Shown here: positions 1 through 64,000 of the stretch, in pieces | Layout of the letters: each line of letters starts with the position of its first letter | Numbering within the stretch: position 1 is the stretch's first letter | Assembly (NCBI GenBank): GCA_025352125.1 | Contig: JANXTZ010000044.1 | Location: forward strand, 148,345 to 212,344 | Length of the DNA stretch: 64,000 bases | From: Deinococcales bacterium | GTDB lineage: Bacteria; Deinococcota; Deinococci; Deinococcales; JAAFIG01 | Direction of reading: 5' to 3' | Notes under the pieces: generated by a model | What the model was told of the DNA's origin: nothing | The model's input: only the letters and a program-made list of their open reading frames with translations | The model's database searches: none | Program-made: the position numbers and the translations under genes

Positions 1-751
1 AGGGACTGTCCTGGGTGATCGGATGCACCACCGTCCAGGACAAATTGAAAAACGCAACTTTTTGCCGCTCGAGTTTTAACTGGTAAAACTTGCGAACTTG
101 AGCACCCTTGATGTTCTCAAACCAGGAAAGTGTGACCAGGGCTTCGATGTCAAGCACTTCGCTTTGTAAACCATTCACCACCCGAATCATCCAACCCATG
201 CCATTTTGGTACGGCGCAAACAACATATTCTTGGAAAACAAAATTCGGGTCATCGGTTTGGAGAATCTGGCAAACAACAATCCTGTCGCCAATGCCACAG
301 CCAACAAACCCACAAAAGCCTCGATGGTCGCCACAATGTTCGCCGCAAGGCTGGCAGGCGCAACATGTCCATAACCAATCGTGGACAGCGTTTGGACACT
401 AAAGAAAAAACCGCGCCAAAACCGATTCTCGAGCACCAGATTTGAACCCGCTTGAAGTGCATCTGCCCCACAAAACCAGTACAGACTTGCGAAGAACAGG
501 TTGATCAAAATAAACGTGGCTGCCAAAAAACCAAAAAACAAGGCAGGCTGCAAGGTGATCAACCCGTAAAAAATATTCTGACTCGAGAGCCACCCCAAGC
601 CCAAACGCCTGGTGTTAAATGAACCGTCCGAATTGACGAACCTGGCAGTGCTGCGTTCTGCCGCCACCCGCCCAATGCCAAGGTCTTCGTTGGTATCGCT
701 GGCTCGAGATTCTGATTCGGTGATCTTGCTCGAGGAATTGGTGTCTGTCAT
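1..751 (-). CDS. Inward-rectifier-type K+ channel (KirBac-like); N-terminus complete, C-terminus runs off the window start
   Basis: Own translation of the minus strand from ATG (751-749): MTDTNSSSKITESE... It has two TM helices flanking a pore helix with selectivity filter TIGYG, then a beta-rich cytoplasmic domain (LFAPYQNGMGWMIRVVNGLQSEVLDIEALV...). No stop codon occurs before position 1, so it is absent from the supplied ORF track. Confidence 0.85.
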   Translation of the reverse strand, partial: MTDTNSSSKITESESRASDTNEDLGIGRVAAERSTARFVNSDGSFNTRRLGLGWLSSQNIFYGLITLQPALFFGFLAATFILINLFFASLYWFCGADALQAGSNLVLENRFWRGFFFSVQTLSTIGYGHVAPASLAANIVATIEAFVGLLAVALATGLLFARFSKPMTRILFSKNMLFAPYQNGMGWMIRVVNGLQSEVLDIEALVTLSWFENIKGAQVRKFYQLKLERQKVAFFNLSWTVVHPITQDSP

Positions 752-856
752 GGGTTCAGAATACGACAACCATCTAGTTCAAACTCGAGCGACATTCCAA
801 TTCAAAAATTCAGCTCCAGATTATCCCGTGACAGATTTGAGATTTGCCCAACGAGA

Positions 857-1366
857 ATGAGCACACATGTTATGCTCGAGATGCTTTACAAATTAATTGC
901 TTCAAGAGGAGCACGCATGGCAGATGTTATCATCCAGGTATCCAAGGACGGCAAGCACCTGGTCACGGGCGACGGCAGAACCATCTACCGTTTTGTCCCC
1001 ATGAAATCCGACCCCGAGCATTTGTACATCCCCTGGGGCGGAAATTTTCCACCGTACCTGCTCGAGTTTATTGCCACCTGGAGTCCGTTGATTGGTGTTC
1101 CCAAAGCTGGTAACGGTGTGAAACAAGAAAACCTGAGCGACTTTGACCGCGATGGTCCGCCCGACGAGGGTTTAACGCAAATCAGTTACCGTGGTTGGTG
1201 GTTGTATTTTTACCCAACCGCCGCACCAGATTCGATCCATGAGGTTCCAAAATTGTTCCAACTGGTGTCACCAAGCATTGCCCCGCAACGGGTAGGAATG
1301 TCAATTGTTGGTGCAGATGATCCAGATGACGTTGGCGGTCCACCTTACATTTTTGGTGGTCCTTGA
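857..1366 (+). CDS. Hypothetical protein (possible alternative start at 917, MADVIIQ...)
   Basis: 169-aa ORF with normal composition and no recognisable motif. It overlaps the STAND gene tail-to-tail by 22 nt. Confidence 0.45.
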   Translation: MSTHVMLEMLYKLIASRGARMADVIIQVSKDGKHLVTGDGRTIYRFVPMKSDPEHLYIPWGGNFPPYLLEFIATWSPLIGVPKAGNGVKQENLSDFDRDGPPDEGLTQISYRGWWLYFYPTAAPDSIHEVPKLFQLVSPSIAPQRVGMSIVGADDPDDVGGPPYIFGGP

Positions 1367-4128
1367 TTTTCATAAATATTTGACAATAGGATTTCACTTA
1401 CTAAATCTTGAATTAATTGTTCAGAAACAAATTCTCTAGTCGCTTTTTCTGAAAAAGAGAGATTTAATTGATTTTGAATCATTTGAATCTCTCTCTTTTG
1501 AGAAACTTGAAGTAAAGGATAACTTAAAATAGCTTTTATTATTTTTGCTGATTTCTCAGTATCTCCCACTAAGCCTTTTAGGTATGCAAAAAAAATTAAC
1601 GTATCTATTTTTTGAGTAATATGAGGTAAGTTTTTTGCTTCAAACAAAGATTTAAATAAGTATTTTTCTGCAAACAAAAATTGTTTACGTTTAATTTCAA
1701 TACAACCTAGCATTAGATAAGCACCGCAAGTAACTTCAAAAATTGATTGATCTTTTAATACATTAAGTGTAAGATTTGCAAAATACTCTGACTCTTCATA
1801 GTCTTGTAAATAGTATAAGCCTATGCTCAAATTATGATAATAATAAGGTATCGCCATTTTTTGTAAGCTTGTTTTTGATATCAAATCTAAACCAATCTTT
1901 AATGATTCACATATTTTTTTGTAATTTGGATTTAGTAAAACAGAGTATAGAATGCCTGAAAAATTTAAACGAGCTAAAATTTCCGTACTATAATCTTTTA
2001 CTCTTGACGAATTTAATATTATTTCACTATAATAAGTTATAGCCTTAGTAGTATTTCCTCTTTCGGATTCTAGAATCGCTAAATTGCTTAAACAAGTTAT
2101 TTCTCGAGCTTTATCATCATGTTTTCTAATTAACATAAGCGCGTTTTCGTAAAATTGAATTGCTAATGTATACTCAGCTACCGTTGCTGCGATAGAACCA
2201 AGTATATTTAATGCTTTAGAGAGCGTAATTTCATTTAAACTTCCAACTTTGGATGCCAAACTTTTAGCTTGTATTGCATTGTTTCGAGCTTCTGTGATTT
2301 TACCCAATCTAAATTGTAACCAAGCTGCACCGACTAACATGGGAGCCAATGCAAGTGATGGTGCACCGTAATTCTCGAGTGCGGTAATTGTGGTTTCAAA
2401 CCAACTCAAGCCTTCGCCAAATCTTGCATTTTGATCGAAAAACACCACAATGTCTTGAACTTTCTCGAGCCTTGCAGCTTGATTGTTTTGAATCGCGTGC
2501 GACCATGCGGCGCGAATGTTCTCGAGTTCGGTTTCGATGTTGCGCATGGCGTTCGCGGCTTCAGACCCACGAATTTTGGCGGTGTCTCGCTCGAGTCTGG
2601 TCAGGTAATAATCTTGGTGGCGTTCAAAACTGCCCGCAAAATCGGGAAGCTCGAGCAGTTTTTCAAGCGTGAATTGGTACAGAAGCGGGTGAATGCCGAA
2701 ACGATTTGTCGCGTCGCGTTGCACCAAACTTTTGTCGCTCAGGTTTGCCAAGGTCTGCAATTTGGTGGCGTTGATTGCCCCAACGGCTTCTCGGGTTGCG
2801 CCACCCCTGAACACGGCAAGTTGCGCCAGGGCGTGTTGCTCGAGGGTGGAGAGTATCTTCCAGGAATGCTCGAACACGGCGCGGATGCTGCGGTGACGTT
2901 CGGGCGTGTCGCGCAATGTGTTGTCGAGCAAGTCAAGGTTATCCGCCAAATCTTGACGGAGTTCGGATAGGCTCAAGGCGCGTAAAAGGGGCACGGCAAG
3001 TTCGATGGCAAGCGGAAAACCGTGCACGAGTTTGCAAATCTCGAGCGCATCGGCACGGTCTTCAAAAGTTTGGATTTGCCTTCCAATTCTGTTCGCACGG
3101 TCTATAAACAACTCGAGCGCGGCATCTTGATCGGACCCTGCACCCAGACCCTCGAGTGGCGTGATCCATTCGCCGTGCAAATTCAGGCGTTCGCGGGAGG
3201 TCACGATCAGGCGCAAATTCGGGCAACGCTCGAGCAGCAGGGTCAGGTGAAAACCGTGTTCGGTCAGGTGCTCGAAGTTGTCGAGCACCAACAAGATTTG
3301 ACGTTGCCCAATGCCTTCCATGATTTGCTCAAAGACTGGCGCGTCGGGTTTTAAATTGATTTTAAAAACTTGCACGATTCGTGACAGCAGCGCTTCCAAG
3401 TCATTGATCGCCTCGAGCATGACCATCAAGACACCATCTTTAAAAAGCTCGAATTGCAAACTTTGCCGTGCCGTCTCGAGCGCCAGACGGGTTTTGCCCA
3501 CACCGCCAGGTCCAACCAGCGTCACCAGTCTGGCTTCCTCTTGCAGCAACTCGAGCACGTGCGCAGACTCTCGGGCGCGTCCAACAAAACTGGTCAAGCT
3601 CTGCGAGAGGTTGTTCGGAATGACCAACGGCTTTAAAGTCTCGAGGTTGAGGCTTTCGAGTTTGGCAATGCGCTGCAACCAAGCTGACTCGAGGTTTTCA
3701 AAGCCAATGATGTTCCGTGCCGCCTCGAGATGCTGACTTACCGCAAGCTGCTCAACCGCCCGTTCTGCCAGCGTCAAGTGCGCCTCTATAATGCCTCGAG
3801 CCAAATACGCTCGCATGGTTTCAATCCACTCGAGCAACTCTGGGTGAACCTCGGGAATGTCCAGATTCTCGAGGAACGGCGCAGTATAAAGTTCGACCGC
3901 CCGTTCCAAATTTTGATGCTCGAGCGCAAACAAAACCTCTGCTGCATCGCAATCCACAGCCGCTTTCAACCTCGAGCCAGAACCCCCAAACGCCGTTGGC
4001 ACAATTTGTCGCACACGGTTGATCGTGCTGCGCAAACTGCCCGCCGCGTCACTGGCATTCGGGAAGAACAACTCGCGCAAATGATCGCGGGTTTGCTCAC
4101 CCTCGAGCGCCACATACGCCAGCAACAC
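1345..4128 (-). CDS. STAND NTPase regulator: SARP-type wHTH/BTAD + NB-ARC P-loop ATPase + C-terminal TPR array
   Basis: The N-terminus LVLLAYVALEGEQTRDHLRELFFP...LRSTINRVRQ and ELYTAPFLENL match the SARP/BTAD pattern. Walker A is LVGPGGVGKTRLA. The long C-terminal region is helical TPR-like repeats. The frame stays open upstream to ~4236 and encodes LKVLGNLHLEPFGFAQAKP, but with no ATG/GTG/TTG, so the true start is uncertain. Confidence 0.8.
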   Translation of the reverse strand: MLLAYVALEGEQTRDHLRELFFPNASDAAGSLRSTINRVRQIVPTAFGGSGSRLKAAVDCDAAEVLFALEHQNLERAVELYTAPFLENLDIPEVHPELLEWIETMRAYLARGIIEAHLTLAERAVEQLAVSQHLEAARNIIGFENLESAWLQRIAKLESLNLETLKPLVIPNNLSQSLTSFVGRARESAHVLELLQEEARLVTLVGPGGVGKTRLALETARQSLQFELFKDGVLMVMLEAINDLEALLSRIVQVFKINLKPDAPVFEQIMEGIGQRQILLVLDNFEHLTEHGFHLTLLLERCPNLRLIVTSRERLNLHGEWITPLEGLGAGSDQDAALELFIDRANRIGRQIQTFEDRADALEICKLVHGFPLAIELAVPLLRALSLSELRQDLADNLDLLDNTLRDTPERHRSIRAVFEHSWKILSTLEQHALAQLAVFRGGATREAVGAINATKLQTLANLSDKSLVQRDATNRFGIHPLLYQFTLEKLLELPDFAGSFERHQDYYLTRLERDTAKIRGSEAANAMRNIETELENIRAAWSHAIQNNQAARLEKVQDIVVFFDQNARFGEGLSWFETTITALENYGAPSLALAPMLVGAAWLQFRLGKITEARNNAIQAKSLASKVGSLNEITLSKALNILGSIAATVAEYTLAIQFYENALMLIRKHDDKAREITCLSNLAILESERGNTTKAITYYSEIILNSSRVKDYSTEILARLNFSGILYSVLLNPNYKKICESLKIGLDLISKTSLQKMAIPYYYHNLSIGLYYLQDYEESEYFANLTLNVLKDQSIFEVTCGAYLMLGCIEIKRKQFLFAEKYLFKSLFEAKNLPHITQKIDTLIFFAYLKGLVGDTEKSAKIIKAILSYPLLQVSQKREIQMIQNQLNLSFSEKATREFVSEQLIQDLVSEILLSNIYENQGPPKM

Positions 4129-4408
4129 CAGCGGCTTGGCTTGAGCAAACCCAAACGGTTCGAGGTGTAAATTCCCCAGTACCTTTAAGCGCGGTAAAGT
4201 ATTGTTTTCTCGAGAAGGCGTTTTAATGCACTCAGTTTACCTCGAGATGAACTGAATGTTGTCAACTGCGTGAAGAATTAAGAAATTCGAGCTTTGAAAT
4301 TGCTGGGGATTCTGGCATTCCAAAACAAATTGGATTTTTGGTCACTCGAGCCTCGCTTGTCGCCACACAAAACAGAACCAAAGCTGGGGATGAGAGGGAG
4401 CAGGTGGT

Positions 4409-4443
4409 GATTATTTCACTCGAGCATCTCGAGTGAAATAATC
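4409..4443. promoter_or_regulatory. Perfect 16-bp inverted repeat with 3-nt loop (GATTATTTCACTCGAG cat CTCGAGTGAAATAATC), 15 nt upstream of the HAD start codon
   Basis: Read directly. The arms are exact reverse complements and each contains a CTCGAG. It lies in the divergent STAND/HAD intergenic region. Operator or 5-prime UTR hairpin; function unknown. Confidence 0.4.
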
Positions 4444-4457
4444 GGTACACTGAACAC

Positions 4458-5231
4458 GTGATTAAAGCCGTTTTATTCGACCTCGATGAAACCCTGATTC
4501 TTGACGAAGCCGTGTCGCTTCACGCGTTTCAAATGGTGGCGCTCAGTGTGACCCGAGATGCAAGCAAAGCCGCACAACTTGCGCACGCGGCGGAACAACA
4601 TGCAAAACGATTGTGGCAAACCCTGCCAGTTCCCGCACTCGAGTACGCCGCGCAAATTGGTCACAGTGCGCTCGAGGGCTTGTGGGCGGTGTACGACCCG
4701 AAGCTCGAGTTTGAGGTTTTACTCGAGGCGCACATTGTTGATTACCGTTTTGAAACCTGGAATGCGGCGCTTGTCGATTGCGGTTTGAAGGCGGATGCTC
4801 GAGGGTTAGAAAAATTGTGGCGAGGTTTGCGTGCCAGGTATCCGCTTTATCCAGGCGCGGACGAGTTGCTGGTATATTTAAAACCAAATTACAAACTTGG
4901 CATCGTCACGAACGGCGTGGCTTGTTTGCAACGCCAGAAATGGCATGGTTGCGGACTCGAGCCGTGGTTTGATGCGGTGGCGATTTCTGGAGAGCTTGGT
5001 ATTGGTAAACCCAATCCAGCGATTTTTGAATGGATTGCAGGTGAGTTAAAAGTGCCGCTCGAGACTTGCGTCGTGGTTGGTGACAATGCTGACCGCGATG
5101 TTCAGGGCGGCATCAACGCAGGAATCAAAACCGTCTGGATTGATCGCGGCTTCAAACCGCGCACGGCAATTGCCACGCTCGAGGTCAAACAATTGCTCGA
5201 GATGCTGCCCTGGCTCGAGGCGCAAACCTGA
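4458..5231 (+). CDS. HAD-superfamily hydrolase (subfamily IA-like)
   Basis: GTG start. Motif I is VLFDLDETL. Also IVTNG, GKPNP and the motif IV region VVGDNADRDVQG. Confidence 0.85.
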   Translation: MIKAVLFDLDETLILDEAVSLHAFQMVALSVTRDASKAAQLAHAAEQHAKRLWQTLPVPALEYAAQIGHSALEGLWAVYDPKLEFEVLLEAHIVDYRFETWNAALVDCGLKADARGLEKLWRGLRARYPLYPGADELLVYLKPNYKLGIVTNGVACLQRQKWHGCGLEPWFDAVAISGELGIGKPNPAIFEWIAGELKVPLETCVVVGDNADRDVQGGINAGIKTVWIDRGFKPRTAIATLEVKQLLEMLPWLEAQT

Positions 5232-5311
5232 CTTTTGTCATGTGCTCCCTCTGACAGTCTGCACTGTTTTAAATATGCGTCAACCCCGAGAATGACCACA
5301 GGAGGAACACA

Positions 5312-6205
5312 ATGTCTTTGGCGGTGGAACTCGAGAATGCAAGTAAATCTTTTGGCAGTGTTCAGGCACTTCGTAACGTGTCGCTCGAAGTTGAGGCGGG
5401 TGAGGTGGTCGCGTTTCTGGGACCGAACGGCGCAGGCAAAACCACCGCCATCAGCATCATGCTTGGTCTGCGTTCACCGACTTCGGGTCATGCCAGAATT
5501 TTTGGGCAGAACCCCAGAGAACCCAAAAACCGTGCGCGTATTGGCGTGATGCTGCAAGAATCTGGCGTGCCAGGATTGCTGAAGGTGCGCGAGTTGATTC
5601 GGTTGTTCACCCAGTTTTACAATGCGCCCTTGCTGGTTTCCAAAGTGCTCGAGATGGCGAACTTGACCGAGAAAAAAGACGCGATAGCCTCCACGCTTTC
5701 GGGTGGTCAAAAGCAACGACTTTATTTTGCATTGGCAATTTGTGGCAACCCAGATGTTTTGTTTCTGGACGAACCCAGCGTGGCGCTCGATGTCGAATCG
5801 CGTCGCGCGTTCTGGCAAGAAATTTCTGGCTTTGCGAAAACTGGTAAAACTGTGATTCTGACCACGCATTATCTCGAGGAAGCCGACGCGCTGGCGAACC
5901 GAATCATTGTCATCAACAAAGGCGAGATCGTGGCGCAGGGCAGTCCCGCGCAAATCAAATCGCGGGTTGGTGGCAAGAACGTTTCGTTCAAACTCGAGGT
6001 TGGAAATGCGGATGCGCTCGAGAATTTACCGAATGTACAGCGTTTCAGTAAGACTGGTGAAAGCATCAATCTGTACACTTTAGAGCCTGAAAAAGTCTTG
6101 CAAGAAGTTTTTGCATCTGGTTTGCAAATTTCAAACCTCAGCGTTGCAGGTGCGGGACTCGAGGAAGCCTTCATGGAAATCACCGAACAGGGAGCAAAAC
6201 AATGA
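5312..6205 (+). CDS. ABC transporter ATP-binding protein (ABC-2/drug-exporter type)
   Basis: Walker A GPNGAGKTT, signature LSGGQKQR, Walker B LFLDEP. Confidence 0.9.
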   Translation: MSLAVELENASKSFGSVQALRNVSLEVEAGEVVAFLGPNGAGKTTAISIMLGLRSPTSGHARIFGQNPREPKNRARIGVMLQESGVPGLLKVRELIRLFTQFYNAPLLVSKVLEMANLTEKKDAIASTLSGGQKQRLYFALAICGNPDVLFLDEPSVALDVESRRAFWQEISGFAKTGKTVILTTHYLEEADALANRIIVINKGEIVAQGSPAQIKSRVGGKNVSFKLEVGNADALENLPNVQRFSKTGESINLYTLEPEKVLQEVFASGLQISNLSVAGAGLEEAFMEITEQGAKQ

Positions 6206-7005
6206 CTGGTCTGAATCCTGAAAATGCGAATGCTCGAGCCTACAATCCGTTCAAAGGTTTGGGCTTTCAGTTGTACTGCGAACTGATTCGTTTATTGCGC
6301 AACCCAGGTTTTTTGATTCCGACGGTTTTGTTTCCGATCATGTTTTTTACGCTGTTTGGTTTGCCCAACGCCAAAGAAAATATTGGCAATGGCGTGACGG
6401 TTGGCGCGTACCTGCTGGCATCGTATGGGACTTACGGGATGCTTTCGGCAGCCTTGTTTGGCTTTGGGGTTGGCATTGCCGCCGAGCGTGGTCTGGGTTG
6501 GAACCGTTTGACTCGGGCAACGCCGATGCACCCGATCATGTACTTCAGCGCCAAAATTTTGACCGCCCTGTTGTCTGGGCTGGTGACACTGACCGCATTG
6601 TTCGCCTTCGGAATTCTGGTTGGACACATTTCGCTCCCGCTCGAGACTTGGCTGTTGCTGACCGCCCGAATCATGCTCGGCATGATGCCGTTTGTGGCGC
6701 TTGGCTTGTTCATCGGTTATCTTGGCAATCCGCAAAGTGCCACGCCGATCACTCAACTTATTTTCTTGCCGATGTCGTTTGCTTCAGGCATTTTCTTGCC
6801 AATCAAAAATTTGCCGCAGTTTGTCCAAGACCTCGCGCCGTACCTGCCCGCGTATCACAGCGGTCAACTGGCATGGCATACTCTGGGTGCTGGCGACAGC
6901 GCTAGCCTCGACTCGCACATCATCTGGAATCTTGGCTTCACGGTGCTGTTCCTGGCATTGGCTGTCTGGGCATATAAACGCGACGAAGCCAAGCAATACG
7001 GTTAA
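6202..7005 (+). CDS. ABC-2 type transporter permease
   Basis: ATGA start/stop overlap with the ATPase gene. About six predicted TM helices. Confidence 0.8.
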   Translation: MTGLNPENANARAYNPFKGLGFQLYCELIRLLRNPGFLIPTVLFPIMFFTLFGLPNAKENIGNGVTVGAYLLASYGTYGMLSAALFGFGVGIAAERGLGWNRLTRATPMHPIMYFSAKILTALLSGLVTLTALFAFGILVGHISLPLETWLLLTARIMLGMMPFVALGLFIGYLGNPQSATPITQLIFLPMSFASGIFLPIKNLPQFVQDLAPYLPAYHSGQLAWHTLGAGDSASLDSHIIWNLGFTVLFLALAVWAYKRDEAKQYG

Positions 7006-7038
7006 AGTGTTCCTCGAGCTTTTCAGATTTGAGGTTGT

Positions 7039-8175
7039 ATGACATACCGACGCAATTGGACCCGCTGGTACCCGCTGATCTGGTTGGTCTTCCTCGGGTT
7101 GCCAATATCGGCGCTCTTACAAACACAACGCAGCCCGCTCGAGTACGTCTACGGATTTTCATTGATCGCTGCGTTTGTAGGGTTTTTTCTGTGGTCATTT
7201 TTCTGGAATCACAACGACGAGCATAAACTCGAGGCAGCTTACCGAATTCCCAGTTTGATCGGTATGGTTTTCAGTTACGTCGTGTTCGGTTTGATGTGGA
7301 AGTTGCTCAATGGTGATGGTTCGGCATTCGTTGTCTACGCGGGTTCGTTTGCAGGTTTTCAAAAAAGCAACCGCCCCTTGATTGTCAGTGTTGTTATTTC
7401 GTTTGCTCTGGCGGTTGCTTTTGCGTTTTTCGATGCCAATTGGTTTGTCTGGACGATTCCAATTTCGACCGTGATTGCTGCGCTGGGCAATCACAGTGCC
7501 TATCTGCAAATACAAACGTTTCGCAGATTGCAAAACTCGCAGGCGCAAGTGGCAAGCATTGCCAAGGTTGCCGAACGCGAACGGATTGCCCGAGATTTGC
7601 ACGACCTTCTAGGGCATACGCTTTCGGTGATCGTCTTAAAGTCAGAACTTGCCAGCAAACTTGCCGAAAAAAATCCTGCCAAAGCCATCGCCGAAATCCG
7701 CGATGTCGAACGCATCAGCCGCGAAGCCCTGTCAGAGGTGCGCAGCGCCGTGCGCGGCTACCGCTCGAGTGGACTCGAAGCCGAACTGGCGAGCATTTCC
7801 CTGGCGCTTGAGGCAGCACAAATCAAGCTCGTGCCATTCGTGATGCCTTTAGAGCTTGAATGGGCAACCGAGCAGACCTTGGCGTTTATTTTGCGCGAGG
7901 CGATCACGAATGTGGTGCGGCACAGCAACGCCAGAACCTGTTTTGTTTCCCTCGAGCAATGCGGTCAATTTGTGCTGCTTGAGGTTTACGATGACGCGCA
8001 ACTCGAGCTTAAACCAGGCAACGGCATTGCTGGAATGCGAGAACGGGTGGCAGCCCTGGCAGGAAAATTCTCGCTTGTCACTGTGATTGGCAAGCGGGGA
8101 ATCAGCGTTAAACTTGCCCTTCACAGTTCCACCGATTCCAGTCTCAATCCTGCGCAACTCGAGGTACTTCCATGA
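7039..8175 (+). CDS. Sensor histidine kinase, HisKA_3 (DesK/NarX/LiaS-like)
   Basis: N-terminal TM helices. H-box ERERIARDLHDLLGHTLS. C-terminal HATPase region (NVVRHSNA...GNGIAGMRERV). Confidence 0.85.
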   Translation: MTYRRNWTRWYPLIWLVFLGLPISALLQTQRSPLEYVYGFSLIAAFVGFFLWSFFWNHNDEHKLEAAYRIPSLIGMVFSYVVFGLMWKLLNGDGSAFVVYAGSFAGFQKSNRPLIVSVVISFALAVAFAFFDANWFVWTIPISTVIAALGNHSAYLQIQTFRRLQNSQAQVASIAKVAERERIARDLHDLLGHTLSVIVLKSELASKLAEKNPAKAIAEIRDVERISREALSEVRSAVRGYRSSGLEAELASISLALEAAQIKLVPFVMPLELEWATEQTLAFILREAITNVVRHSNARTCFVSLEQCGQFVLLEVYDDAQLELKPGNGIAGMRERVAALAGKFSLVTVIGKRGISVKLALHSSTDSSLNPAQLEVLP

Positions 8176-8218
8176 TCGAATATTTTAAATTTTTAACAAT
8201 ACTCAAAGGTATACGCCC

Positions 8219-8821
8219 TTGATTCGTGTGATCCTCGCCGAAGACCAAGCCCTGGTTCGCGGCGCACTTTCTGCACTGCTCGAGCTTGAGGACGACATTG
8301 AAGTGATCTTCCAAGCCCAGAACGGTCTTGAAGCGCTCGAACAAACCCAAAGACTTCAACCCGATGTGCTCCTGACCGATATTGAAATGCCCAAAATGAC
8401 GGGCTTGGAACTCGCGCTCGAGGTCAAAAAACAAAACCTCAAAACCAAAGTGGTGATCGTCACCACCTTCGCTCGAGCAGGGTACTTGCGGCGTGCACTC
8501 GAGGCTGGGGCGACAGGATACTTGTTAAAGGATGCACCCGCCGACGACCTTGCCGACGCCGTGCGCCGCGTTCATGCGGGCGCTCGAGCGATAGACCCGA
8601 CGCTGGCGCTTGAAGCCTGGAGCGAAGCCGACCCACTGACCGACCGTGAACGCCAGGTGCTGCGGTTTGCAAGTGAGGGTCAGAGCAGTCTCGAGATTGC
8701 TGGCAGCCTGAAACTTTCTGAAGGCACAATCCGAAATTATTTATCCGAAGCGATTGCCAAACTTGGTGCGAACAACCGCGTTGAAGCGGCGCGGATTGCC
8801 AGAGAAAAAGGTTGGTTGTAG
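8219..8821 (+). CDS. Response regulator, NarL/LuxR family
   Basis: REC domain (VILAEDQ...LLTDIEMPKMTG) plus LuxR HTH (LTDRERQVLRFASEGQSSLEIAGSLKLSEGTIRNYLSEA). Confidence 0.9.
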   Translation: MIRVILAEDQALVRGALSALLELEDDIEVIFQAQNGLEALEQTQRLQPDVLLTDIEMPKMTGLELALEVKKQNLKTKVVIVTTFARAGYLRRALEAGATGYLLKDAPADDLADAVRRVHAGARAIDPTLALEAWSEADPLTDRERQVLRFASEGQSSLEIAGSLKLSEGTIRNYLSEAIAKLGANNRVEAARIAREKGWL

Positions 8822-8875
8822 GGTGCGCCCCGTGCACTAAGGACGCGTGAATGACGGTGCACAAGGCGCATCCTA
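8819..8875. other. Nested hairpin immediately after the response-regulator stop codon
   Basis: Outer stem TAGGGTGCGCC / GGCGCATCCTA (11 bp, one G-T pair). Inner stem GTGCAC / GTGCAC. The 19-nt loop TAAGGACGCGTGAATGACG loosely resembles the loop of the 37-nt repeat family. Confidence 0.35.
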
Positions 8876-8950
8876 CACAATTGTTGTGGTTTCTCGAGAG
8901 GTGGTATTTCCTGATTGTGAAACTTGAATACCACCGAATACTTTTCCATT

Positions 8951-9142
8951 GCGCCTATAGCTCAATGGTTAGAGCACCAATCTTCTTGACCATAAAACGT
9001 ACCTGTCTTGATCTTGATCCCAAACATGCACCTGATGGGCGGGATCGCTGACGGGCAAGGTCGCTTGTTGACCATAAAACGCACCTGACGGGCATGGTCG
9101 CTTCTAAATTGGCGCATACGGGTTCGAGTCCCGTTAGGCACA
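8951..9142 (+). tRNA. tRNA-Arg(TCT) gene interrupted by a 119-nt insert in the anticodon loop (possible pseudogene or intron-bearing gene)
   Basis: Hand fold after removing 8984-9102. Acceptor GCGCCTA/TAGGCAC has one C2-A71 mismatch. D arm GCTC-AATGGTTA-GAGC. Anticodon stem CCAAT/ATTGG with loop CT|TCTAA. Variable loop CGCAT. T arm ACGGG-TTCGAGT-CCCGT. Discriminator A. No encoded CCA. Confidence 0.7.
8984..9102 (+). repeat. Three copies of a ~37-nt hairpin repeat, one nested inside another, forming the tRNA insert
   Basis: Copy a is 8984-9005 plus 9050-9065 and is split by copy b, 9012-9049 (stem GATCCC/GGGATC). Copy c is 9066-9102 (stem GACCAT/ATGGTC). The consensus is TCTTG-stem-AAAACGCACCTGACGGGC-stem-CGCT. 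Confidence 0.8.
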
Positions 9143-9225
9143 TCAACTTTTAAAGCCCAACTTTCAACAAATACTTTGCATTGAACTCGAGATCGGCTTT
9201 TGTAGAATTCGGGTACGATGAATTT

Positions 9226-9654
9226 ATGAAACGTGGCATTGCGCACATGGCTTTGGTCGTTCGTGATTACGATGAAGCCATCGCTTTTTACACGCAGAAA
9301 CTTGGCTTTGTGGTGCTCGAGGACACGTACCAGCCCGCCCAGGACAAACGCTGGGTGGTGATCGCGCCAGCCGAATCTTGCGGCGCGACCTTGTTGCTGG
9401 CTCGAGCCTCCACACCAGAGCAGGAAGCATTTATTGGTCATCAGGCTGGTGGTCGGGTTTTCTTGTTTCTCGCCACCGATGATTTTTGGCGCGATTACCG
9501 AGGGTTTCTTGCCAAGGGAATACAATTTGTGCGTGAACCCAAGACCGATGATTACGGCACGGTTGCGGTCTTCAAAGATTTGTACGGCAACCTTTGGGAT
9601 TTGCTCGAGTTTGGTATGGATCACCCAATGCGGAAAAGGTTGGAAATTTTTTAA
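9226..9654 (+). CDS. VOC-family (glyoxalase/bleomycin-resistance/dioxygenase fold) protein
   Basis: MKRGIAHMALVVRDYDEAIAFYTQKLGF... and C-terminal FKDLYGNLWDLLE are typical of the family. The ATG at 9226 is preferred over the TTG at 9181. Confidence 0.8.
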   Translation: MKRGIAHMALVVRDYDEAIAFYTQKLGFVVLEDTYQPAQDKRWVVIAPAESCGATLLLARASTPEQEAFIGHQAGGRVFLFLATDDFWRDYRGFLAKGIQFVREPKTDDYGTVAVFKDLYGNLWDLLEFGMDHPMRKRLEIF

Positions 9655-9669
9655 ACTCGCGCTTTTGAT

Positions 9670-10527
9670 TCACTGTTGCACATCCACCGAAACCTCAACC
9701 CCAATCGATTCCACGCCCCCACCGCGCCGCAACCCGCGCAAAGGCGGCACGTCGTCGTAATCACGTCCATGCCCAATTTTGATATGGGATTCATTGATGC
9801 GGGTGTTGTTGGTCGGGTCAAACCCAAGCCAGCCGTAACCTGGTAACAGGCACTCGAGCCACGCGTGGGTGGCTTCCGCGCCCACAAAATCCGCACCAGC
9901 ATAAACGTAACCACTGACATACCGCGCCGGAATGCCGCCAGATCGTGCAACCGCAAGCATGGCGTGGGCGTAATCCTGACAGACGCCAATGCCGCCTTGC
10001 ACAAACTCGAGCAGTGGCGTGTCCACTTTGGTGACACCAGATTGATACCTAAACCTCGAGTGCAAATGCGAGTTCAGACCGTCCAGGTAGGCGACATAAT
10101 CTTCTTCTGGCTCGAGTTGATGCCAGCCCAAAATGCTTGCCCAGTCAAACTCGAGCGGCACGCGAGGGCTGGTGGTCAGGTATTCGATGTTCGGTAACTT
10201 GTGCGCCTCGAGCACGCTGGCGGGTTGCCCTATCGGTTGGGTCATGGCGTGCGTGACCACCAGAGCTTTGGTTTCAATTCTCAAAACCGTGTGTTTTTCG
10301 AGCACGTGAAAGTGATGTAAGGTCGTGCCGTAATAATCCAGGTGCGAGTACACGGGAACGTTTGGCTCGAGTTGCAATCGAAACGACAGCACGGTCTGCC
10401 TCGAGTCTTCAATCGGTTGCAGGCGCAGTTCGTTAAACGAATCAAAGGCGGGTTCGGGGTAACGGTATTCGGTGATGTGATGGATGTTGGCTCGCACCAG
10501 AAGACCTCTAAGAATGGCAGAAAACAA
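9670..10527 (-). CDS. Transglutaminase-like cysteine protease family protein (N-terminal Bact_transglu_N + core)
   Basis: Core motif GVCQDYAHAMLAVARSGGIPARYVSGY with downstream His/Asp (THAWLE...FDPTN). Confidence 0.85.
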   Translation of the reverse strand: MFSAILRGLLVRANIHHITEYRYPEPAFDSFNELRLQPIEDSRQTVLSFRLQLEPNVPVYSHLDYYGTTLHHFHVLEKHTVLRIETKALVVTHAMTQPIGQPASVLEAHKLPNIEYLTTSPRVPLEFDWASILGWHQLEPEEDYVAYLDGLNSHLHSRFRYQSGVTKVDTPLLEFVQGGIGVCQDYAHAMLAVARSGGIPARYVSGYVYAGADFVGAEATHAWLECLLPGYGWLGFDPTNNTRINESHIKIGHGRDYDDVPPLRGLRRGGGVESIGVEVSVDVQQ

Positions 10528-10552
10528 AATTCAAGGTGATCATTTTTCGCAT

Positions 10553-11485
10553 TTAATTGCTAAAATACGCTTGGTACACCGCCGCACCCACCGCGTTAAA
10601 ATCGCCCAGCAGTTGCTCGAGGCTTGGGTTTTCAAGGTCCAAAATCTGGTCAATCTGCGCGTACTCGAGTTTTGCGGCGAGCCAGCCGACTTCGCGCAGG
10701 GCGTCGCGCTTGCCGCTGCGGTTGGCTTGGGCAATCACTTCCAGAGCGGCGCATAATGTTTCGGCGCAGTACCTGACGCTGCGCGGAAAGTCGGGTTCGA
10801 GCAGCAAAAATTCGGCGATGCCGCGAGGCTCGAGGCGGGCTTTGCTTTTGCGGTACGCCTCGTAGGCGCTGGCGGTTTTTAAAACTGCCATCCAACGGTG
10901 ATTCTCCAGCGCTTCGGCGACGGCTTTTTCGCCCGTGTTTTTGTAGCGCACTTGCAAGAGTCGTAACAGTGCATCGCCGCGCTCGAGGTGCTGACCCGCC
11001 TGCAAGAATTGCCAGCCCTGATCGCGGGGCAGCGTGGCGAAGGCAATCCCGAAAAACAGATGGCTGGCGTCGCGCACGGTCACGCAGTATTGGTGCAACT
11101 CGTCGTTGGGCAGAACGTGTTCGGTGCCAAAGCAAAGTTTGTGGTAGGCGCTGTTGATGCACTCCCACATCTCGCTCGAGATGCGGTCACGTAATGCTCG
11201 GGCGTTCTCGCGGGCTTGGGCAATGCAACTGCGGATGCTCGAGGGATTGCTGGGGTCGAACGCCAACCAGTTTGGGACATTTCTGGAATCGGCGCGGTAG
11301 CCTTTGGCTTTGAATTCTTCTTGTGAACCCGTGATTGCCAGCAGGGGAGACCATTGCTGCGTGAACAGCCCTGCACCCTCGAGCGTGGCGTAATAGTTCA
11401 CGTCCAGTAAGCGCGCAATGTTTTCGGCGCGTTCAATGTACCGCGCAATCCAGAATAAATTTTCGGCAACCCGAGAGAGCATCAA
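10553..11485 (-). CDS. Alpha-E domain protein (DUF403)
   Basis: [28 protein letters not shown] is the signature N-terminus of the alpha-E family. It overlaps the upstream ATP-grasp gene by 4 nt. Confidence 0.85.
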
Positions 11486-12996
11486 TCATCACCGCCAGTG
11501 TTTTGCGATTGACTTTGAGATTGGGATTGACTTTGCCCCGACTGTGTTTCCTCGAGCACCCAGGTGTCTTTGCTGCCGCCGCCCTGACTGGAATTGACGA
11601 CCAGGCTGCCGCGCTTTAATGCCACGCGGGTTAAACCGCCTGGGACAATCGTGATTTTTTTGCCGACCAGAATGTAGGGGCGCAAATCCACGTGGCAGGG
11701 TTCAAACGTTCCAGTGTCGGGGTAGTACGTCGGGTGTCTCGAGAGAGCGATGGTGGGTTGTCCGATGTAATTGCGCGGATTGGCTTCAACTTTTTTCATG
11801 AACTCGGTAATTTCTTTTTTGTTGGATGCCGTGCCGACCAACATGCCGTAGCCCCCAGCCTCGCCGACGGCTTTGATCACCAGTTTTTCGGGGTTGGACA
11901 GCATTTCTGCCAAGCCCTCTTTGTCCCAACCCAGGAGCGTTGGGACGTTGGGCAGGATCGGGCGCTCGGACAGGTAATACTCGATCATTTTTGGCACGTA
12001 GGCGTAAATTGCCTTGTCGTCTGCCACGCCCGCACCTATCGCGTTTGCCAGCGCCACGCGACCACTGCGGTATGCCTCGAGCAAGCCTGGCACGCCGAGG
12101 CTCGAGTTGGGATTGAACGCCAGCGGGTCGAGGTAATCGTCATCGACGCGGCGGTAAATCACATCCACCTGCTCGCGCCCAGACGTGGTGCGCATCCAAA
12201 CTTTGCCCTCAGTGACAAACAAATCCCTGCCCTCGACCAATTCCACCCCCATTTGCTGCGCCAGAAAAGCGTGCTCGAAATAGGCGCTGTTGTACATGCC
12301 AGGGGTCAGCACGACAATGGTTGGCTCCTCGACATCTCTGGGCGCGAGCGAGCGCAGCACCTCGAGCAGCACGGTGGTGTAATGCTGGACTGGGCGCACA
12401 CCCTGGTCTTTGAACAGACTCGGCAGGGTGCGGGTCATGGCGACGCGGTTTGCCAGCAGGTAACTGACGCCCGACGGGGTGCGCAGATTGTCCTCGAGCA
12501 CCATGTACGTGCCGTGCTCGTCTCGAATCAAATCTGAACCGACGACGTGGGTGTACAAGCCGTGCGGCAGGTTGACGCCGTGAACCTCGCGGCAAAAATG
12601 GCTGGCTGAAAGCACCAATTCCCTGGGGACAACGCCGTCGTTCAAAATCTCGCCCTTGCCGTAAACATCGCGCAAAAAGGCGTTCAGTGCCAGCACCCGC
12701 TGGGTCAAACCTTTCTCGAGGTGCGCCCATTCTTGCGCGGGAATGATGCGCGGCACAGGGTCAAACGGAAAGGTGCGTTCTGTCCCCTCGGTATCGCCGT
12801 AAACGGTAAAGGTAATGCCTTGATTGCGGAAGCTCAAGTCAGACAGCGTTCTTCGTCGTTCAAATTCTTTGCGCCCCAAAGCTTCAAGTCGCTCGAGCAC
12901 TTGTGCATAATGTGCGCGTGGTGCACCGTTGTCCTCGAACATTTCATCGAAAAACCCGTTTGGTGCGTAACCGTTAAAAACGCCCTCGTTCCCCAT
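11482..12996 (-). CDS. Circularly permuted ATP-grasp type 2 protein (DUF404/DUF407)
   Basis: The length and conserved blocks ([41 protein letters not shown]) fit this family. The unusual C-terminal tail is [19 protein letters not shown]. Confidence 0.8.
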
Positions 12997-13347
12997 GAAT
13001 AAGTATACAGAGTCGTTTCAAGCCTGACAAGTTTCTCGGGTTACGGTCTTCAAATGTATTAAGGGTTTTGTGATTGAAGTTTAGGCGTTCGATCAAAGCT
13101 TTTCTTGACATGTTCATTTTGGTGTTGATTTCTTGAGTTCCGATTCGATGTAAATCTGATTGTGTTTGGAACGAGGTTTCTGTTGACTGGTAAGCCTTAT
13201 GGGGTATTTGGCGAGGGTAAAAATACGTTTGACACCAGATTATTAAAGAAGTATTTTGTTGAAGACAAAACGATTTAAGCGTCTCGAACCAAACATCACC
13301 TCAAATCACAACGTCATGGTTTCTCGAGATTCAAAAGGAGATTGAGC

Positions 13348-13752
13348 ATGAATAAAGCCACCGAAAGTCGTACCGTCAGTGATTGGAGCATCAATGTTGT
13401 AACGCTTTTTGTTGAAGATTTGGCTGCCACAAAACAGTTTTACCAAGAGGTTTTTGGATTATCCATCACCTTCGAGGATGAAAATTCAGCCGTGTTTAAG
13501 TTCAAAAACATGATGATTAATTTGTTGAAGGTGACAGAGGCAAACGAACTGATTGAACCTGCTATGGTGGCAAACCGTGAATCGGGAGCGCGTTTTGTCT
13601 TCACCATCAATGTCGAGGATGTCGACGCAAGCTGTGAAGACCTGAGAAAACGCGGCGTGGTGTTGCTAAACGGTCCAATGGATCGACCCTGGGGCATTCG
13701 CACCGCCAGCTTCAAAGACCCAGGCGGTTACATTTGGGAGATCGCCAAATGA
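13348..13752 (+). CDS. VOC-family (glyoxalase-like) protein
   Basis: SD AAAGGAG lies 8 nt upstream of the ATG at 13348. Family-typical motifs are VTLFVEDLAATKQFYQEVFGL and C-terminal FKDPGGYIWEIA. Confidence 0.8.
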   Translation: MNKATESRTVSDWSINVVTLFVEDLAATKQFYQEVFGLSITFEDENSAVFKFKNMMINLLKVTEANELIEPAMVANRESGARFVFTINVEDVDASCEDLRKRGVVLLNGPMDRPWGIRTASFKDPGGYIWEIAK

Positions 13753-13793
13753 TCTTGACTGTGCCTCATGTTTGGGCAATCTAGCGTCTAAAT

Positions 13794-15161
13794 TTAAGGT
13801 TTTGGAACTAAATTCTTTGCTTCGAGTGCCAATGCCGCGTACTTGCTGCCCGCATCTTTGCCCAAGAACACCACAATGTTATTTGCTCCCTCAGGGTAGC
13901 GGTACGGCGTGCTGACGCTGACGCCCAGCACTTTGGCATAAAATTCGGCACTCGACGCATCGCCCCATGATCGACGCATGATTTGCGTGGGCGTGCTGGC
14001 AGGCTCGAGGGTGATGACGTTGGCACTTAACCAGCCATGACGCTTTAAGTAATCTGCCATCGCCTCGCCCAAGCCCGGAATACCACTTTGGTTGACCACC
14101 GTCGGAGCGCTGGTTGGCAGCACCAGGTCGCTTGAGGTTGGCGCTTGAGTTAAAACTGTCTCGAGTTTGGCTTTGATGTCGGCGTCGTTTGGAATCAGGT
14201 ACGAACCGGCAATAATTTGCTGTCCAGCCACATTATTTTCGGTGGTTGGGAGGGTGTCAAAGTGCGGGGTCAAACCCCTGGCGGACGCCAGCATTTTTTG
14301 CACCAAATCTGGGGTCACGTTGGTGATGACATCGTTTTGCAATCCCGATATCAAAGTCGGCAACAAGCCAAACGCGGCTGGGCTTTTGACCTTCGCCAGC
14401 AGTTGTCCAATCACATCTTTGCCACGATCCATGCGGGCGTAATCGCTGCCAGTGCCGTGACGAAAACGCAAATATCCGACCGCTTTCTTGCCGTCCAGAT
14501 GCGAATTTCCGGCGGGCAGATCAATATAGAGATTGGCGGCGCGGTCTGTGTATTTCATGGCTTCGGGAAGGTTGACGTTAACACCGCCCAAAGCATCGAT
14601 GACCTTCTCGACCAGTTCAACATTAAAAACCACATAGTAATCGATTCCCACGCCAAGAAGCGACTCCGCCGAGGCTTTTAATTGCGCCACACCGCCTTGC
14701 AGGTAAGGCTCTTCAGCGCCTGGGTCTTTGAGCGCCGTGAATCCAGCCTCGAGCATCGCCGCTTGACCGCCGTCAAAGAAACTCGCGTTGATTTTGTGAT
14801 AGCCGTATTTGTCGTTGACCAGGGTATCTCGGGGAATGGACATCACATCCAAACGCCCAGGTTGAACCCGCACAAACATCATCGTGTCGGTGCGTCCATT
14901 GTAGCGTTCTGCCCCTTTGCAGGGTTCGGCTGCCAAACCGATTGGTCCAAAACCAGGTTTGCAGTAGGCGATGTCTCGCCCAGCAATGATCATGTTGAAG
15001 GTTGGAACGTCACCGCTCGGCGTGTACCAGTTGGGGGTTGCTATGCTGCGTTTTTCGGGTTTGGCTTCGACGATGTAATACGACGCAAGGCTGAGAATGG
15101 CTGCCATCAAGCCACCGACTTGAAAGGCGCGACGCCAGCTCATGCGTTTCTCGAGGTGCAA
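13794..15161 (-). CDS. LytR-CpsA-Psr (LCP) family protein with LytR_C-like C-terminal domain
   Basis: N-terminal TM anchor. LCP core RTDTMMFVRV...SIPRDT...KINASF...LRFRH...D..R. Confidence 0.85.
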   Translation of the reverse strand: MHLEKRMSWRRAFQVGGLMAAILSLASYYIVEAKPEKRSIATPNWYTPSGDVPTFNMIIAGRDIAYCKPGFGPIGLAAEPCKGAERYNGRTDTMMFVRVQPGRLDVMSIPRDTLVNDKYGYHKINASFFDGGQAAMLEAGFTALKDPGAEEPYLQGGVAQLKASAESLLGVGIDYYVVFNVELVEKVIDALGGVNVNLPEAMKYTDRAANLYIDLPAGNSHLDGKKAVGYLRFRHGTGSDYARMDRGKDVIGQLLAKVKSPAAFGLLPTLISGLQNDVITNVTPDLVQKMLASARGLTPHFDTLPTTENNVAGQQIIAGSYLIPNDADIKAKLETVLTQAPTSSDLVLPTSAPTVVNQSGIPGLGEAMADYLKRHGWLSANVITLEPASTPTQIMRRSWGDASSAEFYAKVLGVSVSTPYRYPEGANNIVVFLGKDAGSKYAALALEAKNLVPKP

Positions 15162-15257
15162 AACAATTTAGAATTGAAGGTCAACATGCTTTTCTCTCAA
15201 TCTCTCGAGCCTTGCCAAATACCAGCATAATTTAGGATATGAGCCTGAGGTGATAGT

Positions 15258-15941
15258 TTAGTCGCCGCACTCGAGATCATCGGGAATTTGACCCTCGAGC
15301 TTCAGGCGCTCGAACGCCGCCAGGGTGCGCGGGTGAACGGGCACACCCTTTTTTTGCAGGTATCTCACTTTGCACGCCACCGCCTCAGCAAAAGCTTTTG
15401 GCAAGTCCTGAAATGCCAATTCCCTGATGTGATGGTTGACCCCGCGCCCTGGTTCGGTCACATCGGCAACGTACAGGCACATTGCCAGCAATTTGTCCTC
15501 TCGAGGGGCGGTGGTGTGGTCTTCGACGGCATCCAGAATCTCGGTGTCGTTAAAGCCGTAACCTTCCAAGATCGCCCGTCCAGCCCGCCCATGAACCGCC
15601 AGCGGGTGCGCGGCATCCATCTCGGATTCTGGAGGCGCAAGACGCAGCAATTCCTCGCCTGGCAAATCCCTGGCGATGTCATGCAAGACCCCCGCCAGAT
15701 AGGCTTTGAATTCGTGCAAACCGTTGGAGTGCGCAATGTCTTTGGAGAGTGCTGCCACCCGCAGAACATGCTCGAACCGTTCTGGCTTGACCATGGTGCG
15801 CACCCGCTCGAGCCAGAAGTTTATCGTGTCCGAACCTTCGATGTCAGTTTCGGTAAAGTTGGTGTTTGGTGATGAACTGGTTGACGCTTTTGGGGACGAG
15901 GTACTCAATCGGTGCTCCTTGGGCAATCCGGGCGCGAACAA
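15258..15941 (-). CDS. yqeK: HD-domain hydrolase, YqeK family (bis(5-nucleosyl)-tetraphosphatase-like)
   Basis: RFEHVLRVAALSKDIA...LAGVLHDIARD is an HD motif, and the gene lies directly downstream of nadD as in many genomes. The listed start overlaps nadD by ~100 nt, so the real start is probably nearer ~15850. Confidence 0.75.
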   Translation of the reverse strand: MFAPGLPKEHRLSTSSPKASTSSSPNTNFTETDIEGSDTINFWLERVRTMVKPERFEHVLRVAALSKDIAHSNGLHEFKAYLAGVLHDIARDLPGEELLRLAPPESEMDAAHPLAVHGRAGRAILEGYGFNDTEILDAVEDHTTAPREDKLLAMCLYVADVTEPGRGVNHHIRELAFQDLPKAFAEAVACKVRYLQKKGVPVHPRTLAAFERLKLEGQIPDDLECGD

Positions 15942-16470
15942 TCGTGCTCGAGGCGTTCACACCCAGCCAGTGAAGCTCGAGTGTCCCTGAAGGCAGGGCT
16001 TGTAAAGTATACGGCGCAAAGACCGATTTTGGTTCAGTAACAGCTAAAGAAACACCTCCAGAATTCTCACGGTCTGCGACCACCAAGGTTGCCAGGCGCA
16101 AAATCGTTTCGGGTTCAAACCATGTTTCAAGCGACATTGCCGCGTCGCGCCCCGTCAGCAAGAAAATCTGGCTCTCAGGCTCGAGGTCATGTAGGCGCTC
16201 GAGGGTCTGGGCGGTGTAATGCGGACCTGGGAAGTCAAGCTCGAGGCGTGTGGCTTCCAAAAGCGGGTACTCGAGTGCGGCACGGCGCACCATCTCAAAA
16301 CGTTGCTCTGGCGTGGCTCTGGGGGTTTTGTGCGGCGGGTCGCCGGTGGGCGAGAGCAGTACCTTGTCCAGCCCGAGTTGATAGCCAAATTCGATGGCAG
16401 CCCCCAAATGACCCCAGTGAATCGGGTCGAAGCTGCCACCGTAAAAACCAATTTTACGCGTTTGGATCAA
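15844..16470 (-). CDS. nadD: Nicotinate-nucleotide adenylyltransferase
   Basis: GFYGGSFDPIHWGHL is the (T/H)xGH nucleotidyltransferase motif. ISSTIVR-like SSTIVRARI lies near the C-terminus. Confidence 0.9.
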   Translation of the reverse strand: MIQTRKIGFYGGSFDPIHWGHLGAAIEFGYQLGLDKVLLSPTGDPPHKTPRATPEQRFEMVRRAALEYPLLEATRLELDFPGPHYTAQTLERLHDLEPESQIFLLTGRDAAMSLETWFEPETILRLATLVVADRENSGGVSLAVTEPKSVFAPYTLQALPSGTLELHWLGVNASSTIVRARIAQGAPIEYLVPKSVNQFITKHQLYRN

Positions 16471-16508
16471 GTAACCCTCGTGCCGTCATGATACTCGAGC
16501 GCCCAGTC

Positions 16509-17759
16509 TTAACGTAAGACCTCGAGCGCTTTTTCCAGCATCGCATCGCATCCAGTGCGGTTTATAAGCTCCAGGTCGTCTTTGAGGGCAATATCTGGCG
16601 TGACAAATTCTGGAAAGAACGTGCCGTCTGGTCGGACGCTTTTTGCCGCAGTCATCAGCAAAAACGATCCATCGGAGATTTTGACTCCAGCCACCGCCGT
16701 GTTGGCAACGCCGGCGGTGCGTTCGCCAATCACCAAACCCCGCTTGGCGGTTTGAATGTCCAAACCAAAATACTCGGCTGCCGAGGCGCTCTGGTCATTT
16801 ACCAGAACAGCCATTGGCAAAGTCCACTTGGCGGCTTGCGCGATTTTGTAGGTCAACCGTTTTTGACCGTTGATGACCTGTTCGATACTGCCTTGTCTGT
16901 AGACCGCCTGAAAATTGGCGAGCGGTTGTTTGGACACCAGCCGCCGTTCCAAACCGTCTGGAATAAACGCGCTCACGCCCGCCATCTCGTCCTCGAGATT
17001 GCCACCGCCGTTGTTGCGCAGGTCAACCACAATGGCTCTGGCTTTTTTGGCTTGCGCCTCGAGCACCAGCGCATGGATGGTCTGCCCGACTTTGGGTGTG
17101 GGAATAAAACCTGGCACGCGCAAGACCGCCACGCCATCGTCGCGCAGTTTCAGGCTTGGCAAGCGAAGGCTGGAAATGGTCTGAGGCTCGAGCCGAATGA
17201 CAAAACTTTTGTTTTGCCTGAACACGCTAATCCTGGAGCGACTCTTGATCGATTCGGCAACTTCCCAAGCCTCAAATAATTTCTCAATCGTGGTCAGAGC
17301 TTTGCCATTCAACCCCAAAATCCAATCGCCACGTTTGAATCCAGCCCGTTCAGCGCTCGAGCCTTCGATCATCCCATCGACAAAAACCCTGGATTCTTTT
17401 AACACCCGCAAGTCAAGTCCAAAACCAAGACTCGAACCCGTGCCACTGAAATACGCCAGCACCTTCTTTGCCCCGCCAGCAATAAAATGTGTGTGGATGT
17501 CGTCCAGTTCTTTGATCATGGCATCAACAATTGGATAGGCACTTTCGGCAGGACAAGGGTTTTTGTCTTTGCAGGCGGCATCGAGTTTTGGCTGGTACTT
17601 GTCGGCGAAGCCGCGCACGTTGGCGCTCGAGAATCCCCCGTAATTCAAAACCAGAAAGTAATTCACCTCGTCAAAGACATCTTGTGCGCTGACGGTGGCG
17701 GCGCTTGAAGTGGTCAGGCTGAGAATGGCAAGAACAAAAGCAAAAATAGTTTTTTTCAT
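16509..17759 (-). CDS. S41 family C-terminal processing peptidase with PDZ domain
   Basis: Signal peptide MKKTIFAFVLAILSLTTSSAA. PDZ region (GSSAERAGFKRGDWILGLNG). S41 block VVDLRNNGGGN...SASAAE. Confidence 0.85.
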   Translation of the reverse strand: MKKTIFAFVLAILSLTTSSAATVSAQDVFDEVNYFLVLNYGGFSSANVRGFADKYQPKLDAACKDKNPCPAESAYPIVDAMIKELDDIHTHFIAGGAKKVLAYFSGTGSSLGFGLDLRVLKESRVFVDGMIEGSSAERAGFKRGDWILGLNGKALTTIEKLFEAWEVAESIKSRSRISVFRQNKSFVIRLEPQTISSLRLPSLKLRDDGVAVLRVPGFIPTPKVGQTIHALVLEAQAKKARAIVVDLRNNGGGNLEDEMAGVSAFIPDGLERRLVSKQPLANFQAVYRQGSIEQVINGQKRLTYKIAQAAKWTLPMAVLVNDQSASAAEYFGLDIQTAKRGLVIGERTAGVANTAVAGVKISDGSFLLMTAAKSVRPDGTFFPEFVTPDIALKDDLELINRTGCDAMLEKALEVLR

Positions 17760-17771
17760 GGTTCACCATTC

Positions 17772-17800
17772 AAAAACCCTCGAGCTTTGACACTCGAGGG
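17772..17800 (-). terminator. Rho-independent terminator built from two CTCGAG sites
   Basis: The minus strand reads CCCTCGAG-tgtcaaag-CTCGAGGG followed by TTTTTG, 18 nt after the stop of the 17818..18528 gene. Confidence 0.7.
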
Positions 17801-17817
17801 CGCGAGAGCAGACTGGC

Positions 17818-18528
17818 TTATTTGGGTTTGGCGAAGGTTTTGTCGGTGAAACTTGGGTTGATCAGAATATTTGAGGTTGCAGTATCGATGGAGAGTTCTG
17901 TACCCTGATAAAGTTTGCTGGAAAAAGCGACCTTGATACCGTCAACCGTGCGGAAATCACCGTACACCGAGTTTGTTTCGTCTTCTTTAGAACCCAGAAC
18001 TGTTCCATCGGCATCGAAAATCAAGTTGCTGACCGCGCCTTTTGTGCTGATCGTGACCGATTCACCCTTGACACCACCAGGCAATTCCACCATGCCGTTG
18101 CTGCTTGCCGCTTCAAACTCTTTTGTTCCAAAGCGCAGAGCGAAAATACCCTGGTACAAAGAATCTCGAATTGGTTTGGCTTGCGCTGCGGGTAATTTGA
18201 CCGTACCAGAAGCCTCGGTCCAAGTCCAAGCTTCCTTTGGATCAACCTGAATGATCTGAGCCAAATTGCCCACCGCACTCAACTCGAGGCGCACCAATTC
18301 TTTGCCAAAATCGACCATTGAAACACCGTCCAACGCCCCCGCCACAACCCCATTTTGGTAGATGGTCAAGGTTGCCTTTTCCTGGTAGGTTTTCAGGTTC
18401 TCGAGCGCCTGCCCGCCTTGGATGATTTTGGCTTTCTCGAGCAACGCCAGGGTTTTTGGGGCGATGGCGGTTTGAGCCAGAACCGCGCCGATAAATAAAG
18501 TACTGAACAAGAATGCCAGTTTTTTCAT
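17818..18528 (-). CDS. Secreted hypothetical protein
   Basis: Signal peptide MKKLAFLFSTLFIGAVLAQTA. The sequence is beta-rich with no catalytic motif recognised. Confidence 0.6.
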   Translation of the reverse strand: MKKLAFLFSTLFIGAVLAQTAIAPKTLALLEKAKIIQGGQALENLKTYQEKATLTIYQNGVVAGALDGVSMVDFGKELVRLELSAVGNLAQIIQVDPKEAWTWTEASGTVKLPAAQAKPIRDSLYQGIFALRFGTKEFEAASSNGMVELPGGVKGESVTISTKGAVSNLIFDADGTVLGSKEDETNSVYGDFRTVDGIKVAFSSKLYQGTELSIDTATSNILINPSFTDKTFAKPK

Positions 18529-18766
18529 GAATCTCCTTGAAATTTGTTACGAGATGAAGTGGGCGAAAGTTCCGTTTGTGGATGAGAGGATGACCTTTGA
18601 AATATTTTTTTAATTTTAAGGGAGTTCAATGAGATCACACTTGTTCAAAGAGGATTTGTTCAGTGCTCAAGCTTGCAAGGTGGTTGTCAGTCTGACGCAG
18701 ATTCAAGTTTTCAAATCCTCAAGAAAAAGGCTCGAAGCGAACGGCAGCTCGAGCCTCTAGAATCCT

Positions 18767-19561
18767 TTAGCGAACCGCTTTCAACTCTTCCCCTCGAGCC
18801 TCAAAATACTGCCCCTCATCGGTGCGCACATCCACTGTTCCTTTTAGCGGGTTCAGCTTCACGACCTTGCCCACCAAACTCGAGTCGTTGTGGCTGCACA
18901 CCTTCGCACCCTTGCGCGGCAAATCTTTAAGCAGTTCAATGTACATGTCATGCTCGTACTGCAAGCAGCAGAGCAAGCGCCCACAAGGTCCAGAAATTTT
19001 TTCTGGATTAAGCGGCAACTGCTGATCTCTGGACATCCGAATCGTGACCGGCGTGAATTCTTGCAGGTGATGGCTCGAGCAATTTTCGGTGCCGCACACC
19101 CCCAGCACACCCATGATCCGCGCCTGATCCCGAGCGCCGACCGCATGAAAATGAATCTGGGCGCTGGTTTTGGTGTTCAAATCCTGTACCAGACCGCGCA
19201 GTTCAATTCGTTCCTCGCTCGAGTAACTGACGGTCAAACTTGTGCCGTCCAGCGTGATCTCGACGCAGATAATTTTGACGTTCAAACGCCGTTCGCGGGC
19301 TTTGGCACGCAAAAACCATTTCAGGTCGCCCGCCTCCACCTCGAGCTTGGCGTGTTGCTCCAGGTCTTCGGGGGTGGCGATGCGTTCGATGCGTCCCGCC
19401 GTGACCGCCTGCGGGCTGTTGTCCTTGGTGCGAACCGTGGCGACCTCCAGACCGCGTCTGGATTGCACCACCACGCGGGTATCGATGCCAATTTCCAGCA
19501 ATGGATTCTCGAAGGCGTACAATTTTGGTCCGTTGTCGAAACGAATCCCTTGGGTTGTCAT
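18767..19561 (-). CDS. PSP1 domain protein (RicT/YaaT-like)
   Basis: PSP1 C-terminal domain pattern ([15 protein letters not shown]..., cysteine cluster CGTENCSSH...[11 protein letters not shown]). Confidence 0.8.
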
Positions 19562-19587
19562 GAATTGCTCCAGTTCATAATTGCAGT

Positions 19588-20172
19588 TTACCCCTCGAGC
19601 GAATCCAGAAAAGTTACGGGCGCTCGAATCGCTTTCTCGAGCAGCGGCTTGTACTCCCGTTCCCGAATTTCAAATGCGCCAAAACGCTCGAGATGTGGAT
19701 TTTGAATTTGGGCATCGAACAACATAAAATTTTGATTCCGAAGGTGTTCGACCAGGCGCACCATTGCGACCTTGGAGGCGTCTGGGACAGCGTAAAACAT
19801 GGTTTCGCCAATAAACGCACCGCCAATCACAATGCCCAAAATGCCAGCCGCCAGCCCATTCTCAAACCAAGTTTCAAAACTAAACGCGAAACCGGCACGG
19901 TTTAACTCGAGGTAAATTTCTTTTAACTCATGTGTGATCCAAGTCTCTTCGCGGGCGGCGCAACCGTTTATCACGCCGATAAAATCGGAATTGATACGGG
20001 TTTCAAAACGCCCAGAGTTCAGCGCTCGGCGCAAACTTGTCGGCACATGAAAGCGTTCATCCAGGGGAATTAAGGCATGGCGGCGGCTCGAGTACCAGCC
20101 CAAACCCTCGCCGTTGTCCATCAAGAAATAACCTTCAGAATACGCTTGAATGATGGTATTCACATCGAGCAT
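19588..20172 (-). CDS. aat: Leucyl/phenylalanyl-tRNA--protein transferase
   Basis: AYSEGYFLM...[23 protein letters not shown] and GAFIGETMF...DASKVA match the family. Confidence 0.85.
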
Positions 20173-20178
20173 GGAGGT

Positions 20179-20565
20179 TTAATTCTTCTGGCAGGATTGG
20201 CATATGCCATGAAATTCGACGTTGGTTTTTTGAACTTTAAAACCAGACAAGCCTTTAGAAGCCACAGTGCTTAAGTCTGGAAGCTCGAGCATCACGTCAA
20301 AAACCTCACCGCAAGAATCGCAGATGAAATGGTAATGCCCGTCCAGCCTGGCATCGTAACGCGTGGCTTGACCAGGTTGTTGAATCCGAATCAAATGCCC
20401 CTCGAGCGCCAACGCCTCGAGCGACCTGTAGACTGTCCCAAGTGAAATATTCGGCACGGTTTCTCGCACGGTTTCAAACACACGGGCAGCATCAGGATGC
20501 TCGCGGGAGGCTTGCACCACCTCGAGCACGGCTTGACGTTGACGGGTAAAACGAATGATTGCCAT
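20179..20565 (-). CDS. Fur-family metalloregulator (Fur/Zur/PerR type)
   Basis: wHTH (ISLGTVYRSLEAL), HYHFICDSCG and a C-terminal CQSC zinc motif. Confidence 0.85.
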   Translation of the reverse strand: MAIIRFTRQRQAVLEVVQASREHPDAARVFETVRETVPNISLGTVYRSLEALALEGHLIRIQQPGQATRYDARLDGHYHFICDSCGEVFDVMLELPDLSTVASKGLSGFKVQKTNVEFHGICQSCQKN

Positions 20566-20634
20566 AAGACCTCGAAGTTACCGAGAATCGGAGTATACCC
20601 AGGTTTGGAGAGGTTTTTCAACGCAATTATGAGA

Positions 20635-20651
20635 TCACTCGATTTGAGTGA
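20635..20651. promoter_or_regulatory. Candidate operator: 6-bp inverted repeat TCACTC-gattt-GAGTGA upstream of the Fur-family gene
   Basis: Read directly in the divergent intergenic region. There is no match to a classical Fur box, so this is weak. Confidence 0.25.
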
Positions 20652-20726
20652 GCCGCGACACAGCCATTTTGCGATTCAAGGGCTATGCTCGAAACAAGTT
20701 AAAGCTCGAGCATTCTTGGAGGTTTT

Positions 20727-21224
20727 ATGCGAAATAAACTTGCGTTCTTCGGTATCTCGAGCGTCTTGGTTTTCGGCGGTCTTGGAACACAAATTACCGC
20801 TCAAACCGCTTTTGTGGACGTGCCAAGTTGTCACTGGGCGGTTGAAGCGATCAATCAAATCTCGGGCGAAACTTCGGTCACTCCAGCGCAAAACGCCAGC
20901 ACCGCCGCAAACGCCTTCAGGCAGGTTTTTGAAGGTATGAAATGCGCCGATCCAAACTGGACGTTGCAATTCATTCAAAACGCTCCAGACAGCCTTCGCG
21001 CCCTGATCGCTGGCGACCCACTGAAAGGCTTCAGTCTGGCTGGCGTGACCGCTACCGTCTCGAGCAACACCGCCAAAGTGAATTTCAAACTGAATATCAC
21101 CCTCAAAAATGGTTTGAACGTCGCCAGAATCGGCAACGCTCAACTGGTGGCAGACAAAAAAATGGGTTGGAAGGTCGTTTACTCGAGCCTCAGCGCTTTA
21201 AACCTGCCAGTCTTTCCAAAATAA
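20727..21224 (+). CDS. Secreted protein with SLH-like N-terminal motif
   Basis: Signal peptide followed by AFVDVPSCHWAVEAINQISG, which resembles the S-layer-homology motif (F.DVP..HWA..A). Confidence 0.55.
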   Translation: MRNKLAFFGISSVLVFGGLGTQITAQTAFVDVPSCHWAVEAINQISGETSVTPAQNASTAANAFRQVFEGMKCADPNWTLQFIQNAPDSLRALIAGDPLKGFSLAGVTATVSSNTAKVNFKLNITLKNGLNVARIGNAQLVADKKMGWKVVYSSLSALNLPVFPK

Positions 21225-21914
21225 TTACAGCCTTGCGGTGACAGCCATAAACTTGATGTTCGGACCTTCAAAACCGTCAGAACTGACCGAAACAAACACG
21301 ACCATGCTCGAGTCTGAAACGAAAACACTGTGCATTCTGTAATCTGCCGCGCAACGTCTCGAGCTTGGTAATTTGGTGTCGTTTTGCAAAACCCGGACGG
21401 TTTTTCCAGTCAAGGTTAATTTCATAAGTTGCGGCGCGTGACCGTCACAGTCCGTCTCCGCGCCGCCGTCACGCATCGAAAGCTCGAGACGGTACGCTTT
21501 GCCCTTCGCGCTGAACTCGAGCGTGTTGTCCATCACAGCCCCCTGAGCGCCACCCAAAGCACCTGCGACAAAACGACCCTGGTTGCCGATTAGGATGCCA
21601 TATTTTTTCAACATCGGCGCAGCTTTGGTCAATACTGCCGCCCGTACTGCCGCCGTGCTCGAGTTGTCGGTTTGAGTATCAACATTTAAACTGGCGACCA
21701 ACGTGTTCTTGGCAACGTCAACCACATCAATGCCTGCATATGGAAAACCAGTCCCGTCACCGATAGCCGCCTGACCAAATGCCAGATACGCGCCGTTCTT
21801 TGAAAAACCAACAAAATCAAAATGTGCAATGTCCCCAGCTTGAGCCAACGACAGACCAAGAAAGCCGATCAACAAGAATTTTTTCACCCCAAAAGCATAA
21901 CTTGATCCTTGCAC
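21225..21914 (-). CDS. Secreted hypothetical protein
   Basis: Hydrophobic signal-like N-terminus (KKFLLIGFLGLSLAQA). No motif recognised. Confidence 0.55.
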   Translation of the reverse strand: MQGSSYAFGVKKFLLIGFLGLSLAQAGDIAHFDFVGFSKNGAYLAFGQAAIGDGTGFPYAGIDVVDVAKNTLVASLNVDTQTDNSSTAAVRAAVLTKAAPMLKKYGILIGNQGRFVAGALGGAQGAVMDNTLEFSAKGKAYRLELSMRDGGAETDCDGHAPQLMKLTLTGKTVRVLQNDTKLPSSRRCAADYRMHSVFVSDSSMVVFVSVSSDGFEGPNIKFMAVTARL

Positions 21915-21946
21915 GTTAAGGGTTCAAGCTTGGTACGCTAGAGCCT

Positions 21947-22405
21947 ATGGAAATCCGAGAGTACACCCGAAAAGACCGCCTGGCGTGTCTGCGCGTGCTC
22001 GATTCCAACATTCCAGGATTCTTCCCGCCCGAAACCCGAGATGATTTCACCGATTACCTCGACGAGATTGACAGCCCAGGTCACACGTTTTTTGTGCTCG
22101 AGAATCACAGCAAGCACCTGATCGCCTGTGGTGGAATTTACATTTTTCCAGGCGCTGTTCTTGCCAGCCTGAATTGGGGGATGGTCGCTCGAGCCTACCA
22201 CCGCACCAGAATTGGTGCTGCCCTGCTCGAGTACCGCCTGAACTGGCTGCGCGACACCGCGATTGTCCGCACCGTCATACTGAATGCTCCTCCAGCCGCA
22301 AGCGGATTTTTTGAACAATTTGGTTTTGTGTTTGAAACCAGTATTGAAAATCCTGAAGCTACCGGTCTTCAACGCCTCGAGATGCGGCTTCAATTGCGCC
22401 CATGA
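21947..22405 (+). CDS. GNAT family N-acetyltransferase
   Basis: Acetyl-CoA-binding pattern VARAYHRTRIGAALLE in a 152-aa protein. Confidence 0.8.
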   Translation: MEIREYTRKDRLACLRVLDSNIPGFFPPETRDDFTDYLDEIDSPGHTFFVLENHSKHLIACGGIYIFPGAVLASLNWGMVARAYHRTRIGAALLEYRLNWLRDTAIVRTVILNAPPAASGFFEQFGFVFETSIENPEATGLQRLEMRLQLRP

Positions 22406-22548
22406 CCTTAACCGCGCACCGCAAAATCATGCTTGAGCGAACACTCAAAATGCAGCTCGGGCATCCGCAACCCGAAAGTTTCGAGTCTTTGATTGCGTGG
22501 TTGAAAATGAAACTCGAGAAGCGGCTGAAAGCCAAGAAGAAAAAGTGA
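22402..22548 (+). CDS. Candidate 48-aa small basic protein (not in the ORF track)
   Basis: The ATG overlaps the GNAT stop codon as ATGA. Own translation: MTLTAHRKIMLERTLKMQLGHPQPESFESLIAWLKMKLEKRLKAKKKK. No homolog recognised. Confidence 0.3.
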   Translation: MTLTAHRKIMLERTLKMQLGHPQPESFESLIAWLKMKLEKRLKAKKKK

Positions 22549-22578
22549 ATTTTCACGCACTGGTGCTAAACTTTTTAC

Positions 22579-23079
22579 ATGGCAATAACACCCGAGCAAA
22601 TGATTTTAGATGCCGCAAACACAAACGTTCGCCTCGAGTTTGTGCGTGGCATTCCGCTTTGGGAAGCCAGCCCAGTCGCGGGGCATCAACTCGAGATTTT
22701 CCGAATTCAGAACAGTATTAAGAGAAGTGATGACTCTCAAGCTTGTGCCTGTACCCACCTTTCAGACACGCTTTTTAAGTTTGGCGAGGGTTCACTCAAA
22801 CGCCCCGACATTGCGATTCTGTGCCAAGAATTAAAACCCGAACAACTGTACAGCGCCCTCGAGATCATCCCCGAAGCTGTGGTCGAAGTGATTTCCGAAG
22901 GTTACGAATACAAAGACCTCGAGATTGCGCCCCAGTTTTACCTGGGTTTGGGTGTGAAAGACGTTTTGATTCTCGAGCCACGGCTTAAAGTTGTGTATCA
23001 CCACCGAAAAGACAGCAAAACCCGACTCGAGTCACCTGTAAAATTGAGGCTCGAGTGTGGTTATGAAATTGAGGTTTAA
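22579..23079 (+). CDS. Uma2 family endonuclease (DUF820)
   Basis: EFVRGIPLWEASP..GHQ, PDIAIL, EVISEG...D..K...Y...GVKDVLILEP form the PD-(D/E)xK-like Uma2 pattern. Confidence 0.8.
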   Translation: MAITPEQMILDAANTNVRLEFVRGIPLWEASPVAGHQLEIFRIQNSIKRSDDSQACACTHLSDTLFKFGEGSLKRPDIAILCQELKPEQLYSALEIIPEAVVEVISEGYEYKDLEIAPQFYLGLGVKDVLILEPRLKVVYHHRKDSKTRLESPVKLRLECGYEIEV

Positions 23080-23510
23080 AATTTAATCAAGTGGCGCAAT
23101 CGTAAAAAATTTAAGAATTCGGCTGGAGTCAAAATAACAGCTTCTCCAAGCGTTTCCAATTCCAAAACACCAATGTTATCGCTGCTGACCAAAGCATTGG
23201 CTAGACCTTGTTCAACAATGGCGATTAAGAAATTGTCCTTTGGGTCTTTTGAGTCTCTCGAGTTTTGGTTGCCCCGCACGTACAAACCGTCAGAATGAAG
23301 TTGATTGACCAGCGCACCAATCCGATTGCGTTTCAAACGCTTTTTCAAACGTGGGTACGCGCAAACCAATTTGATTTCCTCGAGTAATTCAAGGTTGTAC
23401 AACACCACAAAAGCCCGATGTTCCCAAGCAAGAACAATTTGTCCACACAAACCATTGGGGTGAAGCATTGCACTGATAAACACGTTCGTATCCAGAACAA
23501 CTTTTAACAC
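23076..23510 (-). CDS. PIN-domain toxin (type II TA system)
   Basis: MLKVVLDTNVFISAML... N-terminus and later acidic residues are typical of the PIN family. It overlaps the upstream antitoxin gene by 1 nt. Confidence 0.8.
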   Translation of the reverse strand: MLKVVLDTNVFISAMLHPNGLCGQIVLAWEHRAFVVLYNLELLEEIKLVCAYPRLKKRLKRNRIGALVNQLHSDGLYVRGNQNSRDSKDPKDNFLIAIVEQGLANALVSSDNIGVLELETLGEAVILTPAEFLNFLRLRHLIKF

Positions 23511-23755
23511 TAGCCTCTAGCATCCCGCACAGCCCTTTGAGCCTCGAGTGCCAGCATCAACCCATCTTCTTCGGACAAATCATGATTAACAGCGTCATCC
23601 TCAAGAATTGCCCGAAAATTATCGGCTCGACGCTCGAGTTCGACGAGCGCTTGTTCAATCACATCGGCTTGCGAGGTTTTTAAACTGCTCTGAAGCTTTT
23701 CGATGCGTTTCAGTGCATCTTTTGACAATGCGATTTCCATAGTCAGATTGTACAT
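23510..23755 (-). CDS. Antitoxin partner of the PIN toxin (small helical/RHH-like protein)
   Basis: It lies immediately upstream of and overlaps the PIN gene. The start is uncertain (ATG at 23755 or 23740; the track gives GTG at 23782 inside repeat copy B). Confidence 0.6.
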   Translation of the reverse strand: MYNLTMEIALSKDALKRIEKLQSSLKTSQADVIEQALVELERRADNFRAILEDDAVNHDLSEEDGLMLALEAQRAVRDARG

Positions 23756-23772
23756 GATAAGCTCGGGTTTTG

Positions 23773-23826
23773 CTCGAGTCACCCGTAAAATTGAAACTCG
23801 AGTGCGGTTGTGAAATTGAGGTTTGA
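23773..23826 (+). repeat. Direct repeat copy B of the Uma2 3-prime end
   Basis: 48 of 54 nt are identical to 23026-23079 by hand alignment. It still encodes ..LESPVKLKLECGCEIEV*. Confidence 0.85.
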
Positions 23827-23876
23827 ATGCGAGATTTGAGCTTGTTGAAACCTTTCTGTTGTACTAAAATCATACC

Positions 23877-24074
23877 ATGAGTTCAATGCCTGAAATTAAA
23901 AAACTCAGTGTTTCAGATCGCCTTGATTTGCTCGAGAGTATTTGGGAGAGTTTGAGCCTTGAAGATGCTGTTCCAGAATTAACGCAAGCACAAAAACTCG
24001 AGATTGATCGGCGACTTACTGCCCATGACGCGAATCCAAGCCGAGGTCGTTCTTGGACTGAAGCCCGAGTGTGA
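23877..24074 (+). CDS. Putative addiction-module component (small antitoxin-like protein)
   Basis: LSVSDRLDLLESIWESL...ELTQAQKLEIDRRL is the pattern of the small 'putative addiction module component' family. The stop codon lies inside repeat copy C. Confidence 0.65.
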   Translation: MSSMPEIKKLSVSDRLDLLESIWESLSLEDAVPELTQAQKLEIDRRLTAHDANPSRGRSWTEARV

Positions 24075-24093
24075 TTGTGAGATCGAGGTTTGA
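24064..24093 (+). repeat. Direct repeat copy C (diverged, partial) of the Uma2 3-prime end
   Basis: 24 of 30 nt are identical to 23050-23079. It would encode ..ECDCEIEV*. Confidence 0.6.
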
Positions 24094-24097
24094 ATAA

Positions 24098-24451
24098 ATG
24101 ATTGAATTTATTAAAGTTGTTTTAATTATTGTATTTTTTTACACTTTTCTTATTTTAACTTTTGGGGTAATCATTAGATTAGTAGTATCGTACAGTCTTT
24201 TAAGTGATTGCATTCAAATAAAACTGTATGGGGATTCTTACCGAAAAATTTACTATGAAAATATCCAAGAAATTACGTATTGGAATCGAGAAACTGCACT
24301 AAAAAACTTTTGGTGTACGTTTGTTTTTAGGGAAAGAAATTCTGACCTTTTCCGATTTTTCAATCCCGTTGTTGTAGTTATGAATGGTAGTACATTTAAA
24401 GTTTTAATCACACCTCCAAATCCAAAAGAATTTGTCGAGAAAGTGAAATGA
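24098..24451 (+). CDS. Hypothetical membrane protein encoded by AT-rich DNA
   Basis: 117-aa ORF with an N-terminal hydrophobic helix pair. The DNA is strongly AT-rich and has no CTCGAG between 24002 and 24522. Confidence 0.5.
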   Translation: MIEFIKVVLIIVFFYTFLILTFGVIIRLVVSYSLLSDCIQIKLYGDSYRKIYYENIQEITYWNRETALKNFWCTFVFRERNSDLFRFFNPVVVVMNGSTFKVLITPPNPKEFVEKVK

Positions 24452-24545
24452 CTTAAAAGCCAAGTGAAATCAGATGAAATTCAACTCAATCCTGCATTGC
24501 GTCGATTGGCAAAATAAAGAATCTCGAGCTTCCCAAATTTCCAAT

Positions 24546-25787
24546 TCAATTGACAGTCTTGACCCGTTTGTTCACGTAATCCATCAACACATACTGCCCA
24601 ACATTGTGCGGCGTGGTGAAATACGCTTTTCCATGCGTCATCTCGGCGACTTTTTTCACGAACGCAATCAAATCGGGGTCCCTTGCCAGCATGAACGTGT
24701 TGATCTGAATGCCTGCACGTCTGCATTGCGCGACTTCACGAATGGTTTCACCCAGCACAAACGGGTCTAAACCCCAAGCGTTTTTGTAAATTCTGCCGTC
24801 GGGCAAGGTTAACGCCGAGGGTTTACCGTCGGTAATCATGATGATTTGCTTCATGTCTTTGTTCTCGCGTTTTAACAGTTGTTGCGCGAGTCTCAAGCCG
24901 CCTGCGGTGTTGGTGTGGTACGGACCAACTTGGCATTGCGCCAGCTTACCCAAGGGTATCTCTTCGGCAGAATCGTGAAACAACACAAACTTGATCGTGT
25001 CCCCCGCGTATTGCGTGCGAATCATGTGCGCCAGCGCCAACGCCACTTGCTTGGCAGGGGTGAACCTGTCCTCGCCGTACAAGATCATGCTGTGCGAGCA
25101 GTCCAGCATCACAATGGTTGCGGCGCTGCTTTTGTACTCGGCTTGCCGCACCACCAGATCGGATTCCTCGAGGTTCTCGAGTCCTTTTGCCATCGTGTTG
25201 GTCAGGGTTGCGCCAATGTCGAGGTTGAGGGTGTCACCAAATTCGTAATCTTTCAGGTCGCCCGTCATCTCGACACCCGAGGCGTATTCTTTGGTGTCGT
25301 GTCGTCCCATGCTCGACTTGCCCAGACCACCGAGCAGGTCGCGCAAGGTTTTGTAACCCAGGAAATCGATGCTTTTGTCGGTCAGTTGAAATTGCGCCTG
25401 CCCTGGGTCGCCCGCGCCGCCTTGACCGCTGGCTTCGCTGGGTTGCGGGTCGTCAACGCGAATGTAACCCTCGTCTTTCATGCGTTGAATCATCTTGGAA
25501 ATTTCCTGGGAAAGGCGTGTTTTGTCAAAATCTTTGGTACTTTGCGCCTCTTTGAGCATGTCTTCAGGAATTAGGTCGCGTTCCATTAAAGCCTGCAAGA
25601 TCGCCTCGCGCAACTCGTCCATGCTCTGCCCAGAGTTGGGGTCTGGGTCGTAAGGATTGTTGAACGCCGACCCAATGATTGAATCGCGGATCATTTCCAT
25701 GATGCTCGAGGTGTCAATGTCGTCTAAGGTGGATTCGTATTTGGAATAACGGGTCGAGCGGGTTGTGGTTTGCATAAAAGACCTCAC
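24546..25787 (-). CDS. VWA-domain protein (partner of the upstream AAA+ ATPase)
   Basis: MIDAS motif VMLDCSHSM, later ITDGKPS. Confidence 0.8.
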
Positions 25788-26254
25788 TCTCGAGCTTCTG
25801 GCAGTCCATCTGAGATTTCGGTGTTGATTTTTTGTAAGAATTCGGCTACGGATTGGGTTTTTAATTCGCCTCGACGGTATGCAGCACTGGTTTCCTTGGC
25901 TTCAGCGATCATTGAATTACGTCTTCGTTTGCTGCATTCACGTTTTAGATTTTCGAGAACATCTATTTGATCGTCAAGGGATAACAACTCAAAATTGATA
26001 AATATTTTATCGAGGTCTGTTAATGATTTTAAGTTATTGCTCGTTCCCAATTGCTGCAATGCTTGCAAGGTTTCTTGTAAGTTACGGGTTGCGAATTTTC
26101 CAGACTGCATTGCTTTTGTTGCGGCGTTGCTTTCTTGAACGAATTCCTCATGACGCTTGTTTTTGAGAATTCGATTTGAAATCTCGAGTTGTTCGTGTTT
26201 TGGTAAGTCTTGAATCACGTCCATTATTTGCTCGAGTGTCATCTGAACCTCCAA
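25784..26254 (-). CDS. Hypothetical helical protein between the ATPase and VWA genes
   Basis: 156-aa ORF with lower GC than its neighbours and a 4-nt overlap with the VWA start. The N-terminus [24 protein letters not shown] resembles addiction-module-component motifs. Confidence 0.5.
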
Positions 26255-26268
26255 GCGAAATCATTCCA

Positions 26269-27684
26269 TTAATTCCAGCGTCCACCACGTCCACGGACTT
26301 GTTCTGGCTCGGCGGCGGCGTAGCCAAATTCTTCGCTTCTCGAGACTTTCTTCTTGCCGTACAAACCCTCTAATATAAATTCGGCAGCGGACAGGGTGTG
26401 CGCGTCGCTTTGCCCTTCGGCAAGGTCGCGGGCGTAACGCAGCAAATTCGGAACTTTATCCAGGGCTTTCACGGCGACGCTCGAGCCGCCAACTTGCGGA
26501 ATGTTCAGGACGTTGCCCGCCTCAAACCAATCCTCGAGTTCTTTGGTGTTCAGTTTCCCAGCGCGTCTCGAGAAGACCGCGCCGGCGGCTTTGCGGATCA
26601 TGTCTTTGGCGATGGTGTCCGCGCCTTTCAACTCGCCCTCGTACTCGAGTTCCATCTTGCCGGTGATGGCGGGAAGTCCGGCGTACAAGTCCAGCGGTCG
26701 GGCAACGGCGTCAGTATTCTCGAGCAGTGATCTGCGTTCGGCGTTGCTGGCGACCAGTTCGATCAAACTGATTGGCAGGCGTTGCGAGACACCAGATTGC
26801 TTGTCCACGCGGTTGTCATCGCGGGCTTGGAAGGCGACCTCTTCGATAATCTCGGCGACAAATCCTGGAATGTCGGCTCGAGAACTCACGTCGGTTTCTT
26901 GACGGGTGATTTCCATGCCGCGTGCAATGTCGCTCGGGTAATGCGTGCGAATTTCTGAACCGATACGGTCTTTGAGTGGTGTAACGATCTTGCCCCTTGC
27001 GGTGTAATCTTCTGGGTTGGCGCTGAAGACCAGCATCACGTCAAGCTCGAGCCTGATTGGGTAGCCTTTGATTTGCACGTCGCCTTCTTGCATGATGTTG
27101 AACAGACCGACTTGAACTTTTGGCGCAAGGTCGGCAAGTTCGTTGACGGCAAATATTCCTCGGTTTGCCCTGGGCAACAAACCGTAATGGATGGTCAGTT
27201 CGTTGCCGAGGCTTTCACCCATGCGGGCGGCTTTGATCGGGTCAACGTCGCCGATCATGTCGGCGACGGTCACGTCTGGCGTGGCAAGTTTTTCGACGTA
27301 ACGGTGCGCCCTGGGCAACCAGCCAATTTTGGTGGCGTCGCCGTCGCGCTCCAAGATTCGTTTTGCCTCGCTCGAGATTGGGTTTAACGGGTCGTCATGG
27401 AGTTCTGTGCCCAGAACATAAGGCACTTCAGGATCGAGCAGCTCGGTGATGGCACGTAAAATTCTGGATTTGGCTTGACCGCGCAAACCCAGCAAAATAA
27501 AATTCTGCCTTGCCAGCAGGGCGTTCACGACTTGAGGGGTGACGGTGTCTTCGTAACCGACGACGCCAGGAAAAATTTGTTCGCCGGATTTAATCTTGTT
27601 GATCAGGTTTTCGCGGACTTCATCTTGAACGCTGCGGGCGCGATAACCAGAGGCTTTGAGATCTAAGAGGGTTGAGGCTTTCAT
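26269..27684 (-). CDS. AAA+ ATPase, Mg-chelatase ChlI/BchI-like (sigma54-interaction-domain type)
   Basis: P-loop-like [11 protein letters not shown], Walker B/sensor region ([11 protein letters not shown]), and a long C-terminal helical domain. It is adjacent to a VWA partner, as in chelatase-like pairs. Confidence 0.7.
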
Positions 27685-27904
27685 TGCACCATCCTTGTTG
27701 ACAAGAGGGCGAAGGGAGGAATCTTGACCCCTAGCCTACCAGTCCAGCGCAAACCCGACTGTGCCTTGCATGACGGGATGCTCAAAAGTCAAATGCGCCA
27801 ACACCCGTGTAAAACAAGGTTTCTCGGGTATTTGTGCCGAAAATCAGCAATTTGGCTTAAACTAATCCATTAGAAGTGCCACATCATCTCGAGAATGGAC
27901 GCGC

Positions 27905-28537
27905 ATGTCACGAATTTTGCTGATTGAAGACAACCCAGATCAGGCGTTCGTTGCCAGCCGTTTTCTCGAGCGTGCAGGTTTTGCCGTGGCGCACGAACTG
28001 ACGGGTGCGGCAGGTTTGGAGGCGGCACGGGTTGGCATGTTCGATCTGGTCATGCTCGATTACCAACTGCCTGACACCGACGGTTTGACGCTGCTCGAGA
28101 AACTCTTGCCGTTCGGTGCGCCCGTGATTTTGGTGACGGGTCGCTCTGAGGCGCAACTGGCGGTCAAGGCGCTGCACGCTGGTGCAGCCAATTACATTGT
28201 CAAAGACTCGCATTACCTGGCAAAACTGCCCGACATTGCCAGGGACACGCTCGAGCGGGTTCAGGCGCAAAGCCTCGATTTGATTCCACCCAAACTCGAG
28301 CTTGACGAGAGCGAGACTTTGGAACGTTTCCGCCAGGTGGTTCGCGGTGCGCTCGCGCCACTGGTCAGCGTGTTTCACGAGCGTGTCAATTCTCAGCCGT
28401 TTGGTGATGCAGTCGAGGAACTCGAGCGGGTGCTTTCGAGTGCCGAGATGGTCTTGGATGAGGAACTCGAGGTGTTGGATCAGTTGTTGTACGAAGCAAT
28501 GTCCAAAGTGCTGGCGACTGCCCAAGCCCAAGCGTAA
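27905..28537 (+). CDS. Response-regulator receiver protein with uncharacterised C-terminal helical domain
   Basis: REC motifs ILLIEDNPD, LVMLDYQLPDTDG, ILVTG, and K in YIVKD. No DNA-binding domain recognised. Confidence 0.8.
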   Translation: MSRILLIEDNPDQAFVASRFLERAGFAVAHELTGAAGLEAARVGMFDLVMLDYQLPDTDGLTLLEKLLPFGAPVILVTGRSEAQLAVKALHAGAANYIVKDSHYLAKLPDIARDTLERVQAQSLDLIPPKLELDESETLERFRQVVRGALAPLVSVFHERVNSQPFGDAVEELERVLSSAEMVLDEELEVLDQLLYEAMSKVLATAQAQA

Positions 28538-28563
28538 AAAGCTCGAGTTCTTAAAACTCGAGC
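28536..28563 (-). terminator. Rho-independent terminator built from two CTCGAG sites (downstream of the yceI-like gene; also abuts the REC gene stop)
   Basis: The minus strand reads GCTCGAG-ttttaagaa-CTCGAGC followed by TTTTTA, 22 nt after the YceI stop. Confidence 0.65.
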
Positions 28564-28584
28564 CATCTTGATGGGTGCTTTGTT

Positions 28585-29127
28585 TTACGCGGCTGGGGTG
28601 GCTGGTGGAATCACGGCTTCAATCTCGAGCGTGATCTTGATTTCATCGCCGACCACCAAAGCGCCAAACTCGAGCACTTGATTCCAGGTCAAATCCCATT
28701 CTTTGCGCGAAATTTTGCCGGTGGCGCTGGCGGCGGTGCGCGTCATGCCCCAAGGGTCTTTGATGGCAGCCACAGTTTCAACCTCGAGCGTGACAGGTTT
28801 GGTGATGCCGTGCATGCTCAGATCGCCGGTGACGGTGTATTCGTTGCCACCTTTGGCTTGAACATTGGTGCTTTTGAAGGTGATGGTCGGGTGGGTTGCC
28901 ACGTCAAAAAAGTCAGGGCTTTTGAGGTGTCCGTCGCGTTGGGCATCTTTGGTGTCGATGCTGCTGGCGTCAATATTGGCTTCAATGCTCTCGAGCGCCC
29001 CAGATTCGTTGGTGGTGACTGTTCCCGAAAGGGCTTTGAAGTGACCGCGAACGGTGGAGATTGCCATGTGTTTGACGGCGAAGTCGAGGCTGGTGTGGCT
29101 GGCGTCAATGTTCCAAGTTTGGCTCAT
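28585..29127 (-). CDS. YceI-family (polyisoprenoid-binding) protein
   Basis: WNIDASHTSLDFAVKHMAISTVRGHF is the YceI signature. The ATG at 29127 is preceded by SD AGGAGGA. Confidence 0.85.
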   Translation of the reverse strand: MSQTWNIDASHTSLDFAVKHMAISTVRGHFKALSGTVTTNESGALESIEANIDASSIDTKDAQRDGHLKSPDFFDVATHPTITFKSTNVQAKGGNEYTVTGDLSMHGITKPVTLEVETVAAIKDPWGMTRTAASATGKISRKEWDLTWNQVLEFGALVVGDEIKITLEIEAVIPPATPAA

Positions 29128-29225
29128 GTGTTGTTCCTCCTGTTGGGTGATCCCGAACAAATAGTAGTATATATTCCATAGTAATTAATAATGTAAAGTA
29201 AAATACCAACTCGTGCTAAAATAAA

Positions 29226-29570
29226 TTGGTGAACGAGGTACAACCATCCTGTCCAGCCGTGGAAGCCATTTCTTTTCTGCAAGAGAAATGGGTTTTGTAC
29301 ATTGTACGTACCCTGCTGGACGGCACCAAAGGCTTTAATGAAATCCGCCGAAATGTCGGCAACTGCAACCCCAGCACGCTCTCAGAACGCCTCGAGATGC
29401 TCGAGTCGGAGGGCATTGTCAGTAAAACCGTTCACAGCACCATGCCGCCACGCACCAGTTACAGGCTGACCTGCGCGGGCTATGAGCTTCAAACTGTTGT
29501 GGCTGCCATTGATTCCTGGGCGCGAGTCCATTGGAAACCAGTCCCAACACCCGAACTCGAGCCAGCCTAA
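29226..29570 (+). CDS. HxlR-family transcriptional regulator
   Basis: CPAVEAISFLQEKWVLYIVRTLLDGTKGFNEIRR...LSERLEMLESEGIV is the HxlR wHTH pattern. It is divergent from yceI. Confidence 0.85.
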   Translation: MVNEVQPSCPAVEAISFLQEKWVLYIVRTLLDGTKGFNEIRRNVGNCNPSTLSERLEMLESEGIVSKTVHSTMPPRTSYRLTCAGYELQTVVAAIDSWARVHWKPVPTPELEPA

Positions 29571-29573
29571 ATT

Positions 29574-30077
29574 TTACAAACCCAATTTCGTGGTGACTGC
29601 CGCGATTAAAGCTGCGTCGGCAGAGGCATTTTCGGGTTCGTACATTGTAAAATGATGCTGCATCGAAATCCAGGGTGCGCGGTCATCGGTTTTGTCCGTC
29701 GCAGGGTTCACGCCGTACACACCATCGCTGCCCAGCATCCAAAGACGTTCCTTGGCTAAACCCGCCGCATCCAGATGCTCGAGCGTGTCCAAATACAGGT
29801 ACAAACCCCTGCGAAAACCGTTTGCCGTGAACCTGTGTCATAAGTTTTGCTGCTTGGGTTTTTGCGCATCTGGAATGATCGGGTCGCCCTTTTCCCCATT
29901 TTATTTTATGATTTCGCACCCGTAACCCACAAAATAACCGTAATCGGGTTTAAAACAAGTTCAGGACGCGAGCCACACGCGGTCAAAAACAATGAAGTCA
30001 ACACAGCAATTGGGCGTAGCAACATAAAAACCTCGAGCATTCAGGATGAGTTTGAATATCGGGTTCCAGTATTGCAT
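29574..30077 (-). pseudogene. Degraded gene remnant (several frame breaks)
   Basis: Own translation gives four consecutive fragments in different frames: MQYWNPIFKLILNARGFYVATPNCCVDF.., ELVLNPITVILWVTGAKS, NGEKGDPIIPDAQKPKQQNL, and the 76-aa tracked ORF. Family not recognised. Confidence 0.4.
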
Positions 30078-30158
30078 TTTGGGCAAGAAACACAAGGCAA
30101 AAAATCACACCACAAAACCAAACGGTATCGTGTAAAACAGTTTTCAAATCTCGAGAAA

Positions 30159-30710
30159 CTACGAGGCGACCACGGGTTTGGGCAGGTCAATCAACTTCAA
30201 CATCGGAATTTCCTTGCAATTGGTCAAAAACGGACAACGCTGACACTCGCCGTAAATTTCTTGCGGCAATGTGGCTTCCTCACGGGGGATTCTGGCATAG
30301 CCACAACGTTCAAAAAAGCGTTGCTCGTACGTCCAGGCGAACAAGCGCTTCAAACCCCAGTCCCGAGCCATTCTTTCCGCGCCAAGCACCAACCAACGCC
30401 CCAAACCCTTGCCTTGATAATTGGGCGCAACCGCCAAACCGCGAACCTCCGCCAAATCTTCTGCCATACGGTGCAAACCTACCACTCCCGCAAACCCATG
30501 ATGTTGATCCTCGAGCAACAAAAACTCGTGAATCGTACTCGCCAGCAGTTCAGGACTACGCTCGAGCATCCGCCCACGTTCCGCCCAATATTTGATGAGG
30601 TCATACAGTCTTGGGATGTCCTCGAGTGTCGCCGCACGAAGCTCGAGCGGAACGGCAGGGGAGAGTTGAGGCAGCGGGTTGGCGGGTTGAAACTCGAGCG
30701 GGTTGGGCAT
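30159..30710 (-). CDS. GNAT acetyltransferase (amino-acid N-acetyltransferase-like), downstream of argH
   Basis: The ATG at 30710 is preceded by a strong SD AAGGAGGA. GNAT motif GLAVAPNYQGKGLGRWLV. C-terminal Cys motif CQRCP..NC. Confidence 0.8.
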   Translation of the reverse strand: MPNPLEFQPANPLPQLSPAVPLELRAATLEDIPRLYDLIKYWAERGRMLERSPELLASTIHEFLLLEDQHHGFAGVVGLHRMAEDLAEVRGLAVAPNYQGKGLGRWLVLGAERMARDWGLKRLFAWTYEQRFFERCGYARIPREEATLPQEIYGECQRCPFLTNCKEIPMLKLIDLPKPVVAS

Positions 30711-30777
30711 TTTTGGGTTTCCTCCTTTGGGAAAATGAATAAATTGATGCAACGGCAAGGCACATGGCAATGCGCCC

Positions 30778-32166
30778 CTACGGATTTTGGATGGATTTTC
30801 TGGCAGCTTCAATGGCTTCTTGAACCCGAATTGGGGCTGTGCCGCCGTAGCTAGTTCGGGCGTTGACACTTGCTTCCACCGTCACCACCTCGAGCGCTGC
30901 CAGTGACAGTTTTGGATGCGCTTGCTCGAGTTCGGAAGCTGTGAGTTCCCAAAGTTGACGTTTGGTGTTGACGCACGAACCCACCAGTTTTCCAACGACC
31001 TCATGCGCGTCACGAAATGGCACACCTTGACGCGCCAAGTAATCTGCCAAGTCGGTGGCGGTGCTGTACCCTCGAGCCGCCGCGAGTTTGGTCGTCTCGG
31101 TTTGCCATGCGCATTTTGGTAGCATCTGGGCATAAAGTTGCAAGATCACCTCGAGCGTGTCGGCGGCATCAAATACGGGTTCTTTGTCTTCCTGAAAATC
31201 CTTGTTGTAAGCCAGTGGTGTACCTTTCACGACGGTCAACAATGCCATCAGATCACCAAACACCCGCCCAGCTTTGCCTCGAGCCAGTTCACTCACATCA
31301 GGATTTTTCTTTTGCGGCATGATGCTGCTGCCTGTGGTGTGCGAATCGGGCAAGATTACAAAACCAAACTCGAAGCTCGAGTACAGAATCAACTCCTCAG
31401 AAATTCTGGACAAGGTCGCCATACAAATGCTGGTGGCACTCAAAAACTCGAGCGCGAAATCCCGAGAACCCACACTGTCCAAACTGTTGCGGGTTGGGGC
31501 AGCGAAACCCAACTTTTTGGCGGTGGCAAAACGATCAATCTGCCACGGCGTTCCCGCCAGAGCGCCAGCCCCGAGTGGACTTTCATTCATGCGATTTGCC
31601 GCGTCGTAAAACCTCGAGATGTCACGATTGAACATCTCAAAATACGCCATAAACCAGTGCGACAACAAAATCGGTTGCGCCACCTGCAAATGCGTGTAGC
31701 CAGGCATGATCGTGCCAAAATTTCGTTCCGCCTCGGACACCATGACCTCACGCAACACCTCGAGTTTGTGCGCCATGCGAAGACAAGCCTTTTTAACCCA
31801 CAACCGAAAATCGAGCGCCACCTGATCGTTCCTCGAGCGTGCCGTGTGGAGTTTTCCAGCGACAGCCCCAATCAATTCTTTCAAGCGCGTTTCGACGTTC
31901 ATGTGAACATCCTCGAGTTCGGTACGCCACGGGAACACGTCAGACTCGACCTCTTTTAGGATGTTCTCCAAACCATCCAAAATCTGTTGCACTTCAAAAG
32001 CCTCGAGAATCCCAACCGCGCCCAACATGCTCACATGTGCCTTGCTGCCCGCGATGTCCTCGAGTACAAGGCGTTTATCGAAGTCCACGCTGGCATTAAA
32101 AGCCTCAACGAGTTTGTCAGTCGGGGCTTCAAAACGTCCACCCCACGGTTTTTTAGTGTTGCTCAT
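30778..32166 (-). CDS. argH: Argininosuccinate lyase
   Basis: WGGRF N-terminus, HTARSRNDQV, and fumarate-lyase signature GSSIMPQKKNPD. Confidence 0.95.
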   Translation of the reverse strand: MSNTKKPWGGRFEAPTDKLVEAFNASVDFDKRLVLEDIAGSKAHVSMLGAVGILEAFEVQQILDGLENILKEVESDVFPWRTELEDVHMNVETRLKELIGAVAGKLHTARSRNDQVALDFRLWVKKACLRMAHKLEVLREVMVSEAERNFGTIMPGYTHLQVAQPILLSHWFMAYFEMFNRDISRFYDAANRMNESPLGAGALAGTPWQIDRFATAKKLGFAAPTRNSLDSVGSRDFALEFLSATSICMATLSRISEELILYSSFEFGFVILPDSHTTGSSIMPQKKNPDVSELARGKAGRVFGDLMALLTVVKGTPLAYNKDFQEDKEPVFDAADTLEVILQLYAQMLPKCAWQTETTKLAAARGYSTATDLADYLARQGVPFRDAHEVVGKLVGSCVNTKRQLWELTASELEQAHPKLSLAALEVVTVEASVNARTSYGGTAPIRVQEAIEAARKSIQNP

Positions 32167-32693
32167 GCGAAATCTCCTCGAGTTGGGGCGCGATGAAATA
32201 AATATTTTCGCATTGTAATTGGTTTTTGACTGTTCGGATTGGCATGGCTGTATTTGATGCCGTCATCCTCAAAAAAACCTTGACGCTTGTAAAACTCGAG
32301 CAAGCCAGGCTCGTCGGTTCGCACCGCAAGCCGCAATTCTTCAATCCCGCTCGAGGTCGCCCGAATCATAATTTCATTCATCAGCCAAGTCGAAAGTCCA
32401 CGTCCACGGTAAGCGGGCAGAATGCCGAGCCGACCAATCTCCCAAGCAATCGCGCCGTGATACGTGACCTCGGGCGTGCTTTCACCCATCACAGGGTAAT
32501 AACGCACGCTGCCCACCGCAATACCCTCGAGACACATGATTATCGCGCTGCCTTCACGCAAACTTTTTTCCACCGCCTCAACCGATTCAGTATGTCCGCT
32601 TGAGTTTGCGGGTTTCCCAACCCAGCATTCACGCGTGAGGCGTGCAATCAAAGCCGCATCCTCGAGTGTGGCGGTATAAAGTTCTGGAATCAT
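32163..32693 (-). CDS. GNAT family N-acetyltransferase
   Basis: ILPAYRGRGLSTWLMNE acetyl-CoA motif. 4-nt overlaps with both neighbours. Confidence 0.8.
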   Translation of the reverse strand: MIPELYTATLEDAALIARLTRECWVGKPANSSGHTESVEAVEKSLREGSAIIMCLEGIAVGSVRYYPVMGESTPEVTYHGAIAWEIGRLGILPAYRGRGLSTWLMNEIMIRATSSGIEELRLAVRTDEPGLLEFYKRQGFFEDDGIKYSHANPNSQKPITMRKYLFHRAPTRGDFA

Positions 32694-33172
32694 GATGGTT
32701 CTTTCAAAAGTTCTGGAATATTTTCAGGCTCGAGCCAGCGAACGCATTTTTGTTTTTCTCGAGCGTACAAAATTTCTCGAGTGGCGCTTTCACCCACATA
32801 ACCGTCCACGTTCACCACCAGAATTTCGTCTGCCAGATCAATTTTTTGAAAATGTAGTTTCTCTAGTTTTTGTTTGAGTTCCTCGAGTTCGGATTGGGTT
32901 TTAGCTGCAAAAATTGCATTTTCGGTTTCTCGGTTTGAAGCGATTGAAAGCACAATTTTCCCAGCCAGAGTTTCCTCGAGATTCAGTTTTGAGAACACGT
33001 CATAAAACCGTGTTGAACCGCACAAGCACACGATGGTTGGACGCTCGAGATTTAAGAAGAATAGCGGAATCACCATGCTAAACTCGGCAGTATTTTGCTC
33101 GAATTCATCGGTTTCTTGGTCAGTCCAAGTTCCAGCCAGATGAGTCAAATCACGTTTTTTCTCGAGCATCAA
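32690..33172 (-). CDS. Hypothetical protein (possibly nucleoside 2-deoxyribosyltransferase-like fold)
   Basis: IVCLCGSTRF...KIDLADEILVVNVDGYVGESATREILYA pattern. The assignment is tentative. Confidence 0.5.
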   Translation of the reverse strand: MMLEKKRDLTHLAGTWTDQETDEFEQNTAEFSMVIPLFFLNLERPTIVCLCGSTRFYDVFSKLNLEETLAGKIVLSIASNRETENAIFAAKTQSELEELKQKLEKLHFQKIDLADEILVVNVDGYVGESATREILYAREKQKCVRWLEPENIPELLKEPS

Positions 33173-33225
33173 AATTCACCTCACAGCCGACTTCAACCCT
33201 TTTGCAACCATGTCTAAACTCGAGC

Positions 33226-33741
33226 TTAAAAAAACTTCCCATCAAAAAATTCTTGAGCAACTTGGGTGTGCAACGGAAAACCCAATGATGCAAAAGATTT
33301 CAAAACCGTCACCTCAGACGTTTCGCTCGAGACACTCAAACCCTCGAGCACGTTTGAAGCCTGAACTGGCGCAACCCCAAAAATCAAAATGGTGCTGTCA
33401 GGAGCGCTCAAAACATCTGCCAAACGAATTGATTCCGGCTCGAGTTGCAAACCTGTTTCTTCAAAAACTTCTCGAGTCGCACCCATCTGCCACGATTCGC
33501 CGTAACCGATAAAACCACCTGGCAAAGCAAGTTGCCCTTCTTTGGGTGGAATGCTGCGCCGAATCACCAACAAACCCAATGCGTCCGTGTTCTCGAGTTT
33601 CACGGGGACGAGTGTGACCGCGACGGGCGTGGGATTGCGGTAACTGGTGCGGTTGCAACCCGAGCAAACCCGAGTGTGAATGGGTTGATCGGGCGTGAAG
33701 GCTGTTCCGCAGTAACCGCAATGGGCAAATGGGTCGTTCAT
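33226..33741 (-). CDS. NUDIX hydrolase with N-terminal zinc ribbon
   Basis: CGYCG...CSGCN zinc ribbon. Nudix box GGFIGYGESWQMGATREVFEETG. Confidence 0.85.
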   Translation of the reverse strand: MNDPFAHCGYCGTAFTPDQPIHTRVCSGCNRTSYRNPTPVAVTLVPVKLENTDALGLLVIRRSIPPKEGQLALPGGFIGYGESWQMGATREVFEETGLQLEPESIRLADVLSAPDSTILIFGVAPVQASNVLEGLSVSSETSEVTVLKSFASLGFPLHTQVAQEFFDGKFF

Positions 33742-33744
33742 AAG

Positions 33745-34947
33745 TTAATCCTTTTGAAGGCGTGCCCGAACTCGAGCGCGAAGGGCATTCAGTTTGATGA
33801 ATCCGCCAGCGTCGGCTTGGTCGTACACGGTCTCTTTTTCAAACGTGACCAAGGTCGGGTCGTACAGGCTGATCGGGGATTTGCGTCCAACCACCAGCGC
33901 TTGCCCCTTGAACATTTTCATGCGGGCAATGCCTGTGGTGCTTTTTGCCACATGGTCAAAGTAGACCTGCATCGATTCGCGCTCACTGGTGAACCAAAAG
34001 CCGTTGTACACAAGTTCGGCGTATTTGGCTTGCATACTGTCTCGAGTGTGCAGTACCTCGCGGTCGAGGGTGATGCTTTCGACGGCGCGACGGGCGTGGT
34101 ACAGGAGCGTGCCGCCTGGGGTTTCGTAGACCCCCCTGGATTTCATGCCGACAAAACGGTTCTCGACCAAGTCCACCACGCCAATGCCGTGATTGCCAGC
34201 AATCTGGTTGGCTTTCTCGAGTAACGCGGCTGGGCTTAATTTCTCGCCGTTGATGGCAATGGGGTCGCCTGCTACAAATTCGATTTCGACGTATTCGGGC
34301 GTGTTTGGGGTGTCTTCGATGTACTTGGTCAGTTTGAACATGCCTCCTGGCGGTTCAGTCCAGGGGTCCTCGAGAATTCCGCCCTCGAAGCTGTTGTGCA
34401 ACAAATTGGAGTCCACGCTGTACGGTTTGGCAGCGCTGACTGGGACTGGAATGTTGTGTTTGGCGGCAAATTCCATCAGTTCTTTGCGCCCACTTGGACC
34501 CCATTCGCGCCACGGTGCAATGATCTTGATTTCTGGGTTGAGGGCGTAGGCACTCACCTCAAAACGCACCTGATCGTTGCCTTTGCCAGTCGCGCCGTGC
34601 GAGATGGCTTCGGCGTTTTCTTTGAAGGCAATGTCCACCAAATGCTTGGCAATCAGGGGTCGGGCAATGCTCGTGCCGAGCAGATAATAACCTTCGTACA
34701 GGGCGGATGATCGTTGCATCGGAAAGACAAAATCGCGCACAAATTCTTCGCGTAAATCCAGAGCATATGCGGCAACCGCGCCAGTGTTGAGGGCTTTGAC
34801 TCGAGCCTCCTCGACCTCCTCGCCCTGTCCAATGTCGGCGGTGAAGCACACAACTTCATAATCGCGCTCGAGTTGAAGCCATTTCAAGATCATGCTGGTG
34901 TCCAAGCCACCGCTGTAGGCGAGTACCACTTTTTTCTTGTCAGACAT
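33745..34947 (-). CDS. argG: Argininosuccinate synthase
   Basis: [12 protein letters not shown]-binding motif and [15 protein letters not shown] signature. Confidence 0.95.
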
Positions 34948-35101
34948 TTTTGTTCCTCCGGTTTCTGGCAGACAGCATAAACCGCCCGTCGATGGCTCGA
35001 GTATCCCAGATTTGGGCGCTCGAGTTCAGGAGGGTCGTCGGTTGATGGTCATGGTTTGTCAATGCCCGAGTTTTATTCACTCGACTGCATACTTATTCAT
35101 A

Positions 35102-35341
35102 TCATTTTGCGGCGTTCGGGTCAAGCTCATCGTGCACCCAAAACTCGAGCACATGATCGATCCAATCGTCAGGCACGCGCCGAGCCGCCAAATACTGCAA
35201 TTGTTCAACCCGTGACATGGCGTACCAGAATGGAAACCATTCCTCATGCAGCCACAATTCGCTGTTGCCTTGACGCCAACCAGCCCACCAGGGCGGTTTG
35301 TCGGGATATTGAACCCAGGGTGGCAGAATCTCGGAATACAC
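35102..35341 (-). CDS. Hypothetical Trp-rich small protein
   Basis: 79-aa ORF (PPWWAGWRQGNSELWLHEEWFPFWY). No family recognised. Confidence 0.4.
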   Translation of the reverse strand: MYSEILPPWVQYPDKPPWWAGWRQGNSELWLHEEWFPFWYAMSRVEQLQYLAARRVPDDWIDHVLEFWVHDELDPNAAK

Positions 35342-35461
35342 AACCCAATATCAACAAAAATTAATGTTCTTATCGTGAGATAGGCTCGAGAAGTGTTGAA
35401 GACTGACCATGCCCCAAGCATAAATCTTTGATGGTTTTCACATTCAGAATATACTTTTGGA

Positions 35462-36250
35462 ATGGAAAAACTTAAAGACAAAGTTGCCCTGGTCACTGGC
35501 GCGAGTCGTGGTGTGGGCAAAGGAATTGCGCTCGAGCTGGCTGAGGCTGGAGCAATAGTGTACGTGACCGGGCGTTCGCTCAACGAATCTCAACCCAACG
35601 ATAAGAACATTATTGCTTTCAAATGCGATCATAGCGATGACGATCAAACTCGAGCGGCACTGGCTCGAATTCAGTCCGAACAAGGTCGTTTGGACATTCT
35701 GGTGAACAATGTTTGGGGTGGTTATGAAAACATGGTTGAAGACGGTCAGTTCACGTGGGAATTTCCGTTCTGGCAGCAACCACTTTGGCGCTGGGATGCC
35801 ATGTTTCAAGCGGGAGTTCGGGCTTTCTTTGTGACCAGTCAATTGGCAGCACCAATCATGGTCGCACAAAAAAGTGGTTTGATCGTCAACATTTCGTTCT
35901 GGGCAGCACAAAAATTTATAGGCAACGTCATTTACGGCGTTTCCAAAGCGGCAACAGACAAAATGAGCGCTGACATGGCACACGATTTACTCGAGCATCA
36001 AGTCTCGGTTGTTTCCCTTTACCCCGGGTTGGTCCGAACCGAAAAAGTGATGGAATCTGCCGAATGGTTTGACCTGAGCAACTCGGAATCCCCAGAATTT
36101 ATAGGTCGTGCTTTGGTTGGGCTTGCCAGCGACGCAAAACGGCTCGAGAAAACAGGGCAAGTGCTGATTGCGGCAGCATTGGCTCGAGAGTATGGTTTTA
36201 CTGACACTGATGGGAAATCGCCAAGACCCTTGATCTTAGCTGAGGTTTAA
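35462..36250 (+). CDS. Short-chain dehydrogenase/reductase (SDR)
   Basis: TGASRGVGKG cofactor motif, NNVWG, YGVSKAA catalytic YxxxK. Confidence 0.9.
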   Translation: MEKLKDKVALVTGASRGVGKGIALELAEAGAIVYVTGRSLNESQPNDKNIIAFKCDHSDDDQTRAALARIQSEQGRLDILVNNVWGGYENMVEDGQFTWEFPFWQQPLWRWDAMFQAGVRAFFVTSQLAAPIMVAQKSGLIVNISFWAAQKFIGNVIYGVSKAATDKMSADMAHDLLEHQVSVVSLYPGLVRTEKVMESAEWFDLSNSESPEFIGRALVGLASDAKRLEKTGQVLIAAALAREYGFTDTDGKSPRPLILAEV

Positions 36251-37408
36251 CAGCTCGAGCTTTTGTGCGGCGGCTTCAAGGGTCTTCTGGGTTTTGCAAA
36301 ACGCAAATCTAAAACCAGGAATTGCGGTTTCCCGAGTTGCAGCCGAGTAAAACACGCTCATGGGCATGGCGGCAAGTTTGAACTCTGCAATGATGCGTTT
36401 CGAGAATTCTGTGGCATTGTCCGTGAATCTCGAGGCGTCAGCAACGATGTAATACGCGCCTTGAGGATGCCAAACTTTAAAACCAGCACCCTCGAGCGCG
36501 GAAGCGAGAAAATCACGTTTTGCCAGGAAACTCGAGCGGAAATCTTGTTCGTAATTTTCGTTTTTCATGCGCTCGAGACACAATGCCACGGCTTCCTGCA
36601 CGGGGGTTGCCGCCGCGAAGGTCGTCCATTGCAAACCCGCCCGAATCGCGCTGGCGATGGCGGCACTCGAGACGGTCCAACCGATGCGCCAGCCTGTCAC
36701 CGAGAACATTTTCCCAGCCGAGCCAATCGTGATGGTGCGCTCGCGCATTTCTGGCAGGCTGGCAATCGAGACATGATCCACGCCGTACACCAGTCGGTCG
36801 TAAACTTCGTCACTTATCACGTAAAAATCAAACTCGAGCGCGATTTTGGCAATTTGCGCAAGTTCGGAACGGGTAAAAACCTTGCCTGTGGGATTGTGCG
36901 GCGTGTTGAGCAGCATCAATTTCGTGTGGCTCGAGCAGGCGGCGCGAAGCTCCTGAAAATCGAGTTCCCACGTTGCCTCCTTGGGATGAAGCGGCACGTA
37001 AACAGGCACGCCCCCAGCCAATAAAACTTGTGGTGTGTACGTGTCAAATTGCGGCTCGAGGACAATCACCTCGTCGTCTGGCTCGAGCAGCGCCTGCATG
37101 GTGGCATGAAGCGCCTGGGTTGCCCCACAATGGATGGTCACCTCGAGCGTCGGGTCTGGGCAAAACCCCAAACTTGGCTCGAGCGTTCGTCCCAAAGCCT
37201 GTTGCAGCCGTCCGTGACCCCTCGGCGGGGCGTACTGATGCAAGTTGCTGGCGAAGGCTTCCTTGGCGGCTTGGAGCACAAAATCTGGCGGCGCGAAGTC
37301 AGGGAAACCCTGCCCAAGATTGACCGCACTGTACTGTGCGGCAAGCAAAGTCATCTCGCCAAAGGCGGACGGTAAAAAGCTCGAGTTGCGCAGCGCATAG
37401 TCTTTCAT
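36236..37408 (-). CDS. Class I/II pyridoxal-phosphate aminotransferase (YbdL/kynurenine aminotransferase-like)
   Basis: NLGQGFPDF, NTPHNPTGKV, and PLP-lysine block SAGKMFSVTGWRIGW. Confidence 0.85.
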   Translation of the reverse strand: MKDYALRNSSFLPSAFGEMTLLAAQYSAVNLGQGFPDFAPPDFVLQAAKEAFASNLHQYAPPRGHGRLQQALGRTLEPSLGFCPDPTLEVTIHCGATQALHATMQALLEPDDEVIVLEPQFDTYTPQVLLAGGVPVYVPLHPKEATWELDFQELRAACSSHTKLMLLNTPHNPTGKVFTRSELAQIAKIALEFDFYVISDEVYDRLVYGVDHVSIASLPEMRERTITIGSAGKMFSVTGWRIGWTVSSAAIASAIRAGLQWTTFAAATPVQEAVALCLERMKNENYEQDFRSSFLAKRDFLASALEGAGFKVWHPQGAYYIVADASRFTDNATEFSKRIIAEFKLAAMPMSVFYSAATRETAIPGFRFAFCKTQKTLEAAAQKLELLNLS

Positions 37409-37448
37409 CTCGAGCTTTTATCATACCGAGAATGTTGTGGTGATCTGC

Positions 37449-38414
37449 TTACAATGCCAGAACTTTCGCCATCAAACGCATTTTCTGGTTGACATCCTTG
37501 CGTTTTTCCCAGGTTTCCTGAAGCGGCGTGAAATGAATCTCGTCAGCCACCACGCCCGCCATCAAATCGGTTTTGCCCTCCATCAGCGCCTCAACCGCCG
37601 CAAACCCCAGCCTCGAGGCGAGAATACGGTCTGCCGCCGTCGGGCTGCCGCCGCGTTGCACATGCCCCAGAATGCTGGCTCGAGCGTCCAGACCTGTCGC
37701 CTTGGAGACGGCTTCCATGACTTTCAAACCGCCACCCTCAAAGCCTTCAGCCACCACGATGATGCTCGAGGCTTTGCCTTTTAAGGCGCTTTGACGCACG
37801 GTTTCGATGACCTGATCGAGGTGTTCGGGTTGCTCGGGAATCAGTATTTCTTCCGCGCCGCCAGCAATGCCGACGCTGAGGGCGATAAAACCGGCGTGAC
37901 GCCCCATGACCTCGATAAAAAACAGGCGTTCGTGGCTGGCTGCCGTGTCCCTGATGCGGTCTATCGCCGCGAGGGCAGTGTTGAGCGCCGTGTCGTAACC
38001 AATCGTGAAATCTGTGCCGTACAGGTCATTGTCGATTGTTCCAGGCACACCCATCACCTTGATGCCGTGCTCTTGACAGAGGTAATGCGCCCCGTGAAAC
38101 GAACCGTCACCACCGATCACGACCAAGCCTTCAATGCCAGCCTCTTCAAGCTTTGCCGCAGCCTGTGCACGACCTTCGGGCTCAAAGAAGGCTTTGCAAC
38201 GTGCCGTCAGCAACACGGTTCCGCCGCGTTGGATGGTGTTGGCAACATCTCGAGGACCCATTTTGATGAAGTCGCCGTCGATCATGCCCGCAAACCCGCG
38301 TTTGACGCCGATGACTTCGAGTTCGTGCGCGGTTGAGGTGCGAACCACCGCACGGATGGCGGCATTCATGCCTGGGGCATCGCCGCCAGAGGTGAGTACA
38401 CCGATTCGTTTCAT
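37449..38414 (-). CDS. pfkA: ATP-dependent 6-phosphofructokinase
   Basis: [36 protein letters not shown] motifs. Confidence 0.95.
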
Positions 38415-38455
38415 ACGTCCCTCTGATCGTGTTTCATATTTCCCCCTCGAACAAA

Positions 38456-39304
38456 TTATTCTTGATTGATGCTCGAGATTGCCTCGAGCGCGATTTCATA
38501 GGCTTTGTTGCGATCTAAACCCAAATTCTGAAGTATTTCTCGGATATCCCTGGCGGTTTTTCCCTCTCGAGCCTGTTCTAAAGCTTTGGTTTCAAAACTG
38601 GTGTGGTCTGGGATGGCGGTGTTCGGTGGAAGTCCTGCAACAACGATCACAATTTCACCACGAATCTGCCCCTGTTGGAAGTGGTCAAACGTTTGTTCGA
38701 GGCTGCCCCGAAAGACTTCCTCGTGTAACTTGGTCAGTTCCCGCACCACCGCACAACCTCGAGTGACCCCACAAGCTTGCCCCAAATCTGTCAGGGTTTC
38801 GAGAAGACGGTGCGGACTTTCGTAAATCGCACTGGTGATGCTCGAGTTGGCAATTTCCGCAATTCGTTCACGACGCTCGCGCCCAGAACGCGGCAGAAAC
38901 CCGTGATACGAAAACCGAGCGGTGGACAAACCCGACAACACCAGCGCCGGTACAAGTGCTGTCGCTCCAGGCAGTGCCTCGATTTTGTATCCCAAAGTGA
39001 TCGCCACCGCCACCAACTCCGCGCCAGGGTCGGACAGACCAGGCGTTCCCGCATCGCTGACAAACGCCAAACGCGGGTATTTGCCCAAGACATACGCCGC
39101 CCGAGCATTCATGGTGTGCGCGTCAAGGCGCTCGAGGGGCTTGTTGATGCCAAAATGCGTCAATAACCTTCTCGAGTGCCTGGTGTCCTCGCAGGCGATG
39201 GCATCCACGGATTTTAAAACCTCGAGCGCCCGAAGCGTGATGTCGCCCAAATTGCCAATCGGGGTTGGGACAAGATAAACAATGCCATTCGGGGGTTCAG
39301 TCAT
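38456..39304 (-). CDS. rsmI: 16S rRNA (cytidine1402-2'-O)-methyltransferase
   Basis: [27 protein letters not shown] and [12 protein letters not shown] are tetrapyrrole-methylase-fold RsmI motifs. Confidence 0.9.
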
Positions 39305-39421
39305 GACGGAATCCAGAAACCATCAAGAATATTTTGGGGATTTGAAGGGGCGCAGCATGACTGAAAGCGCAGCAAGCAGCGCCCCTACGAAATTTTTGGT
39401 GCATGAGCATCGCAATTGGTC

Positions 39422-39781
39422 TCATAAAAATTTTTGCACCAACATCGTCAAACGCATCGGCATTTTAAACGTCCCATCTTCAGATGGTGGAAAATCGAGC
39501 ACCATCATGACCGCCTCGAGATTGAGTGCACCCAAAATATGCGGGAACAATTCACCCGTCTTGTAGAGATCGGCGTCAAAAATGCTCGAGCGAATCCTGG
39601 CACGGTGCAAAACCAATAACAGCAAATCGTCACGTCCGGCAAAGGAATTATTGCCAACCTTCAAAACCTGTTCGGGTTTCAAAAGGTGAACAAAACCATC
39701 ATCCTCGAGTTCGCCGTGAAAGACGCCCAAGGTTTTGGCTTGTTCCCAACTGGCTTTGTCGGTCATCCGAACGAGTATCAC
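39422..39781 (-). CDS. DUF952 family protein
   Basis: The W.......G.......DGF.HL....Q pattern (ASWEQAKTLGVFHGELEDDGFVHLLKPEQV) and the ~119-aa size fit DUF952. Confidence 0.7.
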   Translation of the reverse strand: MILVRMTDKASWEQAKTLGVFHGELEDDGFVHLLKPEQVLKVGNNSFAGRDDLLLLVLHRARIRSSIFDADLYKTGELFPHILGALNLEAVMMVLDFPPSEDGTFKMPMRLTMLVQKFL

Positions 39782-39793
39782 AGCGCTTGCATC

Positions 39794-41326
39794 TTAAGCT
39801 TGCTCTTCGCTCGAGGTTGCGGTTTTTTCAGGTTTCAACAGCGGGAATAACAACACATCACGAATGCTGACACGGTTGGTCAAGAGCATCACCAGACGGT
39901 CAATGCCGATGCCAATACCAGCCGCTGGCGGCATCCCGTACTCGAGCGAAACCAAAAAATCCTCGTCTTGTTCGTGTGCCTCATCGTCGCCAGCGTCGCG
40001 TCGGGCGCTCTGGGCTTCAAATCTGGCGCGTTGTTCGCTTGCATCGTTTAACTCGCTGTACGCATTTGCGACTTCAAAACCAGCCACATACAACTCGAAA
40101 CGCTCGGTTAAACCAGGCTTTAAACGGTGAGGCTTGGTCAGTGGACTGATTGCCAGCGGATGGTCCATGACAAACGTTGGGTTGATTAATAACGGTTCGA
40201 CGTACTCGCCAAACAACTTGTCCAGCAACTTGTAATCTGGCAAAGTCTTCCACTGTGGGTAACGCGCATCGCAGAAGGCACGCAACTTTGAAAGCTCGAG
40301 CGGGTCAAAATCCAAATCTGGCACGTGCTTTTTTAAGCCTTCAACGTAATCAATCTCATCAAACGGCGCACCAAAATCGAGCGTCTGCCCCTCAAACTCG
40401 AGCTTCGTGCCGCCTGAAATCTCAAGCGCCAACCCACGAAACAAATCCTCGGTCATTCGCGCCATGTCTCGGTAATCTGCATACGCCCAGTACAACTCGA
40501 GCATCGTAAACTCTGGATTGTGGGTTAAATCGATGCCCTCGTTGCGGTAGACGCGTCCAATCTCGAACACGCGCTCAAAACCACCAACCAGCAAACGCTT
40601 CAAATGAAGCTCGAGCGCAATTCGCAAGTTAAAGGTGTGACCCAGCGCGTTGTGATGCGTCTTGAAAGGCTTGGCTTCCGTGCCGCCCGCTATCGCTTGC
40701 AGCGTCGGACCCTCAACTTCCATAAAATCTCGAGCCTCATAAAAATTCCTGATGAACCTTAACGTCTTGGAACGCGCCTTGAAGACCGCTCGAGATGCTG
40801 GGTTGACAATCAAATCCAGATAGCGCTGCCGATACCGCGTTTCGACATCCGTCAAGCCGTAATAATCGCTCGGCAATGGATGCAGGGACTTCACGAGCGG
40901 TGTGAAACTGGTCGCCTTGATCGACAATTCACCCGTTTTGGTCGTGATCAAATGCCCAGACACGCCAACAATATCGCCCAGATCAATCTTTTTTGCCGCG
41001 TCAAAATGCTCGAGTTCGTTTTTGGACATGAACAACTGAATTCGTCCAGTCTCGTCCTGCAAGCTGGCAAAAATCAGTTTGCCAATGTCGCGCCACGCCA
41101 TGACGCGCCCCGCCACGCTGACTTTTTCCGCCAGCCATTCCTGTCCAGGCTCGAGCGGCGCGGGATGCAATTTGTGCAACTGCTCCGCATGATGCGTTTG
41201 GTTGAAACTGTACGGAAAGCGTTCAAAACCCGCCGCAACAATCGCATCCGCGTTCTTCAACCGCGCAATGGTTTGTTCATGAAGGCTGATCTCGAGGTCG
41301 GGCGGTTGGGTGGTTGGGTTGCTCAC
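39794..41326 (-). CDS. lysS: Lysine--tRNA ligase (class II)
   Basis: OB anticodon-binding domain plus class II motifs ([27 protein letters not shown]). Confidence 0.95.
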
Positions 41327-41448
41327 AGGTTTGCTCCTTGATGCTCAATTCCCCGTTCGGGGGAAGGGTGAACACGAGGTTCACCCCTACAAAAAACCTT
41401 TATGATGCTCGAGGTTTGGCTAATCACTTTCTGCATCATTACATTTCC

Positions 41449-41479
41449 AAAAAAATGGGGCGCTCACCTGGAGCGCCCC
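41449..41479 (-). terminator. Rho-independent terminator of greA
   Basis: The minus strand reads GGGGCGCTC-caggt-GAGCGCCCC followed by ATTTTTTT, 17 nt after the greA stop. Confidence 0.8.
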
Positions 41480-41495
41480 AAAACGCAGCCACTCC

Positions 41496-41966
41496 CTAAC
41501 GTATCTCGAGCACTTTGTATTTCAACTGGTTTTTCTCGAGGTCAACAATAAACATTTCATTTTTCTTCTTGCCAATCAATTTTGTCCCGAGTGGGCTGTC
41601 GTCCGAAACTTTGCGAATGCCACCCAGCACCGTGGCTTCCGCGCCACTGACCAGTTGCACCTCGAGTTCACGCCCAGATTTTTGCTCGATCAACTTGATG
41701 ATGCTGCCCAGTTCGACGTTCGTGCCGCCCTCCTTGTGGGCAATAATCACGGCTCGAGTCAACATGTCCTCGAGTTCGTCGATGCGCATGGCGATATTGA
41801 GTTTTTCACGTTTGGCATCTTCAACGCCCGAATCGTCAAAATCGTCGCTCGAACCTGTTTGTTCTTGCAAAATTCCTGTGGCGTTGCCAAGGCGCTGCTG
41901 TTCGATTTCCAGTTGTTTCTGAAGGCGTTCAAAACCTTCTTGGGTGAGTTTTACTTCTCGAGCCAT
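41496..41966 (-). CDS. greA: Transcription elongation factor GreA
   Basis: N-terminal coiled coil (LTQEGFERLQKQLE) and C-terminal FKBP-like domain (SDDSPLGTKLIGKKKNE). Confidence 0.9.
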   Translation of the reverse strand: MAREVKLTQEGFERLQKQLEIEQQRLGNATGILQEQTGSSDDFDDSGVEDAKREKLNIAMRIDELEDMLTRAVIIAHKEGGTNVELGSIIKLIEQKSGRELEVQLVSGAEATVLGGIRKVSDDSPLGTKLIGKKKNEMFIVDLEKNQLKYKVLEIR

Positions 41967-42166
41967 GTCACTGATCCCCCGTAAGATTTTGAAACTTTAC
42001 CAAATTTATTCAAAAAACGGTATGCACCCCAGTTTAAGCTGGGTCAATACCGCTTGCCGAGTCGCGGGTACAGGTGTACACTTTTACGGCTGCCCTGAAA
42101 CAGGGTGATGCCGGAGTGAACTCGGGGGTGAGTATACCGCGTTCCGCCTGCGGCGAAAGGAATCAC

Positions 42167-42874
42167 ATGGCAACAGTTAACCGAGGCGCGATTTTAAAAA
42201 GCGTCGAACAATCTCACTTGCGCTCTGACATCCCAGATTTTCGTCCGGGCGATACCGTTCGCGTCGATTACAAAGTCACCGAAGGTACCCGCACCCGCGT
42301 TCAAGCTTTCGAGGGCGTCGTCATCGCCATCAACCACGGTGGCACCGCCAAAAGCTTCACCGTGCGCAAAATTGCTTTCAACGAAGGCGTCGAACGTATT
42401 TTCCCGTACAACACCCCTCTCATTGACAAGGTTACGGTGCTCGAGCGCGGTAAGGTTCGCCGCGCCAAGTTGTACTACCTGCGTGAACTGCGTGGCAAAG
42501 CCGCCAAGATCAAAACAGATCGCGGTCGCATGATGAAAGTCCAAGCCGCCACCGCTGCCAGCAAAGCCAGCGCCGTGGCTGCCGCCGCCGTTGCCGTGAC
42601 AACCTCGAGCAACGCCGTTCTGACTGAAGACCTCAAACGCATCGAAGGCATCGGACCAAAAATCAATGACGCCCTGATCGCCGCCGGAATCACCACCTAC
42701 GCTCAACTTGCCGCCAGCAACGAGGACAGCCTGAAAGCGGCACTCGAGATTGACGACATGAACGCCCACCCAAGCATGGGATCGTGGGCTGCACAAGCCG
42801 AACTTCTTGCCAAAGGTGACGAGGAAGGCTTCAAAGCACTGACCGACAGCTTGAACGCTGGTCGCGCAGAGTAA
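42167..42874 (+). CDS. rplS: 50S ribosomal protein L19 with ~110-aa C-terminal extension (Ala-rich linker + helix-hairpin-helix-like domain)
   Basis: ATG at 42167 with GAAAGGA upstream. L19 core is [29 protein letters not shown]...FTVRK. The extension contains [27 protein letters not shown]. Confidence 0.85.
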
Positions 42875-42894
42875 ATTAAGCTCGAGAAAACTTG

Positions 42895-42924
42895 CAGGGC
42901 GAGCGAAGGCTTGCCCTGTTTTTT
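42895..42924 (+). terminator. Rho-independent terminator of rplS
   Basis: CAGGGC-gagcgaaggctt-GCCCTG followed by TTTTTT. Confidence 0.75.
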
Positions 42925-43001
42925 GTATGAAAGCTCGAGGTTCAACTCGTTGAAATAGATGTACAAGGAACAGCAATTGCTCTGGCTACCCTCATCCCCA
43001 G

Positions 43002-43063
43002 CCCTTCTCCCGTCTTGACCATAAAACGCACCTGCGGGCATGGTCGCAACATCGGGAGAAGGG
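43002..43063. repeat. Composite hairpin: 11-bp perfect stem (CCCTTCTCCCG/CGGGAGAAGGG) whose loop carries one copy of the 37-nt repeat (43013-43049)
   Basis: Read directly. The inner sequence TCTTGACCATAAAACGCACCTGCGGGCATGGTCGC matches the tRNA-insert copies. Confidence 0.8.
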
Positions 43064-43130
43064 AGCTTTGATCTTTTATAAGTGTGACTCGAAGTATTTC
43101 CTTCTTCCAAATATTACGCCCTCACAAAAA

Positions 43131-43757
43131 TCACAAGGCTTGCAACACCCGTTGCTCAAGCGAATTCAAAACTTTCACCACCCGTGGGAACACGCCGAGC
43201 ACGTCTTGCCAGAGCGTTTTTGGGACAACCTCGAGCGCTGGTGTTCCCCAATCTGGCGTGGCATCCCACCATTCGCCGCGCAAAACCCAGGTGTTGTTGT
43301 GCTGATATGCCAGTCCAAATGCTGCGCCCAAACCGCGCAATTCCTCAAAACCAGCCTCGAGATTCGTGATTTCTCGCTCGAGCCGCGTGATTTTGGGTTT
43401 TGGACGAAGACGCAAGGTCAGCGTCTCGAGTTTGATGGGTTGCGTCAAACTTGGGTCTGACCCAACCACCAAACGCACCAAGTCATAGCCCGAAACGTTT
43501 TTGACCACACGCCCTCCCGCTTGGACAGCGCCAGAACTCGAGGAGGTATAGGTCAAACCCAGCACGTCCTTGCGAACGGCGGGTGCAGCCAACAAACCCA
43601 CGCCGCCCGAGAGCACCCAATTTTGAAGCGTCAAATCAATCAATGGGGCACGGTAATGCAAATTCTCGGGCAGTGCCGCCTCGAGTTGGGCAAGGCTGGT
43701 GCTGGCGGGAACGGTCACATACTGGTCGGAAGCATGAATCTCGAGCGACATGAACAA
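43131..43757 (-). CDS. FAD-binding (PCMH-type, GlcE-like) domain protein, short
   Basis: GGRVVKNVSGYDLVRLVVGS resembles the GlcE/FAD_binding_4 block. At 208 aa it is shorter than typical GlcE. Confidence 0.5.
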   Translation of the reverse strand: MFMSLEIHASDQYVTVPASTSLAQLEAALPENLHYRAPLIDLTLQNWVLSGGVGLLAAPAVRKDVLGLTYTSSSSGAVQAGGRVVKNVSGYDLVRLVVGSDPSLTQPIKLETLTLRLRPKPKITRLEREITNLEAGFEELRGLGAAFGLAYQHNNTWVLRGEWWDATPDWGTPALEVVPKTLWQDVLGVFPRVVKVLNSLEQRVLQAL

Positions 43758-43767
43758 AGTTTACCCG

Positions 43768-45258
43768 CTAGAGGAGATTCACCCAAACGGTTTTCAGTTC
43801 CGTATACGTTGCTAACGCCGCCGAACCCATCTCACGCCCAATGCCACTGCTTTTAAAGCCGCCCCAGGGCAGTGCCGCGTCCAGCATTCCGTAACCGTTG
43901 ATCCAGACGCTGCCAGCTTTCAAAGCGTGCGCCAATCGAATGCCCTGTCGCACGTCTGAAGTCCAGATGCCCGCCCCCAAACCGTACTGACTCGAGTTGG
44001 CACGGTGGGTCAAGTCTTCAATGCCATCAAACTCGAGGACGGTCAGCACGGGTCCAAAAATTTCTTCGCGGGCAATCTCGAGGTCATCTTTGCCCAAAAA
44101 AATCGTGGGGTTGACGTAAAACCCTGGTAAGTCGGTGTTTCTCGAGCCTCCCGTAATCAGTTCGGCATGTTGATTGCCACGCTCCACAAAACCCATCACG
44201 CGGTCTTGATGCAGGCTCGAGACCATTGGACCCATCTGTGAGGTTGGGTCAAGCCCAAAACCTTGCACAATGCTTTCGGCTCGAGATTTTAAAGCAGTCA
44301 CGATTTCTGAACGCAAGTGCTTTGGCACGAACAACCTCGAGCCTGCCACGCACGCCTCGCCCTGATTGAAGAAAATGGCGCTCAGGCTGCCGTCAATGGC
44401 AACGTCCAAATCGGCATCGGGCAGAATAATGTTCGGGCTTTTGCCGCCAAGCTCGAGGGTCACGCGTTTAAAATTGCCGCCCGATTTTGCCAGGATTTCA
44501 CGTCCGACGCGGGTCGAACCCGTGAAGCTGATCTTGTCCACATCGTTGTGTTCGACCAGCGCGTTGCCAGCCTCCAGTCCAAGTCCAGGCAATATGTTCA
44601 CCACCCCTTGGGGGAATCCAGCCTCGAGAATCAACTCGCCCAGTTTGAGGGCGGAAAGCGGGGTCAGTTCGCTGGGTTTTAAAATCACGGTGTTGCCGCA
44701 AGCCAGCGCTGGCGCGAGTTTCCAGGCGGCGATGGCAAGCGGAAAATTCCAGGGTGTGATTGCGCCGACCACGCCAACAGGTTCGCGGCGGGTGTAGGCC
44801 AGCGCCTCGCCAGGTAAGGAAGTCGGAATGCTTTCACCCGTCAATTTTGTTGCCCAACCCGCAAAATAGCGAAAGTGATCGCTGGCAATCGGCAGGTCAA
44901 ACACATACGTTTCCATGACTGGCTTGCCCGTGTCCAGACTCTCGAGCTGCCGCAAGAAATCGGCGTTCTCATCAATCAAATCCGCCAGTTTCCACAGCAA
45001 GCGCCCGCGTTCGGCTGGGGTTGTACCGCCCCAAGTACCCTCAAGTGCCCGTCGCGCCGCAGCCACCGCCAAGTTCACATCCGCCAAATTCGCGGCGGCA
45101 ACGGTTGCGAGTTGAGCACCCGTGCAGGGATCGATGATGGTCAAGAACTTGCCGTCAACAGCCTCGAGCCACCTGCCCGCAATCAAGAGTTTTCTGGGCT
45201 GCGACAACCAGGTTTTGACTTCGGGCAGTAAGAACTCGGACTCGAGGGTTGAGGTCAT
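43768..45258 (-). CDS. NAD(P)-dependent aldehyde dehydrogenase
   Basis: FTGSTRVGR, catalytic ELGGKSP and FFNQGEACVAGSR (Cys) motifs. The ATG at 45258 (MTSTLESEF) is preferred; the track start is 45288. Confidence 0.9.
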   Translation of the reverse strand: MTSTLESEFLLPEVKTWLSQPRKLLIAGRWLEAVDGKFLTIIDPCTGAQLATVAAANLADVNLAVAAARRALEGTWGGTTPAERGRLLWKLADLIDENADFLRQLESLDTGKPVMETYVFDLPIASDHFRYFAGWATKLTGESIPTSLPGEALAYTRREPVGVVGAITPWNFPLAIAAWKLAPALACGNTVILKPSELTPLSALKLGELILEAGFPQGVVNILPGLGLEAGNALVEHNDVDKISFTGSTRVGREILAKSGGNFKRVTLELGGKSPNIILPDADLDVAIDGSLSAIFFNQGEACVAGSRLFVPKHLRSEIVTALKSRAESIVQGFGLDPTSQMGPMVSSLHQDRVMGFVERGNQHAELITGGSRNTDLPGFYVNPTIFLGKDDLEIAREEIFGPVLTVLEFDGIEDLTHRANSSQYGLGAGIWTSDVRQGIRLAHALKAGSVWINGYGMLDAALPWGGFKSSGIGREMGSAALATYTELKTVWVNLL

Positions 45259-45298
45259 GGCTTGGTTATAACCCAAATCTGAAATCAAAACCTCGAGT

Positions 45299-45910
45299 TT
45301 AAATCTTTTTGGTTTTCAACCAAGCTTTAAATTGCTTGATTTCTTTGCCTTGGTCGTTCACCACGTTCTGCCCAAACTTGCGCAACTCTGGGCGTGAAGC
45401 CCGTTTTACGGCGTCTTTGCCCATCGCCACGGCGTGTTCGTGGTGCGGAATCATGCCCTCGAGAAAACTGCGGTCTGTGGCGTGCGTCATGCCTGACATT
45501 GGGTTCATGCCAGCCATTGATGTGTCCATCATGGGTTTCATGTCGGCTTTCATCATCGCCATTTGCTTTGGGTCGGGCTTGGCGTTGTACCAAGATTTGA
45601 GCCAAGTGTTCATCAGTTTGATTTCTTTGTCCTGCGCGTTGATAATTTTTTGTGCCGCCATTTTGACATCTCGGTCTAGACAAGCCTTGATGCACATTTT
45701 TGACATGTCTACCGCCCCACGGTGATGCTCGATCATTTGAGACATCCAAGCGATGTCGTAGACTTTGCCTTTTAACTGAGCCAAGGCTTTTACCCCAGAG
45801 TCTCCCATCGTGCTCATCGTGCCCATGTTCATTTGAGCGCCGACAGAAACGGTCCATACAGCCGTGCCGAGTGTGCCAAAAAGTCCAAGTGTTAAGAATA
45901 ACTTTTTCAT
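45299..45910 (-). CDS. DUF305 family protein, secreted, Met-rich (copper-associated context)
   Basis: Signal peptide from the ATG at 45910 (MKKLFLTLGLFG...). Two DUF305 half-motifs, MIEHHRGAVDM and MIPHHEHAVAM. Met-rich stretch MAMMKADMKPMMDTSMAGMNPMSGM. Confidence 0.8.
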   Translation of the reverse strand: MKKLFLTLGLFGTLGTAVWTVSVGAQMNMGTMSTMGDSGVKALAQLKGKVYDIAWMSQMIEHHRGAVDMSKMCIKACLDRDVKMAAQKIINAQDKEIKLMNTWLKSWYNAKPDPKQMAMMKADMKPMMDTSMAGMNPMSGMTHATDRSFLEGMIPHHEHAVAMGKDAVKRASRPELRKFGQNVVNDQGKEIKQFKAWLKTKKI

Positions 45911-46023
45911 GTTTGAAACCTCGAGATCAGAAGTGTTGAAGTTCAGTTTTGACACTTCACCTTTGCAGTTGAGAATCATTTTATTCAAGTTACACCGACA
46001 GCCATTTTGCCCAGTCTTCTCCT

Positions 46024-48555
46024 TTAAACTTTTGCCAAACAGGTTTGCGTTGACGGGGTGACACGCTCGAGAATTGGTGCTTTGAAGCCACGAAGTCGCA
46101 GGGCGTTGGTCAGCACAAAGACGCTCGAGAAACCCATCGCCGCACCCGCCAGAACTGGACTGAGCAGCCAGCCGAAAATTGGATACAACGCACCCGCCGC
46201 CACTGGAATCAGCACGATGTTGTAAGCAAAAGCCCAGAATAAATTCAGTTTGATATTTGAGATGGTGGCTCGAGAGAGTGCCACCGCATTTGGAACGCCG
46301 CGTACATCGCCAGACATCAGAATCACGTCGGCGGTTTCGATGGCAACATCTGTGCCCGTGCCAATTGCCAGACCCACATCGGCTTGCGCCAGGGCGGGTG
46401 CGTCGTTGATGCCATCGCCGACAAAAGCGACTTTTATCCCGCCCGTTTGCAACTGCTTAATCGCGTTGGCTTTTCCGTCAGGCAGCACTTCGGCAAGAAC
46501 CTTGTCAATGCCAAGCTGCGCGGCTATCGCTCGAGCGGTGCGTTGATTGTCGCCTGTGATCATGACCACTTTGATGCCCATGTGCTGCAATGCCTCGAGT
46601 GCCAATTTTGAGCCGTCCTTGATCGGGTCTGCCACCGCCAGAATCGCGCTGAGTTTGCCGTTTACGGCAGCATAAAGCGGTGATTTACCCTGATCGCCCA
46701 AACGAATGGCGTCGCTCGAGAATCTATCAACACTCAAACCCAATTGGGTCATGAAACGGTCTGCGCCGATTTGTACAAGTTTTCCCAAAACTCGAGCCGA
46801 AACTCCAAATCCTGGACTTGCCTCAAAATCGGTTGCCGCCTCAAGCGTCACGCCCTTTTCCTTGGCAGAGTTGACAATCGCTTGCGCCATCGGGTGTTCG
46901 CTCAGGTTTTCGACGCTGGCAAGAAGGCGCAACAATTCCGTGTCTGCAATGTCGCTCGAGTTGATGAAATCCATCAATTCTGGCTTTCCCTTGGTCAGTG
47001 TGCCAGTTTTGTCCAGGGCAATCGTTTGAACGCCCTGCAACGCCTCGAGCGCGTCGCCCTTGCGGAACAGCACGCCCATCTCGGCGGCTTTGCCCGTACC
47101 GACCATGATGCTGGTTGGTGTCGCCAAGCCCATCGCGCAAGGACAGGCGATAATCAAGACCGCAACGGTGTTGACCACCGCGAAACCCAGGGCGTTGTTG
47201 CCCCCAAAAATCATCCAGAGGATAAACGTTAAGCTGGCAATTCCCAGCACAATTGGTGTGAAGACCGCCACGACCCGGTCCGCCAGCCCTTGAATCGGTG
47301 ATTTGCTGCCCTGCGCGGTTTCGACGAGTTTGATAATTTGTGCCAGCACCGTGTCCGCACCGACCGCCGTTGCCTTAAAAGTCAGTGCGCCCGTGGTGTT
47401 CAAGGTGCTGCCAACAACGCTCGAGCCAGCGTTTTTACTGACCGGAATCGGTTCGCCGGTAATCATGCTTTCATCAACGTAACTCGAGCCTGAAACCACC
47501 GTGCCGTCCACCGGAATTTTTTCGCCTGGGCGCACACTGACCAGATCGTTTGCCAGCACTTCATCGATTGGCAACTCGAGTTCAATACCGTTTCGCAGCA
47601 CCCGTGCGGTTTTGGCTTGCAAACCAATCAGTTTTTTCATGGCTTGACTGGTGCGCCCTTTGGCTATCGCCTCGAGGTACTTGCCCAGCAAAATTAAGGC
47701 GATCACCACGCCAGCCGCCTCGAAATAGACCGAGCGACCAGTCTCGGGAATTAATCCAGGCACAAACGTCTCGAGCAGCACCACCGCGCTGCTGTACCAG
47801 AAGGCGGCGCTCGTGCCGAGCATGACCAGAGAGTTCATGTCTGGACTGCCGGAAATGAGGGCTTTCCAGCCGTGGGTCAAGAAACGTCTGCCAGGACCAA
47901 AATAGACGGGTACAGCCAGTGCCAGCATCAGCCAATCCCAAACCCGCGTGGGCACAAGACCCTCCAAGAACATCATGGCGGGCATCCAGAGCATGGGGAT
48001 CATGGCGAGCAGCAAGAGCGGCACGCCAAACATTGTGGCAAAGATCAAATCACGCCTTAACACGGCAATCTCTGCCTCTCGAGCCTCCCGTTCAACGTCC
48101 GAGCGGTCTTTGCCAACTTGCGTTTTGAGCACGTCATAACCGGCGTCTTGAATGGCAGTTTTGAACTGTGTTGCGCTTGCACTTTCGGGAATGTATTGAA
48201 TGCTGGCACGTTCGGTGGCAAGGTTGACGGATGCGCTCAACACGCCAGGAACTTTGGTCAGCGCCTTCTCGACCCGAGTGACACAGGCGGCACAGGTCAT
48301 GCCCGTGACGCCCAACTCGAGATTGGCAACACGAGGCTCGTAACCAACCTCATGAATGTTCTCGAGAATTGCCGTTGGCGAAATCGCTTTGGAATCGTAA
48401 ACGACGGTGGCGCGTTCGGTGGCAAGGTTGACGGTGGCACTTTCAACGCCATTCAGTTTTTTTAAACCGCGTTCAACCCGTCCGACACAAGCCGCGCAAG
48501 TCATGCCGCCCACGCCAATCTCGAGGGTTGATTGTTGAATGTTTGGTTGAATCAT
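46024..48555 (-). CDS. copA: Copper-translocating P1B-type ATPase with two N-terminal HMA domains
   Basis: Two GMTCAACV motifs, [22 protein letters not shown]. Confidence 0.95.
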
Positions 48556-48559
48556 GTTG

Positions 48560-48577
48560 TATCCCCCCTGGGGGTTA
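48560..48577. promoter_or_regulatory. Candidate CsoR operator next to the copA start (TATCCCCC-ct-GGGGGTTA)
   Basis: G/C-tract pseudo-palindrome (7 of 8 arm positions complementary) of the kind bound by CsoR-family repressors, 5 nt from the copA ATG. Confidence 0.5.
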
Positions 48578-48750
48578 GGTCCAGGTGCAGCCTACTCAGA
48601 ATTGAATCTGGCGTCAAGTCATTAACACTACAACGTCATCAGATTTTAGGATTTTCTCGAGTTTATGATTGAATTTTTTGTTTGAACCTCGAGAATCGAT
48701 GATCGATTTCAACTTGACGAAAAAACCTCTCAGGATGTATTGTTGCCTCA

Positions 48751-48768
48751 TACCCCCATAAGGGGATA
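48751..48768. promoter_or_regulatory. Candidate CsoR operator upstream of copZ-csoR (TACCCCC-ataa-GGGGATA)
   Basis: A second G/C-tract pseudo-palindrome of the same design, just upstream of SD AGGAGG and the copZ ATG. Confidence 0.5.
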
Positions 48769-48782
48769 ACAGGAGGCAAGAC

Positions 48783-48992
48783 ATGAGTATTCAACTAAAC
48801 GTCAGCGGAATGACCTGCGGACATTGCGAAACTGCGGTCGCCAAAGCCTTAAAAGGCATTGAAGGCGTGCAAGCTGTTCAGGTTGACCTTAAAAACGGAA
48901 CTGCCAAAGTCGAAGGTCAGAATGTCAATACCCAAGCCCTGATCGCGGCTGTGATTGACGAAGGTTACGGCGCAAGCATCGCAGGGGCTTGA
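48783..48992 (+). CDS. copZ: Copper chaperone CopZ (HMA domain)
   Basis: GMTCGHCETAV metal-binding motif in a 69-aa protein. Confidence 0.9.
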   Translation: MSIQLNVSGMTCGHCETAVAKALKGIEGVQAVQVDLKNGTAKVEGQNVNTQALIAAVIDEGYGASIAGA

Positions 48993-49298
48993 ATGATTGA
49001 AGCCGTTGCTGAAACTGCTGAGCCAGCCTTATGTATGCCGCTCGAGTCGCGCAAACGAGCGATTCGCCGTCTTGCGATTGCCAAAGGGCATCTCGAGAGC
49101 ATCCAACGAATGCTCGAGAATCCTCATGTCTACTGCGTGGACGTGCTGCGGCAGATCAAAGCGGTTCAGGGAGCACTCGAGGGTGCGGGTGACGTTGTGC
49201 TGCGTGGTCATCTCGAGGCGCACGTTGCCACGGCAGCCCTGCGCGGCGACGCCACCGAGATGGTGGATGAGGTGATGGAAGCCATTCGGTTGCGCTAA
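48993..49298 (+). CDS. csoR: CsoR-family metal-sensing transcriptional repressor
   Basis: RLAIAKGHLESIQRMLEN..YCVDVLRQIKAVQGAL carries the Cys and His ligand pattern of the CsoR/RcnR family. Confidence 0.9.
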   Translation: MIEAVAETAEPALCMPLESRKRAIRRLAIAKGHLESIQRMLENPHVYCVDVLRQIKAVQGALEGAGDVVLRGHLEAHVATAALRGDATEMVDEVMEAIRLR

Positions 49299-49341
49299 AA
49301 GTATTGCCACAGAACATGGCACAATTGCTTTAAACCCTCAA

Positions 49342-50265
49342 TCAAGCCACCACTTCTTCCCGCTCGAGTTGCACGCTTTCCTCGCCCAAGACCTCTGCCA
49401 AACTTAGACCCCTGGCACGTTCAATGCGGGCAATGCGTTTTTGAAACTGTGAAACCGCAAAATTCACAAATTCATCCTGCTCGAGGTTGAACGGAATCTC
49501 GCCCCTGGCAGCGGTCAAGTCAAAGAGTTCATTGACCACCCCGATGGCGGGCACGAACAATTCGCCCATTCGGGATTCAATCGCCTCCCAAACTGGGTCG
49601 CCGTGTTCGGCAACCAACCTCGAGAGCAGGTACACGCCGTAAGCGATGTGGCGCGATTCGTCTTGCTTGAATTTTTGCATGGCGTAACGCATTCCTGGCA
49701 TGATCTGGTGGCGCTCGAGAATGTTGTGATACGCGTGATACCCCGTTTCGGCTAGCACACCTTCGACAATCATGTTGTACGTGACCGAAGCTTTTGCCAG
49801 CGCCACGGGGCTGGAATCGGTTTTCAAAGCCTCGAGCGACGTGTGCAATTCCTGGTAAAAAATGGTGTGGTAACTCGGCGTGTGAAACCTCGAGAGGTCA
49901 CCGTTGGCTTGCGCCACCTCGGTCATGAAACGTCCGAACGTCTCGAGGTGTTTGGCTTCCTCCCACAAGAAACTGGTCAGGAACATTTCCTCCTCGAGTT
50001 GCCCCTGGTTGGCAATCACCATGATTAGCGGCAGCAAATCGAGCGTCACGCTTTCCTCGCCCGCCTGGTACATCGCGGCAAGGTTCAAGAGCACTTCACG
50101 CTCGAGGTCGTTCAGTGCCGCCCAATCTTTAATATCCTGAGAAAAATCGATATCGCTTGGATTCCAGATGCCAAACTTTTTGGCTTTCTGCCAGAGCCGC
50201 ATCGGGAAGCTGGCATAATTCAGTTTGCGGGTGCTGGTGGTAAACGATTCTCGAGCGATGGTCAT
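49342..50265 (-). CDS. R2-like ligand-binding oxidase (ferritin-like, RNR-R2 fold)
   Basis: Start ATG at 50265 with SD AGGAGA. Di-metal ligand motifs: QAGEESV, EEAKHLETF, AETGYHAY, DESRHIAYG. Confidence 0.8.
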   Translation of the reverse strand: MTIARESFTTSTRKLNYASFPMRLWQKAKKFGIWNPSDIDFSQDIKDWAALNDLEREVLLNLAAMYQAGEESVTLDLLPLIMVIANQGQLEEEMFLTSFLWEEAKHLETFGRFMTEVAQANGDLSRFHTPSYHTIFYQELHTSLEALKTDSSPVALAKASVTYNMIVEGVLAETGYHAYHNILERHQIMPGMRYAMQKFKQDESRHIAYGVYLLSRLVAEHGDPVWEAIESRMGELFVPAIGVVNELFDLTAARGEIPFNLEQDEFVNFAVSQFQKRIARIERARGLSLAEVLGEESVQLEREEVVA

Positions 50266-50305
50266 GGGGTTCTCCTGGGTTTTGTGAAGCTCGAGGTTGA
50301 GTAGG

Positions 50306-50418
50306 AGGGTGCGCTTCTTCTTGGTCTCAAGACGCACCTCACGGACGAGACCACTTCGGGCATGGTCGCTCCACGCACCAATCGCACATGTTTGACGGGA
50401 CGGTGCGCACGGCGCACC
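50306..50418. repeat. Pile-up of 37-nt hairpin-repeat copies and fragments between the ADH and R2lox genes
   Basis: The full variant copy is ~50318-50354 (stem GGTCTC/GAGACC, loop AAGACGCACCTCACGGAC). A 3-prime fragment TCGGGCATGGTCGCT lies at 50355-50369. Further ACGCACC / GACGGGAC fragments follow, plus the hairpin GGTGCGC-acg-GCGCACC at 50402-50418. Confidence 0.65.
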
Positions 50419-51453
50419 TTACGGGATCAAGATGACTTTGCTGGCTTGGCGTTTGTCGAACAAGTCATAACCTTCCACGGCATCACTCAAACTTAACCTG
50501 TGTGAAATCACGATTGTTGGATCAATCTTGCCGCTCGAGATGAGTGCCAGAGTCTCGTCAATGTCACGGTGAATGTTCGCCAGTCCGATTCTGAAGGTCA
50601 CGTCTTTGGTCAGGCTTTGCATCAATGGATATTCAAACGTGGTTTCGCTCGAGACGCCAACCGCCGCAATTCGACCACCAGGGCGCACGAGTTCAAACGC
50701 GAGAATGATGGTTCGAGGACCACCAACCGCCTCGATCACGGCATCCACGCCCTCGCCGTCGGTCAATTGCATGACGCGCCCGACAGGGTCAGAGGTTGAA
50801 CCATTGACGGCAATCGCGCCTAAGCTTGCCGCCAGATTTAAGCGCTCCTCGAGCAGGTCAATTGCCAGGACTCGAGCCGCGCCACGGGCAAAAGCACTCT
50901 GAATTGCCATGATGCCGACTGGACCGCAACCGATCACGGCAACGGTTTCGCCGATCATGACGCCCGCATTTTTGACCGCACCGTAAGCGGTGGTCAGAAT
51001 GTCACCCGCGAACAGGGCTTGCTCATCCTCGAGCTGGGCGGGAATTAAACGCAGGTTGACATCTGCTTTTGGGACTCGGGCGTACTCGGCTTGCGTGCCG
51101 TTGAGACTGCCGTAAATGGGTCCGTACCCAAAAACCGCGCCGCTCGAGCACAAGTGAAATTCGCCTCTAAGACACGCGTTGCACCCGCCGCAGGCGGTGT
51201 GAAACGTGCCAACCACCCGATCACCGCGTTTTAATTTGACGCTCGAGCCGGTGTCTTCGATCACGCCCGTGAATTCATGACCGCAGGTGTCGCCTGGCAT
51301 CATGGGAATGTCACCGTGGTACAGGTGCAAATCCGAACCGCAAATCGCGCAGCGCGTCACGCGAACGATCACATCGGAATCCTCGAGAAGCTCGGGTTCG
51401 GCAACGTCGGAAACGGCAATGACACCCACATCTTGAAAGGTCACGGCTTTCAT
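50419..51453 (-). CDS. Zinc-dependent medium-chain alcohol dehydrogenase family protein
   Basis: Catalytic and structural Zn ligands (CAICGSDLH, GHEFTG, CGGCNACLRGEFHLC). Rossmann motif AVIGCGPVG. Confidence 0.9.
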   Translation of the reverse strand: MKAVTFQDVGVIAVSDVAEPELLEDSDVIVRVTRCAICGSDLHLYHGDIPMMPGDTCGHEFTGVIEDTGSSVKLKRGDRVVGTFHTACGGCNACLRGEFHLCSSGAVFGYGPIYGSLNGTQAEYARVPKADVNLRLIPAQLEDEQALFAGDILTTAYGAVKNAGVMIGETVAVIGCGPVGIMAIQSAFARGAARVLAIDLLEERLNLAASLGAIAVNGSTSDPVGRVMQLTDGEGVDAVIEAVGGPRTIILAFELVRPGGRIAAVGVSSETTFEYPLMQSLTKDVTFRIGLANIHRDIDETLALISSGKIDPTIVISHRLSLSDAVEGYDLFDKRQASKVILIP

Positions 51454-51454
51454 G

Positions 51455-51877
51455 TCACTCGCCCGGGAAGATGGTTTCGACGCCGCTTGCGCCCAAGACC
51501 AATTCTTTGGCTGCCAGCACGTACCGCGCCAGCACCGCCATGTTGCCCTTCACGAGTTTCAACTTGCCGCGCAACAAGCCTGCTATCGGCTCGAGTTTCC
51601 CTTCCAGGACTTGCTTCCAGGTGAACGCATCGGCTGAGATCACATACGGCGCTCCGGCAATGTCGTCCTTGCTGGCGGCTCGAGCCTCGCGGCACTCGCC
51701 GTGCCACAAATCAAAATACACCGAGCGTGCATCGACAATGCCCAGACTGGCATCGGCTTGCATGGTCATGACCATCGCGCCCTCCCAGGTTTTGGCAGCG
51801 TTTTTATAACCCTCGCTGGCTTGCAGAACGGTGGCGGCTTGTTGCGCCCAGGCTTCAGTAAACAACTCGAGTTTCAT
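51455..51877 (-). CDS. SCP2 sterol-carrier-like domain protein
   Basis: The C-terminal G.L.P..A...GKLK..G......R pattern (GKLEPIAGLLRGKLKLVKGNMAVLARY) fits SCP2. Start ATG at 51877. A 1-nt spacer (51454) separates it from the ADH gene. Confidence 0.7.
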   Translation of the reverse strand: MKLELFTEAWAQQAATVLQASEGYKNAAKTWEGAMVMTMQADASLGIVDARSVYFDLWHGECREARAASKDDIAGAPYVISADAFTWKQVLEGKLEPIAGLLRGKLKLVKGNMAVLARYVLAAKELVLGASGVETIFPGE

Positions 51878-51921
51878 GATGCTCCCCCAATTTTGGACTG
51901 GGTTTAAGTCTATCACTCGGA

Positions 51922-52224
51922 TTACAAGTATTTTTCGACGCGAACCACGGCGACATTCTCGAGATAGGCAATCACGGCAAAATGCTGAAAGTATTTGTTC
52001 GCCACCATCTCCAGAATCGCGTCCGCAACACCCTCAGAAACTATTGTCTCGAGTTTGATGTTGCCACCCTCCCACAAAGACGCCCGAACCCCTCGGGTGC
52101 CATCGCCGTGCGCCTGGGTGATCGTGTACCCTTTTGCGCCACACGTTTTGACATCCCGAATCAGACGATCCTCGAGCAGCGCCTCAGCGATAATGGTGAT
52201 GCGAAATGCGGGAGTGGTTTTCAT
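51922..52224 (-). CDS. P-II-like signalling protein (SbtB-like)
   Basis: 100-aa P-II fold pattern (ITIIAEALLEDRLIRDVKTCGAKGYTI...T-loop-like GDGTRGVRAS...IKLETIV). It overlaps the upstream SbtA-like gene by 4 nt. Confidence 0.65.
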   Translation of the reverse strand: MKTTPAFRITIIAEALLEDRLIRDVKTCGAKGYTITQAHGDGTRGVRASLWEGGNIKLETIVSEGVADAILEMVANKYFQHFAVIAYLENVAVVRVEKYL

Positions 52225-53216
52225 ACCCGTGCTCCCAGGGCGCTCGCCACCGCGTAATACAACGGAATGCCGAGCGAGAGGTTAAATGGAAACGTGACGC
52301 CCAAAGACATGCCCAGATAATACGCGGGATTGGCTTGCGGCAACGCCACCCGAATTGCGGCGGGTCCGGCAATATAGCTGGCGCTGCCAGCCATTGCGCC
52401 CAGAACGAACGAACCACCGACGCTTAAGCCTGCAAAATGTCCCAGCACCACGCCAACTGAACCATTGATGATCGGCATGACTATCGCAAAGGCGGTCAAG
52501 AAACCACCAACTTTCAGAAAATCGCGCAAGCGACTTGCCGCGACCATGCCCATCTCGAGCAAGAACAACGTTAACGCACCCTTGAACGGGTCCACAAAAA
52601 ACGGTTTGACTTGTTCCAGACCAGCTTTTCCACTGAGCCAACCGATCACCAAGCCGCCCAGCAGGACAAACAAGCTGCGTCCGGTGAACAACTCGCGCCA
52701 AACCTCACCCATGCCCGAGTGTGCAGATTGGCTCGAGTTTGGGTTCAGGCTCGCCCGTGCCAGAAGCAACGCCACGACAATCCCTGGAACCTCGAGTGCG
52801 GCGAGAAGAGCGGGCATGAAACCCTCGAGTTCGATGTTCTGGGCTTGGGCAAAACTGAGCGCCGCCGTGAACGTGACGGCGCTGACCGAGCCGTAATGCG
52901 CGGCTATTGCGGCGGCATCGACAATGCTCAAACGCCCAAGGCGCAACAAGATTTGATACGCCACCAAGGGAATGCTGACCCCCAGGATCAGTGTCGCCAG
53001 CAGTGGTTTCCAAAACACCGCAAAGGAGGTCACCGACAATTCGCCGCCACCTTTTAAACCGATGGCGAACAGCAAATAAATGCTCAAGACCGTGTACAAC
53101 TGCTCGGGAAGTTTCAAATCCGATTTGACCCAGACCGCCACCAAACCCAGCACAAATGCCAGCACCATCGGGGAGAGTAAGTTTAAGCGCAGCAATTCGA
53201 GTGCATCCATGCGCAA
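52221..53216 (-). CDS. SbtA-family (DUF897) sodium-dependent bicarbonate transporter-like permease
   Basis: ~10 TM helices. N-terminal LLSPMVLAFVLGLVA...SDLKLP..LY..LSIYLLFAIGLKGG is typical of the family. Confidence 0.7.
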   Translation of the reverse strand: MRMDALELLRLNLLSPMVLAFVLGLVAVWVKSDLKLPEQLYTVLSIYLLFAIGLKGGGELSVTSFAVFWKPLLATLILGVSIPLVAYQILLRLGRLSIVDAAAIAAHYGSVSAVTFTAALSFAQAQNIELEGFMPALLAALEVPGIVVALLLARASLNPNSSQSAHSGMGEVWRELFTGRSLFVLLGGLVIGWLSGKAGLEQVKPFFVDPFKGALTLFLLEMGMVAASRLRDFLKVGGFLTAFAIVMPIINGSVGVVLGHFAGLSVGGSFVLGAMAGSASYIAGPAAIRVALPQANPAYYLGMSLGVTFPFNLSLGIPLYYAVASALGARV

Positions 53217-53280
53217 AAGTCTAACAAATCCCAGCTTTAGAAACGAAAGCTCGAGTGTCTGGGTTTAAAATCTTTTCAGC

Positions 53281-53667
53281 ATGAACATCACCTACCAAAC
53301 CAATCCGAAACTCGAGAATGCCGCCGTAAATGAACTTTTCTCGAGTGCCTGGGGTAAACCTTACGATTTTGATTTCCAACCCGAACTCGAGGCGGCGTTT
53401 TGTTACATTGCCGCGTTTGACGGTTCAAAGCTGGTTGGATTTGTCAAACTGGTCGGCGATGCTGGCGTTCACGCGTTTTTGCTCGACCCATCGGTCGATG
53501 CGGCTTACAAACGCCGTGGCATCGGGCGCGAACTGGTCGCTCGAGCCGTACAATTCGCTCGAGATCACGGTTGCGAATGGGTGCACGTGGATTTTGAAGA
53601 TCATCTTGAACCTTTTTACGCCGCTTGCGGTTTCAGACCGACCAAGGCGGGTTTGATTCAGCTCTGA
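53281..53667 (+). CDS. GNAT family N-acetyltransferase
   Basis: VDAAYKRRGIGRELVARAV acetyl-CoA motif. Confidence 0.8.
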   Translation: MNITYQTNPKLENAAVNELFSSAWGKPYDFDFQPELEAAFCYIAAFDGSKLVGFVKLVGDAGVHAFLLDPSVDAAYKRRGIGRELVARAVQFARDHGCEWVHVDFEDHLEPFYAACGFRPTKAGLIQL

Positions 53668-53668
53668 A

Positions 53669-55168
53669 TCAGGCTCGAGCGGCGTCTTGTACGGTTTTTT
53701 CTTTGGCGCGTTCGGTTTCGGCGCGGACTGCCAGCACTTTCTTGGTCACGACCTCGATCACACCTTCGGCGGCAACGTCGATGCTTTCGCCGTCAATGAT
53801 TGCCACACCAACGGTTTTTGCCATTTGCTCAATGTAGCCTTGCAGGGCGCGAATGTCTTCAAAATGCTCCAGGTAATGTGCCATCGGGCGGTGCTGGCTG
53901 GTTTCCTGATCGCGCAGGTAAAAGCGTTTGCGGTGCTCGGCTTCGCTTTTGACGACAATCACCACGGGCACGACAATCACATCTTTGAAGGCTTCGGTCG
54001 GCAAAAACCCTGGCACAATGTGCACCCCCTCGATCAACATGCTCGAGTGTTCGTTGCTGGCGCGTTCGATGATGGCTCTGACGCCGACTGTCACTTGCTT
54101 GACCTGATCGCGGAAACCGTCGAGCAACTGGTCTGGCGTGGGTTTCATGACCCTGCGTCCACCTTTGGATTTGTACTGCGCAGCGACATGAGGCTCGAGC
54201 GTTGCCGTCCAGGCATCAAAGGTGCTGGCGTGCAGGGTTGGAATCAAATCTTTGGCGATCATGGCTCGCATGACCTGCCGGATCGAATCGGTGCTTTCGA
54301 TGCGGGTGATGCCCAGACGGTAGGCGACCTCGGCGGCGAGGTAACTCTTGCCCGTGCCGGTCACGCCACCAATCACAATCAGAATCGGTTTTTCGGGACG
54401 ACGGATTGAGCGCAACAGCGTATAACGTCCCGCCATGTCCTCGCCAACCTCAACCCGAATAGCCGCCTCGACAATTTCGCGCAAGCCCGTGCGGTCAACG
54501 GTCGGTTCGCCGCGTTCAAAGAGTTTGAGTTCAATCTCTCGAGCCAACCTGTGCGCGTAAGCTGGGCTTAATCCTGTTGCCAGGAGTGACTGCGCCAGAA
54601 TACCCTTGGAAAATGGGAAATTAACGCCCGTGTCCTCGTCAACCACATTGACCAGACTCGCCCGTTGCCAGCGCTGAAGATAGGCATCGCGGGCTTGTTT
54701 GCCCAGTTGCTTCTCAACTTCCCCGACCGCCAGTTTCTCGAGGTCTGCGCGGTCTATGGTCGTGATGCCCGAAATCCGAAGTTGCCGCTCGAGTTCTTTT
54801 GCCAGCTCGTGCGCGTCCTTGATCGGCACGCCAGCCAACTCGAGCGATCTTGTCAGAATGCCTTTGGAAAACGGAATGCTCGAGTCGCCATCGGTCACTA
54901 CCACATCCTCAAAGGCTGGGGTCTGCGCCTCGAGCTTGTCGGCAGCCTCGCCTCCCAGTAATTCCCTCGCCTCTTCAGAGACAATTTCTTTGAGTTTGCT
55001 CGGATCAACAACCCGCAAGTTCTCGTCCAGCAGACGCTGTTCGACACGTCTGGCAATGACAATCGCGGGTTCGCGCTCGATCTCGGCGTTCAACAGCGAT
55101 TCAACCACAAGTCCTTTGGAAAAGGGCCAGGCATGTCCACCGCTCGAGACACTGATTTCTCGCATCAT
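53669..55168 (-). CDS. 2-phosphoglycerate-kinase-like P-loop kinase with three N-terminal PFSKG-type (ATP-cone-like) repeats
   Basis: Three repeats begin WPFSKGLV, IPFSKGIL and FPFSKGIL. Walker A is IGGVTGTGKS. The C-terminal half is kinase-like. Confidence 0.6.
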   Translation of the reverse strand: MMREISVSSGGHAWPFSKGLVVESLLNAEIEREPAIVIARRVEQRLLDENLRVVDPSKLKEIVSEEARELLGGEAADKLEAQTPAFEDVVVTDGDSSIPFSKGILTRSLELAGVPIKDAHELAKELERQLRISGITTIDRADLEKLAVGEVEKQLGKQARDAYLQRWQRASLVNVVDEDTGVNFPFSKGILAQSLLATGLSPAYAHRLAREIELKLFERGEPTVDRTGLREIVEAAIRVEVGEDMAGRYTLLRSIRRPEKPILIVIGGVTGTGKSYLAAEVAYRLGITRIESTDSIRQVMRAMIAKDLIPTLHASTFDAWTATLEPHVAAQYKSKGGRRVMKPTPDQLLDGFRDQVKQVTVGVRAIIERASNEHSSMLIEGVHIVPGFLPTEAFKDVIVVPVVIVVKSEAEHRKRFYLRDQETSQHRPMAHYLEHFEDIRALQGYIEQMAKTVGVAIIDGESIDVAAEGVIEVVTKKVLAVRAETERAKEKTVQDAARA

Positions 55169-55260
55169 GTACAGTCTAACGCATCCGACGTGAAATCACC
55201 GTGAAGAGAAACCAAAGGCTTCTTTTGGTTGCGTCTCAATGCACAAGAAATGGCTCGAGC

Positions 55261-55854
55261 TTAATTGTCGGATAGGTTGATGCCGTGTTGACGTAGAAGC
55301 GCGTGAAGTGTGCCACGGTGAGATGTCTCGTGAATCACCGCGCCCGTCAAAACCCGCAAGATCGTGGCAGCCCCACGTTTTTGCATGGCAGTCGTGTCTG
55401 TGCCGCGTTGTTCGGCATTCTCGAGGGCTTTTTTGAACGTGGCTTCTGTGCCTGGCGTGGTCATCAAAAGATCACTGGCGGGTTTGTCGAGCCAGACTTG
55501 AAACTCGGCTCGAGCGGCTTTGAGGTACTCGAGCATCTGGGTTTTGCCGTCGTAAGGTTGTAACGTCCACTTTGCACCTTTTTGAAGTTCGGGTTGTTCA
55601 AAAGAAAATTGAAGCATGTAATGCTCTTCGGCTCGTTCGATATTTGTGCCAGTCAGTTGCCCTGCAAATTGCAACCTCGAGTCTGCCAGGTGAAACGCAA
55701 TTTCCCCAAGGCTATTCTAAAACGCGCCGCTCGGGTCGATGGGTCGCCACTCGAGCAAGTCTTCTGGAATCAGTGCACAAAGTTGATCGGTGGTGTTCAG
55801 TGCCCGTGCGAGGCTCGGCAGGCTTTCGGAAATTGGCAGGGTTTCGTTGCTCAT
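55261..55854 (-). pseudogene. DinB-family (DinB_2) gene interrupted by one in-frame TAG
   Basis: Start ATG at 55854 (SD AGGAAG). The frame reads ..LLEWRPIDPSGAF[TAG at 55719-55717]NSLGEIAFHLADSRLQF... and continues to ..HETSHRGTLHALL. The stop lies where the family normally has Trp (TGG). Confidence 0.7.
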
Positions 55855-55974
55855 CGCTTCCTGTTTACACCCTAACTGTGATCCGATCAATGTCAACGCC
55901 ATGACTTTGAGCTTGCCCGAAAAAATCACGCCACCAATAACGATGGCGTGACCAAAACATCTCGAGGCTCGAGT

Positions 55975-56377
55975 TTAAGTTGTTGGGTTTTGCACCACGT
56001 AAATCGAATTTCCGAACGGGTCACTTAATTGCAAATCCTTACCCCAGGGGTGGTGTTAACATCCGATGCGCCGTGACCTGCGGCTTTGAATTTGGCGTGC
56101 AGGGCATCAATGTCGTCCGTGACCAGAATCAACTGTGGTTGCTTGCCGATTTGCGAGAGTGCATCTTTGAGCGCCTGGTCTTTAAACCAGCCGTTTGGGT
56201 TCATCAGCACCAGTTCCATTTGTGGTTGGGCTGCCAGGCTCATGGTCAACCAACGTTGTTCGGGTGTGCCCATTGGGTTGTCCATCTTGACTTCAAAGTC
56301 CAGCATGTCACGGTAAAAATCGAGGGCTTATTCTTCGTTGGGAATGTATCGAACGACGTGGGTAATGCCTGTGATCA
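55975..56377 (-). pseudogene. VOC-family gene with an in-frame TAA and a frameshift
   Basis: Start ATG at 56377 (SD AAGGAG). MITGITHVVRYIPNEE[TAA]ALDFYRDMLDFEV... The canonical C-terminus PWGKDLQLSDPFGNSIYVVQ is reached only after a 1-nt frame change in the ACCACCCCTGGGG run (~56040). Confidence 0.75.
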
Positions 56378-56446
56378 TAAAAACTCCTTTAAAATCTCGA
56401 GAGGGCTTAAAAACCAATTGGCAGCCAGCGCTTTTGTGCAAGGTGC

Positions 56447-56869
56447 TTAAACATGCTGAATCCATTGTTGAATCATGTTTACAAAAGCCAACTTTTTTGT
56501 CTCGATGTCTTTTAAATTGTAAAACTTGACCATTGCGCGGTCGCTTCCAAGCCACTCGAGCAAGGATTCTGGATCGTTGATGTTGATGCCAGTGACTGCG
56601 GTGTCTCGCACTTTTGCGCCCAAATGAACAATGATTCCAACACTGTCCTTGGTTCGCAGGTGAAAGGTGGCAAAATGCTGTGTGGTACAAAAACTGGGTA
56701 CATTCCATTTGATTTGTTCTGCAATGTTTGGATCGACCTCAAGAATGATTTGTCTGATCGCCAGCATCTCTGATTTCAACCCAGAATCGAGTTCGGCAAG
56801 AAATGTTTCAACATCTGGGAGCGATGATTTATTTTTTGCTGGTTTTGTCTGGCTTTTGCCCAAGCTCAT
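56447..56869 (-). CDS. DUF1801 (YdhG-like) domain protein
   Basis: VETFLAEL......IRQIILEVDPNIAEQIKWNVPSF fits the family pattern. The ORF is intact. Confidence 0.7.
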   Translation of the reverse strand: MSLGKSQTKPAKNKSSLPDVETFLAELDSGLKSEMLAIRQIILEVDPNIAEQIKWNVPSFCTTQHFATFHLRTKDSVGIIVHLGAKVRDTAVTGININDPESLLEWLGSDRAMVKFYNLKDIETKKLAFVNMIQQWIQHV

Positions 56870-56897
56870 AATTTACCTGTTCTTGAAAACTCGAGTT

Positions 56898-57355
56898 TCA
56901 AAGTTTCATGATTTGCCGAATGGCGCTGGCATGGTGTGCACAGTGTGCGATGTTATCAATGGCGCTCGAGAGGCTGCGTTTATCCCAGGTTGCCTGAGTT
57001 TGAATCAGTTCTTGGGTCAGTTTAAATTTGTTTTGTAATCTCAATTTCAGGTCTTCCCATTCAGAGTCTTCGACGCTCGAGATTTCCAACTGCTGCCCCA
57101 ATCGGGGTGTGGTTGCTCGGTTCGTGCCCACGCCCTGACGGCGTTTAGGCATAAATGCACATGATGAACATGCGCGTCAATGTTCGGACGACCCAATGCG
57201 GGTACTTTTGAGGCGGTGATTGAACTCATATTCTCGAGCGAGAACAGAATGCCGTTGAGCCAACCACTGTCGCTTTCACTGGCAACGAATGCCGTGTTTA
57301 AACCTTTTAAGAGTGCATAGGTGATGATCGGACTCGAGATGCTGACTGTTTCCAT
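56898..57355 (-). pseudogene. DinB-family gene split by a frameshift
   Basis: Two overlapping ORFs (57047..57355 and 56898..57152) together span ~152 codons. The first carries AHVHHVHL and the second carries the C-terminal HCAHHASAIRQI. The frame change is near 57140-57150. Confidence 0.6.
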
Positions 57356-57511
57356 GTGCTCCTCGTTGGTAGAGATGATTAACGTATTTTAACACAATTT
57401 TTTGTAAATGACGTAACAAAAGTTTAAACCACACTGCCTTAAAAGGCAAGTGCCAATCAAACCTTGGGTTTTAAACACCAGATGGCGGCGGCACAGATAA
57501 AAAATTTAAAT

Positions 57512-58627
57512 TCAGTTGTGTCCAGCAATCCCAGGAGGGTTCGGCAAGAAAAAGAATGCCAGCGCCAAAATGACGTAGACGCCCAAGAGCATAAAACCCT
57601 CGAGCCAGTTGGTTTCACCGTCACGGGTGACACTGTTGGCGATCAAGACCGCACCAATCAGCGTCACAATCTCGAGCGGGTTGTTCAAAACCAAATTCAT
57701 GGGTTTGCCAATCACCCAAGACAAAATCACCAGTATCGGTGCGACCAGCAAAGCCACCTGCACCGTGCTGCCAATGGCAATCGTGACCGCCAATTCCATG
57801 CGGTTCTTGATGGCAAAAACCACCGCGCTGGCGTGTTCGGCAGCATTGCCCACAATAGGAATGATAATCAGACCCACAAAAAATTCGGACAAGCCAAAGG
57901 TTTTGGTAAATCCTTCGATGCTCGAGACCAAAAATTCGGACATGAAACCGACCATGATCGTGCTGCCGAGTAACACGCCCAGCGCAACTGGAACACTCCA
58001 TTCGGTCACATGATGCTCCGATTCGGCTTCGTCGGAGGTTGACAGAACATCCTTGTGGGTGATCAACGTGAAGACAATATTTGCGGCGTACAACGCCAAC
58101 AAGACAAAACTGACACCGAGCGCCAGGTTGGCGTCATCGATTTTGATCTGGGCACTCGAGATACCAAATTGTTTTTCTGCCACATCAAAAAGCGCTGGCA
58201 CCAGAAACGCGATCAAGCTAATGACCAACAGGCTTGCCGCCGTACCCGCACTTTCACGGTTGAAAGTTTGTTTGGTGTATTTCAAGCCTCCCAAAAAAAC
58301 CGCCAGACCCAAGACCAGCAACAAATTCCCAATGATGCTGCCCGTAATACTGGCTTTCACGACATCAAACTTGCCCGCCTGAAGCGCAAAAAACGCGATA
58401 ATCAACTCTGTGGCGTTGCCAAACGTGGCGTTCAACAAACCACCGATGGTTGCCCCTGTTCGCGCCGCCAATTCTTCGGTGGCTTTGCCCATCAAGCCTG
58501 CCAGTGGCAAAATCGCCGCCGCTGAAACGATGAAAATCCAGGTTTGTGACGGGTGAACAATGAATTCGAGCACGAAAGCCACAGGAACGAGAACCAGCAA
58601 CCAGTTCAACATCTTTGCAGTGTACAA
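57512..58627 (-). CDS. Ca2+/H+ antiporter (CAX family)
   Basis: Two alpha-repeat signatures, GNATELIIA and GNAAEHASAV, and 11 TM-type hydropathy. Confidence 0.9.
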   Translation of the reverse strand: MYTAKMLNWLLVLVPVAFVLEFIVHPSQTWIFIVSAAAILPLAGLMGKATEELAARTGATIGGLLNATFGNATELIIAFFALQAGKFDVVKASITGSIIGNLLLVLGLAVFLGGLKYTKQTFNRESAGTAASLLVISLIAFLVPALFDVAEKQFGISSAQIKIDDANLALGVSFVLLALYAANIVFTLITHKDVLSTSDEAESEHHVTEWSVPVALGVLLGSTIMVGFMSEFLVSSIEGFTKTFGLSEFFVGLIIIPIVGNAAEHASAVVFAIKNRMELAVTIAIGSTVQVALLVAPILVILSWVIGKPMNLVLNNPLEIVTLIGAVLIANSVTRDGETNWLEGFMLLGVYVILALAFFFLPNPPGIAGHN

Positions 58628-58830
58628 GAATTCCCACTTTTGGATTTTAGGTGATCAAATTGCAAGAATTTTGTGCTGATGAACAGTATTTCAGCTCGAA
58701 TTTCGGTGTTAAACAAGGCTTCAGACTCGAGCACAATGGCAGTATTTGGATCATTCCAATACAACGTTTTTGACCGTGTTGAATCTTGACACTCTTAAAT
58801 GTTGCCCTCAAATGACTTTTGTGTCGAGCG

Positions 58831-59115
58831 TCAGTGTGTCATCAGCTCTGGTTCAACCAAAGCGCTTAATTTGAAATCATGGTTTTCATTCAGCCCAGAC
58901 CACCAGCCGTCATGATTGTACCGACAGGTCCAGAACTTGAACCTCCAACAATACCTCCAAGACCACCGGTTACCGAACCCCCGCAAATTCCTGATCTTCC
59001 ACCGCTCAAGGACCCGCCAAACATTGTCCCCAGACCAGATTTTCCACCGAGCATCACCGATCCAATTCCCAGCGAGGTTCCGCCCGTACAACCGCTCAAT
59101 TAAAGGGCGTGACAT
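58831..59115. other. Low-complexity segment open in several frames on both strands (Pro-rich on plus, Gly-rich and Trp/Arg-rich on minus)
   Basis: ORF track: 58879..59103(+) Pro-rich, 58890..59099(-) Gly-rich, 58831..59115(-) W/R-rich. The coding strand cannot be decided by eye. Confidence 0.3.
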
Positions 59116-59350
59116 GAGAATTCAAAAGCTGTTGTTCGGAACCATCCTCGTTTTTGTCACGCTGGTGGCGTTGTCAAACCTGAATGCTTTGGTTGTCTCG
59201 AGTGTCATTTACCTGCCGCTTTTGGGCGTGTTTCAATTGCCGTTGTTCTTGATCGGTTTGCTTGGTGTCCTGCTGACCGCCCTGGTGTTTTTTGGGCTGC
59301 CAAGTCGAGTTTTACCCAAGCCAGCCGTGTCAAAGACCTCGAGCAACTGA
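59114..59350 (+). CDS. Small two-TM membrane protein (LapA/DUF1049-like)
   Basis: Own reading from the ATG at 59114: MRIQKLLFGTILVFVTLVALSNLNALVVSSVIYLPLLGVFQLPLFLIGLLGVLLTALVFFGL... Possible downstream frame changes link it to the coiled-coil-like ORF 59367..59606. Confidence 0.5.
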   Translation: MRIQKLLFGTILVFVTLVALSNLNALVVSSVIYLPLLGVFQLPLFLIGLLGVLLTALVFFGLPSRVLPKPAVSKTSSN

Positions 59351-59740
59351 TTGATTTTCAACGCATTTGCGCAGCCATCAAGAAAGCACAAACTTGCAGG
59401 CGTCGCTTGACACCCATGTCAATGCGATCATGGCTCGGCTCGAGATGTTGCGCTCAAATGAAAAATTAAAACTCTCAGCAGGCAATTTGGTGTTTCATCC
59501 ATCGGCAGACGAGCACCTTATCGGAGCTGTCAGACCCAACCGTGAATCCCAAATGGACAACTCACAAGCTTTGCCCCACCAAAATAACAGCCTTGGCTTG
59601 CGCTAATATTTTTGTTTTTACCAAATTTTAAGGCGGACTTCTAACGATGGCTGCCTTAACTTCATTGTCATTTTTGGGCACTTTATAGGAATACATTTTC
59701 GGCAGAATGTATTGAAATTCGTGTTGCTCGGGGCAAACTT

Positions 59741-60292
59741 TCAGGCTCGAGCCGCAGGTTTTATGCTGAACAATACCTCTTGCGCTCGAGTGGCATCGGT
59801 GCTCTGAGCAATAACAGTATAGTTCTCTATCGGTAAAAAATTAGCCGCATTTTCAGCAGTGTTTTTTTTAAAAATCCAGGTCAGTACGCCAATGACGCCG
59901 CCAACCAGCGCCCCGTATGCCGCTCCAGAAAAGGCAAGATCAACCGAGGCTTGATAAGTCGGTGTCAACATCGAAACCATCAAAGCCAAAAACGAAATGC
60001 CCAGTCCAACCACAGCGCCGTTCAGGGTGGTTTGACCGCTCGAGAAGACCAAGTTGGATTCCTGGGGTGACGGTTTGTGTTGCATTGTCTCTTTTAAAAC
60101 GATTGCCAGGGACTGTTCGTGAAAGCCGTGATCGATCAGGTAATCCAGAGCGTTTTGGGCTTCGGCGAAAGTCGTGTACGTCGCAACCGTGCGGCATTTG
60201 GCGGCACGAATTTCGGCAAGCAGTGTGGTGGGTGTTGGCATTTTGGCGTGCATAAAATCCTTTGTGTTTGCCTGATGGCAATTTGTTTTCAA
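59741..60292 (-). CDS. Membrane protein with general-stress-protein-like N-terminal domain and Gly-zipper TM segments
   Basis: VATYTTFAEAQNALDYLIDHGF and later NYTVIAQSTDATRAQEVL repeats flank the G-rich TM helices. The start is uncertain (ATG at 60253 or 60241 possible). Confidence 0.5.
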   Translation of the reverse strand: MKTNCHQANTKDFMHAKMPTPTTLLAEIRAAKCRTVATYTTFAEAQNALDYLIDHGFHEQSLAIVLKETMQHKPSPQESNLVFSSGQTTLNGAVVGLGISFLALMVSMLTPTYQASVDLAFSGAAYGALVGGVIGVLTWIFKKNTAENAANFLPIENYTVIAQSTDATRAQEVLFSIKPAARA

Positions 60293-61635
60293 GTCTTATC
60301 GGACTTACTGCCCTCCTGATTGTTCCGATCCGCATCCAAGGCGGCACTCACTTCGGGCACGACGCCTTTGTCGCGGGCTTGCTCGAGCATCGCGCCGGTG
60401 ATGGGTTCATCGGGCGTGATGATGGTCTGACCGTCGTGACTGACCACGGCATGGTTCAAGGTTTTACCCAGAGCCGAACGGATCACCGATTCTTCCTCAG
60501 CCTGAACGTTTGGATTGCCGTCGTCGTCCAAAGCCAGAACAGAGGAATCATCTTTGGGTTGATGAAGCTCCTCAAACGATGGCGCTGGATTCATTTCGCC
60601 GAACACCGCATTGATCAAATCCGCGCCGTAACGCTCAGTGGCTGCCCTTTGAATGGTGTCTTGACTGACCGTCTCGCCCTCTTTGATGATCGGTGAATTC
60701 ACATCACCCACAGCCCGGCTGACGCTAAACCCGAGCGTCGCGTCCAGTCCGTTCAACTCCGAGGTTTCGGTGACCTCCGAAGTGCCGCGCAGGCGTTCAA
60801 GTGCTTGCGTCGCCAAATCCTTTGTCCGTTGCCAACTTTCACGGATGCTCGAGCCTCCAGTGGCTAAGAACAATGCCATCAACGTGCCGTGTTCGGCGGC
60901 TCGGGTGGCTTGGGCTTGGGTAATTGCTTCGCCCGCATCAATGCTCAGATCGTTGTCGATTTTAAAGGCTTGAGGTACGGTGCGCCCAACCACGTAACGC
61001 ATTTGATTGGCTTCAAATTTATTTCGTGCCAAGCCGATGGCGCTGCTGCTCGCCCCACCAACCACATTGGATGCCTCCAGCGCCGCCGTTTTCAATGAAT
61101 TGCCCGCCGTTGACACCACCTCACCCAGACTCGATACCACCTGATTCAGGACGCTCGAGACGGTTTGGCTTGCCAGTAAAGCTTGCGGTTCGACCAAGAC
61201 CTTTTCGCCAATCCTGATTCCAGGCATTGGAATGTAGGTGCGTCCGCGCAAATCCGCGACCGCACCTTTGGAAATTTCGATGCCAACGACCAGACCTGTC
61301 GTTTTGTCAAAGCACAGGTCAGCAAGGGTTCCCAAACGTTCGCCGGAGGTACTCAGCACCTCGCGTCCACGGTAGGCTCCGGTTTTGAACGCCTCTTGCG
61401 CCTGCGCCCATGAACTGACGAGAGCAGCTTCAATGCCCTGATTAATAACAATCGCGTCATTTCCAATACTGATTTTCTCAAATGGAATGACCCGAGGATT
61501 CTCTTTGTCTGCGCTGATCGTCAGTGCAATCAAACGCAATGCTTCGGAGTCCAGAAGCACGCCAACCACAGGATCAAGTTTTTGTCCGGTGTGGCTGACC
61601 ACGGGTTTTCCGATCAATTCGTGTTCTTTGATCAT
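60289..61635 (-). CDS. PRC-barrel domain protein (two PRC barrels plus long low-complexity C-terminal region)
   Basis: Start ATG at 61635 (AAAGGA upstream). LIGKPVVSHTGQKLDPVVGVLLD and YRGREVLSTSGERLGTLADLCFD are PRC-barrel motifs. Confidence 0.7.
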   Translation of the reverse strand: MIKEHELIGKPVVSHTGQKLDPVVGVLLDSEALRLIALTISADKENPRVIPFEKISIGNDAIVINQGIEAALVSSWAQAQEAFKTGAYRGREVLSTSGERLGTLADLCFDKTTGLVVGIEISKGAVADLRGRTYIPMPGIRIGEKVLVEPQALLASQTVSSVLNQVVSSLGEVVSTAGNSLKTAALEASNVVGGASSSAIGLARNKFEANQMRYVVGRTVPQAFKIDNDLSIDAGEAITQAQATRAAEHGTLMALFLATGGSSIRESWQRTKDLATQALERLRGTSEVTETSELNGLDATLGFSVSRAVGDVNSPIIKEGETVSQDTIQRAATERYGADLINAVFGEMNPAPSFEELHQPKDDSSVLALDDDGNPNVQAEEESVIRSALGKTLNHAVVSHDGQTIITPDEPITGAMLEQARDKGVVPEVSAALDADRNNQEGSKSDKT

Positions 61636-61913
61636 TTTGAATCCTTTCAATAAACCAAGATGCAGTGTTGTGTTCAGATTAAAATGATGCTCGAGCAAGA
61701 CTCGAGGTTTGCGTCCCGGTGTCTTGTCATTGTGTCTTGTCACCTGAAGTTTGAACCGCAGCACTGACGCCAAGCTGAGGCATCACTGAAAGAGAGCTGA
61801 AGATTCAAGCCAAGCTCAGCTTTGTTTCAACCCAACATCAATCCATCTTGCCATCATCGGATCAAGGCGTTACAACCTCGGGTTTTTGGGTATCGCCAGA
61901 GAGGGACTGATTC

Positions 61914-62183
61914 ATGCCCAGATCAATCGCAAGTCAACAACCAAATGCCGACAAACGGGTCAAGCCAACTTCACAGGCTCAAACGCCCGATCAAAAAAGT
62001 GCCAGCGATGTGGTGCCACCAGCAAAAATTGCCGAGGTCGAGCAGGCGGCAGCCAAGGTCACACACCGGGCTGAAAACCCCGTGGACCGCAGTGCCGAAC
62101 TGCTGCTCGAGGAATCCGAAGTGACCAATGCGGGGATCAGCACCCCTCAAAATGCAAAGCAAACCATACGCGCTGGACGCTGA
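61914..62183 (+). CDS. Hypothetical small hydrophilic protein
   Basis: 89-aa ORF in an otherwise unassigned 600-bp gap. No motif recognised. Alternative frames are also open. Confidence 0.3.
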   Translation: MPRSIASQQPNADKRVKPTSQAQTPDQKSASDVVPPAKIAEVEQAAAKVTHRAENPVDRSAELLLEESEVTNAGISTPQNAKQTIRAGR

Positions 62184-62192
62184 AATGAAGCC

Positions 62193-62222
62193 AAAAAAAT
62201 CTGCTCGAGAACCTCGAGCAGA
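62193..62222 (-). terminator. Rho-independent terminator built from two CTCGAG sites (downstream of the sugar-permease operon)
   Basis: The minus strand reads TCTGCTCGAG-gtt-CTCGAGCAGA followed by TTTTTTT, 24 nt after the permease stop. Confidence 0.8.
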
Positions 62223-62245
62223 GATGAATACTGGGTTTAAAAAAT

Positions 62246-63604
62246 TTACTCTTTGACGCCGCCCGAAAGTGAGCCAGAGACAAAGAATTGCTGGAACCCG
62301 TAAAAGAGCGCCACGATTGGCAAAGCGCCCAGCACCGCAGCCGCGCTGAACTTGCCGTACTCGGCGGTGAATTGCTGTGCGAAACTGCGAAGCCCCAAAC
62401 CGATGTTCCAATTGTCCACCCCTGCGGCAAGCAGAATATTTGCCAGGAAAAATTCGGCATACGTGCCGATGAATTGTTGCAAGAAGATGAACACCAGCAT
62501 CGGACCCGAAAGCGGCAGCACCACCCTGGTAAATGCCGTCCAACGGGTGCAACCGTCCACCAGGGCAGCTTCCTCGAGGCTGGGAGGCAGGCTTTCGACA
62601 TATCCCTTGTAAATCCAAGTGCCGTAGGCGATAGACCCACCCGAGTACGCCAGAATCAAACCTGCAAAACTGCCCAGCAAGCCGAGACGGTACATCAGGT
62701 CGTAAATCGCCACGGCTGCCAAGAACACTGGAAACATTTGCACAAAAATAAAGAACAGCAAGACCTGAAAGCGCCCCGGGAAACGAAGCCGTGCCATCGC
62801 ATAACCGACGGTGGTGGTCAGCATCACGGTCAAAACCCCCGTGATGGTTGAAATAATAAACGTGTTGCGCAACCACAGCAAAAACTTTGCCTCGAGGCTG
62901 CCATCGCCTGTAAATTGTGCAGGTCCGAGCGTGCCGAAAAACACCAGCAAGCCAATGGCTATCGCCCAGTAGGCTCGAGTTCGGTTCTGGTTGATGCTGG
63001 CATTGGTTTTGCCAGCGTTGGACTGCACCATAAACCACAGCGCCGCGATGCCCACAATGCCCAGTGCAAAGACCACCAGCCCCAGAATTTGCCAGGGCGC
63101 AATGACCACGCCCTTGAACAATGCCTCGTAATTGCTGAAGTCTTTGCCCTCGAGACTCGGTAAAACTTTGGCTTGCACGATCAGCGGTCCGGTGTCGCCA
63201 AGGCTGGCGTCGGTCAGGGTGTTGCGCGGGTCAAACGAGGCGCTGACCACAAAAATAATTGGGTACAGGGCAACCAAAATAAAAATCCAGAAGAACAGGT
63301 GTGTGAGCTGGTCGGACATGATCGCCCAGTAACTGATTTTACGCCCCTGCCGCGTGCGTTCGCCCCAAAGCTTACCGACATAAGAGGTCAAAAAAATCAA
63401 AATCACCGCACCCAGCAAACCCAGCAGCACGTTGCGCCCGCCATTTTCTGGATACATGACCGCAAACGAACGCGGCAACACCCTCGAGGCTAAATCTCGG
63501 ACGGTGATGACGGTGAACACCAGCAATGCCGCCCCCAAAGCCCAACCCACAATGGATTGCCACGAGAAGCCCGAGCCAGAATTTGTGCCAGAACCTGAAG
63601 TCAT
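62246..63604 (-). CDS. Carbohydrate ABC transporter permease (CUT1 family, MalG-like with long N-terminal region)
   Basis: EAA loop [23 protein letters not shown] and multiple TM helices. Confidence 0.85.
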
Positions 63605-64000
63605 TTTCGAGCCTCCTTAAAGACACCAGCGACACTGAAGTTGACCATGCTGATGCCGATGGTCAAAAAGGCAACCAGCACCGCAATGGCGCTTGCCATG
63701 CCACGGTCAATGCCGTTCAAAAAGGCGGTGTTGTAACCCCACGAGAGCAAGATGTCGGTGCTGTGCGCAGTTGGAAGCTGTCCAGCTTCGATGGGTTTAC
63801 CACCCGTAAGAAGGTAAATAATGCCAAAATTATTAAAGTTAAAGGCAAATGTGCCCAAAATAATTGGGGTGAACGCGGCTGTCAGCATTGGTAGCGTGAT
63901 AAAACGGGTTTGATTCCAACGGTTTGCACCATCAATTTCGGCGGCTTCGTACAGTTCATCTGGAATGGCTGACAACGCGCCGACGGTGGCGGTCATCATG
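63601..64000 (-). CDS. Carbohydrate ABC transporter permease (MalF-like), C-terminal part only; the gene continues beyond the window end
   Basis: EAA loop [24 protein letters not shown]. 4-nt overlap with the downstream permease. The frame is open to position 64000. Confidence 0.8.

Follow-up and report, generated by a model that had tools for sequence, protein, structure and literature searches.

The window analysed here, a stretch of 64,000 nucleotides from a Deinococcales genome, contains a tRNA gene whose anticodon loop is split by an array of short hairpin repeats, and similar repeats recur, singly, tens of kilobases away. The question raised by this locus is what these repeats are: a family of structured RNAs, a sequence removed or inserted at the level of RNA, the debris of local duplication, or pieces of DNA that move. 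Our analysis shows that the 37-nt hairpins are a real family of DNA elements, copied around the genomes of an uncultured Deinococcales lineage. Taken as a whole, the observations are probably best explained by very small (37–39 nt), non-autonomous mobile DNA, restricted to uncultured Deinococcales, the hairpin of which would be recognised by an enzyme supplied in trans.

A covariance model built from 105 distinct copies (R1, from alignment A1) finds four intact copies in the window, to which is added one copy split by a nested copy (Table 1); beyond the four intact copies, nothing in the window scores above about 15 bits. The 18-nt loop sequence by itself has three matches in the window at up to three mismatches, against 0.16 expected by chance. 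An earlier note on this DNA had placed the copies correctly, apart from small corrections to two of them (43013–43048, which is 36 nt long, and 50319–50355). It had given the consensus as TCTTG-stem-CGCT, which describes the repeat well and mistakes its register: the G belongs to the stem, and the unit is TCTT...GCT. The split copy that it assembled from 8984–9005 and 9050–9065 is real as judged by its sequence, and to it we add the TCTTGA at 9006–9011, which could be read either as an imprecise junction or as the leftover of a deleted copy. Two segments put forward as degenerate copies were not detected as such. One, at 8832–8862, is instead part of a GTAG REP-like doublet (GTAGGGTGCGCC...GGCGCATCCTAC), and the other, at 35405–35436, has an R1 score below E=10 and can at most be a relic, decayed and on the minus strand (ACCAT..AAAGAT..GGGCATGGT). 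A 12-mer match on the minus strand at 52540–52551 lies inside an ORF and was judged to be due to chance.

Table 1. Copies of the 37-nt element and their host structures in the window
Feature	Position	Strand	Description	Basis
Host tRNA gene	8951..9142	+	tRNA-Arg(TCT) after removal of the insert; anticodon loop split between CT and TCT	
Outer copy A, 5′ half	8984..9005	+	TCTT GACCAT AAAAC GTACCTG; loop tip interrupted by nested copy	Sequence
Extra TCTTGA	9006..9011	+	6-nt direct repeat of the 5′ end of nested copy D	Sequence
Nested copy D	9012..9049	+	Stem GATCCC/GGGATC; loop AAACAT GCACCTGATGGGC	R1, 58.2 bits, E=2.5e-18
Outer copy A, 3′ half	9050..9065	+	GACGGGC AAGGTC GCT; one stem mismatch	Sequence
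Copy B	9066..9102	+	In tandem with A; stem GACCAT/ATGGTC; 5′ TGTT, not TCTT	R1, 57.3 bits
Host hairpin CCCTTCTCCCG...CGGGAGAAGGG	43002..43063	+	11-bp stem, 43002–43012 with 43053–43063; copy C in its loop	
Copy C	43013..43048	+	Stem GACCAT/ATGGTC; 36 nt; loop one base short (ACCTG-CGGGC); ends GCA	R1, 51.9 bits
Copy E	50319..50355	+	Stem GGTCTC/GAGACC; diverged loop (GCACCTCACGGAC); ends ACT	R1, 37.4 bits, E=9e-11
3′ remnant (GGGCATGGTCGCT)	50358..50370	+	GACCAT-type outer copy with its 5′ half deleted	

Across the family, the unit takes the form TCTT-(6-bp stem)-AA..-GCACCT(G/C)ACGGGC-(stem′)-GCT. Of 150 copies, 146 have TCTT as their 5′ foot. The basal 6-bp stem begins with a G-C pair and otherwise varies freely while pairing is kept; it is followed on the 5′ side by an A-rich bulge of 5–6 nt and then by an invariant upper part, GC(A)CC/GGGC with the tetraloop T(G/C)AC, and the unit closes with a conserved GC(T). 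More than 25 distinct stem sequences occur, most of them perfectly paired. The earlier claim that the stem covaries under a conserved loop and conserved flanks is upheld by the 105 distinct copies of A1, in which two-sided changes are found in five of the six basal pairs. Standard pairs fill 94.6% of basal-stem cells and 96.7% of those over the whole structure, compared with 31–48% when the 3′ partner is slid by 1–3 columns, and the observed covariation score was reached in none of 500 shuffles. Minimum-energy folding of the consensus as DNA gives a two-part hairpin whose upper helix (G-C, C-G, a bulged A, C-G, C-G and the tetraloop T-G/C-A-C) is neither backed nor contradicted by covariation, because it is invariant. 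The stability of the consensus hairpin is unremarkable (−5 kcal/mol as DNA, z = −1.4); the structure is supported by evolution, not by thermodynamics.

Scanning of relatives with a covariance model, which had been recommended at the outset, returned 185 R1 matches in collected loci L001–L100 and 13 in L101–L112. Two of these loci, L111 and L112 (30 kb, fetched for other reasons), contain no copies by R1. When the GTDB species-representative genomes were scanned with a pattern in which flanks and core were fixed and the stem was free except for its closing G-C pair, at least 109 genome stretches matched. Among the matches listed, 107 came from 17 MAG assemblies of Deinococcales/Deinococcaceae, whose isolate names point mostly to glacier-fed streams and which include one closed 5.09-Mb chromosome; the two outliers, from Lachnospiraceae and Cephaloticoccus, have stems that do not pair and agree with the few chance matches expected for such a pattern. 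A scan of metagenome contigs yielded 47 further stretches with new pairing stems (GGCCCA/TGGGCC, GACCGT/ACGGTC and GGACA/TGTCC). Public data hold more than 300 additional copies, nearly all from the 17 Deinococcales MAG assemblies and related metagenome contigs. Searches of viral contigs and of plasmids gave no matches, and we found no description of the 37-nt TCTT element in the literature that we searched.

The element inserts precisely and without target-site duplication. Five pairs of empty and filled sites are available among paralogous insertion-sequence genes, and target duplications, for which the earlier note had urged a check, are present in none of them, nor is there one at the tRNA site. 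Between two IS630-type genes (L068 and L100; Pfam DDE_3), one difference is an insert of exactly 37 nt (TCTT..GCT) at cgtt^ccgcc, and a second element makes another difference at gtact^tgcc (the caret marks the point of insertion). Three copies of an IS3-type orfA (Pfam HTH_Tnp_1, rve) carry one element each at different positions and serve as empty sites for one another: two of the inserts are 39 nt long (GTCTT..GCT, at aaattct^ttgc and gaaattt^taaaag), and the third is 37 nt long (TTCTT..GC, at cgtc^aggagcg). The 5′ junction varies by one nucleotide, an extra G or T, which simple cleavage at a fixed site does not explain; a small circle as intermediate, with an opening point that shifts slightly, would fit this variation. 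Such clean presence/absence polymorphisms, in a repeat that has no GTAG, agree with the earlier proposal of a REP-like miniature element of different architecture. Identical composites, consisting of a host hairpin with an outer and an inner copy, also recur, which suggests that some copies spread by duplication of larger units.

The strongest hotspot by far is the tip of another copy, GCACCT^NAC. Self-nesting had been recognised from the one example at 9012–9049, and it is common: family-wide there are 42 nested copies, 41 of which lie directly after the GCACCT of the outer copy, in its apical tetraloop, at the same point at which copy A is split. Nested copies always have the orientation of the outer copy, and 14 of the 42 have an extra G at the 5′ end. 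A hotspot at the element's own tip builds nested and tandem arrays. Preferences are also evident at 72 distinct sites that are neither nested nor tandem. The left flank ends in CT at 27 of these (background 5%, p = 7e-17) and the right flank starts with TC at 23 (p = 3e-11); CT^ accounts for 37% of sites, or 50% when CTG^ is counted, and T^ for 58%, and other flanks occur too. Since the mirror-image signal (AG on the right) is absent at the 72 sites, the target is read on one strand, and the orientation of the element is fixed relative to this asymmetric target. The preference CT^TC fits the tRNA site (aatCT^TCTaaa), the tandem junctions (GCT^TCTT) and the recurrent site CCCCAACCCT^TCTCCC.

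Hairpin loops are favoured too. Within the window, the earlier statement that every copy lies in a hairpin loop holds, the hosts being the tRNA anticodon loop, the tip of another copy, the 11-bp hairpin 43002/43063 and the arms of a GTAG-REP-like element. It does not hold for the family, in which predicted hairpin loops (stem of at least 4 bp) take in 24 of the 72 sites and, within these loci, 117 of 720 positions drawn at random (33% versus 16%; odds ratio 2.6, p = 0.001), and the CT^TC preference had been missed. With an enrichment of only about 2.6-fold, a hairpin loop is a preference and not a requirement. The usual hosts are the loops and arms of GTAG REP hairpins (GTAGGGGCGAGGC.., GTAGGGTGCGC..) and a family of terminator-like hairpins (CCTCATCCCC..TTCTCCC..GGGAGAAGGGAG); IS transposase genes, stem feet and the 3′ arms of REPs are hit as well. 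The hairpin at 43002–43063 belongs to the latter family, a second dispersed repeat (CCTCATCCCCRRCCC-TTCTCCC...GGGAGAAGGGAG) that frequently carries 37-nt elements in related genomes, and a DNA fold of 42990–43070 gives −17.3 kcal/mol (z = −3.5). Copy E and the remnant at 50358–50370 form a cluster that a GTAG-REP-like element encloses with its two arms (GTAGGAGGGTGCGC...CGCACC); the inverted repeats around 50319, GGTGCG...CGCACC, were read from the letters, and the minimum-energy fold did not recover them. Guide-like targeting was considered and rejected: when the variable stem and bulge were compared with each copy's own flanks, neither complementarity nor identity was better than in permuted pairings (positive z ≤ 1.5).

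The split tRNA gene provides the most detailed view of a single target. Rfam RF00005 matches 8951–9142 with 45.7 bits (gathering score 29) across a 122-nt gap in the anticodon loop, and ARAGORN with introns allowed reports tRNA-Arg(tct) i(33,119), that is, a 119-nt insert after position 33. In its default mode ARAGORN reports no tRNA in the window, an example of how the element can hide or inactivate genes. Deletion of 8984–9102 leaves a standard 76-nt cloverleaf with the anticodon loop CT-TCT-AA, and the junctions of the insert, CT^TCTT and GCT^TCT, are both inside the 7-nt loop. The insert lies after position 33, unlike tRNA introns of archaeal/eukaryal type, which are marked by position 37/38 and a bulge-helix-bulge motif. 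A syntenic relative (L111) shares with the window the gene order ABC transporter, histidine kinase, response regulator, tRNA, VOC, transglutaminase, with VOC proteins that are 90% identical, and has an uninterrupted 76-nt tRNA at the corresponding place between the response-regulator and VOC genes. That gene encodes tRNA-Ile(TAT), with a perfect acceptor stem and an encoded CCA; the window tRNA has an acceptor mismatch (C2:A71) and a 3′ end of TCA, not CCA, and it differs further by an anticodon arm that is wholly different and well paired and by a compensated change at 6:67. A search of JGI metagenomes for the tRNA junction gave no matches. The window tRNA was probably an accessory one that the cell could spare, and is now inactivated.

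Could these repeats instead act, or move, as RNA? A family of structured small RNAs was one of the earlier suggestions. Structured RNAs of this or another kind, such as terminators or processing signals, with covariation maintained by selection on RNA, would accommodate both the strong compensatory variation and the frequent location downstream of genes, with 20 sites between convergent gene ends versus 6 between divergent starts. Stem covariation is, however, no less to be expected where a hairpin has to be recognised by a transposition enzyme, and an excess of convergent over divergent sites is what would be expected for tolerated insertions. The element has the same orientation as the upstream gene at 53 sites and the opposite orientation at 36; in co-directional intergenic regions the two orientations are equally represented (24 versus 20), 20 sites are antisense to both neighbouring genes, and both single copies in the window (43013 and 50319) adjoin minus-strand genes. 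This independence from neighbouring genes, together with insertions that interrupt transposase ORFs and a tRNA, argues against a function as sense RNA. The hairpin lacks a T-tract after it, clean indels and a fixed nesting point are traits of insertions and not of conserved genes, and in Rfam 15, which includes group I introns in tRNA, the window matches only the tRNA, the insert remaining unmatched even at E ≤ 1. We therefore regard a structured-RNA family as quite improbable. We consider it very improbable that the element acts at the RNA level in another way, as an intervening sequence removed from the tRNA transcript or by insertion into an RNA loop followed by reverse transcription. The insert does have the sense orientation and does occupy the anticodon loop, which is more exposed than any other loop of a tRNA, the cloverleaf returns upon precise deletion, and host hairpins are typically transcribed. 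Yet just one tRNA is hit among about 200 sites, and that tRNA, unlike its intact counterpart, has an acceptor mismatch and no encoded CCA; position 33/34 matches no known tRNA intron, the 119-nt insert matches no catalytic RNA, 20 sites are antisense to both neighbours, and the copies in IS genes are not in obvious RNA loops. Finally, we give almost no credence to the idea that the copies never moved and reflect local duplication, gene conversion or assembly artefacts at a few loci. Tandem units of one array are usually identical and assemblies do break within the repeat (as in L110), but the distinct flanks of the copies number more than 70 and are unrelated, and the copies are present in 17 independent assemblies, the closed chromosome among them, and account for exact presence/absence differences in unrelated genes.

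To explain mobility at the DNA level, we propose that the hairpin would serve as the recognition structure for a trans-acting enzyme working on folded single-stranded DNA, most plausibly a Y1/HUH nuclease-transferase of the IS200/IS605-RAYT kind. After cleavage 5′ of TCTT and 3′ of GCT, such an enzyme would join the unit, perhaps via a small circle, to a site beside an exposed pyrimidine, for which reason exposed hairpin tips would be favoured; selection for recognition by the enzyme, and not for a function of the RNA, would preserve the stem covariation. A Y1-type single-strand mechanism is favoured because the RAYT of E. coli cuts at a CT that may flank a hairpin on the one side or the other (PMC3479197) and because IS200/IS605 elements insert 3′ of a short target without duplicating it. 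It appears to be the likeliest of the mechanisms, at a confidence that falls well short of even. It is also possible, if on the doubtful side, that the mechanism is structure-guided and distinct from both RAYT and IS200/IS605, with a hairpin, possibly in the form of a circle, pasted into folded single-strand tips; these may be the element's own tetraloop, the tRNA anticodon loop and the loops of REPs. Were this so, no smaller defined mobile unit would be known from bacteria, and the element would be a parasite of other repeats that builds nested hairpins. The orientation of elements relative to local GC skew shows no bias (41:36), which is mild evidence against a strictly fork-coupled mechanism of the IS608-like lagging-strand type, skew over 4–14-kb pieces being a weak proxy; neighbouring sites agree in orientation weakly (9:4).

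Candidates for the enzyme were sought in the same loci. No RAYT homologue was found in the window, in keeping with the earlier observation, and about 1 Mb of loci contains two RAYT-like genes, with Pfam Y1_Tnp above threshold and NCBIfam REP_Tyr_transpos below its cut-off of 80 bits (76 and 70). A search for HUH or RAYT enzymes had been advised in the earlier note. Both genes go with GTAG REPs: they are flanked by them, and one has a REP inside its ORF. Hairpin-acting HUH enzymes therefore exist in the clade, and none is tied to the 37-nt element. All-against-all BLASTP of 1,307 ORFs from the loci showed that only common families (ABC transporters, response regulators, dehydrogenases) recur near copies. 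An autonomous parent was also sought as element halves with matching stems 150–6000 bp apart, and this returned only pairs of separate intact copies.

Is the element then no more than a further kind of REP that the RAYT (REP-associated tyrosine transposase) genes of its clade mobilise? Much of what is known of REP/REPIN-RAYT systems in Enterobacteria, Pseudomonas and others would fit: they are short, imperfect, high-copy hairpins, mostly extragenic and non-autonomous, with CT at the site of cutting or insertion, and the hairpin is conserved rather than its exact sequence. True GTAG REPs and RAYT-like Y1_Tnp genes coexist with the element in the same genomes, the preference for CT matches the cutting of the E. 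coli RAYT, and one RAYT gene (L007) has a copy immediately upstream. REPs are, however, defined by a GTAG or GTGG tetranucleotide 0–2 nt 5′ of the hairpin foot (PMC6006769, PMC3479197). The element has TCTT at this foot and no GTAG guide; its apical half is invariant and its basal stem freely covarying, and its arrays are head-to-tail or nested in one orientation, in contrast to the inverted doublets of REPINs and BIMEs. Genuine GTAG REPs make up the flanks of the RAYT genes; the L007 element is an insertion in the loop of the upstream REP, the other RAYT gene has no such neighbour, and no RAYT flanked by element copies, in the manner of a REPtron, occurs in the window or in about 1 Mb of loci. 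Cleavage at C^T at both ends, in the style of the E. coli enzyme, predicts a 34-nt insert and other junctions than those of the 37-nt insert at the IS630 site, and was rejected. Mobilisation as a further REP class is, on this evidence, unlikely.

In its behaviour the element resembles REPs and minimal elements of IS200/IS605 type, and it lacks what defines either. Members of IS200/IS605 such as IS608 and the Deinococcus element ISDra2 likewise make no target duplication, recognise hairpins in single strands and insert strand-specifically 3′ of a short target, which for the 37-nt element resembles its own 3′ end (..CT^). They have a different subterminal hairpin at either end, with a guide tetranucleotide to each, whereas the element is one hairpin of 37 nt, its target specificity is loose and, with GC skew as proxy, no replication-strand bias was detected for it. 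Insertion into the loop region of REP hairpins is known for IS1397, ISKpn1, IS621 and other IS110 family members (PMC1525189), but these are 1–1.5 kb long, autonomous and equipped with their own transposase, whereas the element has 37 nt and also targets itself. Within the same bacterial order as the hosts of the element, Deinococcus radiodurans carries small noncoding repeats (SNRs), dispersed repeats of 60–215 bp that are described as unusually mosaic in structure and that D. geothermalis lacks (Makarova et al. 1999; PMC1978522). The element is distinct from a classical MITE in that its ends, TCTT and GCT, are not inverted repeats and no target is duplicated, and from a CRISPR array in that its units abut or nest without spacers.

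For most families of bacterial repeats of less than 40 nt, the small dispersed repeats of cyanobacteria among them, the mode of spread has to our knowledge yet to be worked out. The family described here offers defined ends, clean pairs of empty and filled sites, one dominant hotspot and dozens of compensatory stem variants, which tell the parts that need pairing from those in which the sequence itself is needed, and because its anatomy is so well defined, a search for the enzyme and in vitro tests on short oligonucleotides are straightforward. It is also of practical consequence, as it breaks short-read assemblies of host genomes.

Besides REP/RAYT, the closest precedent, and in behaviour the closest of all, is that of SDR4–6 of Nostoc and other cyanobacteria, reportedly described by Elhai et al. 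in 2008 as mobile, hairpin-forming repeats of 21–27 nt that are inserted in each other and in other hairpins. They are not known to have a transposase. They share with the element a tiny size, hairpin formation and nesting, and they differ in phylum and in length (21–27 versus 37–39 nt). The element, for its part, marks a clade of uncultured, cold-habitat Deinococcales, whose genomes show an extreme excess of CTCGAG; the hosts of SDR4–6 reportedly carry a hyper-abundant short palindrome of their own, HIP1.

The subfamilies of the 37-nt hairpin element differ in where they sit when one copy is nested at the loop tip of another. Those that look older, with imperfect stems, serve chiefly as outer hosts; they include TCTTGCTCAC/GCTCGT..., TCTTGCCCCTT... 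and, from metagenome contigs with higher GC content, GTCTTGGACAAAGCGGCACCTG..TCGGGCCTGTCCGC. The GACCAT, GATCCC, GATGCC and GGTTTC types, named by their stems, occupy the inner position in most cases, and this division suggests that the element has been active in successive waves.

Many 37-nt elements are hosted by a second dispersed repeat family, CCTCATCCCC(A/G)(A/G)CCC-TTCTCCC-loop-GGGAGAAGGGAG, which forms a hairpin resembling a terminator and has a conserved leader on its 5′ side. Since an identical composite of this host, an outer GCCCCTT-type copy and an inner GGTTTC-type copy was found again on different contigs of one MAG, the data suggest that host, outer and inner copies are copied as units. 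At the nested pair in the window, the outer copy's loop is separated from the inner copy by an additional TCTTGA. These 6 nt directly repeat the 5′ end of the nested copy; a similar one-base extra (G or T) is present at many of the element's 5′ junctions.

A short-read Logan contig (SRR23617199, locus L110), which appears to derive from the same strain as the window, ends inside the copy at 9066-9102; the element repeat therefore causes this lineage's assemblies to break up. A classical GTAG REP family is also present, in the window and at many of the related loci, with some copies arranged as inverted doublets. It comprises a first type, GTAGGGTGCGC..GCGCACC, and a second, GTAGGGGCGAGGC..GCCTCGCCCCTAC, and RAYT-like genes were found at two loci.

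Features in the window and at related loci (L numbers)
Feature	Location	Strand	Remark
Additional TCTTGA	window 9006-9011
Older-looking subfamilies	L008, L013, L014, L030, L093, L099, others; L114-L159
Second dispersed repeat	window 42990-43066; L016, L020, L034, L041, L044, L073, L081, L103-L105, L107, others
GTAG REP family	window 8818-8878; 50290-50312 with 50371-50380; 50395-50430
RAYT-like gene	L007 3292-3790	minus
RAYT-like gene	L099 ~5850-6360	minus	REP inserted within ORF
Contig end in element	L110 1-31
tRNA-Arg(TCT)	window 8951-9142
tRNA-Ile(TAT)	L111 4872-4947		syntenic
ATP-grasp-type ORF	window 11482-12996	minus

The palindrome CTCGAG occurs 436 times in the 64-kb window (6.8 per kb), against ~16 occurrences expected and 48 for the second-ranking palindromic hexamer. 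Across L001-L159, all related loci have a similar excess (6.2 per kb), some metagenome contigs reaching ~10 per kb; it was not found in the two non-Deinococcales chance hits. As a highly iterated palindrome, CTCGAG looks like a counterpart of cyanobacterial HIP1, and our literature search found no description of the excess.

The tRNA at the syntenic position is Arg(TCT) in the window and Ile(TAT) in L111, a relative whose neighboring genes are 90% identical to the window's. The two are nearly identical in their acceptor, D and T arms, whereas the entire anticodon arm has been swapped for a different, well-paired one; the pattern resembles what remoulding of the anticodon arm, or gene conversion, would produce in an accessory tRNA. 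Elsewhere in the window, the ATP-grasp-type ORF carries a short repeat (10 residues, not shown) at its end.

Follow-up and report, generated by a model that had tools for sequence, protein, structure and literature searches.

Genes and elements of the locus

The locus lies in a 64-kb stretch of DNA from an uncultured member of the Deinococcales, which we call the window. Its conserved left flank (21947..22548) consists of a GNAT acetyltransferase gene (21947-22405, + strand; Pfam Acetyltransf_1) and an ORF of 48 aa (22402-22548, +), and is syntenic in L001, L006, L007, L073, L075 and L086, our designations for the same locus in related assemblies. Next comes a Uma2-family gene (22579..23079, +), the upstream copy or U1 in what follows, whose 166-aa product ends in LECGYEIEV and matches PF05685 at 50.7 bits, against a Pfam gathering cut-off of 27. 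The product also matches weakly the PADLOC candidate defence family PDC-S03. Its orthologues share 83-94% identity, and no exact match to the protein is on record. The orthologues share a conserved C-terminus (LECGCEIEV), variation being found downstream of the stop codon, and the tail EIEV before the stop is particular to this orthologue group. In the window protein, a tyrosine stands at the nearly invariant Cys162 of the conserved C-terminal ECGC motif; nuclease activity is putative.

The Uma2 stop codon overlaps that of a PIN toxin gene on the opposite strand (23076..23510, -; PIN_3 at 52.6 bits, TIGR00305 at 69.3 bits). An 81-aa ORF with a weak ribbon-helix-helix (RHH_1) match (23510..23755, -) lies upstream of the toxin gene and overlaps its start, which is the layout of a type II toxin-antitoxin (TA) pair of the VapC-like kind. 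The upstream region of this PIN-TA operon (23756..23772) runs up to a deletion joint at 23771/23772. Further downstream lies an Unstab_antitox/TIGR02574 antitoxin gene (23877..24074, +), identified by both Pfam (model positions 1-54 of 54) and NCBIfam, with altered last codons (..EARV before the stop). Although this antitoxin is full length, no ParE toxin was found in the window by tblastn; the antitoxin is thus an orphan whose ParE has been lost. It is followed by an AT-rich variable cassette (24094..24515, +; 30% GC, no CTCGAG) carrying ORF117 (24098-24451), the product of which has a hydrophobic N-terminus. The right boundary is formed by a conserved element, here called R (24516..24545), just downstream of the stop codon of a VWA-domain gene (24546..25787, -). 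Homology of the window with all relatives resumes at 24518-24520, within R, which contains one CTCGAG in the window and two in the relatives. The VWA gene is highly conserved, at 99% amino-acid identity, and is a possible homologous anchor.

Three copies of the Uma2 gene end

The end of the Uma2 gene is found three times at this locus. Copy A (23026-23079, +), the true 3' terminus of the gene, spans 54 nt: CTCGAG, 18 nt, a second CTCGAG and a 24-nt tail. Copy B (23773-23826, +) is identical to A at 48/54 positions, translates as LESPVKLKLECGCEIEV followed by a stop, and continues into the antitoxin region as orthologous loci do. Copy C (24064-24093, +), in which the antitoxin gene runs into a 3' tail of Uma2, matches A at 24/30 positions, B at 25/30 and the consensus of the 30-nt core that the copies share, CTCGAGTGYGGTTGYGAAATTGAGGTTTRA, at 26/30. 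Of the five positions at which C and B differ, three are silent in the Uma2 reading frame, which is what an origin of C in a working allele predicts. All copies are in direct orientation, far above chance, and confined to one place in 64 kb. No shuffle of the window matched the core, for which the best chance match in 8 kb is usually 17-19/30; one further place in 64 kb reaches 21/30, and no further copy was found in the window or at another of the loci examined.

The first-pass annotation of this DNA had described such an array, and its description holds: three direct copies with the above coordinates and identities, the PIN toxin and its antitoxin filling the interval between A and B, a small addiction-module gene between B and C whose stop lies inside C, and an AT-rich ORF, of 117 aa, after C. 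The same arrangement occurs in the independent assemblies L073 and L074, so the array is not an assembly artefact. The annotation had further pointed to an inverted 12-mer (23014-23025 and 23763-23774), the second half of which lies mostly in the PIN-TA upstream region, as the hint of a rearrangement breakpoint. The match is indeed exact, but about 20 inverted 12-mer pairs of this kind within 1 kb of each other occur in the window, and the pair is not conserved in L007, L075 and L088 despite the same junction; we therefore rejected it as a breakpoint.

The locus in related assemblies

We compared the same locus from about 10 related uncultured Deinococcales assemblies; informative loci came from a genome scan and from homologue look-ups of Uma2, ORF117 and PIN, while a metagenome scan with the single Uma2 protein returned four distant loci, none of them orthologous. 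The comparison bears out both the strain-to-strain variation expected at this locus and the role of the repeats as markers of module boundaries.

For copy B, the relatives supply the missing gene. A complete Uma2 gene stands at the position of B, after PIN-TA, in L006, L008 and L071, and is flanked on its left by the DNA that also lies left of copy B; L008 and L071 agree with the window on the right as well. Homology with L071, where the whole Uma2 gene comes next, extends to window position 23771 (L071 sequence there, CTCGGTTTTCGA), and window positions 23772-24057 align to the Uma2 end and downstream DNA of L001, L008, L071 and L072. The extent of the distal copy thus ranges from the whole gene in these three loci, through about 126 nt in L077 and L078, to 54 nt in the window, L007, L075 and L088, the last three of which have the same copy B joint as the window. 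In L077 and L078 the 3' relic after PIN-TA carries a 2-nt frameshift and has a different joint (GATGTG/AAGA); downstream follow the antitoxin, a C-type core and then ORF139. In L001 and L072, Uma2 is followed directly by the antitoxin, with a 747-bp indel relative to the window, and both A and B align to the single Uma2 end.

The upstream Uma2 has left a reciprocal relic in two assemblies. In L008 and L071, the relic upstream of PIN-TA comprises the Uma2 promoter and first codons (53 nt; none of 300 shuffles matched as well). The L071 relic also has a Uma2 3' piece (8/2000 shuffles as good); the corresponding 3' part of the L008 relic was discarded as insignificant on its own (1383/2000 shuffles). 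In L006, PIN-TA lies between the 48-aa ORF and Uma2, and there is no core at the outer, PIN-side junction. In L086, the string 'AGGTTTAA' was considered as an 8-nt Uma2 remnant and set aside because it is very short and could equally belong to the 3' flank of PIN.

Copy C calls for a modified account. Three relatives (L008, L075 and L088) carry the antitoxin with an intact ParE gene, and there the antitoxin has its natural end, ..EARERL(A/V)RRS before the stop. In the window, L001 and L077, ParE is absent, the antitoxin gene ends in a Uma2-like tail, and differing AT-rich ORFs follow; the joints in L001 and L077 are homologous to that of copy C. Copy C is thus a short Uma2 tail at the joint of a ParE replacement. 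Consequently, the alternative offered in the first-pass annotation, which derived B and C from tandem Uma2 paralogs since deleted, stands for B, whereas C is not a whole gene decayed in place.

The remaining modules vary likewise. The AT-rich cassette is swapped for unrelated AT-rich ORFs in L001, L006, L007 and L008, and the orthologue of ORF117 in L075 and L077 is ORF139. L075 has four direct cores. Its copies 2 and 3 (30 nt) are hybrids in which a CTCGAG common to both partners links the core to R or to an end resembling R. The PIN gene of L075 is internally deleted with the antitoxin retained. In L008, the ORF X63 matches Pfam Imm17 at 27.3 bits (cut-off 25). The ORF X88 has a match to MafI below threshold. 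L086 is derivable from a window-like array by deletion from one CTCGAG to another.

The phenomenon appears to be confined to this locus in this clade. In about 60 Uma2 loci of other lineages, the last 30 nt of the gene recur nearby only where whole paralogues stand in tandem (L021 and L039), L056 being a candidate recurrence at 22/30. PIN-TA relatives of at least 86% identity occur at the window's locus only. We also considered PIN-TA as a mobile cassette and rejected this, as relatives of 77% identity sit after a transketolase gene without Uma2 or the core.

Integration, selection or relics

Duplicated gene ends that bracket small modules invite the interpretation that a dedicated system, comparable to an integron or to an integrase island at a tRNA end, inserts small cassettes at a site of 30-54 bp at the Uma2 end and leaves a copy of the site each time. 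Direct-orientation cores at every module boundary (three in the window, four in L075), the single copy at the empty site of L001 and L072, and the foreign-looking AT-rich ORFs that begin right after the core in the window, L006, L007, L075, L077 and L086 would all agree with this, but homologous deletion between two Uma2 copies would produce the empty site just as well. Against such a system stand the full Uma2 gene or its relic of about 126 nt at the position of B in five assemblies, the 5' Uma2 relic upstream of PIN-TA in L008 and L071, and the coreless outer junction of L006. In addition, the left edges of the repeats vary, and the cassettes occur on both strands, with PIN-TA, X88, X151 and X63 all opposite to Uma2. 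No recombinase family was found in the Pfam gene lists within about 6-10 kb of the locus (L001, L073 and L079), in line with the first-pass annotation, which had reported no integrase; the window's intervals contain nothing but the PIN toxin and antitoxin (A to B) and the antitoxin (B to C), and no tRNA, tmRNA or Rfam family was found at the locus. The core is absent from the rest of the window and from the other loci examined, and an attC-like fold was not found: single-strand DNA folds of B (z from +0.28 to -0.19) and C (z from +0.05 to +0.50) are close to those of shuffles, and neither is significant, while copy A folds (z of -2.4) only through its two CTCGAG. We consider site-specific integration very unlikely. 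The more particular proposal of the first-pass annotation, that cassettes integrated serially and each regenerated a surrogate gene end, is contradicted by the complete Uma2 genes at B in L006, L008 and L071, by the relics of L077 and L078, by the varying relic lengths (about 20-30, 54 and about 126 nt) and by the PIN-TA that lies upstream of Uma2 without flanking repeats.

Alternatively, B and C might not be neutral scars but functional elements maintained by selection: a terminator or insulator, a stretch of the PIN-TA promoter, or the coding sequence of an 18-aa peptide, for instance. The core of B is 29/30 identical between the window and L007, the single change being synonymous in the old Uma2 frame, whereas the first 24 nt of B agree at 18/24. 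This difference could hint at constraint, although working copies show the same pattern. A weak promoter-like -35 element of the PIN-TA operon also falls within B. However, a TAA immediately upstream of B closes the frame, no terminator-like or otherwise stable structure was found in B or C, B has eroded freely over its first half in L007, L075 and L088, and L086 and L006 do without B altogether. Moreover, the conservation pattern of B is that of the working gene, as expected if relics are sampled from functional alleles. Retention by selection is likewise very unlikely.

The arrangements are best explained if the region between Uma2 and the convergent VWA gene is a hypervariable islet in which duplications or displacements were followed by deletions, and we regard the repeats as probably the scars of these events. 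Copies B and C are truncated leftovers of the 3' ends of once-complete Uma2 genes and not target sites of a recombinase, and the islet gathers TA pairs, orphan antitoxins and AT-rich small genes, partly of the immunity type. Among the observations that count against the scar reading are the four cores of L075, which would need many former copies if their history were purely one of decayed whole genes, and the constant position of the cores at module boundaries, which an att-type system would predict likewise.

From the arrangements, joints and relics observed, we infer the following order of events. The simplest ancestor would have carried Uma2, PIN-TA on the opposite strand, a second Uma2 (U2), the Unstab antitoxin, ParE, R and VWA; both Uma2 copies intact around PIN-TA were not found in any recovered genome, and this tandem ancestor is therefore a reconstruction. 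Different parts would then have been lost in each lineage. In the window, L007, L075 and L088, a deletion with one common joint would have removed the second Uma2 from the promoter onwards and spared only its last 54 nt; an independent deletion in L077 and L078 would have left about 126 nt. The first Uma2 may have been gutted in L008 and L071 and cleanly lost in L006, and L086 would retain neither copy beyond a core-like tail. In L001 and L072, the two copies presumably collapsed to one with loss of PIN-TA.

Copy C would have arisen by recombination between a locus of the type 'antitoxin, ParE' and DNA that carried a Uma2 end, an AT-rich cassette and VWA. The right side of this exchange would be anchored in VWA and R, and the left side would be an illegitimate joining in the last codons of the antitoxin gene, which already resembled the Uma2 end (C[C/T]CGAG ... 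TTGYGA), so that ParE gave way to the incoming DNA and about 13-24 nt of Uma2 tail were left behind. The near-identical 30-nt cores could thereafter have served as passive patches of short homology for the swapping, stacking and deletion of modules. The pathway would be homologous together with homology-facilitated illegitimate recombination, plausibly after natural transformation.

The CTCGAG palindrome

A more unusual side observation concerns CTCGAG itself, which is 28-fold over-represented and spells 188/244 of the Leu-Glu dipeptides. No literature was found on CTCGAG as an iterated palindrome in Deinococcales.

Several joints of the islet lie at this palindrome, raising the possibility that it acts as a cut-and-join point, either by cleavage of the XhoI type and re-ligation or by a palindrome-specific recombination activity, with the paired CTCGAG of the Uma2 end and of R as preferred boundaries. 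The left edge of B, copy C of the window, hybrids 2 and 3 of L075 and the L086 fusion have joints exactly at CTCGAG or a near-copy (C[C/T]CGAG), and one of the two CTCGAG of R is lost in the window and L088. As a control, none of 23 ordinary flank indels was bounded by CTCGAG, and the palindrome was therefore rejected as a general mediator of indels. The same result makes the CTCGAG joints a distinct class, special to the islet, that microhomology alone does not explain. The 28-fold excess would fit such an activity as well. On the other hand, CTCGAG is simply the 6-mer that native sequences are most likely to have in common, and joining guided by microhomology would therefore give the same pattern. 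Other islet joints lie away from it (GTG at the L077 relic, AGAAC at the PIN deletion of L075), the C joint of L001 and L077 cannot be placed since CTCGAG and TTGYGA are common to both parents, and no enzyme has been identified for such joining. CTCGAG-directed joining therefore seems improbable to us, if less so than an integration system or selection. Its boldest form is a long shot: an integrase-free capture in which the paired CTCGAG of Uma2 end and R are real cut-and-join points of a palindrome-specific activity. This activity could conceivably be an XhoI-like system or the adjacent Uma2 itself, as a nuclease of the PD-(D/E)XK type; the excess would be its footprint, and the cores would be functional cassette boundaries rather than passive scars. 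We favor the scar reading, with CTCGAG presumably acting as microhomology.

Comparison with known systems

The closest known analogues are the orphan arrays of Rhs, CDI and T6SS effector-immunity loci. These arrays arise by displacement, which has been attributed to homology-facilitated illegitimate recombination (Kirchberger et al. 2017, PMC5361080, and the literature on Rhs C-terminal displacement cited there). As in those arrays, a conserved gene is followed by stacked modules, direct-orientation fragments of the conserved gene precede displaced modules (B and C of the window, copies 2-4 of L075, B and C of L077), protective genes outlive toxins (the orphan Unstab antitoxin of the window, the orphan PIN antitoxin of L075, the Imm17 gene of L008), no integrase is involved, and strains differ module by module. 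In contrast, Uma2 is not a polymorphic toxin and its C-terminus is conserved rather than exchanged, what the fragments retain is the very 3' end of the gene (about 20-30 to 126 nt) and not a core plus toxin tip, and the cargo consists of type II TA pairs and AT-rich ORFs. In both cases the mechanism is inferred.

Homology-facilitated illegitimate recombination is known from bacteria capable of natural transformation (de Vries & Wackernagel 2002, Prudhomme et al. 2002, Meier & Wackernagel 2003, as cited in PMC5361080). The islet resembles it in having one long anchor (VWA/R, with the 99% amino-acid identity of the VWA gene), in its other joints at short microhomology (CTCGAG, TTGYGA, GTG) and in the deletion of recipient DNA (ParE), and differs from the published cases in that the Uma2 islet presents the products only. 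For these uncultured Deinococcales, transformation is assumed from the biology of their relatives.

Integrase islands at tRNA and tmRNA 3' ends share with the islet the direct repeats of a gene end that bracket inserted DNA, the intact gene, and an empty site in relatives. Unlike them, the islet has no integrase, repeats of variable length and a protein-coding target, and relatives of the window have a whole second gene at the position of 'attR'. Integron attC arrays likewise consist of small modules, TA pairs among them, with a recurring element between, but at the Uma2 islet there is no IntI nearby, the element lacks inverted repeats and a fold of the attC type, and the cassettes lie on both strands with their own promoters. 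As for the palindrome, HIP1 (GCGATCGC) is the highly iterated palindrome of cyanobacteria. CTCGAG resembles it as one short GC-rich palindrome that is over-represented genome-wide, genes included, by more than an order of magnitude; the sequence differs, and so does the phylum, here that of the Deinococcales.

Implications

The islet shows, in a clean natural case, how a small hotspot on the chromosome takes shape, with modules stacked, displaced and trimmed, fragments of a flanking gene left behind as scars that later become patches of short homology, and antitoxin or immunity genes outlasting the toxins. It extends the 'orphan array' pattern of Rhs, CDI and T6SS loci to a Uma2/TA islet of uncultured Deinococcales. 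It also cautions that duplicated gene ends should not be taken as att sites without comparative data. Highly iterated in this clade and found at several rearrangement joints, CTCGAG offers a tractable system for the role of a palindrome, which may be of wider interest. If integrase-free capture at CTCGAG were true, the Uma2-end cores would be functional cassette boundaries.

Results

All three direct copies of the Uma2 3′ end reported in the first-pass annotation were confirmed. Copy A (23026-23079, + strand) is the 3′ end of a 166-aa Uma2-family ORF (PF05685), copy B (23773-23826, +) is identical to it at 48/54 positions, and copy C (24064-24093, +) matches A at 24/30, B at 25/30 and the consensus of the 30-nt core of the repeats at 26/30. 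This core has no further match in the 64-kb window, where the next-best site is one other place at 21/30, and none arises from shuffles of the window; the chance level for the best match is 17-19/30 (8 kb of related loci). The gene content also agrees with the earlier description. The interval from A to B is occupied by a PIN_3/TIGR00305 toxin gene (23076-23510, −) with its 81-aa antitoxin (23510-23755, −), together PIN-TA. That from B to C contains a full-length Unstab_antitox/TIGR02574 gene (23877-24074, +) whose stop codon falls within C, and a 117-aa ORF (X117) follows 3′ of C in a segment of 30% GC that has no CTCGAG. Since the arrangement recurs at L073 and L074, from independent assemblies of essentially one strain, it is no assembly artefact.

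Uma2 (22579-23079) has a weak match (E 5.6e-12) to PDC-S03, a candidate defence family in PADLOC, and the Uma2 family is expanded in Thermus (PMC1274311). Codon 162 of the window's working Uma2 (23062-23064) is Tyr (TAT) where at least 90% of 22 aligned homologues have Cys (LECG-C-EIEV); the Cys codon is retained in the non-coding relic B. Compared with L008, L071 and L007, the window has lost 4 nt at 23076-23100, which changes the PIN C-terminus from ..RLRQLID* to ..RLRHLIKF*, so that the PIN stop overlaps the Uma2 stop.

The nearest genomes are uncultured Deinococcales MAGs, and we compared the orthologous locus from about 10 assemblies (L numbers), with flanks 84-93% identical to the window. 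The locus is bordered by a GNAT gene and a 48-aa ORF on the left and by a VWA-domain gene on the right. Writing U for a complete Uma2, P and A for the PIN toxin and antitoxin (opposite strand), S for the Unstab antitoxin, E for ParE, R for a conserved element just 3′ of the VWA stop, X for AT-rich ORFs and V for VWA, the window, L073 and L074 read U-[P A]-B(54)-S-C-X117-R-V, L007 reads U-[P A]-B(54)-X64-R-V, and L088 reads U-[P A]-B(54)-S-E-R-X63. L077 and L078 have [P A]-relic(~126 nt)-S-C-X139-R-V, L006 has 48aa-[P A]-U-X151-R-V, L008 and L071 have Uma2 5′ relic-[P A]-U-S-E-R-X63-R-V, L001 and L072 have U-S-(C-X88-R-V), and L086 has 48aa-[P A]-CTCGAG+core tail-X88-R-V. L075 and L076 read U-S-E-R′+core-[TetR, FAD monooxygenase]-R′-like+core-[P stub, A]-B(54)-X139.

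These comparisons argue strongly that copy B is what remains of a second Uma2 gene, a deleted tandem copy, which the first-pass annotation had offered as its alternative. Window positions 23772-24057 align with the Uma2 end and downstream antitoxin region of L001, L008, L071 and L072, and copy A aligns with the same Uma2 end; the window thus differs from L001/L072 by a 747-bp indel, consisting of PIN-TA and one 54-nt copy, which alone would fit either insertion or deletion. A complete Uma2 follows PIN-TA in L006, L008 and L071, where the antitoxin upstream region is the same as the window's, and homology between the window and L071 extends to 23771, 1 base short of copy B. L077 and L078 keep at B's position a Uma2 relic of about 126 nt that is frameshifted by 2 nt and has another joint (GATGTG|AAGA..), the kind of longer degraded sequence that the annotation had named as speaking against cassette integration. 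The reciprocal relic stands 5′ of PIN-TA in L008 and L071, where the promoter and initial codons of Uma2 survive (53 aligned nt; 0/300 shuffles as good), and L071 additionally has a Uma2 3′-end piece upstream of PIN-TA (8/2000 shuffles). The window's 54-nt joint is common to L007, L075 and L088, indicating one old event, inherited or spread by ordinary recombination, and not a site-specific reaction that recurs.

The simplest common ancestor would be U-[P A]-U, from which lineages would have lost one copy or the other; recombination between both copies would remove PIN-TA together with one Uma2. No genome among the ~10 assemblies has both copies intact around PIN-TA, so the ancestor is a reconstruction. 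Complete tandem Uma2 paralogues are present in other Deinococcales contigs (L021 1981-3005 and L039 3-753, one from the MAG of L006), so tandem copies do arise in this group.

The inverted 12-mer flanking A and B, previously taken to hint at a rearrangement, is exact, but it is a coincidence: some 20 pairs of exact inverted 12-mers no more than 1 kb apart exist in the window, and the pairing is missing in L007, L075 and L088 although they share the joint. On the B side the sequence belongs to the antitoxin gene's own upstream DNA, where L071 reads CTCGGTTTTCGA.

Serial integration of small cassettes at the Uma2 3′ end, the reading first proposed, is not supported, given the whole Uma2 or longer relics at B's position in relatives, the lack of recombinase families in gene lists covering ~6-10 kb around the locus (L001, L073, L079), and folds of B and C no better than those of shuffles; copy A folds solely through its two CTCGAG. 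The window contains neither tRNA nor tmRNA genes, the region gave no Rfam match, and cassettes lie on both strands. PIN-TA relatives of at least 86% identity occur at this locus only, and 77% relatives elsewhere stand without Uma2 and without cores. Tandem whole paralogues excepted, the Uma2 end is not repeated downstream at the ~60 Uma2 loci compared from other lineages. Two core-like matches at 22/30 may be chance: L056 9132-9161, located ~650 nt 3′ of a Pyrinomonadaceae Uma2 at a locus where tblastn detects no second copy, and L008 6966-6995, in the sequence coding for the N-terminal part of a 1157-aa regulator.

Copy C is a tail of Uma2 and marks the joint at which other DNA took the place of ParE. 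In L008, L075 and L088 the antitoxin has its natural end ..EARERL(A/V)RRS*, which overlaps the intact gene of a 97-aa ParE, and the R element comes next. ParE is lost in the window, L001 and L077, where the antitoxin ends early (..EARV*, ..EARERLRN*, ..EAREGL*) and the sequence switches to a Uma2 tail (..GAAATTGAGGTTTRA), with an AT-rich ORF behind it (X117/X139 in the window and L077, X88 in L001). For C, the earlier suggestion of a deleted-paralogue relic is supported in modified form, C being a short tail and not a whole gene decayed in place. Likeness to the Uma2 end is already present in the natural antitoxin end (C[C/T]CGAG, then TTG[C/T]GA 5-6 nt on), so the crossover falls within a stretch that was similar beforehand and is not placeable to the base; more Uma2 sequence is kept in the window (TGTGATTG..) than in L001/L077 (AA[C/G]GGTTG..). 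The EIEV* tail is confined to this Uma2 orthologue group, and of the 5 positions at which C and B differ, 3 are synonymous when read in the frame of Uma2, which fits a working Uma2 allele of another strain as the source. In L006, L007 and L075 an AT-rich ORF stands directly behind the Uma2 end or B, the kind of donor arrangement needed for C.

The islet, the variable stretch between Uma2 and the VWA gene, has native CTCGAG density in PIN-TA, S(-E) and the L075 TetR/monooxygenase block; X segments have 30-34% GC and 0-1 CTCGAG. X63 (L008 9141-9332, −; also L088) matches the Pfam immunity protein Imm17 (27.3 bits, cut-off 25), X88 (L001 10847-11113, −) has a sub-threshold MafI immunity match, and ORF117 gives a weak bacterial PH-domain hint and nothing else. 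X63 and X88 suggest that orphan immunity genes, and not antitoxins alone, accumulate in the islet, and the window's S and L075's A stand without their toxins. In L075 (5612-5660) the PIN gene is cut internally to a ~40-nt stub (joint AGAAC) and the antitoxin gene is intact. Metagenome contigs L003 and L004 show the same succession of Uma2, Unstab antitoxin and ParE at a distant Uma2 (45% identical), and the linkage may be older than this clade.

Discussion

The locus displays alternative arrangements, relics of varied length, joints both shared and independent, and the replacement of ParE. Uma2-led modules would have been duplicated or displaced, with deletions following, and new DNA would enter by homologous recombination in the conserved flanks, its other end being joined at microhomology. 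A published proposal explains T6SS orphan immunity arrays, and the strings of orphan 3′ regions found at Rhs loci, in the same way (PMC5361080). As in those arrays, conserved-gene fragments lie ahead of displaced modules, protective genes survive, and there is no integrase. One defining feature is absent, however: Uma2 is no polymorphic toxin with a swapped C-terminus, and we therefore file the islet as probably working like those arrays, outside their toxin families.

CTCGAG occurs 436 times in the window against ~16 expected (~28-fold excess, 6.8 per kb). It spells 188/244 Leu-Glu dipeptides in long ORFs, where codon usage predicts ~11%, and is enriched in the other two frames too. Among the loci counted (L001, L006-L008, L012, L020, L082, L083), density is 5-9 per kb in related Deinococcales loci, 4.9 at a Meiothermus locus and 1.6 at a Trueperaceae locus. 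CTCGAG is a highly iterated palindrome like HIP1 of cyanobacteria; our literature search found no paper describing CTCGAG as one.

Several module joints of the islet fall on CTCGAG or something close to it. The left edge of B is a joint at CTCGAG, and that of the window's C lies at the near-copy CCCGAG. Two hybrid elements in L075 have an R or R-like gene end continued by the Uma2 core tail, the R part being 30/30 identical to L001's R through the second CTCGAG, and the L086 fusion is derivable from a window-like array by CTCGAG-to-CTCGAG deletion. One of the two CTCGAG of R is likewise lost in the window and L088. Joints away from CTCGAG are those of the relic in L077 and of the deletion inside the L075 PIN gene. 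As a control, 0/23 indels of at least 8 nt in ~25 kb of flank alignments are bounded by CTCGAG. Our reading is that CTCGAG supplies the microhomology most readily shared by unrelated native sequences, and we keep as a rival that it has a more specific role at joints. The X63 cassette of L008 is flanked by a ~39-nt direct R-element repeat (~9062-9100 and 9370-9410, ~29/39 identical; CTCGAGCCTC, 9-10 nt, CTCGAGACT), a second islet insert bracketed by boundary-element copies with paired CTCGAG. Of the leads from this locus, the CTCGAG excess and the occurrence of CTCGAG at joints most deserve pursuit.

Follow-up and report, generated by a model that had tools for sequence, protein, structure and literature searches.

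The locus downstream of rplS raised the question of whether a hairpin that carries an insertion in its loop is itself an insertion. The window, by which we mean the whole 64,000-nt stretch of Deinococcales DNA that was analysed, contains at 43002-43063 a composite hairpin of 62 nt with a repeat of about 37 nt in its loop. The original prediction regarded this hairpin as a mobile unit that had entered a motif of 16-20 nt and duplicated a 2-nt AG, and took an uninterrupted copy of the motif at 4379-4394 as the empty target. Three levels would then be nested like Russian dolls, with the repeat in the hairpin and the hairpin in the motif. The coordinates of the features discussed below are collected in Table 1, where E denotes the inner repeat, X the larger repeat to which the hairpin is assigned, and X2 an inverted partner hairpin that often follows X.

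The composite hairpin and repeat X

The geometry of the hairpin was borne out. A perfect 11-bp stem is formed by CCCTTCTCCCG (43002-43012) and CGGGAGAAGGG (43053-43063), enclosing a loop of 40 nt (tcTTGACCATAAAACGCACCTGCGGGCATGGTCGCaacat), and the flanks read as claimed, with CTCATCCCCAG on the 5' side and AGCTTTG on the 3' side. The 11th pair, G43012:C43053, uses a G of the inserted E (from its GTC), and the hairpin's own arms are 10 nt long. As single-stranded DNA, the 80-nt stretch is predicted to fold (-17.3 kcal/mol, z = -3.5) into the long stem, whose loop forms a second, smaller hairpin. The dinucleotide AG lies on both sides of the hairpin (43000-01 and 43064-65), and most X copies read rA...AG around it. 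The joined flanks form the 16-mer CTCATCCCCAGCTTTG, which recurs exactly once in the window, on the minus strand at 4379-4394.

Coincidence arising from a free choice of the junction can practically be dismissed: the length of the overlap was indeed the reader's choice and the window holds only two copies, but the mean over 100 shuffles was only 0.01 matches at a tolerance of two mismatches, the similarity between the two sites reaches about 40 nt with three indels in a local alignment and exceeds 100 nt around the 4379 site when orthologues are compared, and the sequence belongs to a family present in dozens of loci, whose alignment refuted the coincidence. Since the similarity extends beyond the 16 nt to the orthologues, the match reflects homology.

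In the alignments, the motif, the hairpin and AGCTTTG are contiguous parts of one dispersed repeat, X. We gathered the family from all CTCATCCCC-like sites of the loci under study; the sample is biased to loci containing E. X is an intergenic repeat of about 120 nt, represented by about 37 copies in ~0.7 Mb from related Deinococcales metagenome-assembled genomes (MAGs). The 5' part of its consensus is cAGCAATTGC-N7-CyACC-CTCATCCCC-rA-CCCTTCTCCCG-loop-CGGGAGAAGGG, and the sequence 3' of the hairpin is AGyTTwrgTTcTTTaCACgTGTGGCTCGAG. The features common to the approximately 37 copies are cAGCAATTGC..CTCATCCCCrA-hairpin-AGyTT..ACACGTGTGGCTCGAG. The copy at 42971..43094, which sits downstream of the rplS terminator, has the layout cAGCAATTGC-N7-CTACC-CTCATCCCCAG-hairpin-AGCTTTG...GTGTGACTCGAAG.

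Table 1. Positions and states of the features of X and E in the window and at the orthologous sites.
Feature	Position	Strand	Evidence
X copy at 43k	42971..43094, ends approximate	+	alignment with 9 other X copies
X 5' shoulder CTCATCCCCAG, left half of the "host motif"	42991..43001	+	(near-)invariant alignment columns; ~37 copies
X hairpin 5' arm CCCTTCTCCC	43002..43011	+	pairing, DNA fold
Element E (GTC + TTGACCATAAAACGCACCTGCGGGCATGGTCGC), 36 nt, in the apical loop	43012..43047	+	covariance model, 51.3 bits, E-value 1e-9
Original hairpin loop AACATC	43048..43053	+	uninterrupted in X copies L060, L088, L055
X hairpin 3' arm GGGAGAAGGG	43054..43063	+	pairing with the 5' arm
X 3' shoulder AGCTTTG, right half of the "host motif"	43064..43070	+	X alignment
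Second X copy, without hairpin and without X2	4316..4415, ends approximate; junction 16-mer 4379-4394	-	orthologues L115, L117
X without hairpin, without X2	window, 4379 site		
X with intact hairpin, and X2	L115 (GCA_965189485.1), orthologous site		
X with hairpin, nested E pair at its foot, and X2	L117 (JGI 3300081913), orthologous site		
Whole block absent	L113 (ERZ22858803), orthologous site		
E copies	9014-9048, 9068-9101, 43015-43047, 50321-50354 (degenerate)	all +	covariance model
Three E units (one nested, one tandem) after tRNA position 32	8983..9101	+	covariance model, tRNA calls
Degenerate E (TTC + TTGGTCTC...GAGACCAC), then the 3' half of a second E	50318..50369	+	covariance model, 27.2 bits

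The hairpin is found at the same position in about 35 of the 37 sampled X copies. The exceptions are the 4379 copy and the copy in L046, whose 5' arm is missing through a partial deletion between two CCC repeats. Each of the 59 matches to the hairpin motif lay in X or X2, or in their reverse-strand readings, and none stood alone. Thus, the hairpin is integral to X, and its proposed insertion into a motif of 16-20 nt was contradicted. The arms vary between copies in a compensatory way (CCTTCTCCC/GGGAGAAGG versus CCTTCTCTC/GAGAGAAGG). The hairpin CCCTTCTCCC-AACATC-GGGAGAAGGG is uninterrupted in three X paralogues (L088, L060 and L055), implying that this was the state of the window hairpin before E entered. 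The same paralogues support the view that the inner repeat is a discrete loop insertion of a dispersed, nesting family. Of the three proposed levels of nesting, two therefore stand, namely E in the hairpin loop of X, and the third, the hairpin in the motif, falls away.

The presence of X varies between genomes. It is missing from the regions orthologous to the rplS downstream region in L122 and L120, where there is other sequence, and from the HAD locus of L113; all three X-free orthologues carry unrelated sequence at the X site. [quoted passage not shown] The likeness extends to its being a dispersed intergenic repeat of 100-200 nt that is variable at orthologous loci (PMC10969869; PMC3184786). 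X-X2 composites have inverted ends (CCCTCATCC / GGATGAGGG in L088). The L088 composite ends in CCACCCTCATCC...GGATGAGGGTGG, and solo X copies such as the window's are without the right end. No target-site duplication, clean ends or parent insertion sequence was found for X.

The 4379-4394 site and its orthologues

The gene adjoining 4379-4394 encodes a HAD hydrolase (4458-5231). We compared contigs coding for HAD homologues of 84-87% identity, three of which were syntenic with the window. In L115 and L117 the conserved order comprises an NB-ARC/TPR regulator, the intergenic region, HAD, ABC, HisKA_3 and a response regulator. The orthologous X copies in both carry the hairpin, which speaks against 4379-4394 as an empty site. 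The L117 copy and the window copy have a CTCTCAT variant in common and more than 60 nt of copy-specific homology downstream, indicating that the window copy is an orthologue without the ~27-nt palindrome and X2.

The window proteins matched only contigs from metagenome assemblies. Those with identical HAD and GreA proteins came from the same strain as the window and added no polymorphism, and two short-read contigs over rplS-greA (L001 and L002) stop inside the X hairpin. When the HAD protein was searched against metagenomes, the matches were all distant HAD hydrolases of 24-44% identity and supplied no further orthologous loci.

The distances among the four orthologous genomes are all about equal, in a star-like pattern, so the 4379 locus alone cannot fix the polarity between deletion and insertion in the L115 and L117 lineages. 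Based on parsimony and the family-wide pattern, 4379-4394 is most likely a palindrome-deletion derivative and not an empty target. Deletion is favoured because the hairpin occurs throughout the family and nowhere beyond X and X2, because L046 shows a partial deletion, and because the 4379 copy has lost X2 as well. The X2 hairpin that L014 lacks and its orthologue L097 has would also fit a deletion. The deletion of palindromes by hairpin-mediated slippage between short flanking direct repeats is established in bacteria. The absence of the hairpin together with one AG copy at 4379 is what replication slippage over the hairpin should leave behind. Slippage between the flanking AG dinucleotides most probably removed the palindrome, and 4379-4394 would represent a decayed state of X rather than the state before an insertion. 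The known process resembles both the 4379 copy (palindrome and one 2-nt AG missing) and the L046 copy (one arm lost between CCC repeats), with the difference that here we infer it from the end products only. Taken together, we estimate a probability of roughly three in four that the 43k site is an X copy with E in its hairpin loop and that the 4379 site is a second X copy from which the palindrome was deleted.

The converse possibility is a mobile unit made up of the 62-nt composite hairpin, or of its 26-nt shell, which duplicated AG on insertion and for which 4379-4394 is the empty target. Its appeal lies in the flanks, which when joined with one AG equal 4379-4394 exactly, and in a second precise presence/absence pair, as the X2 hairpin present in L097 is precisely absent from the orthologue L014. 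The star-like phylogeny also leaves the polarity not strictly fixed. We nevertheless consider a mobile hairpin unlikely, given the absence of any of the 59 occurrences outside X or X2, the constant position in nearly all X copies, the hairpins in the orthologues of the supposed empty site, and the L046 copy, an obvious slippage deletion that took one arm only. Moreover, the ends of the two hairpin-absent cases disagree, with a 2-nt repeat at 4379 and a flanking repeat of 0-1 nt in L014/L097.

It is a shade less probable still that X is a conserved functional RNA or regulatory module, such as a 3'-UTR stabiliser or a terminator, that was multiplied by selection with E as a passenger. The location of X, intergenic and just after genes, and the compensatory changes in its arms would suit such a role. 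However, a scan for intrinsic terminators left the X hairpin unflagged, its stem being followed by TTT only and not by a T-run, and a separate terminator for rplS lies upstream of X, at 42894-42919. A search of 42700-43300, comprising X and its E, against Rfam at permissive E-values gave no match. In addition, X is present at some orthologous loci and absent at others, and its copies show decay by deletion and a great many insertions of E. The preferred reading remains that X is a dispersed repeat with one copy interrupted by E and one shortened by deletion.

Element E and its insertion sites

The pattern of the inner repeat was scanned across one-genome-per-species bacterial and archaeal contigs. 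At least 108 stretches carried it, and all 108 listed were from "Deinococcales bacterium" MAGs, one of them labelled Trueperaceae. The isolate names of many of these MAGs point to glacier or glacier-stream samples. A scan of IMG/VR for E gave no match, and a literature search found nothing on E or on an over-representation of CTCGAG in Deinococcales. E appears to be a lineage-specific element, found in Deinococcales MAGs only among the matches listed.

From the pattern scan of the Deinococcales MAGs we collected 134 copies of E, 84 of which were distinct. The core, TTGAYC-NN-AAA..-GCACCT-(1-3 nt)-GGGC-NN-GRTCGC, is 33-35 nt long and is directly preceded by NTC in 129 of the 134 copies (TTC in 75, GTC in 30, CTC in 18 and ATC in 6). 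The full unit, NTC-TTGAYC...GRTCGC, measures 36-39 nt, the window copy at 43k being 36 nt. The N of NTC, sometimes together with the preceding TG, tracks the E subfamily, implying that it belongs to E. In the predicted fold, E is a two-tier hairpin with an outer stem of 6-7 bp, an inner GC(A)CC/GGGC stem and a hypervariable apical loop. Three pairs of the outer stem had changes on both sides in an alignment of 36 sequences (34 cells), and 96% of the stem cells were paired, compared with 27-45% when the partners were slid. E also occurs within itself: 35 copies are nested in the loops of other E copies, between GCACCT and GGGC. Head-to-tail arrays with a period of 36-39 nt were seen in L058, L024 and L093, and only 2 of 97 loci had E on both strands.

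Comparison of filled sites with uninterrupted ones, whether paralogous or orthologous, revealed the addition of NTC and E with no target duplication. NTC is absent from the uninterrupted sites and travels with E. One orthologous pair differs by E, with L014 filled and L097 unfilled. Among 77 solitary copies, 29% were located in the loop of a perfectly paired stem of 6 bp or more, compared with 4% in a mismatched-flank control. The host hairpins include GTAGGGGCG-type REPs, tRNA anticodon stem-loops, X/X2 and the loop of E itself, and the E pair at 50318..50369 lies in the loop of a REP-like hairpin, GTAGG..GGTGCGC/CGCACC. Within X, E was found in the apical loop (the window, L031 and L014), at the 5' foot of the stem (for example L029, L081, L086, L107, L108 and L073) and between the CCCTC and ATCCCC of X (L022, L031, L039, L045 and L061), and its orientation was constant at every position. 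These distributions suggest that E prefers the apical loops of hairpins and has a fixed orientation relative to the host hairpin.

In four tRNA genes, E follows position 32 and is in sense orientation. In the window, the tRNA gene at 8951-9142 is split by E units at this point. ARAGORN called no tRNA under default settings; with introns allowed it called a tRNA-Arg(TCT) with a 119-nt intron. We rejected this call on the evidence of the orthologous tRNAs from L126 and L127, which contain no insertion and have CTTATAA as their anticodon loop and TAT as their anticodon. At the gathering threshold of Rfam, tRNA was the sole match in the whole window. The window tRNA has a C2.A71 mismatch in the acceptor stem, and its encoded CCA has become TCA. 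It is a decaying gene, whose TCT "anticodon" arises at the junction. The insertion also differs from a bacterial tRNA intron of the group I or bulge-helix-bulge type in its position after nucleotide 32, in its 36-39-nt units and in a tRNA body that is not intact. The parallel that had been drawn between this tRNA and the composite hairpin holds in the sense of insertion damage only.

In protein genes, removal of E restores or preserves long open reading frames (ORFs) at several loci. Within long open frames E is 36 or 39 nt long, stop-free and in frame, and it occurs in both orientations relative to the gene. Pfam identified three such hosts: MetH, where E and a REP occupy the linker that joins S-methyl_trans to Pterin_bind; the glutamate racemase MurI, with several in-frame E units, each read as LLDPKTHLRAGS; and an FAD-dependent oxidoreductase. 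The domains on either side of E are intact in all three, and E adds segments of 12-13 residues to enzymes such as MetH and MurI. The in-frame read-through in genes, together with the decaying split tRNA and its intact orthologues, argues for an element that acts at the level of DNA, and against an intron.

An RNA-level nature of E, as a mini-intron or retro-element that is spliced from transcripts and hence tolerated in tRNAs and genes, is accordingly given little weight and ranks below the alternatives considered for the hairpin and for X. The sense orientation after position 32 in the tRNA genes fits it, as does a variable extra 5' nucleotide next to an exact 3' end, which is reminiscent of reverse-transcriptase junctions. 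However, the 5' nucleotide is subfamily-specific and hence inherited rather than untemplated, no Rfam family matches the element, and no reverse-transcriptase gene recurs near E in the sampled loci. Stop-free, in-frame copies in both orientations are to be expected if insertions are translated and selected, and would not be needed if E were spliced out. The acceptor mismatch and lost CCA of the split tRNA, set against its intact orthologues, also point to an insertion in DNA.

Mobilization of E and comparison with known systems

No transposase linked to E was found in ~0.76 Mb of sampled loci. A search for split E copies with cargo, which could have represented an autonomous parent, gave only chance pairs, of which L106 was inspected. 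Clustering of all ORFs that reach 120 aa in the loci carrying E yielded only ordinary multigene families and an IS3 transposase, and this recurring transposase is itself interrupted by E. Analysis by GC skew indicated no replication-strand bias of E (47 positive versus 46 negative). We also searched by tblastn with IS608 TnpA and the E. coli RAYT, and found one RAYT-like gene, in L019 (Pfam Y1_Tnp, E-value 3.5e-8). This gene is flanked by GTAGGGGCG-type REPs and not by E, and one such REP loop contains E. The L019 RAYT, the sole one detected, is thus associated with a repeat other than E.

The lack of target duplication, the conserved hairpin, the fixed orientation and the loop preference led us to the hypothesis of structure-specific integration of a single-stranded DNA hairpin. 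E spreads at the DNA level, preferably into hairpin loops and without target duplication, which gives rise to nests and head-to-tail arrays. A structure-specific enzyme may carry E in trans in the form of a single-stranded DNA hairpin, and a Y1 HUH transposase of the RAYT/IS200-like type is a candidate. We propose only tentatively that E represents a class of ultra-small DNA elements (36-39 nt) not described before, with a fixed orientation, no target duplication and integration into the apical loops of hairpins, among them its own loop, REP hairpins and tRNA anticodon stem-loops; the odds are rather against so broad a claim.

The closest counterpart in its manner of working may be the small dispersed repeats (SDR) of heterocystous cyanobacteria, reportedly of roughly 21-27 nt, described by Elhai et al. 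By that account SDR resemble E in being tens of nucleotides long, far below ordinary MITEs, in having many copies and subfamilies, in nesting in each other, in other repeats and in structured regions, and in encoding no transposase. E is likewise a very small repeat of less than ~40 nt, with 134 copies, 35 of them nested in E loops. The differences are that E occurs in another phylum, is not expected to be homologous to SDR in sequence, and is longer. In addition, the two-tier hairpin of E has a covarying stem, apical loops are its favoured sites, and its head-to-tail arrays have a period of 36-39 nt.

The IS200/IS605 elements, which include ISDra2 in Deinococcus, insert without target-site duplication, in a strand- and orientation-specific manner that depends on hairpins. 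E shares the lack of target-site duplication, the specific orientation and the hairpin dependence. In contrast, E has one hairpin instead of separate left-end and right-end hairpins, and its uninterrupted sites have no fixed 5' target of 4-5 nt, NTC travelling with E. Furthermore, no lagging-strand bias was detected and no TnpA lies beside E.

REPs and REPINs are short intergenic palindromic repeats of 20-40 nt whose structure is kept by compensatory change, and REPs are presumably processed in single-stranded hairpin form by the RAYT, an enzyme of the Y1 HUH type (PMC3116915, PMC3337134). E is similarly a short palindrome with compensatory change, and its lineage has a RAYT-like gene and a GTAG-type REP family. 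E differs in lacking GTAG at its foot (its consensus is NTC-TTGAYC...GRTCGC), in its large loop of 18 nt, where REPs have a long stem and a small loop, and in forming direct arrays and nests instead of the inverted doublets of REPINs. In addition, E does not flank the RAYT gene but is inserted into the REPs that do. E therefore falls outside the REP/REPIN and tRNA-intron types, and it departs from IS200/IS605 in having no fixed target. The Rickettsia palindromic elements (RPE) lie in frame in protein genes and in RNA genes and are translated (PMC10969869). They resemble E as palindromic selfish repeats that persist in frame in coding genes and in RNA genes, although they are ~100-150 bp long and belong to an obligate intracellular alpha-proteobacterium, whereas E is 36-39 nt, loop-targeting and self-nesting.

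The main result of this analysis is a corrective one: an apparent pair of filled and empty sites turned out to consist of intact and deleted copies of a larger repeat. For events of this kind, polarity cannot be read from the matching junctions alone. E and X also have practical consequences, as they break short-read assemblies, as seen in the L001 and L002 contig ends, and E insertions generate spurious calls of "tRNA-Arg with intron". The finding at the 4379 and 43k sites is in itself ordinary decay of selfish repeats, and the E family is the noteworthy part. If E is indeed a class of its own, it would imply an unrecognised structure-specific integration activity, either of a dedicated enzyme or as a new activity of a RAYT-like Y1 transposase. 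Should the mobilising activity be found, E would be a compact model for structure-directed DNA integration, and such targeting might serve engineering. For the biology of the family, these observations point to an uncultured cold-freshwater clade of Deinococcales in which an element of 36-39 nt homes to hairpin loops, nests in itself, builds arrays and disrupts tRNA genes.

E within protein-coding and tRNA genes

In-frame units of E, a short element that nests in itself, were found inside the genes for MetH (L085), MurI (L101) and an FAD oxidoreductase (L053) of comparison loci. These units were 36 or 39 nt long and occurred in both orientations, and apart from E the Pfam domains of the three proteins were intact. 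The MurI gene carried several tandem units, each of which is translated as LLDPKTHLRAGS. We also noted E in IS3-family transposase genes at three separate loci (L042, ~5476; L095, ~9; L060, ~305, minus strand), where the site lies close to the frameshift region (...FFAKE...).

The anticodon of the intact orthologues of the window's interrupted tRNA is of the Ile-UAU type. The call of a tRNA-Arg(TCT) with an intron for the window copy was a junction artefact, as the intact orthologues have TAT. The window copy also showed a C2·A71 mismatch, and its CCA was changed to TCA. Within the tRNA array of L054, ARAGORN called introns in three of the 13 genes; two of these were in fact E units in the anticodon loop, and the array also holds a third copy of E.

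Coordinates of tRNA genes, repeats and the transposase gene
Feature	Location	Strand	Remarks
Interrupted tRNA gene	window 8951-9142		three E units after position 32
Orthologues of interrupted tRNA	L126 10375-10450; L127 10966-11041		intact, anticodon TAT
tRNA array	L054 4974-7212		13 tRNA genes within 2.3 kb
55-nt repeat CTCGAGTCACCTGTAAAATTGAGGCTCGAGTGTGGTTATGAAATTGAGGTTTAAA, three copies	window 23026-23080, 23773-23827, 24040-24094		lower-GC stretch
Distinct palindromic repeat (ctattaaag...ctttaatag)	L122 1822-1993; L123 1819-2115		
RAYT-like Y1 transposase gene	L019 3290-3856	(-)	GTAGGGGCG-type REP hairpins on flanks

Other repeats and CTCGAG abundance

The REP family flanking the RAYT-like gene often hosts E. 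The ctattaaag...ctttaatag repeat fills the region downstream of rplS in the relative L122, the place taken in the window by X, a dispersed hairpin repeat, and was found again at a corresponding but non-syntenic locus. The window's ribosomal protein L19 (42167-42874) has a C-terminal extension of ~115 residues, which contains a helix-hairpin-helix (HHH_5) domain.

CTCGAG was hugely over-represented in the window, with 436 occurrences (6.8 per kb) against 48 for the second-ranked palindromic hexamer. Loci from related Deinococcales MAGs (L004-L111), 687 kb in total, contained 4280 occurrences, or 6.2 per kb compared with ~0.24 expected. A literature search found no report of this over-representation, which is reminiscent of HIP1 in cyanobacteria.

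Variation of X, X2 and E between loci

The orthologous loci L014 and L097 differed in three respects. The X hairpin loop was inverted (AACATC versus GATGTT), the inverted partner hairpin X2 of L097 was precisely missing from L014, and a reversed E-like unit was seen in L014 only, without a counterpart in L097. A 33-nt E variant occupied the same position of the X loop (NTC-E between ccc and aacatc) in the window (43012), L031 (7906) and L014 (minus strand, 2637). This shared position could reflect a hot spot that was struck repeatedly, or the spreading of an X+E composite. Two Logan short-read contigs from the window's strain (L001 and L002) have ends that fall inside the X+E hairpin; nested X+E repeats break up assemblies.
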